A stretch of DNA of 64,000 nt, taken from positions 8,066-72,065 of the forward strand of contig CDMY01000461.1 of assembly GCA_001179505.1 (NCBI GenBank), given 5' to 3'. Below are positions 1 through 64,000 of the stretch, in pieces. Each line of letters opens with the position of its first letter. The first letter of the stretch is position 1. The DNA is from Vitrella brassicaformis CCMP3155 (lineage: Eukaryota > Protista > Chromerida). The notes under the pieces are model-generated. The model was not told the DNA's origin, made no database searches, and worked only from the letters and a program-made list of their open reading frames with translations. A program made the translations under genes and the position numbers.

Positions 1-685
1 GAGAGAGGGAGAGAGAGAGCTAGTCGGTCAGTCGGTCGGCGGGGGCACTCATGCCATTCATTCCACTCATTCCTTCGTATAAAGGCCGCACGCAACGCAT
101 CAAGATACGCAAAACAGACAGGCAGACAGGCAGGCAGGCTTCATTTCAAACAGACCAAAGAGAAACCAATCCAATCCAAGCCACACACGGAGAGAGTTAG
201 GCGAATTGCACTGCACCACACACCACACGTAGGCAAGCCACACTCATGAGCGAGCAGCCCAGCCCCCACCTGCACTCACGACGGTGTCACGTGACGAAGG
301 CACCGCGTGTGTGGGTGGGGGGCCTGCTTATGTGTAGGCCTTCCAGACTCCCCGCCCACAGCCCATGCATCACAAACAGGGCCACCAGCAGCGACACAAG
401 CCACGACAGAGAACGAAAGAAACATTGCACACGTCCAGCAACACCATAGCCGAGGGCGAGGTGCTTCCTCTCGCCACGCCAGCCACGACGCCGCCTGTCC
501 CTGTGCCGTGTTTCCGCCTTCTCCCTCAGGCCCGCCTCGCTTCTCTGATGATGCCCATTTCCATCGCAACGACAACATCCACAACACGCAAGCACCGCCT
601 CTCTCCTGACAGCCCCCCTCGTGTGTGTGGTGGTGGTGTGAGTGAGTGGGAGAGGGGATGGCTGTCGGGTGCCATCGAGTGGGGT

Positions 686-2849
686 TCATTTGCCCTTCTT
701 CTGGGCGGCCTTGGTGACCTTGCCGGAAGTGGCCTCCTTCTTGGACACCTCCTTGATGACACCCACGGCCACCGTCACGCGCATGTCGCGCACGGCGAAA
801 CGTCCCAGGGGCGGGTAGTCCTGATACAAACAGAGATTGATGGGATGGTCGGTGTATCTGGTCTGGTGGTGGTTTGGTTGGGGTGCTTACCGAGAAGGAC
901 TCGACGCACATGGGCTTCTGGGGGATGAGCTGCACCATGGCGGCGTCGCCCGACTTGACGGCCTTGGGCTCCTTCTCCAGCTCCTTGCCTGCACATAACC
1001 ACACGGAAACACACACGTGGTCATGTGACTGGCGCTGGTGCATGGTGTGTGAGGCGGCTAGCTGACTGACCCGATCGGCGGTCCATCTTGGCGCGGATCT
1101 CAGCGAACTTGCAGGCGATGTGGGCCGTGTGGCAGTCCAGCACGGGCGCATAGCCGTTCTTGATCTCACCGGGGTGGTTCAGAATGATGACCTGCACAAC
1201 ACACAACCCAATACACCGCACATCAGCAACACCCACACGCCCTCACAAGAATGGCCGACACGACACGTACCTGAGCGACGAAGTACTCGCAGCCCATGGC
1301 GGGGTCGTTCTTGGAGTCGGAGGCAACGTAGCCCCGCTTGAGCTCCTTGACCGACACGTTCTTGACGTTGAAGCCAACGTTGTCGCCGGGGGCAGCCTCG
1401 GGCAGAGACTCGTGGTGCATCTCAACCGACTTGACCTCAGTCGTCAGGTTCACAGGGGCGAACGTCACAACCTGATAGACACACACACACACACACAGAT
1501 GGATGGGTTTGTGCATGGAGAGGGAGGGAGGGAGGGAGGGGCAGTGATTACCATGCCGGGTTTGAGGACACCGGTTTCGACACGTCCGACGGGGACGGTG
1601 CCGATACCGCCGATCTTGTACACGTCCTGGAGCGGCAGCCGGAGGGGCTTGTCGGACGGACGCTTGGGCGCCTGCACCTGGTTCAACGCCTCAAGCAGAG
1701 TCGGACCTGACAAACCAAACCACCACAACACACCAACCAGACCAGACAAGGCAGGTGTATGTGTGTGTGCATGTGGCAGATCGTGTGTGTGTCGGTGTGT
1801 GTTGTATGGCTGACGGTTCGAGTCACTTACCCTTGTACCAGGACATGTTGGTGGAAGCCTCGATCATGTTGTCGCCGTTCCAGCCGGAGATGGGGACGAA
1901 GGGCACCTTGTCAGGGTTGTAGCCGACCTTCTTGAGGAAACCTGACACCTCCTTCTTGATCTCATCGTAACGGTCCTGCTTGTACCTGACCGACACGACA
2001 CAGACAACACACACGACACGAACACCATGTTGTGTCGCCTTGTCGTGTCTCTCTGTGTGTGGGAGGGGGGAGGGAGAGGGGGAGTGGGTGACGGTTGCGT
2101 GCGGTGCGTACCCGACAGATTTGTCGTCCATCTTGTTGACGCCGACGATCATCTGCTTGACGCCCAGCGTGAAAGCCAGCAGGGCGTGCTCACGGGTCTG
2201 ACCTGCAGGACATCACACACCAGACAGACAGAGGACATGTGTGTGGTGTGCATCAGCACACGGAGCCACAGATCTCTCATCTCATCCACACAACACAACA
2301 CACACGCTCCAGACGCCTGTGTCTGACACGTCTGGCTACACATGCACCTCTGGCTGCCCCAGATCTGCCTCCCTCCCCCCACACGCACGTAGATCTGCCT
2401 CCCCCGTCCCTTCCCCTCTCTCCCGTGTCCACCCTGTGTGTCCGCTGTCCGTCCGTACCTTCCTTGGCGATACCGGCCTCGAACTCTCCCTGTCCCGAAG
2501 CGACGATGAGGATGGCCACGTCAGCTTGTGACGTCCCCGTGATCATGTTCTTGATGAAGTCGCGATGGCCCGGTGCGTCGATGATGGTGAAGTAGAACTT
2601 GTCGCTCTCGAACTTCCACAGGGCGATGTCGATGGTGATGCCTCTCTCGCGCTCGGCCTTGAGCTTGTCGAGCACCCAGGCGTACTTGAACGACCCCTTG
2701 CCCATCTCAGCTGCCTCCTTCTCGAACTTCTCGATGGTTCGCTTGTCGATGCCGCCGCACTTGTAGATCAGGTGGCCGGTGGTGGTGGACTTGCCGGCAT
2801 CGACGTGACCGATCACCACCAGGTTGATGTGCTGCTTCTCCTTCCCCAT
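686..2849 (-). CDS. EEF1A: Translation elongation factor 1-alpha, 8 exons, 448 aa
   Basis: Starts [25 protein letters not shown], with DAPGHRDF and NKMD motifs, and ends KAAQKKGK*. Exons 2849-2459, 2202-2112, 1985-1831, 1706-1552, 1471-1271, 1191-1071, 988-891 and 820-686 are all GT-AG and sum to 1347 nt. Confidence 0.99.
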
Positions 2850-3030
2850 GGCGACAAGAGATCACTGACCACTGCTGACCCTCTGACACACACGCACAGT
2901 CTCACGCACAGATCCTCTGCCTCTAGACGTTTCGCTGCCGCTGCGAGCTGTCGACCGTGGGCCCGATTCGATCAGGGTTTGTGGGGTCAAATCTGATTGA
3001 CAGGAAGCAGCAAACCCTACTGCGACAAAG

Positions 3031-3791
3031 ATGAGCGATGTGAAGGCAGCTGTGCGGCAGATCCTGGGTGGCGAGGGCCTCTACAGCGCCGACAGCCTGC
3101 AGACGCTCGAGGAGTACCTAGATCAGCAATGGGCCAACGACACCTACGACGTCGAGGCCAACCTGACCATCCTGAAGCTCTACCTGATGTATCCCCAGCA
3201 CATGAAGAAGGACAGGGTGCGGCAGATCTTGGTCAAGGCGCTGGGCGCCACCTTCCCCCAGAACGACTTCCAGCTGTGCATGTACCAGCTACCGCCAAAC
3301 CGCTTCAGGGACATGCCCGAGGTGACTGAGCTGGTCAGGCTGGCCGCCAAGCTCGACACATGCGACTTCAAGGGCTTCTGGAGCGACCTTGACAAGTACC
3401 CCGATGTGGTGAGCTGCCCTGGGCTGCGGGCCAAGGTGAGGACGTTCATCTGTGGGGTGGTGGCCACGGCATACGCCGCTCTGTCGAGAGAAGGTCAGTG
3501 GGCAGACAGAGAAACTGCATACGCATTTATGTTCACTGTATCTGTTGTTCATTGGATGTGATGTGTGCAGCCCTGTCTGAGTATGTGGGTCTCCCCCCTG
3601 GATCAGCCGAGCTGTCGGCGCTCATCAAGCAGCACGGGTGGCGCGAGGAGGCCAACGGAGAGCTGCGGATCAGCGAGAGTGAAGATGACCGGGTCAAAGA
3701 CGTGCTGGTCAAGGGCGAGGGGGCAACCAAGGAGAGGATCTCACCCGACAAGCTGAGGACGGTGCTCAACAGTGTCGCATCTGTCAGATAG
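3031..3791 (+). CDS. EIF3K: Eukaryotic initiation factor 3 subunit K (PCI/CSN8-PSMD8-eIF3K family), 2 exons
   Basis: The segments LEEYLDQQ..YDVEANLTILKLYLMYP..ILVKAL and LDTCDFKGFW match eIF3k. The GT-AG intron 3494-3570 joins the two ORFs in frame. Confidence 0.88.
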
Positions 3792-4418
3792 ATAGACAGA
3801 CAGGCAGGCAGGGGTGCATTAACGGAAGGACGTGTGTATAGGGGGGCGGGGGGTGGCTGTGGCGTGGTGTGTGGTCATCTGCGAAGGTTTCGTTCCGCCC
3901 ACTGTCGTGACGATATGGCTCTGTAGGTCAACAGACGGGGGCCTGATCGCTCGCTTCTGTTCACCTGCATGGCCATGCACGCACGTCAGAGGGCGAGAGG
4001 GCCTCGTTACGCGACAGAGCGGAAGAGATGCAGAGCTGAGCGGGGGTGGCGTGGCTTGCTCTGAGTGTGGGAGCGTGATGAGATAGAAACGGGCCACCAG
4101 TGAGTGGCTGTCTGTGCACTTGCGCGGCCCGCCGTGATCAGCATCCCGATGGTGTCAGACAGTGGAGCCGCTGATCACACTGGGCAGCGCATAGCCACGG
4201 CAGTTTTCACTGATGGACCGATGAATGGACGTGACATTTACTTCTCGTCAGCGTTCGTTGTCCGTTCAAGGAGATGTGAACAAAGTCAATGTCACAGTGT
4301 CAATCCGACAGTCGACAATCAGTCACTCGTAAAAGAAAAAATGGAATTGCAGTCAGTCAGTCGGTGCATGTGCATTCCACCCCATCCACACGCGCACGCA
4401 ATACACAAGTCACTCACT

Positions 4419-6053
4419 CTATGCCCCTTCCTCCTGCTCTTCCTCAGCCACCGTCTCGTCCGCCTGGCCCTCCTCTCCCACACCATCACCTGCATCCCCA
4501 CCAGCACCACCGGCAGCTTCATCAGTGTCCACCACATCCGCAACATCCGCTGGCTGCTCTTCATGTTCATCGACAGCAGGTGCGGGGGCTTCACCCTCGC
4601 CCTCGTCTGGTCGTGGGCTGCCGAGTGTGGGGGTGGCCTCGGGGCGGGCGGGGGCCGACGCGGGGGCCGTGATGACCAAGCTTCCGCCCTCGACCGACAG
4701 CCGGTCGGCCAGCTGCCCGTAGCCGCCATTGACCTGACAGACAAGGAGACACGAGAGAGAGGCCGCTGTGTGTTGTGTGAGGGTTTTTGTTGGCTTGTTT
4801 GTTACTTCCAGGAGCTGTTTGTGCTGGGTTTCATCGATCTGCAGCTCCAGCGTCTCCTGCGTGTCGCCGTTGTAGGCTGTCACGTGCAGCCCCGGACCGT
4901 CAGTCGACATCTCTGCCCACACACCACACAGACCAGAGACACACGACACAAAAGTCCTGTCTGTCTCTACTCTTGTTCTCCCTGACCCACCCACCGATAA
5001 GCCAGTAGTCCTTGCCGATCTTGCGCCCCTCCTTGAGTACGAACTTCTGGCTCTTGGTCCCCCTCCCATCGCCCCCAGTAGACTTGGATCGGTACGAGAA
5101 GAGATCCTCAGGCCGCGTCACAGATGATGCGTGGCCTGAGGTGGCGGGGCGGGGCCGCCGTCCACTCTCCTTTGATGCCGCTGATCGGGGCGGCTTCTTG
5201 GAGGCCCTTTCCTCCTCGGTGCGGGCCGTCCTCCTTCTGCACGCAACAAGCGATGAACAAAAAAGGCACACAGAGAGAGGGGGAAAGAATGCACACAAAG
5301 AGGGATGGACGCATGAGAAGGAGAGCACAGGGAAGGATAGGATAAGCGGTAGATACATGAGGCATTCTCTGTTTGCTGATCCCTCCTTGACCCTCCCTGA
5401 CCCGTCGGTGGTTGCCCGAGGGCTCCTGTCTCCCCGCCTCGAGCAAGTCGACTCGCGGTAGGTCGACAGGTTGAAGTCATCCGGCCTTTCAAAGGCATGC
5501 AGCACGTCGGGGTTCTCGCACGCATTCTTGTAGTAGGCCAGTGAGTTCTTTGCGTGGACGTCCCACTCGATGGCCGAGATGACCGGCTGGCACTCCTGGA
5601 TGCGCCGGAGGATCTGGAGGTTCTCCTGCGTGATGCGCTGAGCCTGCTGCTTCCTGTAGGTACGGTGCAGAGACGACAGGCCCGTGAAGGGGCGTAGGCG
5701 GCTGTAGGTTGGGCGCTTCATGATGTCATACATCCGACGAAGCAGAATCCTGACAGACAGACAAGGGAGACAACGAACGGCCCAGACACAAAGTTGCATC
5801 CATCGATGACATCAGAGAGAGATGAGGGTTCAAGCTTGGCCGACCTGTTTTGCCTGTCGATTTCGACGTATCGTTCCTCGAGTGCCGCCTCCTTCTTTGC
5901 GTTCCACTGCATGTGCGGCTTGCCGAATGTCTTGGGAACTGCATTGTCGATGCTGGGCTTGACGGTGGCCTTGTTCCTCTCATGGATGCGCTGCCGGTGC
6001 TCCTCCCACTTCTTGTGACACACCTTGCTGCCCACTGGGATGGCGCGATACAT
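4419..6053 (-). CDS. CFAP97/KIAA1430 (Hemingway)-like cilia/flagella-associated protein with acidic C-terminus, multi-exon
   Basis: MYRAIPVGSKVCHKKW..KPSIDNAVPK..NAKK..EERYVEIDRQNRILLRRMYDIM and RKQQAQRITQENLQILRRI resemble the CFAP97 family by recalled motif. Exons are joined by GT-AG introns. Confidence 0.7.
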
Positions 6054-6252
6054 CCTCCCTCCCTCCCTCACGTAGATGGCTGGCCGACGAGACAACGAAA
6101 CGGATCTCGAGCCAATGCAGCTCAGCCGGCTCCAGAAAGTGCTTCTCTCGCAGTCTTGTAGTGCCGTCAGCAGCCGTGGTCACGTCTTACTGTTCGCAGC
6201 CCCCACACCTGCGAGCTCGCCCCACACGAAAGAGGAAGACGATTTGTTGCAG

Positions 6253-6834
6253 ATGAAGGCGCCAAGGGGCTTATTTGCGCTCATCTCGTCGATGGTGTAC
6301 GAGATCTCTCACGTCGATGCTCACTGGAGGTCTTCCGGCCTGCTGGAGCCCCCTTCGCCAAAACAGATGAGGCGTGTACGCTGCCCGGATGGTCCTGCCG
6401 GTGCTGTCTTCCTCTCCCTCTCTCACCCCCTGCCAGTATGGCCATATCGACGAGTCCATGTCGATGGGAAGATCCGGCCACGGCTGATGGAGAGGCGGCT
6501 TCTGCTGCGGATGGGCGAAATGGGAGAGGATTCGGAGCCGCTGATGAGGATAGGTCACGGCTATGACATCCACAGGCTGGCGCCCGGCCTGCAGCTGACT
6601 GTGGGAGGCGTCAAAATCGACTATGAGAAGGGCACTGAGGCGCACTCTGACGGCGATGTGATCTTCCACAGTTTGTGTGACGCTGTGTTTGGAGCGTTGG
6701 CGCTGCCGGACATCGGGCAGCAGTTTCCTGACACGGACCCCAAGTGGAAGGACGCCAGCTCAGACCTCTTCATGGAAGGTGAGATGGGTGGGTCTACGGC
6801 ACCGACATGCTCACACGGACCAGCACATAGTCAT

Positions 6835-6872
<38 letters not shown>

Positions 6873-7153
6873 CAGATGCATGGCGGCAGATGGAAGAGAG
6901 GGGCTATCGGCTGGGCAATGTCGATGTGACGTTGATCCTGGAGCGGCCCAAGGTGAAGGACCTCAAGGCGGGCATGAAGGACAACATCTGCCGGCTGATG
7001 CGGGTGCCCCCATCGCAGGTCAACATCAAGGCACGGACACACGAGAAGGTCGACTCTGTGGGGGAAAACAGGGCGATTGAGTGCCATGTGGTGGTGTTGC
7101 TGGAGAGAAAAATGGATGCCTTGCCGGAGAGATCACAGACAGGCGCTAGGTAG
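6253..7153 (+). CDS. ispF: 2-C-methyl-D-erythritol 2,4-cyclodiphosphate synthase (MEP pathway) with N-terminal signal plus transit-like leader, probably plastid-targeted
   Basis: Contains MRIGHGYDIHRL, HSDGDVIFHSLCDA, PDIGQQFPDTDPKWK and VNIKARTHEKVDSVGENRAI. Intron 6779-6875; probable in-frame intron 6374-6436 in the leader. The leader is hydrophobic then Arg-rich. Confidence 0.97.
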
Positions 7154-8062
7154 GGTTGGTGTTGCTAGTATTACCAGTGGTGCAGCGTTGATCAATGCGC
7201 GTGTGTGGTCTGGATGGGATGGGCATCGATCATCCAAGGCGAGGCGAGTGTGAGGACATAGATGATCAATATGGTTCTCCTCCATGCTTTTGTTTGTGTG
7301 AGTGGACTTGTGAGCAGAGCAAGCGTGTCACCGACGATTGAATGAAGTCAACGCAAATCGCAGTCTGTTCCCACCCAATCACCCCTCTGAAGTATGTGCA
7401 CCACCCACCCTATCACCCACACGTCAATGTTCGTGCATGTCTGCAGGATTCCGTGCACTCGACCAGTCAGGCGGCCGTCTGTTGCTGTCCTTGCCCCCAC
7501 CACGGCAACGGACAAGTGAGAGAGCCGATCCAGCCTCACAGTTCGGCGTCACCACAGCGGAAAGCAAGACGACGGCAGTCGCGGCAGCTCTTTCGTACCA
7601 GCAACGACCAAGGAGGTGGGTACATATTACACACATAGGTGGATGGATGCTGGCTCCTCCAGCGGCCATTCGATCGCCCCCGCTGCGTAGGAATCAGACG
7701 ACTCGCATCGATACAAGTCGCAGGACACCTAATCAGCGAGGAAGAGACAGCCGCTGCACAACCAATCAACTCTCGCCCATCCGAAAAGACACACGAGGCG
7801 TTCGTGCAGAGACAGAACCACGAGTGTGATTGGTTGACACATGAATGGGTGGTCATGTTGCATGCATTGATGGACGTCGTTCCCTCAACCCAACCAACAA
7901 GTCTCTCCCTCTTCTCTACAGGGAAGCCATACATGCACCTTTGCCGGGCAATTCGCTACCGACGTCGGAACCGGGCCATCTGCCACAATCGGCAGTGCGA
8001 TACATACTAGAAGTACCACCCGACCCGAATCCTGCAATTGGCGCTACTATCACACACGGCAG

Positions 8063-8403
8063 CTACACATCACCGGCAGCCGCCAAACCTGCACACAGAC
8101 ATAAGCACCGAGCACAGAACAGAGGCGGGGCGGGGAGGGCGTGTATGTATGTGTCTTCACGTGTGGCCATCCCTTGCCCTCGTGGCTCACTCGGTGCCTA
8201 CGTACGTTGTGTGCGCAGCAGTTTGATGCTCTTCCTGATGCTGGCGAGCTGGGCCTCCTTCTGCTGCATTTCCTGCCTCGTCGTCGGCTCCAACAACACG
8301 ATCATCACCGGATCATCATCATCACTCTCACAAGTTGGAGCAACCTTGCGCTTCTTCGAGGCTCCCGCGTTGCGCTCGCTGCTCAAGGCTCCCAAACGAC
8401 CTA

Positions 8404-8437
<34 letters not shown>

Positions 8438-9232
8438 GGCAGACAGACAGGCAGACACAAAGACGCACGTGACAACAATCATCCTGCTGCATGCCATGCA
8501 TTCAGGCAACCAACGTGAGAGCTCGACGACTTGGTGGTCGAGGTTGTCCATCACATTGTCCCACCACGACACGGGCAGCTCCAGCATCAGCTTCTGCACG
8601 GCCCCCGCCTCCCTCTCCGCCCCTCCCTTGATCTTGATCGTCATGTGCCTCACCGTAAAGCCCCTGACCATGGAACCTCACCGTTGGTGAGCCTCTCTCT
8701 GTGGGTCAATCAATGCCTGCATTCACCTGGCTTGCTGGTCCTCCACCAGAGCGGGCTTCTCGCGCAGCAGGAACGACAACACGCCGATGTTGGCCGCCGG
8801 GTCCGACCTGGTGAAGCTGTCCATGATCCGCTCCATCACCATCCGCGCGTGGTTCTGCATGTCGAGGTAGTTGCAGGCGGACCACAGGTGCAGCAGGCCC
8901 GTCTTGGCCGCCTCGTCGTCCGACTGGTCCGCTGCCGGCAGCGAGAGCGAGAGCGCTCCAGGGCGGCGCGAGAGGTTCTGAAGATACTGCTTGGTGGTGG
9001 CCTCGTCCTGCACGTCGTGCAGCGTGGCGAATGTGCTGATGTGGCGGAACGTGTTGGGGTGAATGTTGGGTAGCGCGATGGTGTGGGTCTCCCTCTCAGC
9101 ACAGGCCATATCGCCCTCCAACATGCGGTCGAAAAACGGCGACATATGGACGAGCAGCGACTTCTTCTCGTAGAAGACGTCCTTCTTGAGGCCGACGATG
9201 AGCTTCACGTAGCCGTCCTCCTTATGCGCCAT
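8063..9232 (-). CDS. BTB/POZ-domain protein, paralogue 1 (4 coding exons)
   Basis: VKLIVG..FYEKKSLLVHMSPFFDRMLEG..HTIALPNIHPNTF..LWSACNYL is BTB-like. Spliced to a C-terminus containing SKKRKV and ending RLAAAGDV*. Confidence 0.8.
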
Positions 9233-10033
9233 CCTGAGGCTCAGCAGCTACTCCGTCAGACGATACAGACCTGCAGGCAGGCACCAACCACAGCAGCAAC
9301 GACATCTATGGAACGACATCCATGCATCCATCCAACGTCATGCATTCGCTGCTCACCCTTGGCAAGATGTTGCCGTCGTGGTTCGATATCAGCAGCAGTG
9401 CTGTGGCCGCTGCTGCTAGCTGTATGGCTCGTCTTACAGCAGAGAGTCGGCACGGGAGCGATGGCAGGTGGCAAAACGTCGTCACAACAGAGGCTGGGCG
9501 GCTGATTCACCCATCACAGAGAACTCATCACGCGGCCAAGTAGCGTGGATCGCGCTCATTTGCGAGCTCAAAAGCTAGAGTGAGGGGAGCAAGTTGCAGG
9601 CCTAGAGCTCTCTCTGCGGAGCTCTCTGTGGGGTTGGTTCTGACCACTGCAGAAGCGACCTCTGCAGTCTGTCTGTTTTGTATCGCGTTGAGACAGCGGT
9701 CGAGTGACGGCATCCATCGGTGCCGCACGCGCACGGCGCTGAGTGTTGACTGACGTAAGCGCTGCATGCCATGCTGGCACGGCGTGCCATGCTGGCTGTG
9801 ACGCACTGCACATGTGCATCATGGATGACCCTACCGCGGTCATGGAATTGGCATGATTCTGTACTCTCTGTCTGTCTGGCGCTGTCTGTGTTTCTGTGCA
9901 GCAGGTCACTGTAGTTGTTGCTTCGCTTCGCTTCGCTTCGCTCGTTGGGCGTCGGTTGCTTCGGTGGTTGATTCCCTCGGCTGTCTTGTTTGTCGGTCAC
10001 TGAATTGCCTTCATCGGTCGTCGGTCGGTCAAC

Positions 10034-10678
10034 ATGCCCATGACATTGTCTCCCGGCCCTGGCACTCCTCCCAACAGGCCTGCGACGATGCGGGTGCCGG
10101 ACTTCACTCCCCCGTCACAGCAGCAGCAGCAGCAGCGCCGAGGTGGCTACGGCGACGTCACTCCCCCGCCAGAGCACCGAAGTGGCCACGGCGTCACGCG
10201 GCTGGACCAGGACAAGGTGCAAGGGCTCGTGGCCATGGGCTTCCCGAGGCTCAACGCCGAATTCGCGCTGCTGGCCCGCCGCAATGGTACGCACAACACC
10301 GCACAGGGCCGCACAGTGTGGGGGGGCCAGGCACGTGATGTGCACGTGCACTTGTGTGTCTGTGTCTGTGTTGGTGTGTGTGTTGGCTGTGCTGTGCTGT
10401 GCAGACATGGGGCGAGCGATTGACTTGCTGGTGAGTATGACGAGCAGCGGCAAGTGCACGCCCCGACCACCGCCGTCCGACCCGTTGTCCTCCAAGTCAC
10501 GCCCCGCCAGCAGCCGCCGCAGCAGTGTGTGGGAGGAGGTCGACCCGTTCCTTTTGTATGAGGGCCAGCCCGAGGAGGAGGTCAAGGCCCTCAGGCATGA
10601 GCTTCACCAGCGCAAATGCGCCTTCTCCCGCTACGTCAACACACTCCGCAAACAGCCACAGTAAGCCCCCCAGCACCA

Positions 10679-10712
<34 letters not shown>

Positions 10713-10828
10713 TCCATCCCTGCATCCTTAGGATGGCCGACGAGATGCGGATCAGCTCGGATTCGGGCGATAGAGTGCGGCTGGTAGACTTGGACAAGAA
10801 GGCCAGATGGGAGTTGGTCCGCGACGGG
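10034..10828 (+). repeat. Partial copy (about 800 bp) of the 5' end of the UBA-RecQ4-like gene, left of an N gap
   Basis: 10030-10828 repeats at 11129-11938 with about ten substitutions and microsatellite length differences. Separated by a 300-N gap (10829-11128). Confidence 0.9.
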
Positions 10829-11132
10829 NNNNNNNNNNNNNNNNNNNNNNNNNNNNNNNNNNNNNNNNNNNNNNNNNNNNNNNNNNNNNNNNNNNNNNNN
10901 NNNNNNNNNNNNNNNNNNNNNNNNNNNNNNNNNNNNNNNNNNNNNNNNNNNNNNNNNNNNNNNNNNNNNNNNNNNNNNNNNNNNNNNNNNNNNNNNNNNN
11001 NNNNNNNNNNNNNNNNNNNNNNNNNNNNNNNNNNNNNNNNNNNNNNNNNNNNNNNNNNNNNNNNNNNNNNNNNNNNNNNNNNNNNNNNNNNNNNNNNNNN
11101 NNNNNNNNNNNNNNNNNNNNNNNNNNNNCAAC

Positions 11133-11787
11133 ATGCCCATGACATTGTCTCCCGGCCCTGCCACTCCTCCCAACAGGCCTGCGACGATGCGGGTGCCGGA
11201 CTTCACTCCCCCGTCACAGCAGCAGCAGCAGCAGCGCCGAGGTGGCTACGGCGACGTCACTCCCCCGCCACAGCACCGAGGTGGCCACGGCGTCACGCGG
11301 CTGGACCAGGACAAGGTGCAAGGGCTCGTGGCCATGGGCTTCCCGAGGCTCAACGCCGAATTCGCGCTGCTGGCCCGCCGCAATGGTACGCACAACACCG
11401 CACAGGGCCGCACAGTGTGGGGGGGCCAGGCACGTGATGTGCACGTGCACTTGTGTGTCTGTGTCTGTGTTGGTGTGTGTGTTGGTGTGTGTGTTGGCTG
11501 TGCTGTGCTGTGCAGACATGGCGCGAGCGATTGACTTGTTGGTGAGTATGACGAGCAGCGGCAAGTGCACGCCCCGACCACCGCCGTCCGACCCGTTGTC
11601 CTCCAAGTCACGCCCCGCCAGCAGCCGCCGCAGCAGTGTGTGGGAGGAGGTCGACCCGTTCCTTTTGTATGAGGGCCAGCCCGAGGACGAGGTCAAGGCC
11701 CTCAGGCATGAGCTCCACCAGCGCAAATGCGCCTTCTCCCGCTACGTCAACACACTCCGCAAACAGCCACAGTAAGCCCCCCAGCAC

Positions 11788-11821
<34 letters not shown>

Positions 11822-12375
11822 TCCATCCCTGCATCCTTAGGATGGCCGACGAGATGCGGATCAGCTCGGATTCGGGTGACAGAGTGCGGCTGGTAGACTT
11901 GGACAAGAAGGCCAGATGGGAGTTGGTCCGCGACGGGAGGGTCGACTCGTTCATCGAGCGAGACATCCGGTCCCGCACACCGTACCAAGGCAAGTCTAGT
12001 GACGAGCTCTGGGACCGATGGTGTGACATCAAGTGGGGCGACCAAGTCTCGGTACGCTGATTTGAGCCGGAGGAGGCACACTGACTCACCGACTCATTGA
12101 CACACTGACACACGAGTGACATGAGTGCCACACACGCATACACACACACACACACACACAGATTCATTGTATTAATGATGCCTGTGTGTGATTGATGATG
12201 TGTGTGCCTGCAGGAGTCGGCTCAAGATGACACAAAGGCCAAGCAGGACGCCAATCTGCCGCCCAGCACCTTTCAGCACCCCGCCGACGCCAATCAAATC
12301 AAAGACGAACAAGGTAAGGCATGCACTGCATACTATGCAACCACAACGGACAGTCACACTACACCCAAGAAATAT

Positions 12376-12407
<32 letters not shown>

Positions 12408-15400
12408 ATTGATACAACAAGCCCCAACTCCTTCTTCGTTTTGTCACTGTTCTGTCTGTCCAGTTCGCTCCAATGACGATGGCGTGTTCGGCATGACGTA
12501 CAGCGAGCACCGTTGGGACTTCCACCGTGTCCGTGAGGTCGAGGCGCTGCTCAGAAGACAGCCCTGGGCGGCCATGAAGACCATCGTCGTCTTTGCGTGG
12601 CGACAGTCTGACGCTGAGATGCTTGCAGATTCCCTGATGAAAACACGTACCTTAGGACACACACACCACTCAGAGAGTGACAGTGTTGTGTTGTGATGTG
12701 TTGTGGTTTGTTGTGTGCACTGCAGGTGTGTTTGGGGAGGTGGAACCCTATCACTTGGGGCGAACGAGGGGACAGCTGGCCGCGGTGATGGATCGATTCA
12801 TGACAGGTGAGGAACTGAGTGGGCTATGGGCGTCCATCCACACACACACACACACACACGCGGAGCATACAGACACGCATGACATGGCTGCCCACGTGTG
12901 TTGTGTTGTGTCGTGTCTATGTGTGTGTAGGGAAGGTTCGCGTGTTGGTTGCGACGAGTGGCGTTGACCTCGTCCACGCAGGCCACGCGCCGCGAGCGGA
13001 CGGGGTCATCCACTTGACCATCCCGAAGTCCATCGAGAACTACGTCAAGGACACCAAATACACAGGCGGACAGCCGCACCACAACGGTGCGCACACACGA
13101 CCGACCGACACGTCTGCACCGTACCTCTCTCCCTCTCTCTGCCTGCCTGCCTGCCTGCTCTCTGCCTGCCTGCCTGCCTGCCTGTTTGTCTGTCTGTCTG
13201 TCAGGTGCTGATGGCCACCGCGGCCATTCTCATGTCTTTGTGCGTCCCGAGGACCTTCGAATGATGCACCGCAACGCGAGCGTGCCGTTGGTGGACCCCT
13301 GGGCGGCCACCCGCCTCGCCTGCACACTCATGGACCACCGCATCCAGCCACGTGCCAATGCACGCACCAACACCAGCATCCACACTTTCTTACACGTCAG
13401 CCGATCGGACCAGCAGCCTGAAAGTGGCCAAGGTGGTGGTGGTGGTCGTGTGGTGGCCGTCAGTCTGCCGTCGACTCACGCCATGGCGGCCCCCAACGCC
13501 CAGGCACCCGATGACGTCACGACCTTCTTCCGCATGCTCGACGACACGATACAGCACCAGTAGCAGCAGCAGCAAGACGACCCACCCACCACCGGCACCA
13601 CGCGCATCTATCCCAACGTGCCCCTCACATACAAGCTGCGCTTCCTCCGGACCACCAAGGACGCCGTATGCGAGAAATCCGACTTCATGCGGTCCTTCAT
13701 GGCCACCGCCACGCAGGACGCCAATAGTGTGTGGAGTGTACGGGCGGTGGAGGCCGTCACCGCCACGGACAGGAGCCCCCCGGAGCTGTCACAGCAGCTG
13801 GCTAACTCGGCGCATGACGAGGGCTTCACGGTGGGCAGGTGCGATTGGCATGCGAGGGGCGTGGTGGTCCACATGAGGGGAGGCGAGCCACAGGAGGATG
13901 GTCGTGAGCATGCATTTGGGGGCATCAGGGCGGCTGTGGAGGCTACCCTACAGAAGCTGTATGAGGCACTCACGTACGGGAGCGGCAGACAGGCAATACA
14001 CGGACAGAGGTGGGAGGGTGGGTGAGTGGACGGGCTTGTATGTGTTCTTCTCTCTGTGTGTGCGTGTATCGATCAGGCTTAGTCTTGCCAAGTTGGAGGC
14101 GGCCTTCATGGCCTTGTACCTGTCAACCAAGGAAACCGGCGCACAGGCGCAACTAGACAAACTGAATTCGCTCGTCCAGGTACGCACACACTCACTCACT
14201 CACTCACTCACACACACGGCCCACACCGCACTGTCCTTGAATGCGTGCAGGCGTATTTCGCGCACACCGAGGGCGGTGCTGGGTGTCACCACGGCCCGGT
14301 GCGGGTGGTGTGCGAGGCCGCCGTGGGGGCAGCCAAGGCCGACGGCCTCCGTGTGGAGTCGCTGCTGGACATCTGCGGCGGCGAGATCGGCAGCGAAAGT
14401 TTCTTAAGATTCAAACACGTAAGTCATCTGCGCGGTACGTCTGTCTGTGTCTTTGCCGAGCTCAGTGCTTTCATTGTGTGCGTGTCTGTGTCTTGTGTGC
14501 AGCTGTTTGCCTCGGTCCCCATGAACAGTGACCAAGTGGACCAGTGGGGCATCAGTACTCTCAACGGCGTCAGGCATCGCACCAAGATCGCCAACCAGCT
14601 CTCACACGCCGTCAAGAACACACTCAAGAACATGTACGAAGTCATGCAGCACATCAATTCATCCATCCATCCATCCCCTGTGCATGCGGCTGCTTTGTGT
14701 GCTATCCATGCAGGCCTCTTCTGTACGAGTTGACCGAGCGGCGACCTACCGCGAGCGCGAGAGACGTGGCTGTCAACCACCTGGCGCCTCTCACGATCGC
14801 ACGGGCCCTGGCGCGCATCAACACCCACTCCCTGGTGGGCGGAAGAAACCCCTGGCTGGGACCAAACCCATCCGTCGATCCGATCCATGATGGCATCTTT
14901 GTTTCTCTATGTGTGCAGCCCAAGTCGGTGTCTGAGGCCTTCAGCCCGATCACCATGGGTGCCCCTGANNNNNNNNNNNNNNNNNNNNNNNNNNNNNNNN
15001 NNNNNNNNNNNNNNNNNNNNNNNNNNNNNNNNNNNNNNNNNNNNNNNNNNNNNNNNNNNNNNNNNNNNNNNNNNNNNNNNNNNNNNNNNNNNNNNNNNNN
15101 NNNNNNNNNNNNNNNNNNNNNNNNNNNNNNNNNNNNNNNNNNNNNNNNNNNNNNNNNNNNNNNNNNNNNNNNNNNNNNNNNNNNNNNNNNNNNNNNNNNN
15201 NNNNNNNNNNNNNNNNNNNNNNNNNNNNNNNNNNNNNNNNNNNNNNNNNNNNNNNNNNNNNNNNNNNNGCCCGCAAGACAGAGAACAACAAGAAGGGCAA
15301 CAAGAAGAGGGCGGCGGACACTGAGCTGGACGAGGGAGGCCAGCGAGGCGCCAAGTGGCGAAAGAGGAACCATCAGGCGGGGGAGGGCAAGAAGCGGCCG

Positions 15401-15550
15401 AGGGAGACGACAGCTGTGGCGCCCACCACACACCACACGGACCAGCGCCAGCGCACCGCTCTGCCTGCTCCTGCTGCTGCTACCGCTGCCGATCATAGTG
15501 AGCCCACGCACAAGTACAACACCCGGAGCAAGAAGCGGAAGGTGGTGTGA
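11133..15550 (+). CDS. UBA domain fused to a degenerate RECQL4-like helicase C-terminal half; internal in-frame TAG at 13561-13563, possibly a pseudogene
   Basis: UBA: DQDKVQGLVAMGFPRLNAEFALL..DMGRAIDLL. Helicase-C-like: TIVVFAWRQSDAEMLADSL, PYHLGRT..MDRFMTGKVRVLVAT, VIHLTIPKSIENYVK. RECQL4-like tail: LAPLTIARALARI. Crosses gap 14969-15268 and ends in a Lys/Arg-rich SKKRKVV*. Confidence 0.65.
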
Positions 15551-15599
15551 CCTGATCTGACCCGTGTCAGTCGTACGGTATATGCATTAGTTGACCAGA

Positions 15600-17340
15600 C
15601 GCAGTCAGTTGTGGTGGGGTGGGCTTGCGTGGGGAGGGGAGGCGTTCTGTGCTGTGCTGTGCTGTGCCACCCACCAGTGGCAGGCAGCCCAGCCACACGT
15701 CTGCCTGTCTGTCTACCCACGCCCTTGCAATGCCTACCTGCATCCACGTAACACTCCCACAGACGGACGGACCGCTTCTCGTAGCTACCTACCTATCTCC
15801 GTCGGCCTGTCTGTCTGGCTGTCTGTCTGGCTGTCTTGGCTGATGAATGTGTGATGTGTTTTGATTCTGTCCGTCTGGCTGGCTGTCGGTCTGTATGTGT
15901 GTGAGCATGCGCCAGAGAGGGCACAACAGACACACACCCAAACACACACACACACTCACCACCAATCGAAGGGGAGGGAAGGAACGATGAATGGATCAAC
16001 GGCACCACACATGCCGTGACACTCACAGGGGGATGGATGGATGGATGGATGACACAGTCTGTCTGCATCGATTTATGGTGTCTGTTGTCTGTCGTGTGCT
16101 GCATGGGTGTGGTGTGCTGCAATGCAATGCACGTTTGGCTGACTGACCGATTTGTCGTCTGATGCCCTTTGTCTGTCTGGAGTGCACACTGTGATTTATG
16201 TCTGTCGTGGAGTGGACGCCTTTCTTTCTTTTTGATGCCGTTTAGTGTGTGTGCCGGTGCGGATGGATGGATGGATGGATGACTGTTGTGCGGGCGGGAG
16301 TGCCTTGCCAGGTCTGGACAGACAAGACGAGACGAGAAGGGATCGAGACATGCATGGGATGGCGGGAGGGGTGGTCTCACGTTTCCTTTCAGACGGCCAC
16401 ACGATGAGCGAGGCAGACAGACAGACAGACGGACTGACGGACGGACGGACAAATAGCTCGGCTGGTCGGTGGGATATATGGGTGGGAGATGAGATGGATG
16501 CGATGCCAAGTGTGGGGTGGTGGCTGTCGCGGGTTTCATTTTGTCGTCGTCGACCTATCGGTTTTTTTCGCCACGGATGGTTGGCCTGTCTTCTTTTGGA
16601 GAGTGTCCCTTGTTCTTCCTTTCTTGTGGGTGGGTGGGTGGGTGGGTGGATGGCTGTCGTCGTTTGTCGGTCGGTCTCTTTTGAGTGGGATGGAATACGC
16701 ACCGCAGTCAGTCAGCGCATTCCCTCGCCCGTCAGCCAGCCAGTCAGTCAGCCAGTCCACTGCTGCCCTGACCTTGCCGTTCTCCAGGAGATAGCGGGGG
16801 ATTGATGGGTAGCGGTGGATCGACGGGCAGGGCAGGGCAGGGCGGGGGCAATGCAATGCAATGCGGGGCAATGCGTGTTGGTGTTTGTTCGTTTTCTCCC
16901 CACACCGCCTCGCAATTAGTTAACCAGTCAGCCCATTACACACATGCTGCTTTTTCCTTCCTCTGGCCGCTTCCTTGAAGAGCTGAGGAGAGGGGCAGCG
17001 ATGGACAAAATCCATGAGGCTAAGGTTCAGTCTGTCGGTCGGTCGGATGGATGGATGGGGGCACGGGTGCAGTCAGTCAGTCAGTCAGTGTGTTTGCCGT
17101 CGGTCGTCGATCCGTTGGGGCCAGTCAGTCAAGGGAAGTCAGTGTGTCCGTCGATATGTATATCTTTCCCTTTCCCTTTGTCACTCTGTCTGTCGACTCA
17201 CTTGGTGTGTGGGTGCGGGGGGTCCACTCCGCGCTGTGATGTTTTCCTTTCCTTGTCGCTCGGCTCGGGTGCTTTGTTTGTTCGGTGACGCGTCTGTCTT
17301 CTTTTTGGAGAGAGAGTAAATGTGTCAAGCGCGTGAAATG
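15600..17340. repeat. Microsatellite-rich intergenic DNA ((GGAT)n, (GACA)n, (GTCA)n, (GGGT)n)
   Basis: Dense short tandem repeats. The listed ORFs here are only translations of those repeats. Confidence 0.8.
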
Positions 17341-17346
17341 TGGAAG

Positions 17347-19466
17347 CGAGCGTCCATTCATCCATCCATCCATCAATCGCCTCGTGTGGCACCACAGCCA
17401 GCCCATCGACCACCCAGTCAGTCAGTCAATCTGCTCGTCTGCTCGTCTGTCTGTCTGTCTGTCTTGCCCACACATACAGTAGCCAAGCCCCTCCCTCTGA
17501 TAAACAGCCAGCCAAGCCCCTCTCTCTCCCTGTTTCCGTGTGCGTCTATATTGTCTGTGTCTGTCTGTCGGTGTGGGTGGCCTGGCCTGCAGCCAAGCAC
17601 CCACGCCAGACAGACAGACAGATTCAATCAAGGGGGCGGGGGAGTCGAGTGCGTCTGCACAGTGTGTGTGTGTGCACACGGCATGGCTGTCTGTCTGTCT
17701 GTCTGTCTGTGGCAAAGTGGCTGGGTGGGAGTGACGTGTGCGCGCAATGATGGTGTTTGATGCAGGGAGTGTGTGTTGGCTTGACTGACGGCAAGTGTGC
17801 GATCGATGAGCGCCGACGAAGACACGACAGTGTGTGACTGGTTGGTCGATGCAGAGGGATGGAATACCCACAAATGTCAGTACTAGAGGTGCTTGCAGGC
17901 ACCGATGCGTCGCGTCGAATCCTTTTCATGTCAGAGGGTCTCTCTCTTACAAAGGTCTCCATCCCGCCATCCATGGCCATTCATTCGATAGAGCACCGGT
18001 CCATCCAATGCATTGCAACGACATGTTCACTCATCAACACAGTGCCGTCGACCGGATGGAAATTCCGCTCCTCCAGCGGCCATTCGATCCCCCGCTGCGT
18101 AGGAATCAGACGACTCGCATCGACACAAGCCGCACCAAACCGACACAGAGAGCGGGTGAAAGAGCTGCTGGAGGAACAGTGTCAGTCTTCCACCCAGGCG
18201 ACAAGACGCAAAGGACGAGACAGACACCCAGGCAAAGAAAAGACACATCAGGACGTNNNNNNNNNNNNNNNNNNNNNNNNNNNNNNNNNNNNNNNNNNNN
18301 NNNNNNNNNNNNNNNNNNNNNNNNNNNNNNNNNNNNNNNNNNNNNNNNNNNNNNNNNNNNNNNNNNNNNNNNNNNNNNNNNNNNNNNNNNNNNNNNNNNN
18401 NNNNNNNNNNNNNNNNNNNNNNNNNNNNNNNNNNNNNNNNNNNNNNNNNNNNNNNNNNNNNNNNNNNNNNNNNNNNNNNNNNNNNNNNNNNNNNNNNNNN
18501 NNNNNNNNNNNNNNNNNNNNNNNNNNNNNNNNNNNNNNNNNNNNNNNNNNNNNNNNCGAGCGTCCATTCATCCATCCATCCATCAATCGCCTCGTGTGGC
18601 ACCACAGCCAGCCCATCGACCACCCAGTCAGTCAGTCAATCTGCTCGTCTGCTCGTCTGTCTGTCTGTCTGTCTTGCCCACACATACAGTAGCCAAGCCC
18701 CTCCCTCTGATAAACAGCCAGCCAAGCCCCTCTCTCTCCCTGTTTCCGTGTGCGTCTATATTGTCTGTGTCTGTCTGTCGGTGTGGGTGGCCTGGCCTGC
18801 AGCCAAGCACCCACGCCAGACAGACAGACAGATTCAATCAAGGGGGCGGGGGAGTCGAGTGCGTCTGCACAGTGTGTGTGTGTGCACACGGCATGGCTGT
18901 CTGTCTGTCTGTCTGTCTGTGGCAAAGTGGCTGGGTGGGAGTGACGTGTGCGCGCAATGATGGTGTTTGATGCAGGGAGTGTGTGTTGGCTTGACTGACG
19001 GCAAGTGTGCGATCGATGAGCGCCGACGAAGACACGACAGTGTGTGACTGGTTGGTCGATGCAGAGGGATGGAATACCCACAAATGTCAGTACTAGAGGT
19101 GCTTGCAGGCACCGATGCGTCGCGTCGAATCCTTTTCATGTCAGAGGGTCTCTCTCTTACAAAGGTCTCCATCCCGCCATCCATGGCCATTCATTCGATA
19201 GAGCACCGGTCCATCCAATGCATTGCAACGACATGTTCACTCATCAACACAGTGCCGTCGACCGGATGGAAATTCCGCTCCTCCAGCGGCCATTCGATCC
19301 CCCGCTGCGTAGGAATCAGACGACTCGCATCGACACAAGCCGCACCAAACCGACACAGAGAGCGGGTGAAAGAGCTGCTGGAGGAACAGTGTCAGTCTTC
19401 CACCCAGGCGACAAGACGCAAAGGACGAGACAGACACCCAGGCAAAGAAAAGACACATCAGGACGT
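17347..19466. repeat. 910-bp apparently perfect direct duplication flanking a 300-N gap (17347-18256 = 18557-19466)
   Basis: The two copies are identical by eye at offset 1210 and abut the gap 18257-18556 on both sides. This is typical of unmerged contig ends. Confidence 0.9.
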
Positions 19467-19563
19467 CAACTGTCCCCCCCTCCTCCCTTCTACCCCCTCC
19501 TCCCTGTCTACCCCCTCCTCCTCACACACACATATATAGAGGGAGGGACGAATGCACACGCTG

Positions 19564-20818
19564 CTACGCATCGCCAGCTGCAGGGCCACCTGATCACCCA
19601 AAAGACAACACAACACAACACAACACACCAATCAAGCCAAGCCCGTGTTGGTGCAGGAGTGAATGACGGGCGCGCCTCAGGTACCTACCTTGCTGCTGCA
19701 GCACTCGTACTATCTCCCTAACGGCAGCGAGCCTCCTCTCCTCACGCTCTATCTGCAGCTTCTTGCGGTCCGCCACAGGCCCGATCCGTGTGCCTGGCGG
19801 CTGGCGTCTGTCACACCCTGGGCGCTCCAACTCACAGTGCAGGAAGCCGATACGACCTGAATCAATCGGACATACACATACGCGCACAGGCCATCCATCC
19901 ATCCACTCTTTCTCCGGTGGGGTGCGTACGTGAGATGTCGTCCCTGGCGTCGTCCAGTCTGTCGATGACCGTCTGCCACCACGCAGCGGGCATCTCCCCC
20001 ATCAGCTTCTGCACCTTCCCCGCCCCCTGACCCGCCCCCTGGCCCGTACACCCCTCCATCACGGTCTCATACACCACCCACCCCACCACCTTGTTCTTGA
20101 TGGCCTTGTCGTTCTTCAAGGCCGGCTTCTCGCGCAGGACCAAGGCCAACACGCCGGCCAGGTGCAGGGCCTCACTCCCGCCGCCGATTGTGGGGTGAGA
20201 GGGGGGAGGGGCAGGCTGTGAGGGGGGACGGGCAGGCTGTGATGCGTACGTGTGGGCCGGCAGGCTGGGAAACTCGGTGGGGTATCCATCATCAGCAACG
20301 TCAAGGGGGGAGCGGGGAGTGGGAGTGGGGGAGGGGAGTGGGGAGTCGGGGAAGTGGGGGGGAGTGGGGACTATGGGGAGGGCCTTGCTTGGGGGGCCAA
20401 GAGGAGGTGAGTCGAAGTGCTCCATGATGCGGTTGAACAGCAAGTCGGCGTAGTTGTCCATCCCGAGGTAGTTACAGGCGACCCACAGGTGCAGCAGGCC
20501 CGTCTTGGCCGCCTCGTCGTCCGACTGGTCCGCCGCCGGCAGCGGGGTGGCTCCGGGGAGGCTGCGGATGTGCTCGTTGAGCTTGCGGCCATCGGTCATG
20601 CCGCGCAAAAAGGCGAAATTGATGAGCTCGCCGAACGTGTTGGGGTGAATGTTGGGCAGCGTGATCGTGTGGGTCTCCCGCTCAGTGCAGTTCATATGGC
20701 CCTCCAACATGCGCTTGAAAAACGGCGACATGCTCACGAGCAGCGACTTCTTCTCGTAGAAGACCTCCTTCTTGAGGCCGACAATGAGCTTCACCAAGAC
20801 CTCCTCCTTGTGCGCCAT
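19564..20818 (-). CDS. BTB/POZ-domain protein, paralogue 2, with a Pro-rich insertion
   Basis: MAHKEEVLVKLIVGLKKEVFYEKKSLLVSMSPFF.. is nearly identical to 8063-9232 at the N-terminus. Shares the C-terminal intron positions and ends GGPAAGDA*. Confidence 0.8.
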
Positions 20819-21308
20819 CCTGAGGCTGGGCGGCTACTCCGTCAGATGGTGCAAACCTGCAGGCAGACACCAACCACAGCAGCAACGACATCTATGGAAC
20901 GACATCCATGCATCCATCCAACGTCACGCATTCGTTGCTCACCCTTGGCGAGATGTCGCCGTCGTGGTTCGATATCAGCAGCAGTGCTGTGCTCGCTGCT
21001 GCCAGCTGTATGGCTCGGCTTACAGCAGAGAGGGGCACATGAGCGATGGCAGGTGGCGCAACGTCGTCAAAACAGAGGCTGGGCGGCTGGTTGACTCATC
21101 AGAAGCCGCCAAAACACCTTCCTGCGCCTGCCAGCTACTATCACCGGTCCCCGACCGGCTGCTCAGAGCTGCGAGCTTGGCGATCTTCCCTCGAAGGTGA
21201 TTTCTCTTTGGTTTGTCCTGTCTGTATGCCTGGTGCCTCACTTCTGAGAAAGCACATGTGAAAAACGACTTCGCCGCGTTCCATCTCTTCCCGGCTGCGC
21301 CATTCACA

Positions 21309-24300
21309 ATGGATCACACCAACGGGCTGCTGCACCATGCCGATGCGTTCGTCCGGCATGTCGGGTCACTGTCGCCGTCTGAGCAAGAAGCAGTGCTCAC
21401 GCAAGTGCTGGCCAGCCTGAAGGAGGGCGACTTCCAGGACGCGCTGCGGTCTGTCTACACGCTGCAGAGCTACAACGACGAGGGTGAAGATGTGCCGGCA
21501 CGGCTGTGGGATGTCTGGTCCGTGCCGATCTACTGCTTCATTCTCGACCTGTGCGAGTATGTGGTGGAGAAAAACCCGGTGAGCACACAGACACAGACAG
21601 ACAGACAGGGAGGGTCAGTGGTGCGTCCGGTGGTTCATTCACCGCTGCTGTGCTTGCTTTGTTTGCTTGTTTGCTTGTTTGCTTGTTTGCTTGTGTGTGT
21701 GTGTGTGTGTGTGTGTATCACTCAGGAGGCTCGTCCCGGCTCGACGGTGACGATAACTCTAGAGGAGAACTACTTTGCGTCGTATGTGCACATCTACACG
21801 CTGATTGAGAAGTGCCTCGTGCCGCACACCATCTACCGCGACACTGACAGCCGCCGCCGCATCATGAGCCTGGTGAGCCGCATGCTGGAGAACAGCAAGC
21901 GCCGGAAGAAGATGCGCTTCGCCCGGATGTTCGAGAACCGCGTCGTGACGCTCCTGTACTCGCTCTCCGGCATTTCGGTGAGTGAGCAGGGCGGGGAATC
22001 ACACATCACACAGCATACTATACCCGCTGGGTATGGTGGTCATTTCATTGGATCATGTGTGTGGTGTGTCGTGTGTGGTTGGTCAGAACATCTCGCGTCT
22101 GTTCCCGCCCAAGGCCAACCTGCGCAAGGCGCTCGAGCAGGAGATCAACACCTTCGTGGTCAGCAGCGCCGTCAAGGAGGATGACAGAGCCGCATGGGCC
22201 AAGGTACACACACACACATACACACACACACACACATACACACCAGCCACACCAGCCGCCACGTAACGTTACTTACTTTGCCCTCCTTCCTTGTCTTGTT
22301 TTGGCAGACGATTGGCCGCATCCGGGAGGCGGTGAGCACGCTGTTCCACACGGACGCGCTGCTCTACGGGTCGGTGGTGTCGGGCCTGGCCACCTCGGGC
22401 AGTGACGTCGACATGGTGGCGATCCTCCCCCGTGCAGAGGTGCAGAAGCTGATGGTGGGTGCGCCCAGCCACGCCTACATCGAGATGCACCGGCAGCACA
22501 AGTGGCACATCAGCAAGCGCATGATTGAGGAGGCCGACCTGCGGGCGCGGGCGTGCAACAAACTGGGGGAGTATCTCAAGGACGTGAGTGAGACGGGCGG
22601 GACGGAGGGAGGGAGGGATGGTGCAGACGGACACATCGCATCGATGTGTGTGTATGTGTGTGTGTGTCAGCATTACAGCGGTGACATGAAGGTCGACGTC
22701 GCCAGCACAGCGCGCGTGCCAGTGGTGCGCTGCTCGCCTTTGGTACGCAGGCCAACCACACACACTCACACACACACCAATCGCCACACCCTCACTCATG
22801 CGCCTGTGGGTCTGTCTGTGCGCGCAGCCGAGCTGGGGCAGTTCCAGCCAGGACACCTGGGGAGCGGCTTCAACTGAGTGGGGATCGTCCAGCTGGGGTC
22901 CCCCCAAGACGAGCAGCAACGGCAGCGACGACAGCCGAAAGGTACCCACACGCACACACACATGACGGGCACACGACGCACAGACGCATGTGCGCGTGCG
23001 TGCGTGTGTGTGTGTGTGTGGTCAGGAGGATGGCAAGGCCGCTGGTGCGGTTGACATCACGTTCGAGAACCCTTTGGGCATCCACAACTCTAAGCTCCTG
23101 CGCGCCTACTTCGAATCAGCACCACTCGTCAGGAAACTCGGTGAGCAGACGCATGGTGCTCTCATGTCATGTGTGTGCGGCACACACATGACGTCACAAC
23201 TCGACCGGCAGAGATGTGCAGGTAATGTGTGTGCGTCTGCCTGTGTGGGTGTGTGGCGGTCTGTCTGTCAGCGTTGTTCGTGAAGAAGTGGGTGAAGGCC
23301 CGCGGTTTGTGTGACACAACTAATGGGTATTTGTCGTCGTACGCCTGGTCTCTCCTCGTGGTCTTCTACATGCAAGTCAGGTGAGACTCGTGAGATAGAC
23401 AGTCGGCCTAACTGAGTGACAAGGGCACACACACACACACACACACCAGCTCCGGCTCAATCATGTGTGCCTCTGTCTCAATGTGTGTGTGTGTGTGTCA
23501 CAGGCGTCCCCCTCTGCTGCCGAATCTGCAGAAGCCTCGTGACGGCGGTGCTGCCGGCGAGGAGATCGTCGAGACCTACGACTTCCTCAAACACGCTGAC
23601 ATCAAACACAACGTCTGCAGCCACACACACGCCCCACACATCCATCCATCCATCCATCCTACCTTTTCATCAGGTGTGGTTCGACGATCCGCCGCTGGAC
23701 GAGTCGCGCCCGTCGTCCCGCGCCACGCAGCTGAGCAGCTCCTTCCCCTCGGAGCGTGTCTCGTCGTCCATGTCGACGGGCGTGCCGAGTGATGTCGAGG
23801 GCGAGGAGGCCTCAGAGGCGGAGAGCGAGCGTGAGAGGCTGTGCAAGGTGGAGGCCTATGTCAAGGACGCCAAAGACGAGCTCGAAATGCTCAGAATCAA
23901 CAGGTGGGTGGGAGAGAAGGGTGGGTGAGGAGAGGGAGAGGGAGAGGAGGGTGGGGTGCATGCATTGCAGTGCATGGGTGGGTGTCTTGTTGGTCGCTCG
24001 TTCCTTCAGACGTCGTATCAATTCATACGCCGGCAACGTCGAGGGCCTCACACTGCCCGACCTCCTCTATGAGTTCTTCAAGTGAGCGACCCACAAACCA
24101 AACCCACACACAGACACATCACATAACATCCTCCCCTCTCCATCTGATCGGCACTGCATGGATATCGTCAGGTTCTACGCCTGCCAGTTCAACGCGCACA
24201 AGTGCATCGCCTCCATCCGGCTCGCCCCGGCCCTCATGTCCAAGCCCGAGTACATTCGCATGTACCGCCGCGAGCGTCAGTACACCAAGCGCCCCGACTC

Positions 24301-26335
24301 GGACGGGCCAGCCTGCCCCGACATCCAGGTTGCCAAGAGCACCCTCTTCAGCGACTTCGCCAACATCGGTGGCGGCCAGATCGACGAGAGCGGTGACGAG
24401 AAGGAGGAGATGGACAGAGGGGAGGGGCAGGAGGACGGTGGTTTCGATAAGGAGGGGACGCCTGCAGATGTTGGAGACAAGGAGGAGGTGAGCGACGCGG
24501 AAGAAAGAGTGAACTTCATCCATATCATCGGTCCGTCTCTGTGTGTCGCTGTGTCTGCAGAAGGGTGGTTGCGAGGAGGAGGGGGAGGCAGAGAACCGCG
24601 AGGAGAGTGTGGAGCCGCCCATGTTCCTCTCCCTCGACTATTGGAAACGATTCCAGGTGGGCACATGCACAGTGTACACACGCGCCGCGCCCAGATGATG
24701 CACTGCACACGACAGAGCGCTATGGTCACTCACCTGCTGCCGCATGTATGTGTGTCTTGCTTGTCAGGACATGTGTGTTGAAGATCCCATTGAGACCGAT
24801 CGCATCCTCGCCTGCGACCGACAGGTACGGTACCTACCTGACCTGCATTGATCCATCTGCCCACCTGATGCACGTGTCCCCTTCGCCCGCCTTCGCTTCT
24901 CCAGGGGCAGGAGCGCATGGCGTTTGAGTTCCGTCGTGCCCTCATGCTGCTCGCCACCGGCCAGCCCATCAGCCGCATTGCCGAGGAGTTCAACCCGCCC
25001 GTCGACCCCAATCGCCGTGGCGCACCCCGTGGTCCAGATGAGACCGTCCCGCACTATCCCCCCTCACCGGACATGCTGCTGCCGCCGCCCGAGGCTGTTG
25101 TGCAGCCACAGCCCGCCCCGTCCCCGTCGCCCCCACGCAAGGAAAAGGACAAGGACAAGGAGAAAGACAAGGACAAGGAGCCCAAGGAGAAGCAGCAGGT
25201 CCAGACCAAGAAGGCCCCTGCGGCTGCCAGCGCTTCTTCCGGCAGCAAGCAGGGCGGCAAGGCGGACAAGGGCATGCAGAAGGGCAAGGCCTCGGCCACA
25301 GCGAGGCAGCAGCCATTCCCTTCTCTCGTCTCTGCTCCCCAGCCTACCACCCCTCCCCAGCCCCCTCCCCCTCCATCCATGCCACATCCGGCTCGTGGTC
25401 TGTTCGGTCCTTCGCCCTCGCCCTCGCCCCCTGGCAGAATGGCGGGCCGCGGCATTCTTCCTGCCGGCATGGGTCATGGCGTGCCCCCTCAGCCGCAGCA
25501 AAGCTACCCTCCCCCGACCATCATCAGCCCCCCACCCTCGCTGATCGCCCCACCCCCACAGCAGCAGCAGTACTACAACGTGTCGCAGGCCCAAGGCCTC
25601 ATGGACCAGCTCATGGGCATGCAGCAGCAACAGCAGCCCCTGCAGCAGCAGCAGCAGCAGCAGCAGCCGGCGGGAGATGGCGGGACGTCCAAGCGCAAGA
25701 AGGGTGGTGCTTGGCAGGTGCCGTCGCCACCACAGCCGCTGGCGGGTCAGGAGCCCCCATTCCGTCCCGTATCCTTGCAGACGGTGCCTGAGCCGGAGCC
25801 ATTCGTCCGCTTCACGTCCCACACCTCCACCCTACCCCCTCCCCCATCCACCGAGACCTCTGTCGCGCCACAGAAGAAGCCACGAGGCAAGACCACGAAC
25901 CGCTTCAGGCAGCAGCAGCAGCTCAACGACATCTCAGAGGAGCCCGTTGATGAAGTTGCAGTCACCAAGAGCGACGCCGGCGACCGAGCTGCCGAGTCCT
26001 TGTATGCCACCCCCGAGCGGCCGCAGGGTGGGGGTGGTCTCAATCGGGCCATGTCTGAGCGGGGCAGTGTGTCGCCGGGTCCGATCCTGCTGCGGCATGC
26101 GCATGGAGTGTTCGCCGGCATGGGTGTGAAGCCGAGCGAGGGCAAGGAGGGCGAGGATGGGGTGAACAAGGAGGGTGAGGACGGTGGTGTGAGCAGAGGC
26201 GTGTCGTCGAGTGCAAGTGCATCAGGGAGTGCAGAGGGCGGGGAGGGAGAGGCCAAGGGGAAGGGCAGAAGGTCTGGTGGCTGGTTGTCGTTCTTCGGTG
26301 GTGGTGGTGGTGGTGGCAAGAAGGGCAAAGAGTGA
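21309..26335 (+). CDS. Cid1/TUTase-family RNA terminal nucleotidyltransferase with PAP-associated domain and long Pro/Gln/Gly-rich C-terminus
   Basis: Contains YGSVVSGLATSGSDVDMV (GS..DxD), ARVPVV, VDITFENPLGIHNSKLL, FVKKWVKARGL..GYLSSYAWSLLVVFYMQ, LLYEFFKFY and the nucleotide-recognition motif VEDPIETDR. Many GT-AG introns. Confidence 0.92.
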
Positions 26336-26981
26336 GTCTTGAGTGAGTCAGAGAGTCATGCTTGAGTGATACAGGCACCATACACACAGATCATCAGAGT
26401 GAGACACTGCCTTTGTTTGAGTGAGAGGTGGGTGCGTTGGGGATGGGTGCATCGGGTTGATCCTGATTGAGTTGTTCGTTGCAAGGAGACTCTTTCGTGT
26501 GTTGACGTGTTGTTCCTGTCCATCATGCGCATGAGTGTGTTCGTCGGATTCGTCGATCCAACGAAACACGCTTGTACGCACGATGGTGAGGGACTGCACT
26601 GCGACACGTCGGACCGCTCAACACGTCACGACTGCCGCCTGGTCGGGAAACCCTAACAGATGGCCCCAAACCAGCAGCTCGCACTCCCTTTCGCTCGGTC
26701 CTCAACTTGTTCGCGACGGCGCCTGGCGGCTCTATGCCCCGGATACTCACATGGGGAGAGTGAGGGCAAGTACACAACCAGCCCCGGCCCCACCTACAGA
26801 AGAACAAGGTGATGAACGTCAAGGCCCATCCATCAACACTGGTCTCTGTCCACGGTGCCGTCGAGTAGCCACAGAGCCTATCGAGCGCATCGTCATTGCA
26901 ACTGGGCTGAGAGGCTCGGTGTTGCGGCCTCGCCACTGCAGTGGGCCTTGCCGTCTGTGAGTGAGTGGAGGAAGGATAAGG

Positions 26982-29900
26982 ATGCGTGTGCGGTGGGGGT
27001 CGTCTCTGATTGGCCTTGCTGTTTCGCTGGGGGTCCGCATGACTGTGGCTGAGGTCGTCAAGCCATCAGAAGACTTCTCGTGTCACGGTACGCACTGTAC
27101 GCCATCTCTGCAATAACCTCTGCAATGGATCCTCATTCCGGTGTCCGTACTGACATGCAGATTGCACTGCTCACGCGGATCTGCGTCTTGTCAAGCCTGG
27201 CGCCCAGGCGGACATTGCGTCAAAGTGTTTCTCCCCTGCTCCCCCTTCCTTCCTTGAATCGTCTTCTCTCGAGTCATCGGTCATCCCCCACACCGGCCCC
27301 TCACACACAAGACGGAGAAAGAAACATGACGCCGGCTCTTTCTCTCATGCGGCTCACAAACGCTCTCTCGACGCTACCGTTGGGTAGGAAGGCCAGCCTG
27401 CCGGAAATGACACGGCAGCCGGCGATGAGGCGGCGTCAGCTGCTCAGCCTGATCCGATGGAGATCGAGGGGGTGTCACGGTGCTGCTCGGAGTGCCTGAA
27501 GACACCTGGTTGTGAGATATGGCAGTATAGGATAGATACGGCGTGCTGCGACCTATTCTCGGACAAGTTTATGACCAAGGGAGCGGAGCGGAGCAACAAG
27601 ACCGTCGTTGGGATGCCTCTGCCAAGTAAGACGACAGTGCTCATGAGGTTCATTGGTGGTGGATGCGGGCCTTTTCCCCCTCAGTTCGCAAGCCGGATGG
27701 CGGGATCTTCATTCGAGACGCCACTGAGATCGACAACAACACCTATCTGTCCTATCGGGCCGTCGGCAAAGGTAGGTCAGACACCCATTATTCTCTCGCG
27801 CCTTGATGCCCACTATCTGTCCAGACATTCTGAGTGACGTCGCCCCGCTGCCGCGCTTCCCTTACGACTTCGCCTTCGCCACGACCAAAGGCGAGATGCA
27901 GGAGTCGCTCAAGGACGACTACAACTGCATCAAGGTGCTGAGCAATCGGGACAAGGAGGGCTACTTCTGTGCCAAGAAGGGGCTGGCGGACCTCAAGATG
28001 GAATGGCTCGTCAAAGCCGACGCCAACAAGCAGTGTGTCAAGATCGCTACCGACGACACGTCGGAGGATGGATACCTCTGCTTTGAGGGATGGCCGCAGG
28101 TGTGTGTGAAGTGGCTGCATTGCATACGTCTGTCGATCTGTCGGTGAGTGAGTGTGTCTGTATGCAGGCCGCAGACTTGGTGTTTGTTAGCGGGGGTGCC
28201 TTGGGTCTTGAGAAGAGGGAGACCTGCATGAGATGGGTGCCCACCCTCGGCTACAAGACCTGGACAGAAGCCTACCTATGCGCACGCACGTGAGTCCAAC
28301 CGAAGGGCAATGAATCAACACACACAGAGTGAACACCCAACACAACAAACACACATAAATGCATCCCACCACCAGGCCAGCACGACAACCCCAAGCTCTA
28401 CACGAAGCTGGCGGTGCCTTCCTGCAAGCAGGTGGAGGTGTGCAACACGACAGCAGGGGATCTGTGCGCCCTGACCAACAACCCCCAAGACATGAAATGC
28501 CAAACACAGGCCACGCAGTAAGCAGACACACAGATGAAACGAACGAAGAGCTGATGTGAGTGGCACATGTCGCCTGGCCTTAGCAATGAGTTCCTGGGCA
28601 ACGTGAGTCGGTCCGAGGGCGGCTGGCAGGGCAAGCTCTTCTGCGCAAACTGGGACAAGACATTCATCGCAAACCCAGGCAGGCACAACCACACCACGCA
28701 GACAGAAACATCTTGAGACACACAACACCTTCCTGCTCTCTCCCCCCCTCACATCTATCAGAGTTCCAGGCGGAGAACAAGCCCCCCAATCAGCGCAACG
28801 AGTGGTGGCTGATCCTCATCTCGCCCGACCACAGGCTGGGTGACAAGTTCAGAGTGGAGGAGGCCCGGTGCTGCGAGACCGCCTTTGGGGCCCCCTGTGT
28901 GAAGACCTTCCCCGAGGGCGCCCAGCGTCTGGCGGCCACCATCCTTAACGAGACACTGATTGTGGTCAAGGGCGACGCGGGGATGCTCAAGAATGTGGGG
29001 GAGACGGAGCAAACCTTCAAGCTGCTCGAGAAGGAATACCTCCTCGAATGCACCGGAGGTCAGTGGTGGTGGCTGCCTTGCCGTTCATTTCTCGCTGTGT
29101 TGTCTGTCTGTTTCTTTCCTTCAGATGGGCCAGATGAGGGCTGCGAGAGTATCCAGCCACCACACCCACCCATGTGGCAGCAAACTAGCCAGGCCTCCAC
29201 GCGCTGTTGTGTGTGTGCTTTCGCAGGGGGTATACAGCTTCGAGAAGCCCGAGCACGGAGATCAGGTCTACTGGATCGACGCACTACCAGAACCCGAATT
29301 TCGCAACTACTTCGGCCAGCTCGTGTCGTGCCAGCGACCGAGAAGGTGCGAGACGCTCTGCCTCGTCAAGCGGCCCACATACCCCCCTGGGGAATGCTCA
29401 GTCACCGATTTCGGTACCTTATGTGTCCATAACACGCAGCCGTGGCCAGTGTTGTGTCTATGTGTCTGTTGCGTTGTGTCAGGCAATCCGTGTCTCGGGG
29501 TCGGGCCGAAGAAGGTGGTCGAGCAGACGCTGCACTTCGTGCAGGGCCCGCCCCTGCTGCCGGTGGAGTGGCTGGGGCACTTCCTGCGCAACGGCACCAA
29601 GGAGGAGGTCTACCAGATAGTGCAGCACGCGGGCGTCCGATTCCCAAAGAAAAAGAAAGGTCAGATAATGCAGGGCCATGTCTCTCTCTCTGCCTCTCGG
29701 TGCATCAGGACCTACCTGTGTATGCTATGCTGGGTGGTCTGGTCAGTCGCTGCCAAGAAGGGCGCGAACGGGTGCTGCATGGTGCGTGACGATAAGGACG
29801 AGACCAAGCTCCTCAAGACCTGCGACAGAAAGAACCCCATCCCTGTCGAGCGGTTCATACTCGAAACCATGCGCGACGAACCAGACCCAGTCCCTTGCAA

Positions 29901-32523
29901 AGGTCAACTTCTTCTCCCCATCCACCACAAACACACAAACACACAAACACACACTCAGAGGTCTCTTTCCTTGGTCCCTCCCGTCTTTCAGATTCCCACG
30001 GCAACTGGAGTGAGGTGGGCATCAACGAGGCCTGGGTGTTGGGGTGTCTGGCGGTGGGCGGCGGCTGCAAACTGGGAGTGGGCTCCGAGGAGCTGTGCAA
30101 GGTGGAGTGCGAGCACCTGGAGGCCAAGGAGAAGTGCAACTCGTTCAACTACTTCAACAAAGACGGAAAGCCCAGCTCCGCGGAGTGCTGCCTGCAGTCG
30201 TGTCCGGATGTCACCAACCCCGTCAAGCGGCAAATCAAGCCCAAGGAGCTGCCGGGGTGGAAGAAAATCGTCAATTTTGCCGGTCCGTGCGGCGAAAAGA
30301 GCACTTGCCACCGTCTGTCTGTATGCATGTCTCACTGTGTGTTGTGCATTTGCGCACAACCAGCAACCGAGGGAATCGACGTCAGCCAGCTTAAATTCCG
30401 TAAGCCCTTTATCAATGGGGAGAGACATGGAGGCACGAAAGAAGCTCTCTCCCTTTCTGTTGTGTGTGATTTGCAGCGTCTCCGGGGTGCAGTGCGGTGG
30501 TTTTGCAGAACAGGGATGCCAACAACGGCGTCTACTCGTTCAACATCGACGGCATCCCCTTCAAGTCGTACTGTGTCTTCGACCGCACCAGGGGACACAT
30601 ATGGACGCTCATTAGGTCGGTCATGTACCAGGACTTTCTGCACAAGGAGGGCTTCGGCAGCACGGCACTCACCGACGACTACTTTGGGGCGGTGAATGTG
30701 AGCAACCTCACCGAGATAACGCACGTCAACGAGCCGCCACAAAGGGTCTCCTTCGACCTGGGATATACCGGTGCGTCTGTGAGAAGAGGTTGTGGCTGGT
30801 CATTGGACCACAGGTGGACGATTTGTGTGTGTGTGTGTTGGGTGTGGCAGATGTACCTAGCAAGCTGTTGACGAGCAAGGCGGCCGAGTGGACGCACTTC
30901 CTGGCCACGTGCGACTTCAACACCGACATGGACGAGGACTTCATGCTCTTCGAATTTCGAAAAGGAGACCAATTCCCACTCGCCCTCAACAGTGACGCCC
31001 CATCATGCCAGCACCTCGAAGCGTCAGACACCCCAACCCAACTCAACCCACCAGACCCGCCCCCTGCCTCTCTATGCGGATCTCTCTCTCTCTCTCTCTC
31101 ACTCAGATATACTCTATTGCACAAGCATTGTAAGGGCGAAAAGTGCCAGCTGCCGATTTCGCAGAAGACGGGTGAGACATCCTTCCACGTCAACCCGGTT
31201 CAGCCGTGCGAAGGGGACGATACGCTTAAGGGCGTCAGCTTGAAAGAGAAGGAGAAGTTCTTCGGCTCCTATGAGCGGCCGCCAGAGGGGGAGCGGTTCA
31301 TGTGTGCCGCTTCGAAGGTGTCGATTACCAACTTCTGGCTGGGGGAAAAGTGTAAGCACCCAGACGTTCGACAAGCCAAGTGTTGTCATGTCCCTCTGTG
31401 TGTCTGTCCCTATGTGTGTGTCATGCGTGGTCAGTTCCGTCTCCTCACGAGAACTGCGGTCATTTCTTCTCGTGGGATTTGAAGCCGGGGTTCAAGTGTG
31501 TTGGGGAGATGATAAGGGAGCTGGACTGGGTGGGCATGTACGGCACCAACAGAACCAAAAAGGAAATGGTCTGCAGGGGCGCATTCCGCGCTCAACGCAC
31601 TGTGTCTCGCATACTCGTTAGAGGTGAGAAATCGAGCCATCAGACACGTCAGTCAGGGGTCCCCTGTGTTGGTTGGGTTTGGTGGGTTGTATTCCCGATA
31701 TATCAGGTCGACCCCGAAGACCAGACGAAGAGCTCCTGCACGCTGTGCAAGACCTCAGAGCCTGCGGATAAGGTGTTTGAGAAGAAGCAGGGCGTGTGGA
31801 GCGGGTACAAGGTGTTCGACTACGCCGACAACGGCTCACCCAGGCCGTGCACACACTCGGACGCATGCTTCGCCGACGCACAGAGGAGCGAAACAGGTGA
31901 CTGAACGTGCACAGAGACACGGAGGGCATTCATGTGAGAGAGTGTGTGTGGGTGTGTGAAGGTGTTGGTACGACCTGCGATTGGGCTGAGACGCCAGGCA
32001 AGAAGGGCTCCCCTGCTGTGCCGGCGAAAAGAGTGGCCCAGTTCAGTGTGCACGATACGGCCAGAGAAGAACCTGACCAAGACGTTCTATGCAGGCAAGC
32101 CATTCTCCCTCCCTCCCCGCTTCCCCCCCGACACACACACACACACACACCCCACCCACCGACAATCTTCCTTACGTCTACATGCGTCTCTCTCTCTCTG
32201 ACTCTCTGTGTGTGTGGCTGTGTGTGTGGCTGTGTGTTGGCGTCAGAGCGTACATGATGGAGGTGATGTTATCATGGAAGCACCACAACATCGGGTGCTA
32301 TGAGGTGCACAAGGAGCGGGGCGACATCACCGTCTGCAACCTATACAACTCTACCGTCATGTGGACTGCCGGCGGCTCCTTTCGAGCAGGAAGAGTCACG
32401 TTCCCGCTCTGCCCACACATAGAGAGAAAGAGGCCGCCTGTGGCTATGCTGGCGGGCAATAGGACATCAGAGTCTGCTGTGGATAGTGGCAACATGACTC
32501 TAATAAGCCTTGTGGACAGATGA
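26982..32523 (+). CDS. Large secreted Cys-rich multidomain protein (signal peptide, PAN/apple-like modules, fibrinogen/NEC-like module), more than 15 exons
   Basis: Signal-like start MRVRWGSSLIGLAVSLGVRMTVA. PAN-like RCCSECLKTPGCEIWQY..CCDLF and LCKVEC..KCNSFNY..ECCL. Fibrinogen-like NGVYSFNIDGIPFKSYCVFD..WTLI. The traced exons join by GT-AG; stop at 32521-32523. The junction near 27385 is uncertain. Confidence 0.75.
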
Positions 32524-32864
32524 CGCCCGCCTTTCTGCCTCTGTGCCTCTCTCTGTGTTTTTGGCGGTTTGGTCGATGTGTGTGGCGTCTTGCTGCCTTT
32601 GGGGCGGGCAGATAAGTGTGTGCATCGCACTGTGTCTGCATTTGCTGTGATCGCAATCGCGCCTTGAGCGGCACGGACCCCTGCATGTGAACTTTCACGT
32701 AACCCTGCCAGAGCGAAGTCCACACGAACATGACACGCATCCACTCTACTGTAGAAGAAAGTGCTACCACGAAATGGCGCCACTGCGCGGCGAACAACAG
32801 GCAGCATTCAGCGAACTACCGAGCTACGGCGAGGAAAAGACTGCTACTGAGTGAGAAACAAACA

Positions 32865-34172
32865 TCACTTTCCACCAGCGCATAATCCTCTCCGCTTTGG
32901 AGGCTCGTCAGCCATTATATCTTTGATCAAGGCTGACGACAACAAGAGGCAAGACACAGCAGAGTCAGGTCATTCATTTACCTGTGTCTCACCTCTGTCC
33001 TTTCTGAACTCCGGCTCCCAGAAGTACTTGTAGAGCAGCCGGATCAGCCACGGCACATCCATGGTGAAGGTGTGGAAGCTCTCGGGGGTCATCCAGTCCT
33101 TGCACGCGTCGATAATGCGCGGCAGGCTGATGCGCGCGTCGTTGAGCCCCTGCTGACGCAGAAACCGCTCCAGCATCGCCTCGTACTCAGCCTGCAACGC
33201 GGTGAGATGTGGTGTGTGCATATGCACACACACAGATCCAGGACTCTTATCGTCTCATTCACGCCTGTGTATACCCGCCCCCACCTCAGTGTAGTTCGAT
33301 CGGATGAGGGGCGTAATGAGCTCCTCTTCCTCAGCAAGGTGCTGCTCGAGAGCAGGGAACCACTTCTCAAGGCTCTCACACACGTCCTCGACGATCCGGG
33401 CCTTCCCCCGCCTGCTGGTGGTCGCCGAACGGTATGTTCTTTCGGCTGCGATGATGTCGTCCATGGTCGCCATTAGGGTGGCGTGGGAGCATGTGCACTG
33501 CTCGGGCAGCCTGCCGCACTTCCACTCTGCAAGAGGGGACACAGTGGCGTAACGATAAAGTGGGAAGGATGGTACAGGACCCAATCGCCTACCTAGTGCA
33601 GGAAAGAAGTAGATTTCCTCGTTGTCGTGGTGTCCATGGAGGAATGGATAGAAGTAGAGCCGCCACCACTTGAAGAACCTGCCAGACAGAGAGAAACACA
33701 CCAGCCAGACAGAAGAGTCCCCACTGCAAAGAGCGTCAGGATCCCGGTTGTGAGCACCTCTCTATGCGCCAGTCGTGGCCCAGCTTCAGGTACGGCAGCA
33801 GCTCCTCGGCCCGCCTCATCTCCCGCCGTAGGGCCTCATGCGGCACCAGAAAAGACAGGTCGGCGAAGTCATTCACTGCAAAGGGACACGAGGCATCACA
33901 AGGGACCCTGTCTTGTGTGTCTTTCGATTCTTTTCACCCTCTTTGATGACTCTGCTGGTCAGCTTCTCTGGGATGGCTTTGCCGAGGGGCGGGGCGATTC
34001 TCCCCGTGGACCTTCTGCCTCCAAATGAAGAACGGGGCGAATGGAACATGACCTCGGCTGCTGGTGTCGTGTGCTCCTCCGCGCCTGACCCAGCCGCCAC
34101 CGCCTGCCACGAATTTCGAGCTCGCAGATCGCGATCTACCGCTCTCTCCGCGATCTGATGCCGCAGCGCCAT
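32865..34172 (-). CDS. Hemerythrin (HHE cation-binding) domain protein, 5 exons
   Basis: LVPHEALRREM, FLHGHHDNEEIYFFP, HATL and QHLAEEEELITPL give the H..HxxxE..H..HxxxE pattern. Spliced end ALIKDIMADEPPKRRGLCAGGK*. Confidence 0.85.
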
Positions 34173-34265
34173 TCTGGTCGCCAGCGGTGCTTCTCAGAAG
34201 AAATCGGTGACTGCTGATCTTTGGTCACACTGAGGAGGCTTTCCCTGATGCCTGCGCTTCCCACT

Positions 34266-35120
34266 ATGCTTCCCCTGTCCACGGCGGGCCCTTCATCTCC
34301 CTCGGCGCGCAGCAGCGTGAGCATCTCGAGCAGCGCATACACGCACACCTCCTCGGCGAGAGGCGGCTTCGCACGAGGCGGCAGCTCCAGCTTCATGATG
34401 CCCTACCTGTCCCAGAGCCCTCCCCACCGCTCAGAGTACTTCAGGCGGATCTTTTCGGTCGCCCAGATGGACCTCGAGTACACCTTCGCGCAGATGGTTT
34501 ATCTCATCATCTCGCCTCGCAAGGCCTACCAGTTCGACTCGTATCGCAAGCAGACCAAGAATCAGTGGGCGAGGGACGACCCGGGGTTCGTTGTGGTGCT
34601 CGGCTTCTTTCTCGTCATGAGTGGCCTCGCTTATGCGGCCGCTTTCCGGCTGTCGGGGGTGCGCTTCCTCGTTGCCATGTTCCTGCCGCTGGTGTACTTT
34701 CTGGTGGTGGGTGTGGTGATGGCCAGCGCTTCCTGGTTCCTGGCGAACAAGTATCTGCGGCACTACTACTCGTTCCACGCGGCTGAGCAGACAGTCGAGT
34801 GGATGTATGCGTTCGACATCCACTGCAACGGCACGCTGCTGGCCTTCCTGATATCGCTGGTGCTGCAGTACCCCTTCCTGCCTCTGCTGCTGCCCAAGGG
34901 GTACCTGCCGGCCATTGTGTGCAACACGATCAACGGCGTGGCGGTGTTTTACTACTTCAAGCTGACGATGCAGGGATACAACCAGCTGCCGTTCATCGAG
35001 CAGGCGCAGTACCTGTTCGCCCCGGTGCCCGTCCTGTGGCTGCTGCTCGTGGTGCTGTCGTGTCTGGGCATCAACTCAACCAGATATCTCGTCTACTCGT
35101 TCGTCGGCCTGCTGGCGTGA
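34266..35120 (+). CDS. UNC50: UNC-50/Gmh1 Golgi membrane protein, intronless
   Basis: SEYFRRIF..QMDLEY, YRKQTKNQWARDDPGF and VEWMYAFDIHCNG are family motifs. Several TM segments in one uninterrupted ORF. Confidence 0.95.
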   Translation: MLPLSTAGPSSPSARSSVSISSSAYTHTSSARGGFARGGSSSFMMPYLSQSPPHRSEYFRRIFSVAQMDLEYTFAQMVYLIISPRKAYQFDSYRKQTKNQWARDDPGFVVVLGFFLVMSGLAYAAAFRLSGVRFLVAMFLPLVYFLVVGVVMASASWFLANKYLRHYYSFHAAEQTVEWMYAFDIHCNGTLLAFLISLVLQYPFLPLLLPKGYLPAIVCNTINGVAVFYYFKLTMQGYNQLPFIEQAQYLFAPVPVLWLLLVVLSCLGINSTRYLVYSFVGLLA

Positions 35121-36079
35121 AGAGGAGGGGCATCGATCGCGAGAGTGTGATAGTGTTGTGAGAAGATGGTGTGTTGGGGGGATGCCATATGTACGCTGGA
35201 CGGCTTGCTTTTTCCTGTTATATATACACACTCATTCTGTCGCCGGACCCGCCAGATCAGATTGTGCAATGAATGAATTCGTCATGGCCGATTAGTCATC
35301 GGTCTTAAGACCACACAGGTCGGTCAAGCAAGGCACACATACTCACATTCGCGCATTCACGCACACTTGACGATGAAGTGAGTGAACTGCCAAGTGATAT
35401 AAAATGTAAGCAGCGATGCTCTCTCGTGGGCCAGGACCGCCCATGCAATGAGCCGGTCAATAGAATGGATGGCCATCAGTACAAGACACCCACCAACCCA
35501 TCTCTGTCTGTCTGTCTGCACGAGGGAGGAGGGTGCCAAGCTACCAGCCATCCAGCCATCCAGGCATCAATCCATCGCGTCCACCGCAACATCACAGCAA
35601 CGGTATGAACACACGCTGCAGCCATCCATCCTTCGAGATGCTGACAGACAGACAGACAGACAGACATGTGACGGTCATCCATCGAGCAGCCGACTCATGC
35701 GATGGATGCCAAGCTGGCTACACAATGCGGCGAACCTGCCTGCCTGCAGCGTGCTGGCTACCACCCACCCTCCCACGAAGCCACCCGCCCCCATAGTGAG
35801 TAGTATGTATGTCTTCTATCTATCTATCGCTCGCCAGCCGACATGACTCGTTGGCCCCCGCCCCTCCCTCTCCCTCGCCCTCGTCTTGGGCGGAACGCGC
35901 CGGCAGGATCGGCCCGGCGATCGACGCGCGTGTGGGTGGGACGCACTGCGCCAGGGCGGCCACCACGTGGGGGTCTGGCTGCCCCACGTACGCCGACGCC
36001 CTCACTGGCCTCGGACCATCGGCCTTCTCGCGAATGAACAGCTCGATGGCAGCCGAGGGGTCCTGCGCGTGCCTGTCGG

Positions 36080-37320
36080 TCAGAGCCCCCAGGACGTTGC
36101 GCTGGCCGTTGCTGGATCGCTGTGTGGACCAGAAGTTGCCGAGTGGCCCTGTGAAGGGGGGGCTGCATATGTTGTCGATCTGCACGGGGGTGACGTCGTA
36201 CGGATGCGCCAGAGGTTCTCGAGCTTGAGCCGGCCGCGGAAGAACGCCGGGAAGAGGCTCGCCAGCGGCACCGTCAGCTTCCTCAGGGCGGCATCCCACC
36301 TGCAGACAGACAGACAGACAGATGATGGATGGATGGATGGATGGTCCCCCCCTCCCCCTCTCTCTGCGCGCCCCGCTGTCTCTCTGTCTCACCATAGCTG
36401 AGTAGCCGACATACGGAAACGCATGAAAATCCAGAATGCCCCGTCCTCATTGATGGCCGGCTGGGGCACGCTGTTGATGGCATACAGGTAGTACGGCCTG
36501 TTCGCTTTCACCGCACAGAGATAAGGAGAGAGAGACACACATATGCGTGTCGTTGGGATGCAGATTTGCGCTAGGTAGGAGGTGTAGTGCATTTGCATGT
36601 TGTGTGTGGGGGCGTGTCTCGACCGACATACCACTCGTTGAGGATGACGAGCTTCTCTGGAAAGCTAACGCCGATGGGGGTCGACTGCAAACACACATAT
36701 CGGGATTTCGATACGCAAAGGACTCATCCATTCGCAGCCACTTTATCGGTCTTGTTCCTTCGACGACTCTCGTGCTGCTTCGTCCCGTTGCTGTCGTAGA
36801 ATCGAGATCAAGAACACCTGCACACTCAGCCACGAAAGCGGACACCGCACGCACGATGGTCCGTTCACGCCATCAGAGGACCGACACTGCAAAAGGTACG
36901 CCTCTCTTTTGTACCTGTCTCAACTTCCTTGGGCAGCAGCTGCTTGGACAGGTACGTACGACAGGCGCTTTGTCCACTTCCCTGGCGAGACACACACATA
37001 GACATGTCGCATGCGTCTCCCTTTCGTGACAAATTCCTGTCAGTCTTTAGCGCTGTTGTGGGGAGCCCGATCAATGCTTCCTCCGGCGATTGTCCCTTCT
37101 GAAACCAACACAAACACAGGTCAGCACCCTCACTGTCACGCCCACCTGCAGACACACGAGCAGACTCCTGCACACAGACATCCACACACTTTGCACTGCA
37201 CTCATGCGCGTCTCCCTCCCTCCCTCCCCTTTCATCGTTGTCTTCGGAAGCCGGCCCTCCTTTGACTGCAGCATTAGAGCACCATCCCTACCACGAAGAA
37301 ATCTCATCTTGCACGAGAGC
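36080..37320 (-). CDS. Hypothetical spliced protein (orphan); structure uncertain
   Basis: Exon-like segments NRPYYLYAINSVPQPAINEDGAFWIFMRF and WDAALRKLTVPLASLFPAFFRGRLKLENLWRIR join in frame via GT-AG. The 5' end is unresolved. Confidence 0.35.
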
Positions 37321-38292
37321 ATATATGGCTCTCTGTTATGTTTTCCTCGCCTCCATCTGATTGATTGACAGCGGACAGGAAGCTGGGCAAAGACCACCGA
37401 CCAGCAGCAAATGAGGAATCCATGGAATCACTGTCATGTCTCACTCTCACCTCGCCGGCGGGTGGGCCAACGATGGACATTGATGAGTAAGGAAGGGTCT
37501 TCAGATATGAAATGTAGGCGGCGATCTGACACACATACAAAAATAGGTGGAGACATGCTTACGTGAGGTTGTTGGCAAACCCTATCGCGGCAGGTGGCCC
37601 CGTACTTCCTGAAGTCGCGTAGTCGTTGCCACACCTCCTGGCGATTGCCGGTCCTGGTAAAGGTCGAAGGGGTCGGCCTCCTCCCACACGTATCCGACTC
37701 ATCAGTCCCTTACCTGTCGCGGCCTTGACGAGTGCGCACTCGGCCTGGTCCCTCTCGAGCCCAATGCTCATGAGAATCCCCACCTCCTCGTCGGCCAGCT
37801 GTGCGCTGTCACCACTGCCGTCACCTGCAGCAGCCCCCCACCCACTGCGGTCTGCGGCTAGCGGCGTGAGGACGGGAGGGTCGTTGATGTCCGGGTCGTC
37901 CATGTGTGCGATTAGCCACTCGAGGGCCGCATCGGGAGTGGCGTTGGGGACCGCCAAGACGGCACGACTGACGCACAGCACACATCAGTCAGTGACACAT
38001 AGAGGTGTGTGAGGAGGGTCTCGGCTCTCTTTGGTTGTGTTTTGTTTGTGGTCACTCACTTGGCGGCGTTTTCCGAGTAGCCCATAGAGACCAGCTGCGC
38101 CACCACCATCTCATCAGGCACCTTAGCCGGGGAACCACCATCGCCTTTGCCCCCGCCACCGCGTTTGGCAGCAGCGGCCCCCTTGACGTTGGTGCGGTAG
38201 AGGTCGGATTGGTCGTCGCTGTGGCGGGACAGCAGCAGGTCCACAGCCGCCTCGACAGCCATGCCATTGGGAACACGCAGCGCCGCTTCCCT
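37304..38292 (-). pseudogene. Mosaic of duplicated UBA exons related to the USP5/13 gene plus a frameshifted VWEExDPF module
   Basis: [20 protein letters not shown] / RAVLAVPNATPDAALEWLIAHMDDPDINDPP / LMSIGLERDQAECALVK closely match 46790-47170 with the same splice sites. Followed by a frame-disrupted segment. Confidence 0.65.
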
Positions 38293-38334
38293 GTGGGAGC
38301 CATCAGCCACACACAGACATGCAGGTGTGAGCGA

Positions 38335-39063
38335 TTAATCGATTGCATCACGCCCCTCGCTGTCTGTCTGTCTGTCTGTCGACGCGTGGGAAAGAGTCTC
38401 GTGAGATATAAAATGTAGGCGGCGATCTGACACACATACAGCGACGGAGATTGTGTCTCTGTATCTGTGAGGCGAAAGTGTTGCTCGCCTCCTTCTCCAC
38501 CTTGAGCGCATCCCTCTCCTGCTTGACCGCCGCCAGCTCCTCCTTGAGCGTCGCGAGCTCCGCCTCCAACTCGTCGCGGGTCTTTGTCTGTCTCTGATGA
38601 CAACACACGCACACACACACACCATGAATGAGCAGACCTCAGAGATGCAGCGGCACATGTGCAGCTGTGAAGTGCTGTGCAGTTCGGTTACCGGGGGCTG
38701 CCCTGGTGGCCGCTCGATGGAGGCTTGGATGAGCATGGCGTGGCAGCGGTCGCGGGCCTGGTTGGAGAGGGCGTTGAAGCGCAGCTCGAACTCCTGCATA
38801 TATTCACGATGATGGACACAGTGAGTGAGTGCAAGGATGGACATATGTTCGGTCTCTCCTCGGAAGAGTGTTTGTTTCCATCTTAAAGCACGTACGTAAC
38901 TCACGTCAATGAAGTGCACCTTCATCTCCCAGAGCTTCCACATGAAGACGACGGGGTCGTCGTCGAAGTTTGGCCAGTCGATGTCCTTGGGGTCCTCTGG
39001 AATGGTGGTCTCGTACCAGTCCTCGACGACCTCAGGATCCAGCACGTACCTGACCTCCGACAT
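38335..39063 (-). CDS. Hypothetical protein with C-terminal coiled coil; may be spliced to the downstream UBA exons
   Basis: MSEVRYVLDPEVVEDWYETTIPEDPKDIDWPNFDDDPVVFMWKLWEMKVHFID, EYMQEFELRFNALSNQARDRCHAML and RDELEAELATLKEELAAVKQERDALK have coding-like codon usage and are separated by intron-like DNA. Confidence 0.6.
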   Translation of the reverse strand: MSEVRYVLDPEVVEDWYETTIPEDPKDIDWPNFDDDPVVFMWKLWEMKVHFIDVSYVRALRWKQTLFRGETEHMSILALTHCVHHREYMQEFELRFNALSNQARDRCHAMLIQASIERPPGQPPVTELHSTSQLHMCRCISEVCSFMVCVCACVVIRDRQRPATSWRRSSRRSRRSWRRSSRRGMRSRWRRRRATLSPHRYRDTISVAVCVSDRRLHFISHETLSHASTDRQTDSEGRDAID

Positions 39064-39602
39064 CCTCTCGCACTGCCTATGGAGTGGGGGCGAGGGAGCT
39101 GGTGGTGGTGGTCAAGGTGGTGGTGGCGGGGAGTGAGGGTGAGGAAGAGGTGGACGAGAGCGGGCTAAGGGAGCTGCCACTGCGGGCTAAGAGGAGGACG
39201 ATGAAGGGGATCAGGACCAAGGGTTTGGGTTCGTTTTCCGCACAAATGTCGGCCATCCACCCCTGCAGCCGGGATGCGCTGACATGGGCAGGTCGCACGG
39301 TCTTCCTGATGGCGTTGGGGAATGGCAGGCCTTGATAGGGGAAGAGGAAGAAGAACAATGGCTTTCCTCCAATGGGAAAAAAAGAGAAAACATGCGTCTC
39401 CATTTTTTCTCTTTGCCGTCTCGATTCTCGCCAGTACCGATTCTCGCCCAAAGAGTGACGCCGTTGTCGGAATCGTGTGCCACCAGCCAGCCGACCACAT
39501 GGTAAGACGAAAACAAAACAAGATCACGCCGCCACAATGTCATTCCGCCATGCCTTCAACGCAATGGATGGTGAGGACCGTCAGATGGAGGAAGGAAAGG
39601 AT

Positions 39603-39695
39603 CTTTGTGCCTTTCAAATGCATGTCGACAGGCGGACGTCTACACGCACAGACGGATGGGGAGACACTCGGGAGGGAGGGATGGGTGATGGGATG
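39603..39695 (+). repeat. About 95-bp dispersed repeat; second copy inverted at 62732-62842
   Basis: CTTTGTGCC.TTCAAATG..GTCGACAG..GGACGTCTACAC.CACAGACGGATGGGGAGACACTCGGG..GAGGGAGGG is present at both sites. Confidence 0.8.
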
Positions 39696-39897
39696 CTTAC
39701 CTGCGACAACGCGTCACATATATGATTCAATCGAGCTGTATGCCGTGCACACATGCAGCCCCACACACACGTCACGCTGTCTGAACAGTGTGCACCCATC
39801 TATGGTGCGGACATACATACAGCCAAGACGAAAAACCACACCGATGAACAAGCGAACCAACCGACAGACAGCGCACACGCAGAGAAGTCAGAGTGTG

Positions 39898-40931
39898 CTA
39901 TGCATGGGCTTCGATCTCCTGCTTCCTTGCCTTCCGCCTCTCCTTCTTGCGCTGAAACTTGGCCTTGAGGGCCTCGATCTTCGACTCGGACAGCTGCTTC
40001 CCCTTCGGCCGCTTCTTTGCACGACGCCTGCATCCAACACGCACATACACACACACAGATGCATCCTTTGCGCCGCTCGATGTTTCCACACGCACGCACG
40101 CACCTTTTCGATTTGTCAGAGGCTTCGGTTGTTCCCTCTTGAGTGGCATTCTCCACAGTGCTGTTGCGAGCCCTCTTCTTGCCGCCCTTGTGTGTGGGGC
40201 CCTCATCATCGCCGTCAGCTTGGGGCTGCTCGTCGGTCTCGGTCTCGCCCCGCTTTCTCTTCTGCCTCCTGGTCTCCCTGTCGGTGGCCTCTTGTGCGAT
40301 GCGCCTCTTGGTCTCCTCCATGGCACTGACGCGCTTCTGGTGAAACTGCACCAACACACCCACACCAGACACACAGATACCGGGACGATATGTGGGCCTG
40401 TAGGTGTGTGCATGGACGTCGTATGCATTCATACAGGGCTGGCTGGCCGGCTGGGTGACCGACCTTTGATTCGATGTGTCGCTCGAGGTCGATGTCGTTG
40501 AGCAGCACCTTCTCGGGACACAGCTTGCAGTAGAACTTGCCGCGGAAGTCCCGATCCATCTCATCATCGGCATCCTCATCCTCGCCCTCCTCACCCTCAC
40601 CATCGTCTTCGTCTGCACCTGCATCATCCGGCTGTTGAGGCGGCGTCACTCGCCTGTCCCTTCCTTTGACGGCAGCCTCCCGATCTGAAAGCACAAAGGA
40701 AGGCCACCATTTCCTCGCCCTCTTCTGTGTCTGTGGGCTCCTTTCACCTTCACGTAGCGTCCCATCGTCGCCCTCATCCTCTGCCTCAGCCTCTTCCTCT
40801 TCCTCGTCGCCCAAATGCTCTCTATCGTCATCTGAATCGTCTTCCGACTCATCGCCCTCGTCCGGCTCCTCGTCACTGTCATCTGGATCAGGGTTGGACG
40901 CGTCCAGGAAGGCCAGGGCACGCTTGAACAT
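39898..40931 (-). CDS. C2H2 zinc-finger protein with acidic N-terminus and Lys/Arg-rich tail (nucleolar-type)
   Basis: FYCKLCPEKVLLNDIDLERHIESK|FHQKR, D/E-rich tracts, and the end KAKFQRKKERRKARKQEIEAHA*. Confidence 0.75.
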
Positions 40932-41148
40932 CGGCACGGTCGATGAAGGATGGAACGGATCTGGCTGATCTTGATGGAAAACTGATGATCGAATAGTCTA
41001 CAAACGCCTTCTGTCCTCTCACACTCACTCGCAGCGATGGGGCAAAATGAGATCTGCACAGCTCGCAGCTAAGCTCGCAGGTGAGGTCAGCAACTTTTTC
41101 AGTTGCCTCGGCCACAAACAAGTGATTATAGAGGTGCAGGCTTCGAGA

Positions 41149-42288
41149 ATGAACGCCTTGTTCAGTCGGCTGAGTCTTCGTGATGACGGCGGCGAGGTGA
41201 GGATTTCGTCCCAATCGGGGCAGTCGGCCTCGTTCAAATGGAGCCCAGGGGCCTCCTACGCCGACTTCCAGAAGGAGTTCACCGAGGCCTGCTGCGAACT
41301 CTTCGGCACCAAAGACAGGGAGGCATTCAGCATCCAGGTCAGCCATCAAGACACGTAGACTGTGAGCAGACATGCCATGGGATGCGTTGTGTGGTTCAGG
41401 CCGGTGCTGACAACCCGACTCTTGTTGCCCTGAGGGACGTCTTCAAGGGCAAAGTGACGGCCGTCACACTCGTGGTAAGACATCACAACCGGGGAGGGCA
41501 TGGCCATCCCATCACGTGCTGCTTGTTCTCTGTCTTGTGTTGATTCGTCAGCCGTCGGGCGGGAAGCTGGAAGACGCGACGGCTGCCACCCGCCCCACCT
41601 CTGCACCCTCCCTTGCACCCGCCCCACCTCTGCCACCTCTCCACCCGGACAAGCCATCCGGCCTACTCGCCGCCCCACCAGGTGCGATGAAGGCAGGCAG
41701 ATTAAACATCGGCTGGCTGATGTTTGGTGCCGTTTTTGTGTGCAGGACCAGGTCGGATCAAGGGTCAGTCGGGTGCCAATGCGGCGGGGGGGAGCCAGAT
41801 CAAGTTCATTCAGCTGATGAACGCCAACAAGAACCCCAATCCCAGTGTGGACAAGAGCAAGCTGACCAAGGAGGAGGTCGCCAAACACAAAAAGGGCGAG
41901 GACGCTTGGACGATTCTCAACGGCAAGGTCTACCACATCTCGCCCTACCTCGACTTCCATCCTGGAGGTCAGTCCAGTCACCATACACACGCACACACAC
42001 ACCGACATGGGAACCTGGAGATTCATTGGCATGTGTGTGTGTGTGTGTGTGTGTTCGTGTGGTCTGGTCAGGCCGTGCGATACTGATGTCGGTAGCTGGG
42101 AAGGACTGCACAAGTCAGTTCAACAAATACCACCCGTGGGTCAACGCTGATGCGCTGCTGGGTGAGTGACGTGACCAGCACACCGCACCACACACACAGC
42201 CCAGCCTGCCGACTTTGCAGGGAAGCTGTTTCTCGGTCCCGTGAAGAGTTCGCTGCCAAAGCTGTCAGAGGAGGCAGACGAAGAGTGA
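41149..42288 (+). CDS. Cytochrome b5-like heme-binding protein with N-terminal extension
   Basis: LTKEEVAKHKKGEDAWTILNGKVYHISPYLDFHPG|G..GKDCTSQFNKYHPWVN has both heme His ligands. Spliced end GKLFLGPVKSSLPKLSEEADEE*. Confidence 0.9.
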
Positions 42289-42792
42289 TGATGATGATGT
42301 TGATGTCGGGCTGTGTATGTTTGTTGTGTGGCTGCATGTTGTTGCTGCATGGCAGGGGGTCCATCCAACCAAGTTGGCTGTGTGTGTAGAGCCGCATTTA
42401 TTGCTCATGCGGCGAGGGCCTTTTCTGTGTCGATATGTGAGTCTCTCTCTCTCTCTCTCTCTCTCTCGGCTCTCTCTGACGTGACCACTGTAGCGATACA
42501 CATACGTTTGTGTGAGCGGAGTGAAGCTCTCTGGCCAGGTGCATGATTGTACAGACATTGTCTGGGCGTAGTTGCTGCTTGCGGCATTTTTTCAGTTTCT
42601 TTTGCTCTCTTGACCTTTTGAGATGCCAAGTGAAAGGTCTGCACACATAATCCTGCCACTCTGCCAATTGAAAATAGGGTTTGGCGAGCTTTAACAGCCT
42701 CAAAGGTGTTTGAAGGCCGAAGGCGCGTGAGTTGTGTGAGGAGCACCTGCAGGGTGGCTTGTGACGTGTGGATCTGTGATCTGTGTGTGGTG

Positions 42793-45700
42793 ATGGTGTC
42801 TGAGACGGAGTTAGCGGCCGTGCGGTCGGCAATGCTCACCGTCCGCGTGCCCAATGCAAGCGACAAGGTCTTCAAAACCGAATGCCTCTTCAGGTCGGTG
42901 GCACGGCACCGACACACTGACTGACCGAAGAGGGAGGGAGAGATCTCTCACGCAACACACAGATCTACAAGTGTGTCGTGCTGTCTGTCTGCCTGCCTGT
43001 GTGGGTGTGGGTGTGGATGTGTTCAGTTTCGACACCGTCGAGTCGCCCGACGGCCTGTACATCAACATGAGGACGTTCGAGTGCTTCGGCAGGGACTTCG
43101 TGCAGCTGGACAGCGAACGCACCGGCAACAAGCTCTACTACCACATCAAAGACGTCAAGATCCCCAAGCCGCAAACCGAGGACACCGAGACCGGAGAGGC
43201 CAAGAAGGAGCCCACCAAGCTGGCGATTGGCGTCGAGGGCGGGTAAGTGCCATGGGCATCGTGGTGGACGGTGGGGACAGACAGAACAGACGAGGGTGGG
43301 AGGGAGCTGGTTGCGGTGATGATCTCTATTCCAAGAGGTTGCTACTGAAGTGGCCGTGTTGATACCTACACTGAACAATCCGAATCTGAGCAACCGATAC
43401 AGTCAGTCAGTCAGTCAGTCAGACAGGCGAGAAGAGTTTTGTGGGCGTCAGCGTCGTGTGATGACACGCGATTTTACCCACGCTTTTGATGCTTCCGAAG
43501 CGTCAAGGGCACGTGATACAGACAAACCGCTACCCTAGCCAAGCTGACCACTGCTGACGCCCACACATACACACATACACACACACACACACAGAGACAG
43601 AGAGAGAGAGAGAGAGAGCGAGAGAGAGTGCACAGTACACAGATGGCGCACGGATGGCTGCGTGTGGCTCTCTCTGTATGTGTGTGTCGTGTCAGATTCA
43701 TGGGGGGCGAGGCAGCGTTCGAGACAATATCGAGCACGTCGGTGGTGGTGCTGCCTGAGGGGTATGAGATCCCTCTCCCCTGCCAAGAGCTGCCCGAGAT
43801 CGTCATCCAGGTACACACACACACACACGGAAAGACGAAGAATGAATGCATGTGTGTGTGTCTGTGTGTCTGTGTATGTACTGTTCAGTGCATCACTGGG
43901 ATCACGGCTCACTCTGGCGGTGCGATTGAGGACCATCTCGCTGCATATGAGGAGGAACCGCCGAAGGTACCACAACACAACACAACACATTACACGCACA
44001 GTAGACGGACAGACAGACAGAACAGAATGGCCATCCCTCTCTGGTGTGCATGGTGGCGGTGTCTTGTGTTTGCTGTTTGCTGTCCTGTGGTGCAGCCGAG
44101 CAAGTACGCCGAGAATCTTATCCAGGTGGCCAACCCGCCTCAGATCCCTCCGGGGAACTGGAGGTGCGCCGAATGCGGCACCGGACAGAACCTCTGGCTC
44201 AACCTGTCCGACGGGTGAGAGGCGACGGGAGCACCATCCCTGTATGTGTGCTGTGTGACAAATGGACGTCTGTGTGTCTTTGCTGCCTGTCGTGTGTAGG
44301 TTCATCGGGTGTGGTCGGAAGCTGTATTCGGTGTGGGATGGCTGTGTCGGCGGGCAGGAGGGCGCGGCCATCAGGCACTACCAGGTCGGTGGGCGAGTTA
44401 ATTGTTCGTCCCGGCCACACACATGATTGTGCGAGTCTTTGGGCCATATTAGGACACTGGTTGCCAGTACCCCCTGGCTGTGAAGCTGGGCACCATCACC
44501 GCCCACACGGCAGACGTATACAGCTACGCCGCGGTGAGTTCTAACCTCGAGGACCCACACACACGACACTGACCGACTGACTGGCGACACTCGGAGCGAT
44601 CGACGTCCGCACTGGGGCTTATGTGGGTGTGTCCATGTGCGTGTGATTTAGGATGAGGACACCTCTGTGGAGGACCCGTACATAGCCAAACACCTCGCAC
44701 ACTTCGGCATCAACATTCAAAGCGTAACTGTGCCACATAGGATACGCGACATGGCGGCATGCGTCGCGTGTGCACATGGATGTGTGTGTGTGTGTGTTTA
44801 GCTTGAGAAGACTGAGAAGACGATGACGGAGATGTCGATTGAGCACAACATCAAGTACCAGTGGGACCGCATCACCGAGGCCAACAAGAAACTCATCCGC
44901 ATGGACGGACCAGGGTCAGTGAGGGAGACCACACACACAACACACACATGTCACCAGTCGTTCGTGTGTGTACCGACCGGTGCCATTCTTGTGTGTGTTT
45001 GTGTCAGCTACATCGGTCTGAAGAACCTCGGCAATAGCTGCTACATGAACTCTATCGTGCAGGTCACCCAAACCAGCCAATGCTCTTGACATCTCCCACT
45101 CTCCATGGGTGTGTGTCTCGGTGCAGGTGCTGTGCAGCCTCCCCGAGGCTCAGAAGAAGTTCTTCCAACACGCCGACGAGATCTTCAAGACGCTCCCACG
45201 GGTACGCGCGCATCCACATGACACCAAGATCAGATCACCCCCCCACACCCACACCGACACCGACTTGTCTCTCTCTGGCCACACACATGAATCAATAATC
45301 AGGACACGAGCGCATCCTCCGACTTCCTGACGCAGCTGTGCAAGCTGTGTGTGGGGCTGCTGAGCGACCGCTACCCCCAGCAGCACCAGGCCGTCATGGC
45401 CAAGCGCAAGGAGCTGGCTGCCGAGGGGGTCGATAACGCTTCGCTGTCGGAGGAGGGCACGTCGGTGTCGCCTGGCATGTTCAAGAGCGTCGTGGGCAAG
45501 GGGCATTACGAGTTCTCCTCCGGACGGTGAGCGCGAGTGAGAGAGAGAGAGAGAGAGACAGAGGGAGGGGCGGCCTCTATGTGTGTCTGTGTGGTGCATG
45601 TGTGGATGCAGTCAGCAGGATGCGTGTGAGTACTACCAGCACCTGATCAACTCGATGATGGCCGTGGCCGAGCGGCTGCTGCCCTCACGATCGCCCGGCG

Positions 45701-47795
45701 CCGCTGCAGCTGCCGGCATCGACTTCACGCGGCTCTTCAAGTACTATGTAGGTAATGCGATTCGGTAGAGACAGGAGAAGACAGGAATGCCTGTGTGTGG
45801 TGCGTGGGCAGGAGGAACATCGCTACGAGTGCCCCCAGACCAATCGCGTAAGCAGCGCTATGTGGAAGGATGGATGGCCTGATGTATGTGTGTTGTGTAT
45901 GTGCCCCCCACCAGGTCAAGTACAAGTTCAACGAGGAGGCCTTCCTGCTGCTGCCCGTCCCGGTCGAGTGCGCAACCAACAAGGAACAGGTACACACACG
46001 CGCACACAGACAGACAGACCGATACACACGCACACACACGGAGAGAGAGAGAGAGAGAGAGAGACTAGGCAGCCACACACAACACAACACCTGTTTCATC
46101 CGTGTGTCTTGTGTGTTTTTGCCTGCCTGGTCAGGTGCAGGAGTACGAGGAGCGCAAGGCCAAGCGACAAAAGACCGACGAGAAGGCCAAAGAGGTCTGC
46201 CAGCCACCACCCACACAGCCCGGGACAACCAACACACACACACCATGGGCACGTGTGTGTCCTGCGTGTCTGTGTGTATGTGTATGTGTGTGTTAGAAGG
46301 AGGAGGAGCCCATCCAGCCTCGTGTGCCCTTCAAGGCGTGCATCGACCAGTACTGCGGCCTGGGGGAGGTCGAGCTCAGATCGGAGGGACGAAATATCAT
46401 CTGCCACTCACGAGTGAGTCGAACAATGGGATGAGAGAAGTGCACCCCTGTCTGTGTTGTCTGTGTATGCCACACAGGCGCGCCCCATGACGTTCCCGCC
46501 CTACCTGTGGGTGGTGCTGAAGCGCTTCTACCAAAAGCCTGACTGGACCACCGCCAAACTGGAGGCACTCGTGGAGGTCGGTAACTAACAGGCCCACACG
46601 CACTCAACAAACCGATACACACCCGACCTCTCTTCTCTTTTCTGTCCATCAGATGCCGTCTGAGATCGACCTGGAGATGTTGCGCGGCAAGGGGCCGCAG
46701 CCCGACGAGACGGAGCTGCCGTCTGAGCCTGATGCGGCCACGGCTGGTGCTGGGGGTGGTGCTGCCCCCGCTGCTGCTGCTGATGCGGCTCCTGATGAGA
46801 TGGTGGTGGCGCAGCTGATGTCCATGGGCTACTCGAAAAACGCCGCTAAGTGAGAGGAAGAGACTCCTCGCCCTCTCAACTCTCTGCTTGTGTAATATGA
46901 TGTCCATGTCTGTCCATGTCTGTCCATGTCAGGCGTGCCTCTCTGGCTGCCCCCAACGCCACAGCGGACGCGGCTCTCGAGTGGCTGTTCGGCCACATGG
47001 ACGACCCCGACCTCAACGACCCTCCCGTCACCCCACAGCCAGCAGCCGCCGGCGGCGGTGGTGGTGGTGGTGGTGCCGCCCAGCTGGACGACGAGAAGGT
47101 GGCGAACCTCATGAGCATGGGGTTCGAGAAAGACCAGGCCGAGTGCGCACTCCTCAAGACCAACATGGGTGAGCTGGCAGACATGGGAGGACAAGACACC
47201 TTGGTGCATATGTGTCTGTGTGTGGTTGTGTTGGTGCAGATGTGGAGCGTGCGGTCGACTGGCTGTTCTCCCACACGGACACCTTGGCTGCTGAGGTGGC
47301 GGCCATGAAGGCCGAGAGGGAGGGCGGCGGCAACGAGGCATCCAACGGTGGCGGTGATGTACAGATGGGGGGCGTCAGCAAGAAAGACCAATACCTCGAT
47401 GGCGACGGTCAGCAAATCATCGGCCGTAGCGTAAATGCCCTGTGTGTGTATTATGGTGGTGTGTGTGTGTAAGTCAGGCAAGTATTCGCTGGTGGGGTTT
47501 GTGACTCAGATGGGCAGCAACCTCGCCTGTGGCCACTATGTGGCACACATCAACAAGGACGGCAAGTAAGGACCACTGACAAGAGAAGAGAAACACACTC
47601 TGCTCTCTCCCACTCTGAGTGAGTGGCGCCTCTCCTCCATCTCTATGTGTGTGTGGTGTTTCCTTTTCGTGTTCGTGTGTGTGACTGAACAGGTGGGTTG
47701 TGTATAACGATCGCAAGGTGGCCATCTCCGAGGAGCCGCCCTTCGAGTACGGTTACATGTACCTCTACAGGAGGAAGGACTACACGCCCAACTAG
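42793..47795 (+). CDS. USP5: Ubiquitin carboxyl-terminal hydrolase of the USP5/USP13/Ubp14 type (zf-UBP, UCH domain, two UBAs)
   Basis: [17 protein letters not shown] (zf-UBP), [13 protein letters not shown] (Cys box), QQDACEY, two UBA domains, GHYVAHI and YMYLYRR. About 19 exons. USP5 versus USP13 cannot be distinguished by eye. Confidence 0.96.
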
Positions 47796-48351
47796 CTCAC
47801 TCACTGACCGCCACTCGCCACTCCCTCACTCCCTCTCTCTCTCTCTCCCTCTCTCGAGGCTGTTGGTGTGTGAGTGTGACGCATTCCATTGCACTGCATG
47901 AGATGGGGCATACAGACGGGACTCTGCGATTTAAGAAATCCTCCTTTCTCCAGGGTTGGTTGGTTGGTTATTGTGTTTAACGAGACTCGTGTCTGTAACC
48001 CCGAGGGGATCCTGTCCAGGTCACGCACTAAACTAGCAGCATGCACATGCACAGAAGCATGCACACGGCCTGTCTCCCCATCCCACCCACCCACCCACCC
48101 ACTCGACACGCACGTGCCACCCTATGATGGCCAGAAGAATCGCTGTCGACACCGGTTGCAGATATACGAGAATGACAGCCAGAGATAGGCACGACACCCA
48201 GAGGCTAGTCAGAGAGCTCGACGTCGAGCGCCCACTGGTGTGAATTGCACTCGCCAAGCTGTTAGGGCTTCTCGTGAAACTCCTCCTCGCCACTTTGCCG
48301 GATCTACCGGATCACCCCCAGATCTGCCCACATCTCTCACTCCCGTCGACA

Positions 48352-49042
48352 ATGCTGTTCAAGACCCTTGCCCTCGCCCTCCTCGCTGTCGGCCTGGTCC
48401 AGGGGGAGACCATCTACGATCATGTCGAAGAGCACGCGGACGAAGACCTAGCGACTCTCCTCGCAGCCCTCGAGGCCACCAAGGGAATCCCCAACACCGA
48501 CGAGAGCCTCCAAGCAATTCTTGATAATCCAGACGCGGGCAAATACACCCTCTTTGCGCCTATTGACACTGTGAGACATGAAGCAGAAAGCCGCGTGGAA
48601 TGTGTACGTGCCGTGATGTCTGGTCTGGGTGTCCTTGGTGCCTGCAGGCCTTTGCTGATGTGCCAGTTGACGATCTGCTGTGTAATGACGCAAACAAGGC
48701 TATCCTCGCGGACATCCTCAATTACCACGTCGTGCCGCCCTTGGACGGGGATCTGCACCCCCTGACCAATCCTGTCCCCACTGAACTGGCAGGCGAGACT
48801 CTTGAGGTGGTGAAGGGCGCCGATGGAGTGCCGATGACGGTGAACGGGGCTGACGTGGACCCAGACCCGGAGCACAGCCCTCAGGACCTCGAAAACGGCG
48901 CCATCTGGGTATGCAGACTGAGATGCACATACGATGGATACATGAGATGTTAGGTGGCTGTGTCGTGTCTGGTATGCAGGAAATCAACAAGGTGCTGCTC
49001 CCGCCGACGTTCAGCCTGGACGCCCTCACGGCCTGCGGCTGA
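48352..49042 (+). CDS. Secreted single fasciclin (FAS1) domain protein, 3 exons
   Basis: Signal peptide MLFKTLALALLAVGLVQG, H1 motif YTLFAPIDT|AF, ILNYHVV, and H2-like NGAIW|EINKVLLP. Confidence 0.9.
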
Positions 49043-49910
49043 CTGCGGGCCAGAGCGGCTGCCCTGCTTTTTGTTGCTTGGGTCTGTTCTGGGTGTGTGG
49101 CGTGCCGTTCGTCTGGTCGTCTTCATCAGTGTGTCCTTTTGGTTGCGGGGTCTGTGTACACGCACTCGGGCATGAGTGGGGAGAGTTTCGTTGACGTGCA
49201 TGTTCACATCACAGCCGGTATGTCGGGCTCAGGGAGATGAGAGGTGACGTTCATTTCACGTTGTATCTTTTTATCCGCGTCACGAAGGGGACCGTGTGTG
49301 GGGTGGGGTCCGCATGGGTCCTTCTCGCCGATGTTGGTTTACGCGTGCGTGGTGAGTGATGGCGTTCGTTGTCGCTTTTTTCATCCCGTGTAGGGCAGAC
49401 ATGCCCGCCCTTTCTTCCGCTGCTGTTTTTGAGCCGCTGCCTCACACACGCACACACGCACACACGCACACACGCACACACACACACAGAGCACAGAGGC
49501 AGGTCGGCTTTGCTGCGGTGACACACGCATGCTGGATCCACCTGTATCAAGTATCTGTGTGATCGATCGGAAAGGGAACGGCACGGCACTCCACGATATC
49601 GCGTGACTGCTCTTTCCTTCCCACTCACACACCCAAGATCTTCACGCTGGCTGGGTTCGTGATGCATCCCGTTTCTGTGCACCCGAAGCCTTGTGACGCA
49701 CCAGTTTTCGCCAGCCGCCAACGGCTGCCTCAGTCAGGTGACATGTGGGATTCTGTGAGGCGTCTTTCTTTTCGCTGACTGCCATGGGGACGACGAGGGC
49801 GAAGGTACGTTGTTCATGCCTTCACAGGCGGCCCTGATGGACGTGAGAGTGTCGCGTGTGTGTGTGTGGGTCGTCCGCACTTTTGTAGTGCTGTTTCGTT
49901 TCGTGCTTAT

Positions 49911-50040
49911 GAGCTGCGAGGGGGCGATCGCACTTCGTTCGTGCTGCATGCCAGTGAGCTGCGAGGGGGCGCTCGCACATCGAGTCACTGACGTGTGCGC
50001 GTGTGTGAGGGGGCGCTCACACATCAACTCTGACGTGTGG
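49911..50040. repeat. Three degenerate tandem units (about 45 bp), each containing an inverted-repeat hairpin with loop GGGGCG
   Basis: TGCGA-G-GGGGCG-A-TCGCA (49915-49932), TGCGAG-GGGGCG-CTCGCA (49960-49977) and TGTGTGAG-GGGGCG-CTCACACA (50002-50023). Confidence 0.85.
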
Positions 50041-50572
50041 CTGTGTCTGTGTCTGTGTCTGGAGTGTTGGGGTGTTGGCCGCGACGCCGCTGCACCCCAA
50101 CGCTCGGGAGTGGAGGGGTGTCGGCGACGGCTTTCCGCAACATAAAAAGCGAGACACAGATACATTCATACTGCGTGTTAGTGGCGGGGCAGGGAGGCAG
50201 CACAGGGTGGGTACGTACACGTTGCGTTTTAATTCGCTTTCTTTGCAATCGGACCTTTTCATCGTGAGACGGAGGCATGACGATGAATGAGATAAGACAC
50301 AGCGATACACCTGGCAGAACTTTGACGCACAAATCCACACCCCACACCAACACAGTGGCACGGACATGAGCACGACAAATCGACAGCCAGTCAGTCTCCC
50401 ATACTCACAGTGTGTGTACTAGACACAAAAGCAAAACTGTGTCACGAGGGTCTCTACATTCGGTATTCTACACGGCAAATCAACAACACCCACCATCGGG
50501 CGTGGGTGTCGCGTCGTCTACGCGAATTCACTCATTCGTTGTCACATCTGCACTTCAGCCACTGACTGCATC

Positions 50573-51907
50573 TCACCCTCCCGCAGAGGTCTTCACAGCT
50601 TCGCCAGTGGCGCCAGCAGCCACAGGCGCACTCTTGGCTGCAAAGGAAGGGGTGGGGTCGGCCACGAGCGCCTCTAACTCGCGAACTACTCCCTCCCAAT
50701 CTGTACCTGCACAGCCACAACGAACGATGAGAGAAGTGGTGGGAGTGGCGTGGATGTGTGTGGAGCGCGTGTGTCTGCTCTTACATCTGACTGTGTTGGG
50801 GTGCGAGAGGTCTGCCTTCTGGTTCCAGCCATAGGATTTATCCAGATCAAACAAGATAGCCTGCACACACAGAGACAGAGGGAGAATGGGTGCAAGCCAG
50901 GGCGACACAGTCGTGTATCCCGTACGCACATGCGAACCTTTTGCAGGCAGTGCCTGGCATCCTCAATGTATGACGGCGCGTCGTCGACCAGCGCGATGGC
51001 ATTCACCTCCTCACACATCTCGCGCTTCGTCCTGCAGGTAGGCACGCCACACAACACACACACCAACACAATGTAGCCCACAACTGGCAGCACACCCACA
51101 ACGCCTTTGTGCGCACCTTTTCTCTTCGTGTCCGTTGATAGAGAAGTGATTGCCGAATAGCACATCCTCAAATACGCCGGGGAAGTGGCGGTCAAGCCAG
51201 CGCCTGACCACAAAACGGATGATGCTCAGGTGGAAAGCCGGGTGCTCACGGTCCGCTGTGTCTGTGCGTGTGTGTGTGTGTGTGTGTGGCCATCTATCTC
51301 ACATAGATTCCTCTTGTATGGACGTTTGCCTTGACGTGACGACGACTAAGCGGAATCGATCTCGCAGCCTGTGGATGCCTTCCACGGCACCTGCAGAAAG
51401 GGAATGACGCCACGCCACAGGGGAAACAAACAACAATCATATACGAGTGAGTGGACGATGTGACTTGCTGACTTGCTGACCCACCGGGGACAATCTCGAG
51501 GTTTCGGAAGTAGTCTGTCTCGAAGAAATCTGCACCCAGCACAGCGCACCACACGCAGTGCCACACCGCCTGCACCCCTAGTGTCTTTCCCACCCACCGC
51601 GCACCATGGACTTTCTTCAGCGTGTCAGCGTATGAGCCGCCCCAGACTTCATAGAATAGGTAAGAGTGGAAGTCGGCCACCTGGTAGCTGGTGTGGTAGT
51701 GCTTGTTGTGGAAGGCTATCATGCCCTTCAGGAACTGACACAACACCTGCACGGCAGACAGACAGACAGGCACAACCACGTTGAGTGAATGGAAACACCA
51801 GAGGAAGATGGTGTGTTGTGTGTGCTGTGTGTCTGTGCGTCGGCCACTCGTGACACCTCGTCCATGTCAATGGCGACGATAGGCTTGTGCAGGCCGTTCA
51901 TCGCCAT
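50573..51907 (-). CDS. 5'(3')-deoxyribonucleotidase-like HAD hydrolase (NT5C family), multi-exon
   Basis: KPIVAIDMDEV|LCQF (DxD), LEIVP|GAVEGI..LVVVTSRQ, WLDRHFPGVFEDVLFGNHF and ALVDDAPSY. Confidence 0.9.
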
Positions 51908-52040
51908 GCGGATCATCAACCAAATGACGTCAACAAGCAATCTTCTCCTAACGAGATTCACTCTTCAAGAACTCTCCTGCCGCCTGGCCTGCTGTCTGGA
52001 CTGCGAGCTTGGCTGAGAATGTGCGATCCGGGGAAACCAA

Positions 52041-52056
52041 TTAGGGTTTAGGGTTT
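52041..52056 (-). promoter_or_regulatory. Telo-box / interstitial telomere-like motif AAACCCTAAACCCTAA in the NT5C/DGAT2 divergent promoter
   Basis: TTAGGGTTTAGGGTTT on the + strand, between start codons at 51907 (-) and 52119 (+). Function is inferred. Confidence 0.45.
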
Positions 52057-52118
52057 ACTCCTTGGGCCATCTTCCCGCAGAGCTGTGATGCGTACGTGCA
52101 TGTGCAGATCTTGAAGTG

Positions 52119-54518
52119 ATGCATTTTGCTGTGCCAACCGGAAGCCTTCACTTCGTGACCTCATCCGCGCCCTTGAGCCACCTGCTGACCAAGCTCGGCC
52201 CTCTCTCCCATGCCCTCGCCTCCCAGCCCTCACCAGGACACCAGCCAGCATCCCCTGCTGCTGCTCCGGCCACTTGTTTCTCCTCATTTCGGCTGTTGAC
52301 TCATCATTACAGCCATGTGCAGTCGGCTCTCTGTGACCGCTTTGGCGCGTCGCGGTCATTACATAGCCCGGTGTTATGGCCGCTGGGTGGAGGGAAGGGC
52401 TTGGTTGATGCGTGGCGGGCCGCCCTCTGTCGATATGGTGATGCCGGTGCGTCAGCAGCTGCGTGTACAGCCCTTCAGCAGCAGCAGCGGACGGCCGCCC
52501 TGCTGTTGCTTTCCCCCTCCTTCTCGCCTCAGCTGATGCGGCCTGCCTTCCCGCTGCTGCTGTGGAGTCGTCCGCTATTTTTCCCCTTGTCGATGCTCTC
52601 TCTGCACATGAGTGCCTTCCCCCCTACCGTTGTCCAATGCCAAGACGACTCGGCGGCTCCACCCACTGAGAGCCAGCACCAGCGTCACCATGCCGACACA
52701 CACACACAACCGGCCAGCAGCGAGCAGGAGTCTGCACACGCCCACACCCCCTCCCCCTCCCCCTCTCCATCTCTCTCTCCCCTTTCGCCCATTCTTTGGC
52801 GGCGGCTGTCGTCGAGCAAGTGGTTCGGCAGACACGCACCCCCCTGTGTGTGTGAGGAGATGAAAGTGCGGGACGATGAGAGCGACCGTTCGACGGTGGT
52901 GTCTGAGGGCATGAGTGAGGTGATTGAGGACGCCGTGCTGGTGCCCGACCGGATGGCGGGCGACTGGGAGGATGAGGTGCCCGCGGGAGCCACCGTCGTG
53001 TACAGGAAGGAGAAAGACGAGGGACCCCTGGGGCAGGCCCTCGGGTAAGGAGAGGAGCTTCTGCTCGCTGGTCCGCTCCCTGTGCCCATTCTCTCCCCCC
53101 CTTCTCTCTGTGTCTGTGTGTGGTTCGACCAGGTTCGTTGCGTGGGTGTTGTTTCTCGCCTCGTACATCGTGGGTGCGACCATCCTGCCCCTGGCGGCCT
53201 TCACGGCCATAGCGCACCATGCGTGGGGGGCGGCGACGGCACTGACGGCGCTGCTGTTGTTCCCTTTCCTGCCCGTGTCGACGTGGATCGCCAGCCTGCC
53301 CTTCACTGTGTGGGGGCTCGACGAGCTGCACTGGGCCTGCCTGGGGCTGCTCAGACAGGCCCGACACTGGACAGGACCTGGTGAGTGAGTGAGTGAGCAC
53401 AGACACACCACACAGTGGCATCTCCTCTGGCGTGTGTGCGTGTGTGTTGTGTGCAGGCAGCGGAGTGGTGTATGAGGATTTGGCTGCGGTTCAGAGTGCG
53501 GGCAAGGACGGCAAACCGCCCACAGTCATCTGCTGCCACCCACACGGCATATTCGCTGCGGTATGGCCACACACACACACTCACACACACGCACGGAGGA
53601 ACACGCAGCGACGGCGTGTGTGCGGTGTCTGTGTGTGTGTCTGTCAGGGTGTTGTGGTGCTGACTTCCAACGGGGATCTGAGCGGTCTGAAGGCGCGGAC
53701 CATCACCTCATCGTTTCTCTACTACTTCGCCCCCACACTCAGGTACGCACACACTCACACACACGCGCGCGCACGACGGAGCAACCAAATGAGCGTGTGT
53801 CGTGCGTGATGCATGTGATGCGTGTTGTATCAACGAATGTATCAAGGATCTTCCTGGCTCCCGCGGGTGTGCTCGGTGCGGCGAGAAAAGAGGACTTCAC
53901 CAACTACATGAAGGTACCTACCTGCATGGCATGGGTCGCTCTTCGTGTGACGGCACACGTCATGCGCTTGTGTGTGTGTGTGTGTGTATTTAGCGTGGTG
54001 AGAACATGACTATGGTTCCTGGTGGCTTCCACGAGGCGACCATCTCCTGCCCACACAAAGACAGAGTCTACCTCAGAAAGCGAAAAGGTTAGTGGGAGGG
54101 AGAGAGAGAGGGAAAGGCAGGTACCACATCACGCAACACAGCACACAGCTCACAAATCGTCTGGACGTCCGTCGTGTGTGCAGGGTTTGTCAAGTACGCC
54201 CTGCAGCACGGGTATGCCCTCACCCCCGTCTACACCTTCGGCGAGTGCGACACATTCAGCAACGTACAGGTATGTGAGTATGTGAGCAGAGCAAGCAGCA
54301 AGACGCGACGCACAGCCAGACAGACAGACACACACCATAACATGAATGGCTGTGTGTGTGTGCATGGGTCTATCTGTTGTGGATGAAGGGTGGGTGGAAG
54401 TGGCGGTTTGCGCTCAACAGCTTCGGCGTCCCCACAGTGCTCTTCTGGGGCGTCCCCTTCGCACCACTACTACCACGCAGGTCACTCACAAATACCACTA
54501 CAGTGGTGCGCACCCATC

Positions 54519-54552
<34 letters not shown>

Positions 54553-55011
54553 GTCTGTCTGTCTGTCTGTCTCTCTGTCTCTCTGTATGTGCAATATGTG
54601 CAGAGTGCCGATGTTGGTAGTGGTTGGGAAGCCTTTGCAGCTGCCGTGCATCCCCACCCCCACCCGCGACGAGGTGGCCGAGTACCACGAGAAGTACATC
54701 CACCACCTCCAGAAGCTCTACGACAAATTCGCACCACTCTACTACGGACACATACAGGTACACGACACGCATCATCCTATGACATTCCGGACACTCCCCG
54801 CCCGCCCCACCAATGTGCTGTGTGTGTGTGTGTGTGTGTGTCCATCCCCCAGCCGCGTGCCAACGTTGAGTCAGGGGCGGAGCACCTGCCGCAGGTGTCC
54901 AAGAGTGCGTGGAAGCCCGACGATGAGGGCGGCGGCCAGGGGGTGGCCCCCAGAAGCAACGGCGCCAGTACCAAGTGGGAGAGAGCCCTGCCCACACTCG
55001 AGGTGTGGTAG
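52119..55011 (+). CDS. DGAT2: Diacylglycerol/monoacylglycerol acyltransferase (DGAT2/MOGAT family), with probable long N-terminal extension (alternative start 52860)
   Basis: ICCHPHGIF (HPHG), MVPGGFHEA, RKRKGFVKYALQHG..LTPVYTFGE and VVVGKPL..EVAEYHEKY. TM segment in exon 2. Confidence 0.92.
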
Positions 55012-55709
55012 CTAGTGCTGCAGACTGGGCAGACAGACAGCAGGCGGCCCCCTGGTTTTTTCGATGTGCAGAGGGAGGGATGTTTGTCATGACTCTTTTT
55101 CGGTTTTTCTGGTGGTTTCTGACCGAGTGGTGAGTGGGCGGTTTTTGCTGGTGTGTGCGGTGCGTACACGGTTGTGTGTGCGTGGAATGGACGACAAGAA
55201 GCATGGCAGTTTTTTGATGTGCGAGCGTCGTGGAGAGTGAGTGAGTCGGCCGGCTGCTCGGCCAATTGGTGTGAAATCTGGAGGCTGCTGTGTGTTGCAG
55301 CGATGGGTGGTGACGCTTAGACAGTCTTCGCAATCACGAGCACTGTCTGCACGTCACCATGGGCTGCTGCAACACACGACAGCCTCCAAACAGCCAATCG
55401 AATGAGACTGAGTGAATTGTCGATGAGGGATGGCATGTGTACTGCCTTTCCTGTGCATTGAGTGAGGTGAGTGTCCGTTGTCTGTCTGTCTGTCTGTCTT
55501 GTCTGTCTGTCTGTCTGGCGTGGCTTTCCATGCCCCAGCATTAGTCACCTGGTAACCTTTCAGACGGTCACCAAGCGGCTGTTGTTGAGGTTTGGACAGC
55601 CTCGTCAGCGAGAGACAGGCCCACACGCCAAAGACGAGAGCAAAGATTCTCTGTTATCTTCCTTCCTGTCTATTCACACGCATTCGCATCGATAGCATCG
55701 ACGGTTGTC

Positions 55710-58700
55710 TTATGTACCCATTGCCTCCATTGGTGCACCCACGCACATGTCAACCACATACACAGATATGCACGCCTCGCTCTGCACACGCTGCTGCTGA
55801 ACGCCCCCACCCCTACCACCACCACCGCCACCAAGCACCCGTGCAATAGTGTCGCGCACATCGAGCTGAAACTTCGATGGCGGGCTGGACGGCCGCCTCT
55901 CGGCCCTTCCTAGACGGTTCTGGCTCCACTCAGCCACACGCCTCACATGCTCCAGTGTCCTCAGTGGCAGGCCGGGGAGGGCAGGCAGCACACAGTGCCC
56001 TGCTGTCAGAGCCTGAGACTCCAGACACAATAATGCGCCATCACCGCTGCCCACATCGTCACCAGGAGCATGTTCAACGCCCTCAATGCCCCTAGCCACA
56101 CACGAGAAGAGCGTCGCGACCGGCAGGAGCAACAGAGGCTGACCAGTAGCAGCAGCAGCGGGCGAATGTGAAGAAGCTAGAATCACCGATGAGGAGTAGA
56201 GCAGCAGGGCAGCCGTCTGGAAGTCCTCGTTGCCCATTGCCGAGCGATCTAGGGCCTCTGTGACCTTGGATATCAGTTCCACCATCCTCACCTCCACGGA
56301 ATGGCCACCTCCAAATACGTGGGGCCACATGTCCAGACGTACCAGTCCTGACATTGTCTCCGTGAGGCGGCTCGGCTCGGAGATGTAGATGTGCCCATCA
56401 GCATCCCTGGGGTGGTGCAGCAGCAGTGCGAGAGCCTTCATCAGCTGCTCGGCTCTCACGCCTGATGTCGGGGGGTGCAGACACACACACGTAAATCGAA
56501 TGCGTGTATAGATCATCTGACCACCTTTCTTGCTTTATCAGGCACCCAGCTACCTGTGCAAGCAGCGGCGGTGAGCTGGCTCCGCACACACCCTTCCAGG
56601 ACACCCACAGGCACGTCCACAGCAGCCGTGCTCCCAGCCACATCTCCCATCGTCCGGCCGAGCCCACCCCTGGGGTCGATTTTGTGCATGAATATGGCGA
56701 TAAGGCCCTCCAGCAATCCAGACGGGGCGTCGATGCTGACCGTCGACCGACCCCACGTGTCATCGGGACACAGGTAGGCGTCGTTCTGGCCCACATTGAG
56801 CAAAGGGTGCACCATCTACACACACACACACACACACACAGAGACAGACAGACAGAGAGAGAGAGCATCACAGCGTCAAAACATTCCCTTGTCGCTCCGT
56901 ATGCACACCCACCATGGCTTTCCAGCAGGATGCAGCAGCTGATATCTCGGTGAAGGAGATTGACGCTACACCGTGCCCGCTGCGGTTGCACCAGTGTGTG
57001 AGCCGTGCGATGAGCACGTCGGCAGCCGCCCTGACGGCCAGTGGGGGCGCAAGAAGGGGCGGGGCTGTGAGGACCGTCAGCAGGGTAAAGAAGAACAGGG
57101 TGGAGGGGAAGCTCTCGTGACGCGCTGACAAGCAGAGCAGGCATGGTGGGAGAGGCGCTGTCATGGCAATGTGAACTCTTGTGGCCTTGGGTACCTCTGA
57201 AGGCCGACAAGAGTTCGTCAAAGAGCTCTTTCGCCTCGACGGATGAAAAGTGCCCCGATGATACCGCCCTTCCCAACCAACCAACCAACAAACCATCGAG
57301 CATGCCTCCCCTGTTGTGTCATTTCCTTACTTCATGGTCCAGCAGATGTCTGCAGCCGTCCACAGCTCATCGGACGGCGCCGCTGTCTCGTCACGCTCCC
57401 CCTCCTTCTCATGCAGGCCAGACGCGCCGCCGTCAAGGAGTGCTGATTTGCGTCTGGTGTGGAGGAAGTTGATGACCTCATGGCACACACGCTCGTTGAG
57501 GGGCGACGCACGGTGCACCCGGCCGTTGACATACGCACTGCAGCCAGTGTGTCCAGAGAACAGGTCAACAGACATGGCTGTGTACAAGTGGGGTTTCCTC
57601 CCTACCTGAGGAGGGTGGTGAGCTCTCGGATCGGCAGATCCACATCTGTCAGCGAGGCCCTGAAAAAACAACCCAAGGCACCAAGCCGGGCAAGTACCCG
57701 ATGGATGGATGGATGTCCTTACTTCTTGAGAACAGGGAGGATGCCGCCAGACGCCTGGTCGAAGAATCCCCGCATCGCCTCCGGCAGATCACCCCTGCCA
57801 CTGGCATACGTGTGCAGCAGGTACACCTGCAACACACACAGCCACATCACACCACCCTGCACCCTGATGCCCTCCCTCCTCATTGCATACCGTCAGGCGT
57901 GGAGGGAAGTCATTCCGACGAATATGCGCCACCACTCTCTCTTGAACAGCCAATATCGCCCATTCCGCCTCCTCAGTGAAGCCCGGATGGGAAGACGCCA
58001 GCAAGCCAGTGCTGTGCTGTCCGTCAGCCGTGGCCACGTCGGTCGCTGCGTTGCCGAGCTGCCCATTTCGCCACTTGAGCAGCAGGGTCAGCATGGTGAA
58101 CAGATCCAGAGGCTTCAGCCGATCCAAAGTCTCTGAGGAATGGACGGAGGGAATGATGAATGGAAGGCATTCACGAGTGTGGCCAACCAACCGACCAGGG
58201 ACGGACCTTTGCTGAGCAGGTGCCTTGGCAGGGCGTTGAGAAGGCTCTGTGAGGGGCACCGTCCCAGCCTCATGGACGCGTTGCAGTAGTTGGCCAGTGC
58301 CTGGGGCGTGAAAGTCGGGAGCATCTCGGCCACACGATGGTCCAGCAACCCGAAAACCTCAGGATCTCTGAGAACAGACGACAGCAACACAGATCAAGGA
58401 CGATAGACGTGGCGCGTGCTTTAGGGAAGGCTGTCAACTGACCCACCTGATTCGCATCTTTAGCAAGGCGTTTGCGAGATTGGCGAGGTCGACGGCCTCG
58501 AACTCGCCATCAGCGGCCTTCTGTCGCACGAGAGGCATCAACCGACCCACCAGCTCGGACCCGGTCGGCCTGCCATCCATCACACATCACACAAAGGGAC
58601 AGCATGACAGCCTGAGGCTCTCCTTCTATTTGTTGTCTTTTCTGTGTCACCCACCCGAGGTCCATCTTAGAGAGTGCGAGTGCGATAGCCGCCAGGTCCT

Positions 58701-59689
58701 TGGCGTTCATCTGCTGCCCACCCAAAGACCTGGGCGACGTCACCTGGGCAATCAGCTGGCTCAGCAACACGGGCGATCGATGCTGAGCACCCAAACACTG
58801 ACATGAACAAAAGACAGACAGAAGGCAATATCGAGCAAAAGTGGTTGGTTGGAGAGTGGCTGCTTCGCTCGCTCACACTTGCAAGGATGGCCAGCTCTCG
58901 TGGGAACAGCTCCCCTATGCCGCCCGTCCTCTCCAGGTAGCTCAGCACAGCTTTCTTAAGAGAATCATGGGGATGCTTCAGCCGGTCATACGAGTGCAGC
59001 AGCGACACCCATTCAGGCGCACTCAGCTGCTGCTGCCGTCCACCCTCTCCACTCTCGCCAGCAAGAAGCCGCACAAACAAGGCAGCCGACTCGTTCAAGA
59101 GGTTGGGGTCACGGACGTTGGTCACAGCGAACCATCCCAGCGTCTTGGCGAGCAGCTGTGGCGGGAAGAGGCTAAGTTGGCGCACGATGGATGCTGCCAT
59201 GGACTTGAGGAGTGAGGTGCGGGGGTGGTGCAGCTGGGGCAGGGACATCTGCCCGATCGCGGACACGGTGATGCCGAGATCGGCTGGGCGCATCCGACTC
59301 TGCTGAGAGGCCATGGCCTGCACAACAGGAAAAGGCAACAAACAGACAGACACCATCGCTTTCGTGAAGGCAGGCAGCCCTCTGTGTGAGTGTGTGTATC
59401 TCGCTCTGTCGCTCTCTCCCTCGTCAGTGACCTGTAGTGCTTTGTTCCAGAATGCGGGATCTCTGACCATTTTCTGCTGCCACAGGTCACACGCCTTGAC
59501 GCCCATCTCGTGCGGCGGCAGTGTCAGGAACTGCTGCAGATGAACACGCAGGCGGCCGCTGGCTGTGTCGGCACCGACATTCTCATCTCCTTCTGCACTG
59601 AAATGCCGCTGCTGACGCACTGCGGCAGCTGATGCTCGCCTCGCAGGCTTCGACAGCCGTCTTGGTGTGACGGCGGGAGGCCGATTCAT
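55710..59689 (-). CDS. Organelle-targeted helical-repeat RNA-binding protein of RAP/FASTK type
   Basis: Arg/Ser/Ala-rich presequence-like N-terminus. Repeats such as PADLGITVSAIGQM, PQLLAKTLGWFA, AKDLAAIALALSK and PQALANYCNASMRLG. C-terminal SSPPSKFQLDVRDTI..VQSEACISVYVVDM resembles the start of a RAP domain. Confidence 0.65.
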
Positions 59690-59951
59690 GAGTCAGATCA
59701 AGAGTCAGCAAGGATCTACACAGGATCTACACGCCAGATGGAGCTCTTCTCGTGGCTTTCTGGAGGTGCAGCAGCGGTTTCAGGCAGCACCCTAGAAATT
59801 CTGCGAGCTAAGAGAACCTCATCACCTGTGGAAAGCGGCAACAGCGACCCTCACCACCACCATGTGAATGCCGCATTGTCGCTTTGTGACCAGCTCCCGC
59901 TGAGTGAGGCGGCATGACGTAGCATAGCGGACTAGTAGTGATATCACCGAT

Positions 59952-61484
59952 ATGGAGTGCGTGTCGCCCGAGCCGAACATTCGGCGGGGCGAGCCCACGA
60001 CGCCGCCCAGCCGCCGTGATCCCAAGCGGATGTATGAGCTCGAAAACTGCGCCCCGAAGAAGACCAAGAACCGCTCTCGCGCACTGCACCCCTTCGCCAC
60101 ACCCGCCCCGTCTCGTTCGAACCCCTTCGGCTTTGCAGCCTTCTCGGGCGGTCCAGCAGCAGCGTCGGCGGGCCAGTTTTTGATGCGTCGTGTTAGTGTT
60201 GGTGGAGAGGGTGGGGTCGTGGGCGGTGCGACGGGGTACTCGCGGCTTCCCAATCCTGGTGGCGTGGCGGCTGCTGCGGCAGCTGCAGCTGCTGCCGCTG
60301 CCCCTATGGCACAGTCTCCGCAGCGAGCAGTACCGCAGGCTAACAAACGAACTCATGATGTGAGCGGAAGGAGCACAACGGGACGGGCCACCACTGTCTG
60401 TCTTTCGTCACATCTGCTGTGTGTGGGTGCGTTGGTTGGGTGTTCATGTTTGTGTCAGAACTTCATGAGCCACCCGTACGAGCGTCAGTTGGAGTGCAAC
60501 CCTGCCCGCAGTTTCATGTCGCGCATCCACCAGGTGGCGCCGGAGGGACCGCCGCCACCCACAGGCCTCGAGGCCATGGACGGTGTTTCGGAGCGGGGCC
60601 ACAATCCCGCCAACCCTGCATACCAACCCAAGAAGGCCATGCGCCGTCATGAGGTGGGTGATGAAGGACGGAGGGAAGGAGGGAGGGAGTCATGCATACG
60701 TGAGAGAACCTCATCCCTTGCTGTGTGTCTTGTGGTGTGTGTGTGTGTGTGTGTATGTACAGGGCAACTGTGCCGTCGAGAACCGTGGTCCGTTCGCGCC
60801 GGTTGCGCCCATGTTTCCCGCCAGCCCGTCCGCCGCCCGCCGCCTGTCAAAGTCACCCAACATGTCCAAGGTGCACCGTGAGATGAACCGCCTGGGCATC
60901 CTCTCACGGAAGCGCACCAAGCCCTCGAGTGCATCGCGCCTCCTGCAGCCTGGCAACGGCGGCAGTGGCAGCGGGATGGAGGTGGAGCAGCCGGGCAGCG
61001 GTGCGGGTGCCATGATGGACCTCACGGACCATGGCGCCAGCCAGGGGGGAGAGGGGGGGCAGAGGCACGGCAACGGGGGGACGGTGGTGGGTAGCGTGTT
61101 TGGGGCTGGTGTGGTGCCGGCCATCGGCAGCCTGGCGCAGCCGTTCGGCGCTGCTCCTGCTCCTACTGCCGTTGGCGTTGGTGCTCCTCCCGTGCCGGTC
61201 TTTGGCGTGCCCCGTGTGGCGGATGGCCAGACGACCCCTCCCCGCCAGCAGGCGGCTGTGGGTGCGGCTGTGGGTGTGGGTGTGGGCGGTCGTCCCCCCC
61301 GCCCCCCCACCAACCGGCGGGGACCCAACCGGCCGCGCACGAGGGCCCAGCACGCACTTGAGGCCGCGGCACAGAAGGTCGCCAACAACCCATTCATCCC
61401 TCCCTCGCCGTCACGACGGGTCAGTGCAGATGGCAGACACAACACAGACACAGACAGTGACAGTCGGGGGGGGGGGGGGGGGGG
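59952..61484 (+). CDS. Hypothetical low-complexity (Pro/Gly/Ala/Arg-rich) protein; 3' end lost in gap 61485-61784
   Basis: Three long exon-like ORF segments separated by GT..AG introns with TG repeats. No recognisable domain. Confidence 0.6.
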
Positions 61485-62731
61485 NNNNNNNNNNNNNNNN
61501 NNNNNNNNNNNNNNNNNNNNNNNNNNNNNNNNNNNNNNNNNNNNNNNNNNNNNNNNNNNNNNNNNNNNNNNNNNNNNNNNNNNNNNNNNNNNNNNNNNNN
61601 NNNNNNNNNNNNNNNNNNNNNNNNNNNNNNNNNNNNNNNNNNNNNNNNNNNNNNNNNNNNNNNNNNNNNNNNNNNNNNNNNNNNNNNNNNNNNNNNNNNN
61701 NNNNNNNNNNNNNNNNNNNNNNNNNNNNNNNNNNNNNNNNNNNNNNNNNNNNNNNNNNNNNNNNNNNNNNNNNNNNNNNNNNNNGGGGGGGGGGGGGGGG
61801 GGGGGGGGGGGTGGCTGATAGATTCGTGGTGCATGGTTTGGGTGTGTCCTGTGTGGTGTGTGTGCAGCGTTAAGAGGCGTATCGGAGAGTTGGAGGATTG
61901 TAGAGCCGGTTGGAGATCTGGACAAGCGGTCGGTCGCTGGAGGAGATATGGATCCAGATATGATACAGATGGATGGATGGATGTACACTACCACTCACAT
62001 GTGCATGGTCTATGGGATGGCCGCCGTGTGTGTGAACGAATGATCGCCCTTGGAAACATCCGTGTCGCTTTCCTTTTTGGTGTGGGAATCTGACAGACAG
62101 GCAGGCAGACAGACAGACAGGCCAGCCGAGATCGATAAGATGGCCCGGTTTTCCTAGGCACTGGATGTATCCATGCATGGCTGCCTCCGGTCGGTCATTT
62201 TGGCCTGCTTGCGCGAAGAAATAGATAAAGCAGGCGGCCATATGACCAAGACACACACGCACACTTTTCTTTTTGCGATCAGTTCGTTGTGTACCGACGC
62301 ATCACGCCACCCACCCACAGGCAGAGATGCATCCGAGGCTGACCGACAGAAGCGGGTGCATCTCTGTCTGTGGGTGGATTGTGAGAGCATTGGTACGCCA
62401 CGAATGACGCCTCCACGCATCCCATTACTTGTTTGCACGGCTGACGGGAGTGTGGCTGGAATGAATGAATGTACAGCTGAATACATACGAAGCATGGATG
62501 GATGATACGTGAATTGCCCGAATCTATCTACCTGGCTGGCTGGCAGGACGGATGTGCTGACGTCGTGTGTGGAGTGGACGGCTGTGTGCAGGAGACTGAC
62601 AGCGATCGCATGGATGTGTGGATGGATGTATAGCTGGATGGATGGATGGACGGACAGCCTGACGGACGGATTGAGTTAAAGAGCATCGCGTGTGCATTGC
62701 GTCGACCCACCCACACGCCGTCACAGCTAAA

Positions 62732-62842
62732 CATCCCGTCACCTCACCCCTCCCTCCCGAGTGTACCCGAGTGTCTCCCCATCCGTCTGTGTGTGTAGAC
62801 GTCCTTCTTCTGTCGACGTGCACTCATTTGAAGGGCACAAAG
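62732..62842 (-). repeat. Inverted second copy of the dispersed repeat at 39603-39695
   Basis: The reverse complement aligns with 39603-39695, with a short ACACTCGGG duplication. Confidence 0.8.
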
Positions 62843-63687
62843 GCCTCTCTGATGTCTGCCGAGCAGACGGGGCACTTCCACAGGAGACTCCGTCGACCCA
62901 GCAAAATGACGACCTTCTTGAGGCCCTCCGCACAACCTGTGGGAAGCGTCGATGACAGACTCAGACGTCACTGGCTGTTTGTGTCGGTCTGTTCTGTGGT
63001 GGCGGGTGGCCTCACTCTTGCAAATGGACTGGTGCTTGCAGAGGAGAAATCCAGTTGGCGAGAATCCCGATCCTGGCGAGAATCGATATTTGAGCTCGCA
63101 AGGAGACGGCTCTTTTCTCCTCTTTCTCCTTTCCGTATTCTAATCTTCTAAGGCGGCCATTCTTTCTTCCTCCTCGTCGTCGCCGACAGGAAAGTACGAG
63201 CGCCACGAGCTAGCCTGCGAGAATGGGATATCCCTCCATCGGACACTCTCCATCGGACACAGATGGTGAGTTCCCTCCACTCACGTCACAGGCCGGGTGG
63301 GGCGGTGGGTTGTATAAACGAATGGTAGCTCTCATCAATGCGGTTCACATGCGGGCAGCACCGTGGCGCCAGGCCCCGAGGGTGGGGAGAGCTGGCTCCC
63401 ACCCAGCCCAGGATAGAAGTGCCCGTAGATCTGGCTCCTGGTCACGGACGGGGCTGAAAGTGGGCTTAAATTGACGAGGGCGATGGCGCTGACAGTGTGG
63501 TGTAGACGCGGTCCTTGCCCGATGCTTATCTGGCGAGGCGGGTCTCGCCTTTGGATCGAATCACGTTTTTCTCGACAGCCTGAAGGAGACTGGGGGCCGC
63601 ACGCGTCTCATGTGAAAGCGGGCATCGATGCGGTCCTGATGCACCTATAGTTACCTATCACTCCCGTCGCCCCCCAAATTTCATTAG

Positions 63688-64000
63688 AAAGCGCGCCCTT
63701 GCGATGGCGAAGTTTTCGAGGTCGTCCACAAGGCCACTGGGGAGACCCGAGCGGTGAAGACGTTCGCCAAGCGAGCCCACGTCGAAGTGGCGGCTGAACG
63801 CCACAACGTCAACGCGTGTAAGTGTAAGAATAGGTGGGAGAGAGTCGGGGAGAATGGTGAAGAGAGGATCTGCCGGGCGGTCAGTCCCGGATAAAGGATT
63901 AAGTCAATGCAACGTAAGGTCTGTGGATTTTGTGGAGAGTCCACGTAGGACATGTAGTATGCGTCAGTCCATCCTGTCTGACGTCCTGTCCGCCATGGCC
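63688..64000 (+). CDS. Protein kinase-like N-lobe fragment with degenerate Gly-loop, truncated by the window end
   Basis: DGEVFEVVHKATGETRAVK (subdomains I-II) is spliced in frame to a segment ending QSILSDVLSAMA (VIa-like). Confidence 0.5.

Follow-up and report, generated by a model that had tools for sequence, protein, structure and literature searches.

Several terminal nucleotidyltransferases, among them URT1, MUT68, Cid12, CDE-1, RDE-3 and the ciliate Rdn1/2, act on small RNAs bound by Argonaute or function within RdRP complexes. The same has been described for HESO1 in a 2025 preprint, which also looked in the disordered regions of plant TNTases for Trp residues that might act as AGO1 pocket ligands; such residues are present in the plant enzymes HESO1 and NTP8 and were not followed in that role. 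Our literature search found no paper in which a uridylyltransferase or nucleotidyltransferase is tied to an Ago hook, and none on chromerid Argonautes or RNAi. Here we describe a chromerid gene in which a short exon rich in Trp-Gly (WG) dipeptides interrupts a predicted nucleotidyltransferase domain. The original prediction knew of no such architecture. In the literature searched, that holds for the link between an Ago hook and a nucleotidyltransferase; plant TNTases, however, have already been screened for Trp of this kind.

The gene occupies positions 21309-26335 on the + strand of the window (the whole 64-kb stretch of DNA that was analysed) and consists of 15 exons, all on this strand, with 1,211 codons. 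Exon 1 (21309..21578; start codon, 90 codons) had no Pfam match and exon 2 (21726..21977; 84 codons) no significant one; both occur in spliced contigs, exon 1 in those of runs X6 and X7. Exon 2 is joined to exon 3 (22087..22203; 39 codons) in contigs of X1, X6 and X7 (joint 21977->22087). Judged by its sequence, the product is a Pol-beta/Cid1-type terminal RNA nucleotidyltransferase with an intact GS...DVD...D triad, and apparently an active one. The nucleotidyltransferase core (YGS...SDVDMV) lies in exon 4 (22308..22583), which carries YGSVVSGLATSGSDVDMVAIL, that is, an hG[GS] helix-turn motif followed by the DxD of the first two catalytic carboxylates. This exon matches Pfam NTP_transf_2 (E=1.1e-7, 32.5 bits with the cut-off at 21) and MTPAP-like_central (E=2.6e-5, positions 35-71). 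Exon 5 (22671..22742) supplies the strand ending in ...ARVPVVRCSPL, ahead of the WG exon. Exon 7 (23026..23140; EDGKAAGAVDITFENPLG...) contains the strand with the third catalytic Asp (AVDITFEN); it aligns with positions 117-138 of the 139 in MTPAP-like_central (PF22600, E=9e-5), and its D-I-[TS] strand aligns weakly with TbTUT4 (PDB 2ikf, E=0.024) and TUT7 (5w0b, E=0.3). A PDB sequence search with exons 4 and 5 gave no match. Both flanking sequences, and the placement of exon 6 in the catalytic domain of a Cid1-type enzyme between the core in exon 4 and the third-Asp strand in exon 7, are as originally predicted.

Downstream, the central or fingers domain starts in exon 8 (23272..23380; LSSYAWSLLVVFYMQV), whose joints are found in contigs and which matches Pfam PAP_central weakly in an exon-level search (E=0.026). 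The remainder of the catalytic module is placed by joints and contig arithmetic in exons 9-11 (23504-23612, 23674-23903 and 24010-24081) and 12-14 (24172-24487, 24561-24656 and 24768-24824). Pfam searches of exons 9-15, run exon by exon, gave no match; the central domain is split over six exons. Acidic low-complexity runs are inserted in exons 10 and 12. Exon 15 (24905..26335) encodes a 476-codon disordered tail rich in Pro, Gln and Lys that ends at a TGA stop codon and includes both of the C-terminal motifs reported earlier (GGAW, and GGW as SGGW). The label TUTase, with its implied preference for UTP, is not supported for this enzyme. Selection of UTP depends on a His that follows the EDPF motif in the nucleotide-recognition loop (His336 in Cid1), and by eye the 19 residues of exon 14 (DMCVEDPIETDRILACDRQ) have no His after EDPI.

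The WG exon itself, exon 6, lies at 22828..22941 and encodes 38 residues, PSWGSSSQDTWGAASTEWGSSSWGPPKTSSNGSDDSRK, identical to the peptide first quoted for it. Its 114 nt are bounded by AG and GT (...gcgcgcag| upstream and |gtaccc downstream), and it is entered and left in phase 0. The joint between exons 5 and 6 (22742->22828) is read directly in spliced contigs from two public studies that are independent of each other (runs X6 and X7). By the record coordinates of those contigs, exactly 467 nt separate 22199 from 23027, equal to 4 nt plus exon 4 (276), exon 5 (72), exon 6 (114) and 1 nt; because this sum fits only with all 114 nt counted, the whole of exon 6 is included. Exon 6 is a coding exon that is included constitutively or at least predominantly.

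The exon had also been put forward as a cassette. If it were a regulated one, skipping would yield a hook-less isoform with a canonical hairpin, and splicing would switch the enzyme between pathways. Such skipping would keep the frame, since the exon has 114 nt in phase 0/0, and would restore the loop length typical of the family; a strong hairpin in the intron directly downstream could moreover modulate splice-site use. However, the transcript contigs of the two studies contain the inclusion form alone, with no 22742->23026 joint listed and no skipping junction in the spliced contigs, from which rare isoforms can drop out, and the phase symmetry is not distinctive because each of exons 1-6 is a multiple of three nt long. 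We therefore consider regulated skipping very unlikely. The hairpin in question is formed by CA/GU pairing over the whole of intron 6 (22942..23025, + strand), with a minimum free energy of -53.8 kcal/mol and a z of -9.3. The same intron resembles the Rfam family mir-3149 at 33.6 bits, below the gathering score of 100, and does so on both strands, as a CA/TG palindrome is expected to; a microRNA at this position was ruled out on these grounds.

Within the protein, exon 6 forms an insertion in the palm domain, with its end 9 residues ahead of the third catalytic Asp. When it is left out, exons 5 and 7 together give a hairpin of ordinary length for the family. From its composition alone the loop is predicted to be disordered, and it is probably surface-exposed. 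Given this location, the loop might be regulatory or contact the substrate, either as a target of Ser/Thr phosphorylation or by stacking its Trp residues on RNA bases to tune substrate choice or processivity. The closeness to the third Asp is in keeping with such a role, as is the high content of Ser or Thr (15/38 residues). TUT1 has a disordered insertion in the same domain, the PRR, which is a kinase target. Deletion of the PRR, however, barely alters kinetics, and neither phosphorylation nor base stacking explains the strict pairing of W with G, so we hold this explanation to be improbable.

As predicted, four WG dipeptides of exon 6 fall within 22 residues (at residues 3, 11, 18 and 23 of the 38). 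The peptide includes 12 Ser and 5 Gly; Trp is its sole aromatic residue, and Leu, Ile, Val, Met, Phe, Tyr and Cys do not occur in it, so that aliphatic residues are absent. Trp, the rarest residue, makes up 0.86% of the rest of the protein, and given the composition of that remainder the probability of at least four WG in 38 residues is about 1.7e-8. Shuffling the residues of exon 6 itself placed G after all four W in 10 of 200,000 trials. No other cluster of at least four G-adjacent Trp occurs when the 64-kb window is read in six frames (0.03 such clusters expected per shuffled window). The WG pattern is far from chance.

A pattern of this kind could still be a neutral product of expansion, in which a permissive hairpin at the surface of the palm let a Ser/Gly-rich segment grow and tolerated it, and the WG dipeptides are relics of an old duplication of a unit like W-G-S-S-S, with no partner. 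The four units do look related (SWGSSS, TWGAAS, EWGSSS and SWGPPK), and the same protein contains other low-complexity inserts, namely the acidic runs and the long Pro/Gln/Lys tail. The exon also sits at a site where the family tolerates variable length, as the ordinary hairpin of exons 5 and 7 illustrates. In addition, no loop-bearing relatives were found. A HMMER search of 1.84 billion representatives with exon 4 returned no relative, its three matches being unrelated repeat proteins; the self match was also missing, so that either the organism is absent from the set or the exon has no close kin. Among metagenome contigs, 278 pattern matches to the same exon were obtained and 0 were confirmed, and the ESM Atlas gave no usable look-alike of the WG exon. 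Against neutrality, all four Trp have been kept, each with its Gly, though synonymous and neighbouring positions have diverged. Trp is usually lost from unconstrained disordered segments. Tandem Repeats Finder detected no DNA tandem repeat over the WG motifs, only a 9-nt repeat (GACGACAGC) at the 3' end of the exon, and both Gly and Ser codons differ among the four units (for Gly, GGC, GGA, GGA and GGT). The pattern is thus no fresh microsatellite, and a microsatellite origin of the units was ruled out. On balance, we consider a neutral insertion a serious alternative, if a rather doubtful one.

Hook-like composition had been proposed for the exon, and scoring bears this out: the W/G/S-rich peptide reached 35.7 half-bits with the AGO-hook predictor dos, which places it in the "medium" class. 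We used the plant WG/GW matrix of Karlowski et al. (2010; Table 1, PMC2910046) with our own simplified boundary rule, and because of this rule and the plant origin of the matrix the value is approximate. It corresponds to a P of about 1e-4 on the Arabidopsis null of the same study, and it is the top score among the 342 WG/GW-bearing segments of the window. The Gly-rich end of exon 15 scored 35.3 half-bits. Gly/Ser-rich low-complexity segments are known to give false positives with this predictor, an example being hornerin with eight GW (Karlowski et al., 2010), and this again would suit a neutral insertion. Exon 6 matched no Pfam family, Ago_hook included, and a PDB sequence search with it gave no match.

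We propose that exon 6 encodes a multivalent Trp docking platform for which an Argonaute/PIWI protein is the best candidate partner, a tentative reading that we consider possible rather than probable. The 38-residue Ser/Gly-rich loop would project, in disordered form, from the beta-hairpin ahead of the third catalytic Asp. Each exposed Trp, in its flexible context of small residues, would occupy a hydrophobic Trp pocket on the partner, most plausibly an Argonaute/PIWI protein of the same cell, and through this docking the tailing enzyme would reach small RNAs or their targets. Adjacent Trp residues are 5-8 residues apart and non-adjacent ones 12-20. Going by what structural work on hAgo2 and GW182 reportedly found, the latter distance suffices to span two pockets. 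We count against an Argonaute-binding role that four motifs in 22 residues, with adjacent Trp 5-8 apart, make a small platform, and that the link of the host enzyme to small RNAs is an assumption. Trp pockets are not known to be general among PIWI-type Argonautes.

The same composition and disorder would serve equally well for a different Trp-pocket partner, such as CCR4-NOT (through CNOT9/NOT1) or PAN2-PAN3, or for a sticker role in which the loop draws the enzyme into RNA granules. CCR4-NOT (CNOT9/NOT1) and PAN2-PAN3 recognise Trp motifs in the silencing domain of GW182, and 3' tailing enzymes act on deadenylated mRNAs, which we count in favour of such a partner. We count against it that the Trp motifs through which GW182 binds deadenylases lie farther apart and are not strictly WG; the sequence does not discriminate between partners. 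Also in its favour, GW182 proteins connect AGO to both PAN2-PAN3 and CCR4-NOT (PMC4615383). Taking these points together, we judge a platform for one of these other partners to be quite improbable.

If the loop does bind Argonaute, no tailing enzyme before this one will have been found to carry an Ago hook of its own, and hooks could then occupy a loop of a catalytic domain and not just a terminal disordered tail. It would also tie 3' tailing physically and directly to small-RNA effector complexes in the lineage that is sister to the apicomplexan parasites and in which RNA silencing is poorly known. A broader scheme, which we regard as unlikely, is that the chromerid enzymes that make or modify small RNAs each carry a short WG hook of their own, and that an Argonaute/PIWI hub recruits tailing, amplification and 3' methylation directly, with no GW182-like adaptor; with the hook beside the active site, docking itself could offer the bound RNA to the enzyme by its 3' end. 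If the loop does not bind, it counts as another low-complexity insertion, its host being a fast-evolving member of a large enzyme family.

Among known systems, HESO1, URT1, MUT68, Cid12, CDE-1, RDE-3 and Rdn1/2 belong, on sequence grounds, to the same enzyme superfamily as the present gene, and according to our literature search no Ago hook has been described in any of them. The PRR of TUT1/Star-PAP is a precedent for a disordered insertion in the palm that leaves catalysis intact, as human TUT1 lacking it keeps 96% of wild-type efficiency (PMC5467268). The PRR (residues 235-304) is Pro-rich and follows the DxD strand (Asp216/218), whereas exon 6 is rich in Trp-Gly and Ser and precedes the third Asp; an insertion of the PRR in the same loop as exon 6 was ruled out by this difference in position. 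The Ago hooks of GW182/TNRC6, NRPE1, SPT5L/KTF1, Tas3 and the ciliate Wag1/CnjB resemble exon 6 in their reiterated Trp-Gly and in being disordered, Gly/Ser-rich and poor in aliphatic residues, and the compositional score of the exon falls within the published "medium" range. In contrast to these hooks, it has just four motifs in 22 residues and no Pfam Ago_hook match, and it would form a loop inside a folded catalytic domain, where they are part of a long terminal disordered region. Arabidopsis SGS3 has a disordered segment containing a few GW/WG pairs, with an acidic patch nearby, and these together have been proposed to engage the Trp pockets of AGO1 (2025 preprint); the exon 6 peptide likewise ends in an acidic DD patch. 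Unlike the host of exon 6, SGS3 is no enzyme, carries its motifs at the N-terminus and has genetic support.

We found that the WG exon at 22828-22941, the sixth of its gene, is real and expressed. Translated in frame it reads PSWGSSSQDTWGAASTEWGSSSWGPPKTSSNGSDDSRK, and it is flanked by ...gcgcgcag on the 5' side and gtaccc on the 3' side, bearing out the original prediction of a WG-encoding exon. The host gene, rebuilt from the sequence together with spliced contigs, comprises 15 exons on the + strand, from an ATG at 21309 to a TGA ending at 26335 (3,636 nt: 1,211 codons and the stop codon), and its introns are GT..AG in every case. The neighboring exons are as predicted, exon 5 ending in ...ARVPVVRCSPL and exon 7 starting with EDGKAAGAVDITFENPLG, and the anticipated C-terminal GGAW and GGW motifs are present in the protein (GGAW and SGGW). 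The lengths of exons 1 to 6 (270, 252, 117, 276, 72, and 114 nt; within 21309-22941, + strand) are each divisible by three, and the 87 nt of intron 4 keep the frame without a stop codon; therefore, a mechanical ORF of 227 aa (22194..22877) extends from intron 3 through exons 4 and 5, reading across both intron 4 and intron 5. The 147-nt intron 1 likewise keeps the frame and, by eye, has no stop codon.

Eight public sequencing runs cover the stretch, four of which were compared over 21200-26400. Contigs from two of these runs, from different studies (X6, 3,071 nt; X7, 3,025 nt), are spliced at 11 listed GT..AG introns of the gene model and are thus transcript assemblies. The joint between exons 5 and 6 (22742->22828) is listed for both; its counterpart between exons 6 and 7 (22941->23026) is absent from the listing, where rows at intron-filling CA/GT repeats are dropped. 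The contig pieces that end at 22199 and start at 23027 are separated by 467 contig letters (4 + 276 for exon 4 + 72 for exon 5 + 114 for exon 6 + 1), as compared to 353 expected if exon 6 were skipped and 551 if intron 6 were retained. Because the contig coordinates leave exactly 467 letters, the main transcript form of both studies contains the whole of exon 6. Similar arithmetic (414 = 3 + 109 + 230 + 72) confirms that exons 9-11 are present and that intron 9 (61 nt) has been spliced out. The exon had been proposed to be an alternatively spliced cassette, a reading that could be combined with any other. The transcript contigs of the two studies hold the inclusion form only, no skip joint (22742->23026) occurs in the transcript contigs compared (contigs drop rare variants), and the phase 0/0 symmetry of the exon is common to exons 1 to 6. 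The cassette claim is unsupported, and we consider regulated inclusion highly improbable. Elsewhere in the gene, both runs' transcript assemblies are interrupted at a CAG/Gln repeat of the final exon (25560-25680): the X6 and X7 contigs stop at 25627 and new contigs begin at 25680.

Intron 6 (22942-23025), directly 3' of the WG exon, forms a near-perfect hairpin over almost all of its 84 nt, in which the two halves, CA-rich on the 5' side and GU-rich on the 3' side, pair with each other (-53.8 kcal/mol vs. -27.0 for shuffles, z = -9.3), so that the splice sites at its ends come to lie side by side. Unusual stability is also seen in introns 1, 7, and 8 (in the latter, the stretch 23429-23498), with z -3 to -4, and not in introns 3, 9, 11, and 14. 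The hairpins might assist splicing or supply Dicer with substrates. In Rfam, they matched nothing beyond mir-3149, on both strands and below threshold (33.6 bits vs. a gathering score of 100).

Pfam searches were run exon by exon on the gene model. Exon 4 (22308-22583), which holds YGSVVSGLATSGSDVDMVAIL, matches NTP_transf_2 above the curated cut-off (E=1.1e-7) and positions 35-71 of MTPAP-like_central. Exon 7 matches the final 22 positions (117-138 of 139) of MTPAP-like_central, a palm-domain model, and shows a weak alignment to TUT4 of Trypanosoma and TUT7 of humans at their D-I-[TS] strand. Exons 4 and 7 therefore contain all three catalytic carboxylates, and the enzyme is apparently active. 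A putative PAP-associated domain is split between exons, with a weak match to PAP_central in exon 8 (LSSYAWSLLVVFYMQV), and no Pfam match was found for the N-terminal 213 residues or the 476-residue Pro/Gln/Lys-rich tail. The WG exon falls in a palm domain hairpin that joins the ARVPVV strand to the strand bearing the third Asp; it lies nine residues before that Asp, and without exon 6 this hairpin would be of ordinary length for the family. A loop placed here might be regulatory or contact RNA, which we regard as improbable. Exon 14 (24768-24824) is DMCVEDPIETDRILACDRQ, in which IETDRILA follows EDP without, by eye, a histidine at the position of the UTP-selecting His336 of Cid1; this may argue against a UTP-selective enzyme. 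Of the proposed Cid1/TUTase catalytic domain, the nucleotidyltransferase palm around exon 6 is supported by Pfam, and the name TUTase is not earned, none of the tests having shown a UTP preference.

The WG pattern of exon 6 is non-random. The four predicted WG dipeptides are present, and the exon is the only stop-free cluster of at least four G-adjacent Trp within 25 residues in six frames of the 64-kb window (0.03 expected from block-shuffled windows). Trp makes up 10 of the 1,169 residues in the remainder of the protein, and given that composition, the chance of finding at least four WG within 38 residues is about 1.7e-8 (about 2e-5 over all protein positions). Gly followed all four Trp in 10 of 200,000 shuffles of the exon's own residues. 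The Gly codons of the four units are GGC, GGA, GGA, and GGT, the Ser codons also differ, and Tandem Repeats Finder detected no tandem repeat over the units. If the units arose by duplication, the event would be old, with W-G kept while the rest drifted, which would be modest evidence of constraint. It is somewhat unlikely, in our assessment, that exon 6 is a neutral low-complexity insertion. The Trp are spaced by 8, 7, and 5 residues (12 to 20 for non-adjacent pairs). That the loop is a platform for another Trp-pocket partner or a granule sticker seems quite improbable. Three other stop-free segments (16578-16653, 20266-20382, and 39085-39132), each with either a high WG/GW score or three Trp next to Gly, lie in GGTGGG-type simple sequence.

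Exon 6 contains 12 Ser, 5 Gly, 4 Trp, 3 Pro, 3 Asp, and 3 Thr, and no Leu, Ile, Val, Met, Phe, Tyr, or Cys. In this it resembles AGO-binding WG/GW domains, which are Gly/Ser/Trp-rich and in which Leu, Ile, Met, Tyr, and Cys are least expected (Karlowski et al., 2010, PMC2910046). We scored the exon with the Table 1 matrix of PMC2910046, using a simplified boundary rule, so the value is approximate. Residues 2-36 reach 35.7 half-bits with this plant matrix, in the "medium" class (25-150), with P about 1e-4 on an Arabidopsis null distribution applied to a chromerid; this is the highest score among the 342 WG/GW-bearing stop-free segments in the window. Second comes the host protein's own Gly-rich C-terminus (26141-26326, ...GRRSGGWLSFFGGGGGGGKKG), with 35.3 half-bits and a single GW. 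This is probably a Gly-bias false positive, as the method's authors caution that Gly/Ser-rich low-complexity proteins yield these (PMC2910046). On its composition, exon 6 may tentatively, at less than even odds, be read as an Argonaute hook within a tailing enzyme.

When exon 4 was run in full through HMMER against 1.84 billion representative proteins, three matches resulted, all unrelated repeat proteins (P0001-P0003). The gene's own product was also not recovered, so either the Vitrella proteome is missing from the searched collection or exon 4 is very divergent; because the protein itself is evidently not in that collection, this blank says little about eukaryotic orthologues. No relatives were confirmed in the metagenome contigs scanned, and an ESM Atlas search with the WG exon returned no match.

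The literature searched yielded neither a study of chromerid RNA silencing nor a report of an Ago hook or GW motif together with a uridylyltransferase or nucleotidyltransferase in one protein; a hook-bearing tailing enzyme is plausible and, within that literature, without earlier description. The nearest published idea is a 2025 preprint on Arabidopsis AGO1 pockets, in which plant TNTases were screened for Trp in disordered regions; HESO1 and NTP8 were kept, and SGS3 was afterwards pursued (10.1101/2025.10.18.683247). The proline-rich region of human TUT1 is, like the WG exon, an insertion in the palm domain; it is disordered, and its deletion retains 96% of catalytic efficiency (PMC5467268), thus disordered palm insertions are tolerated. 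The TUT1 region follows the DxD strand, whereas the WG exon precedes the third Asp, so the two occupy different loops and TUT1 was excluded as a same-loop equivalent.
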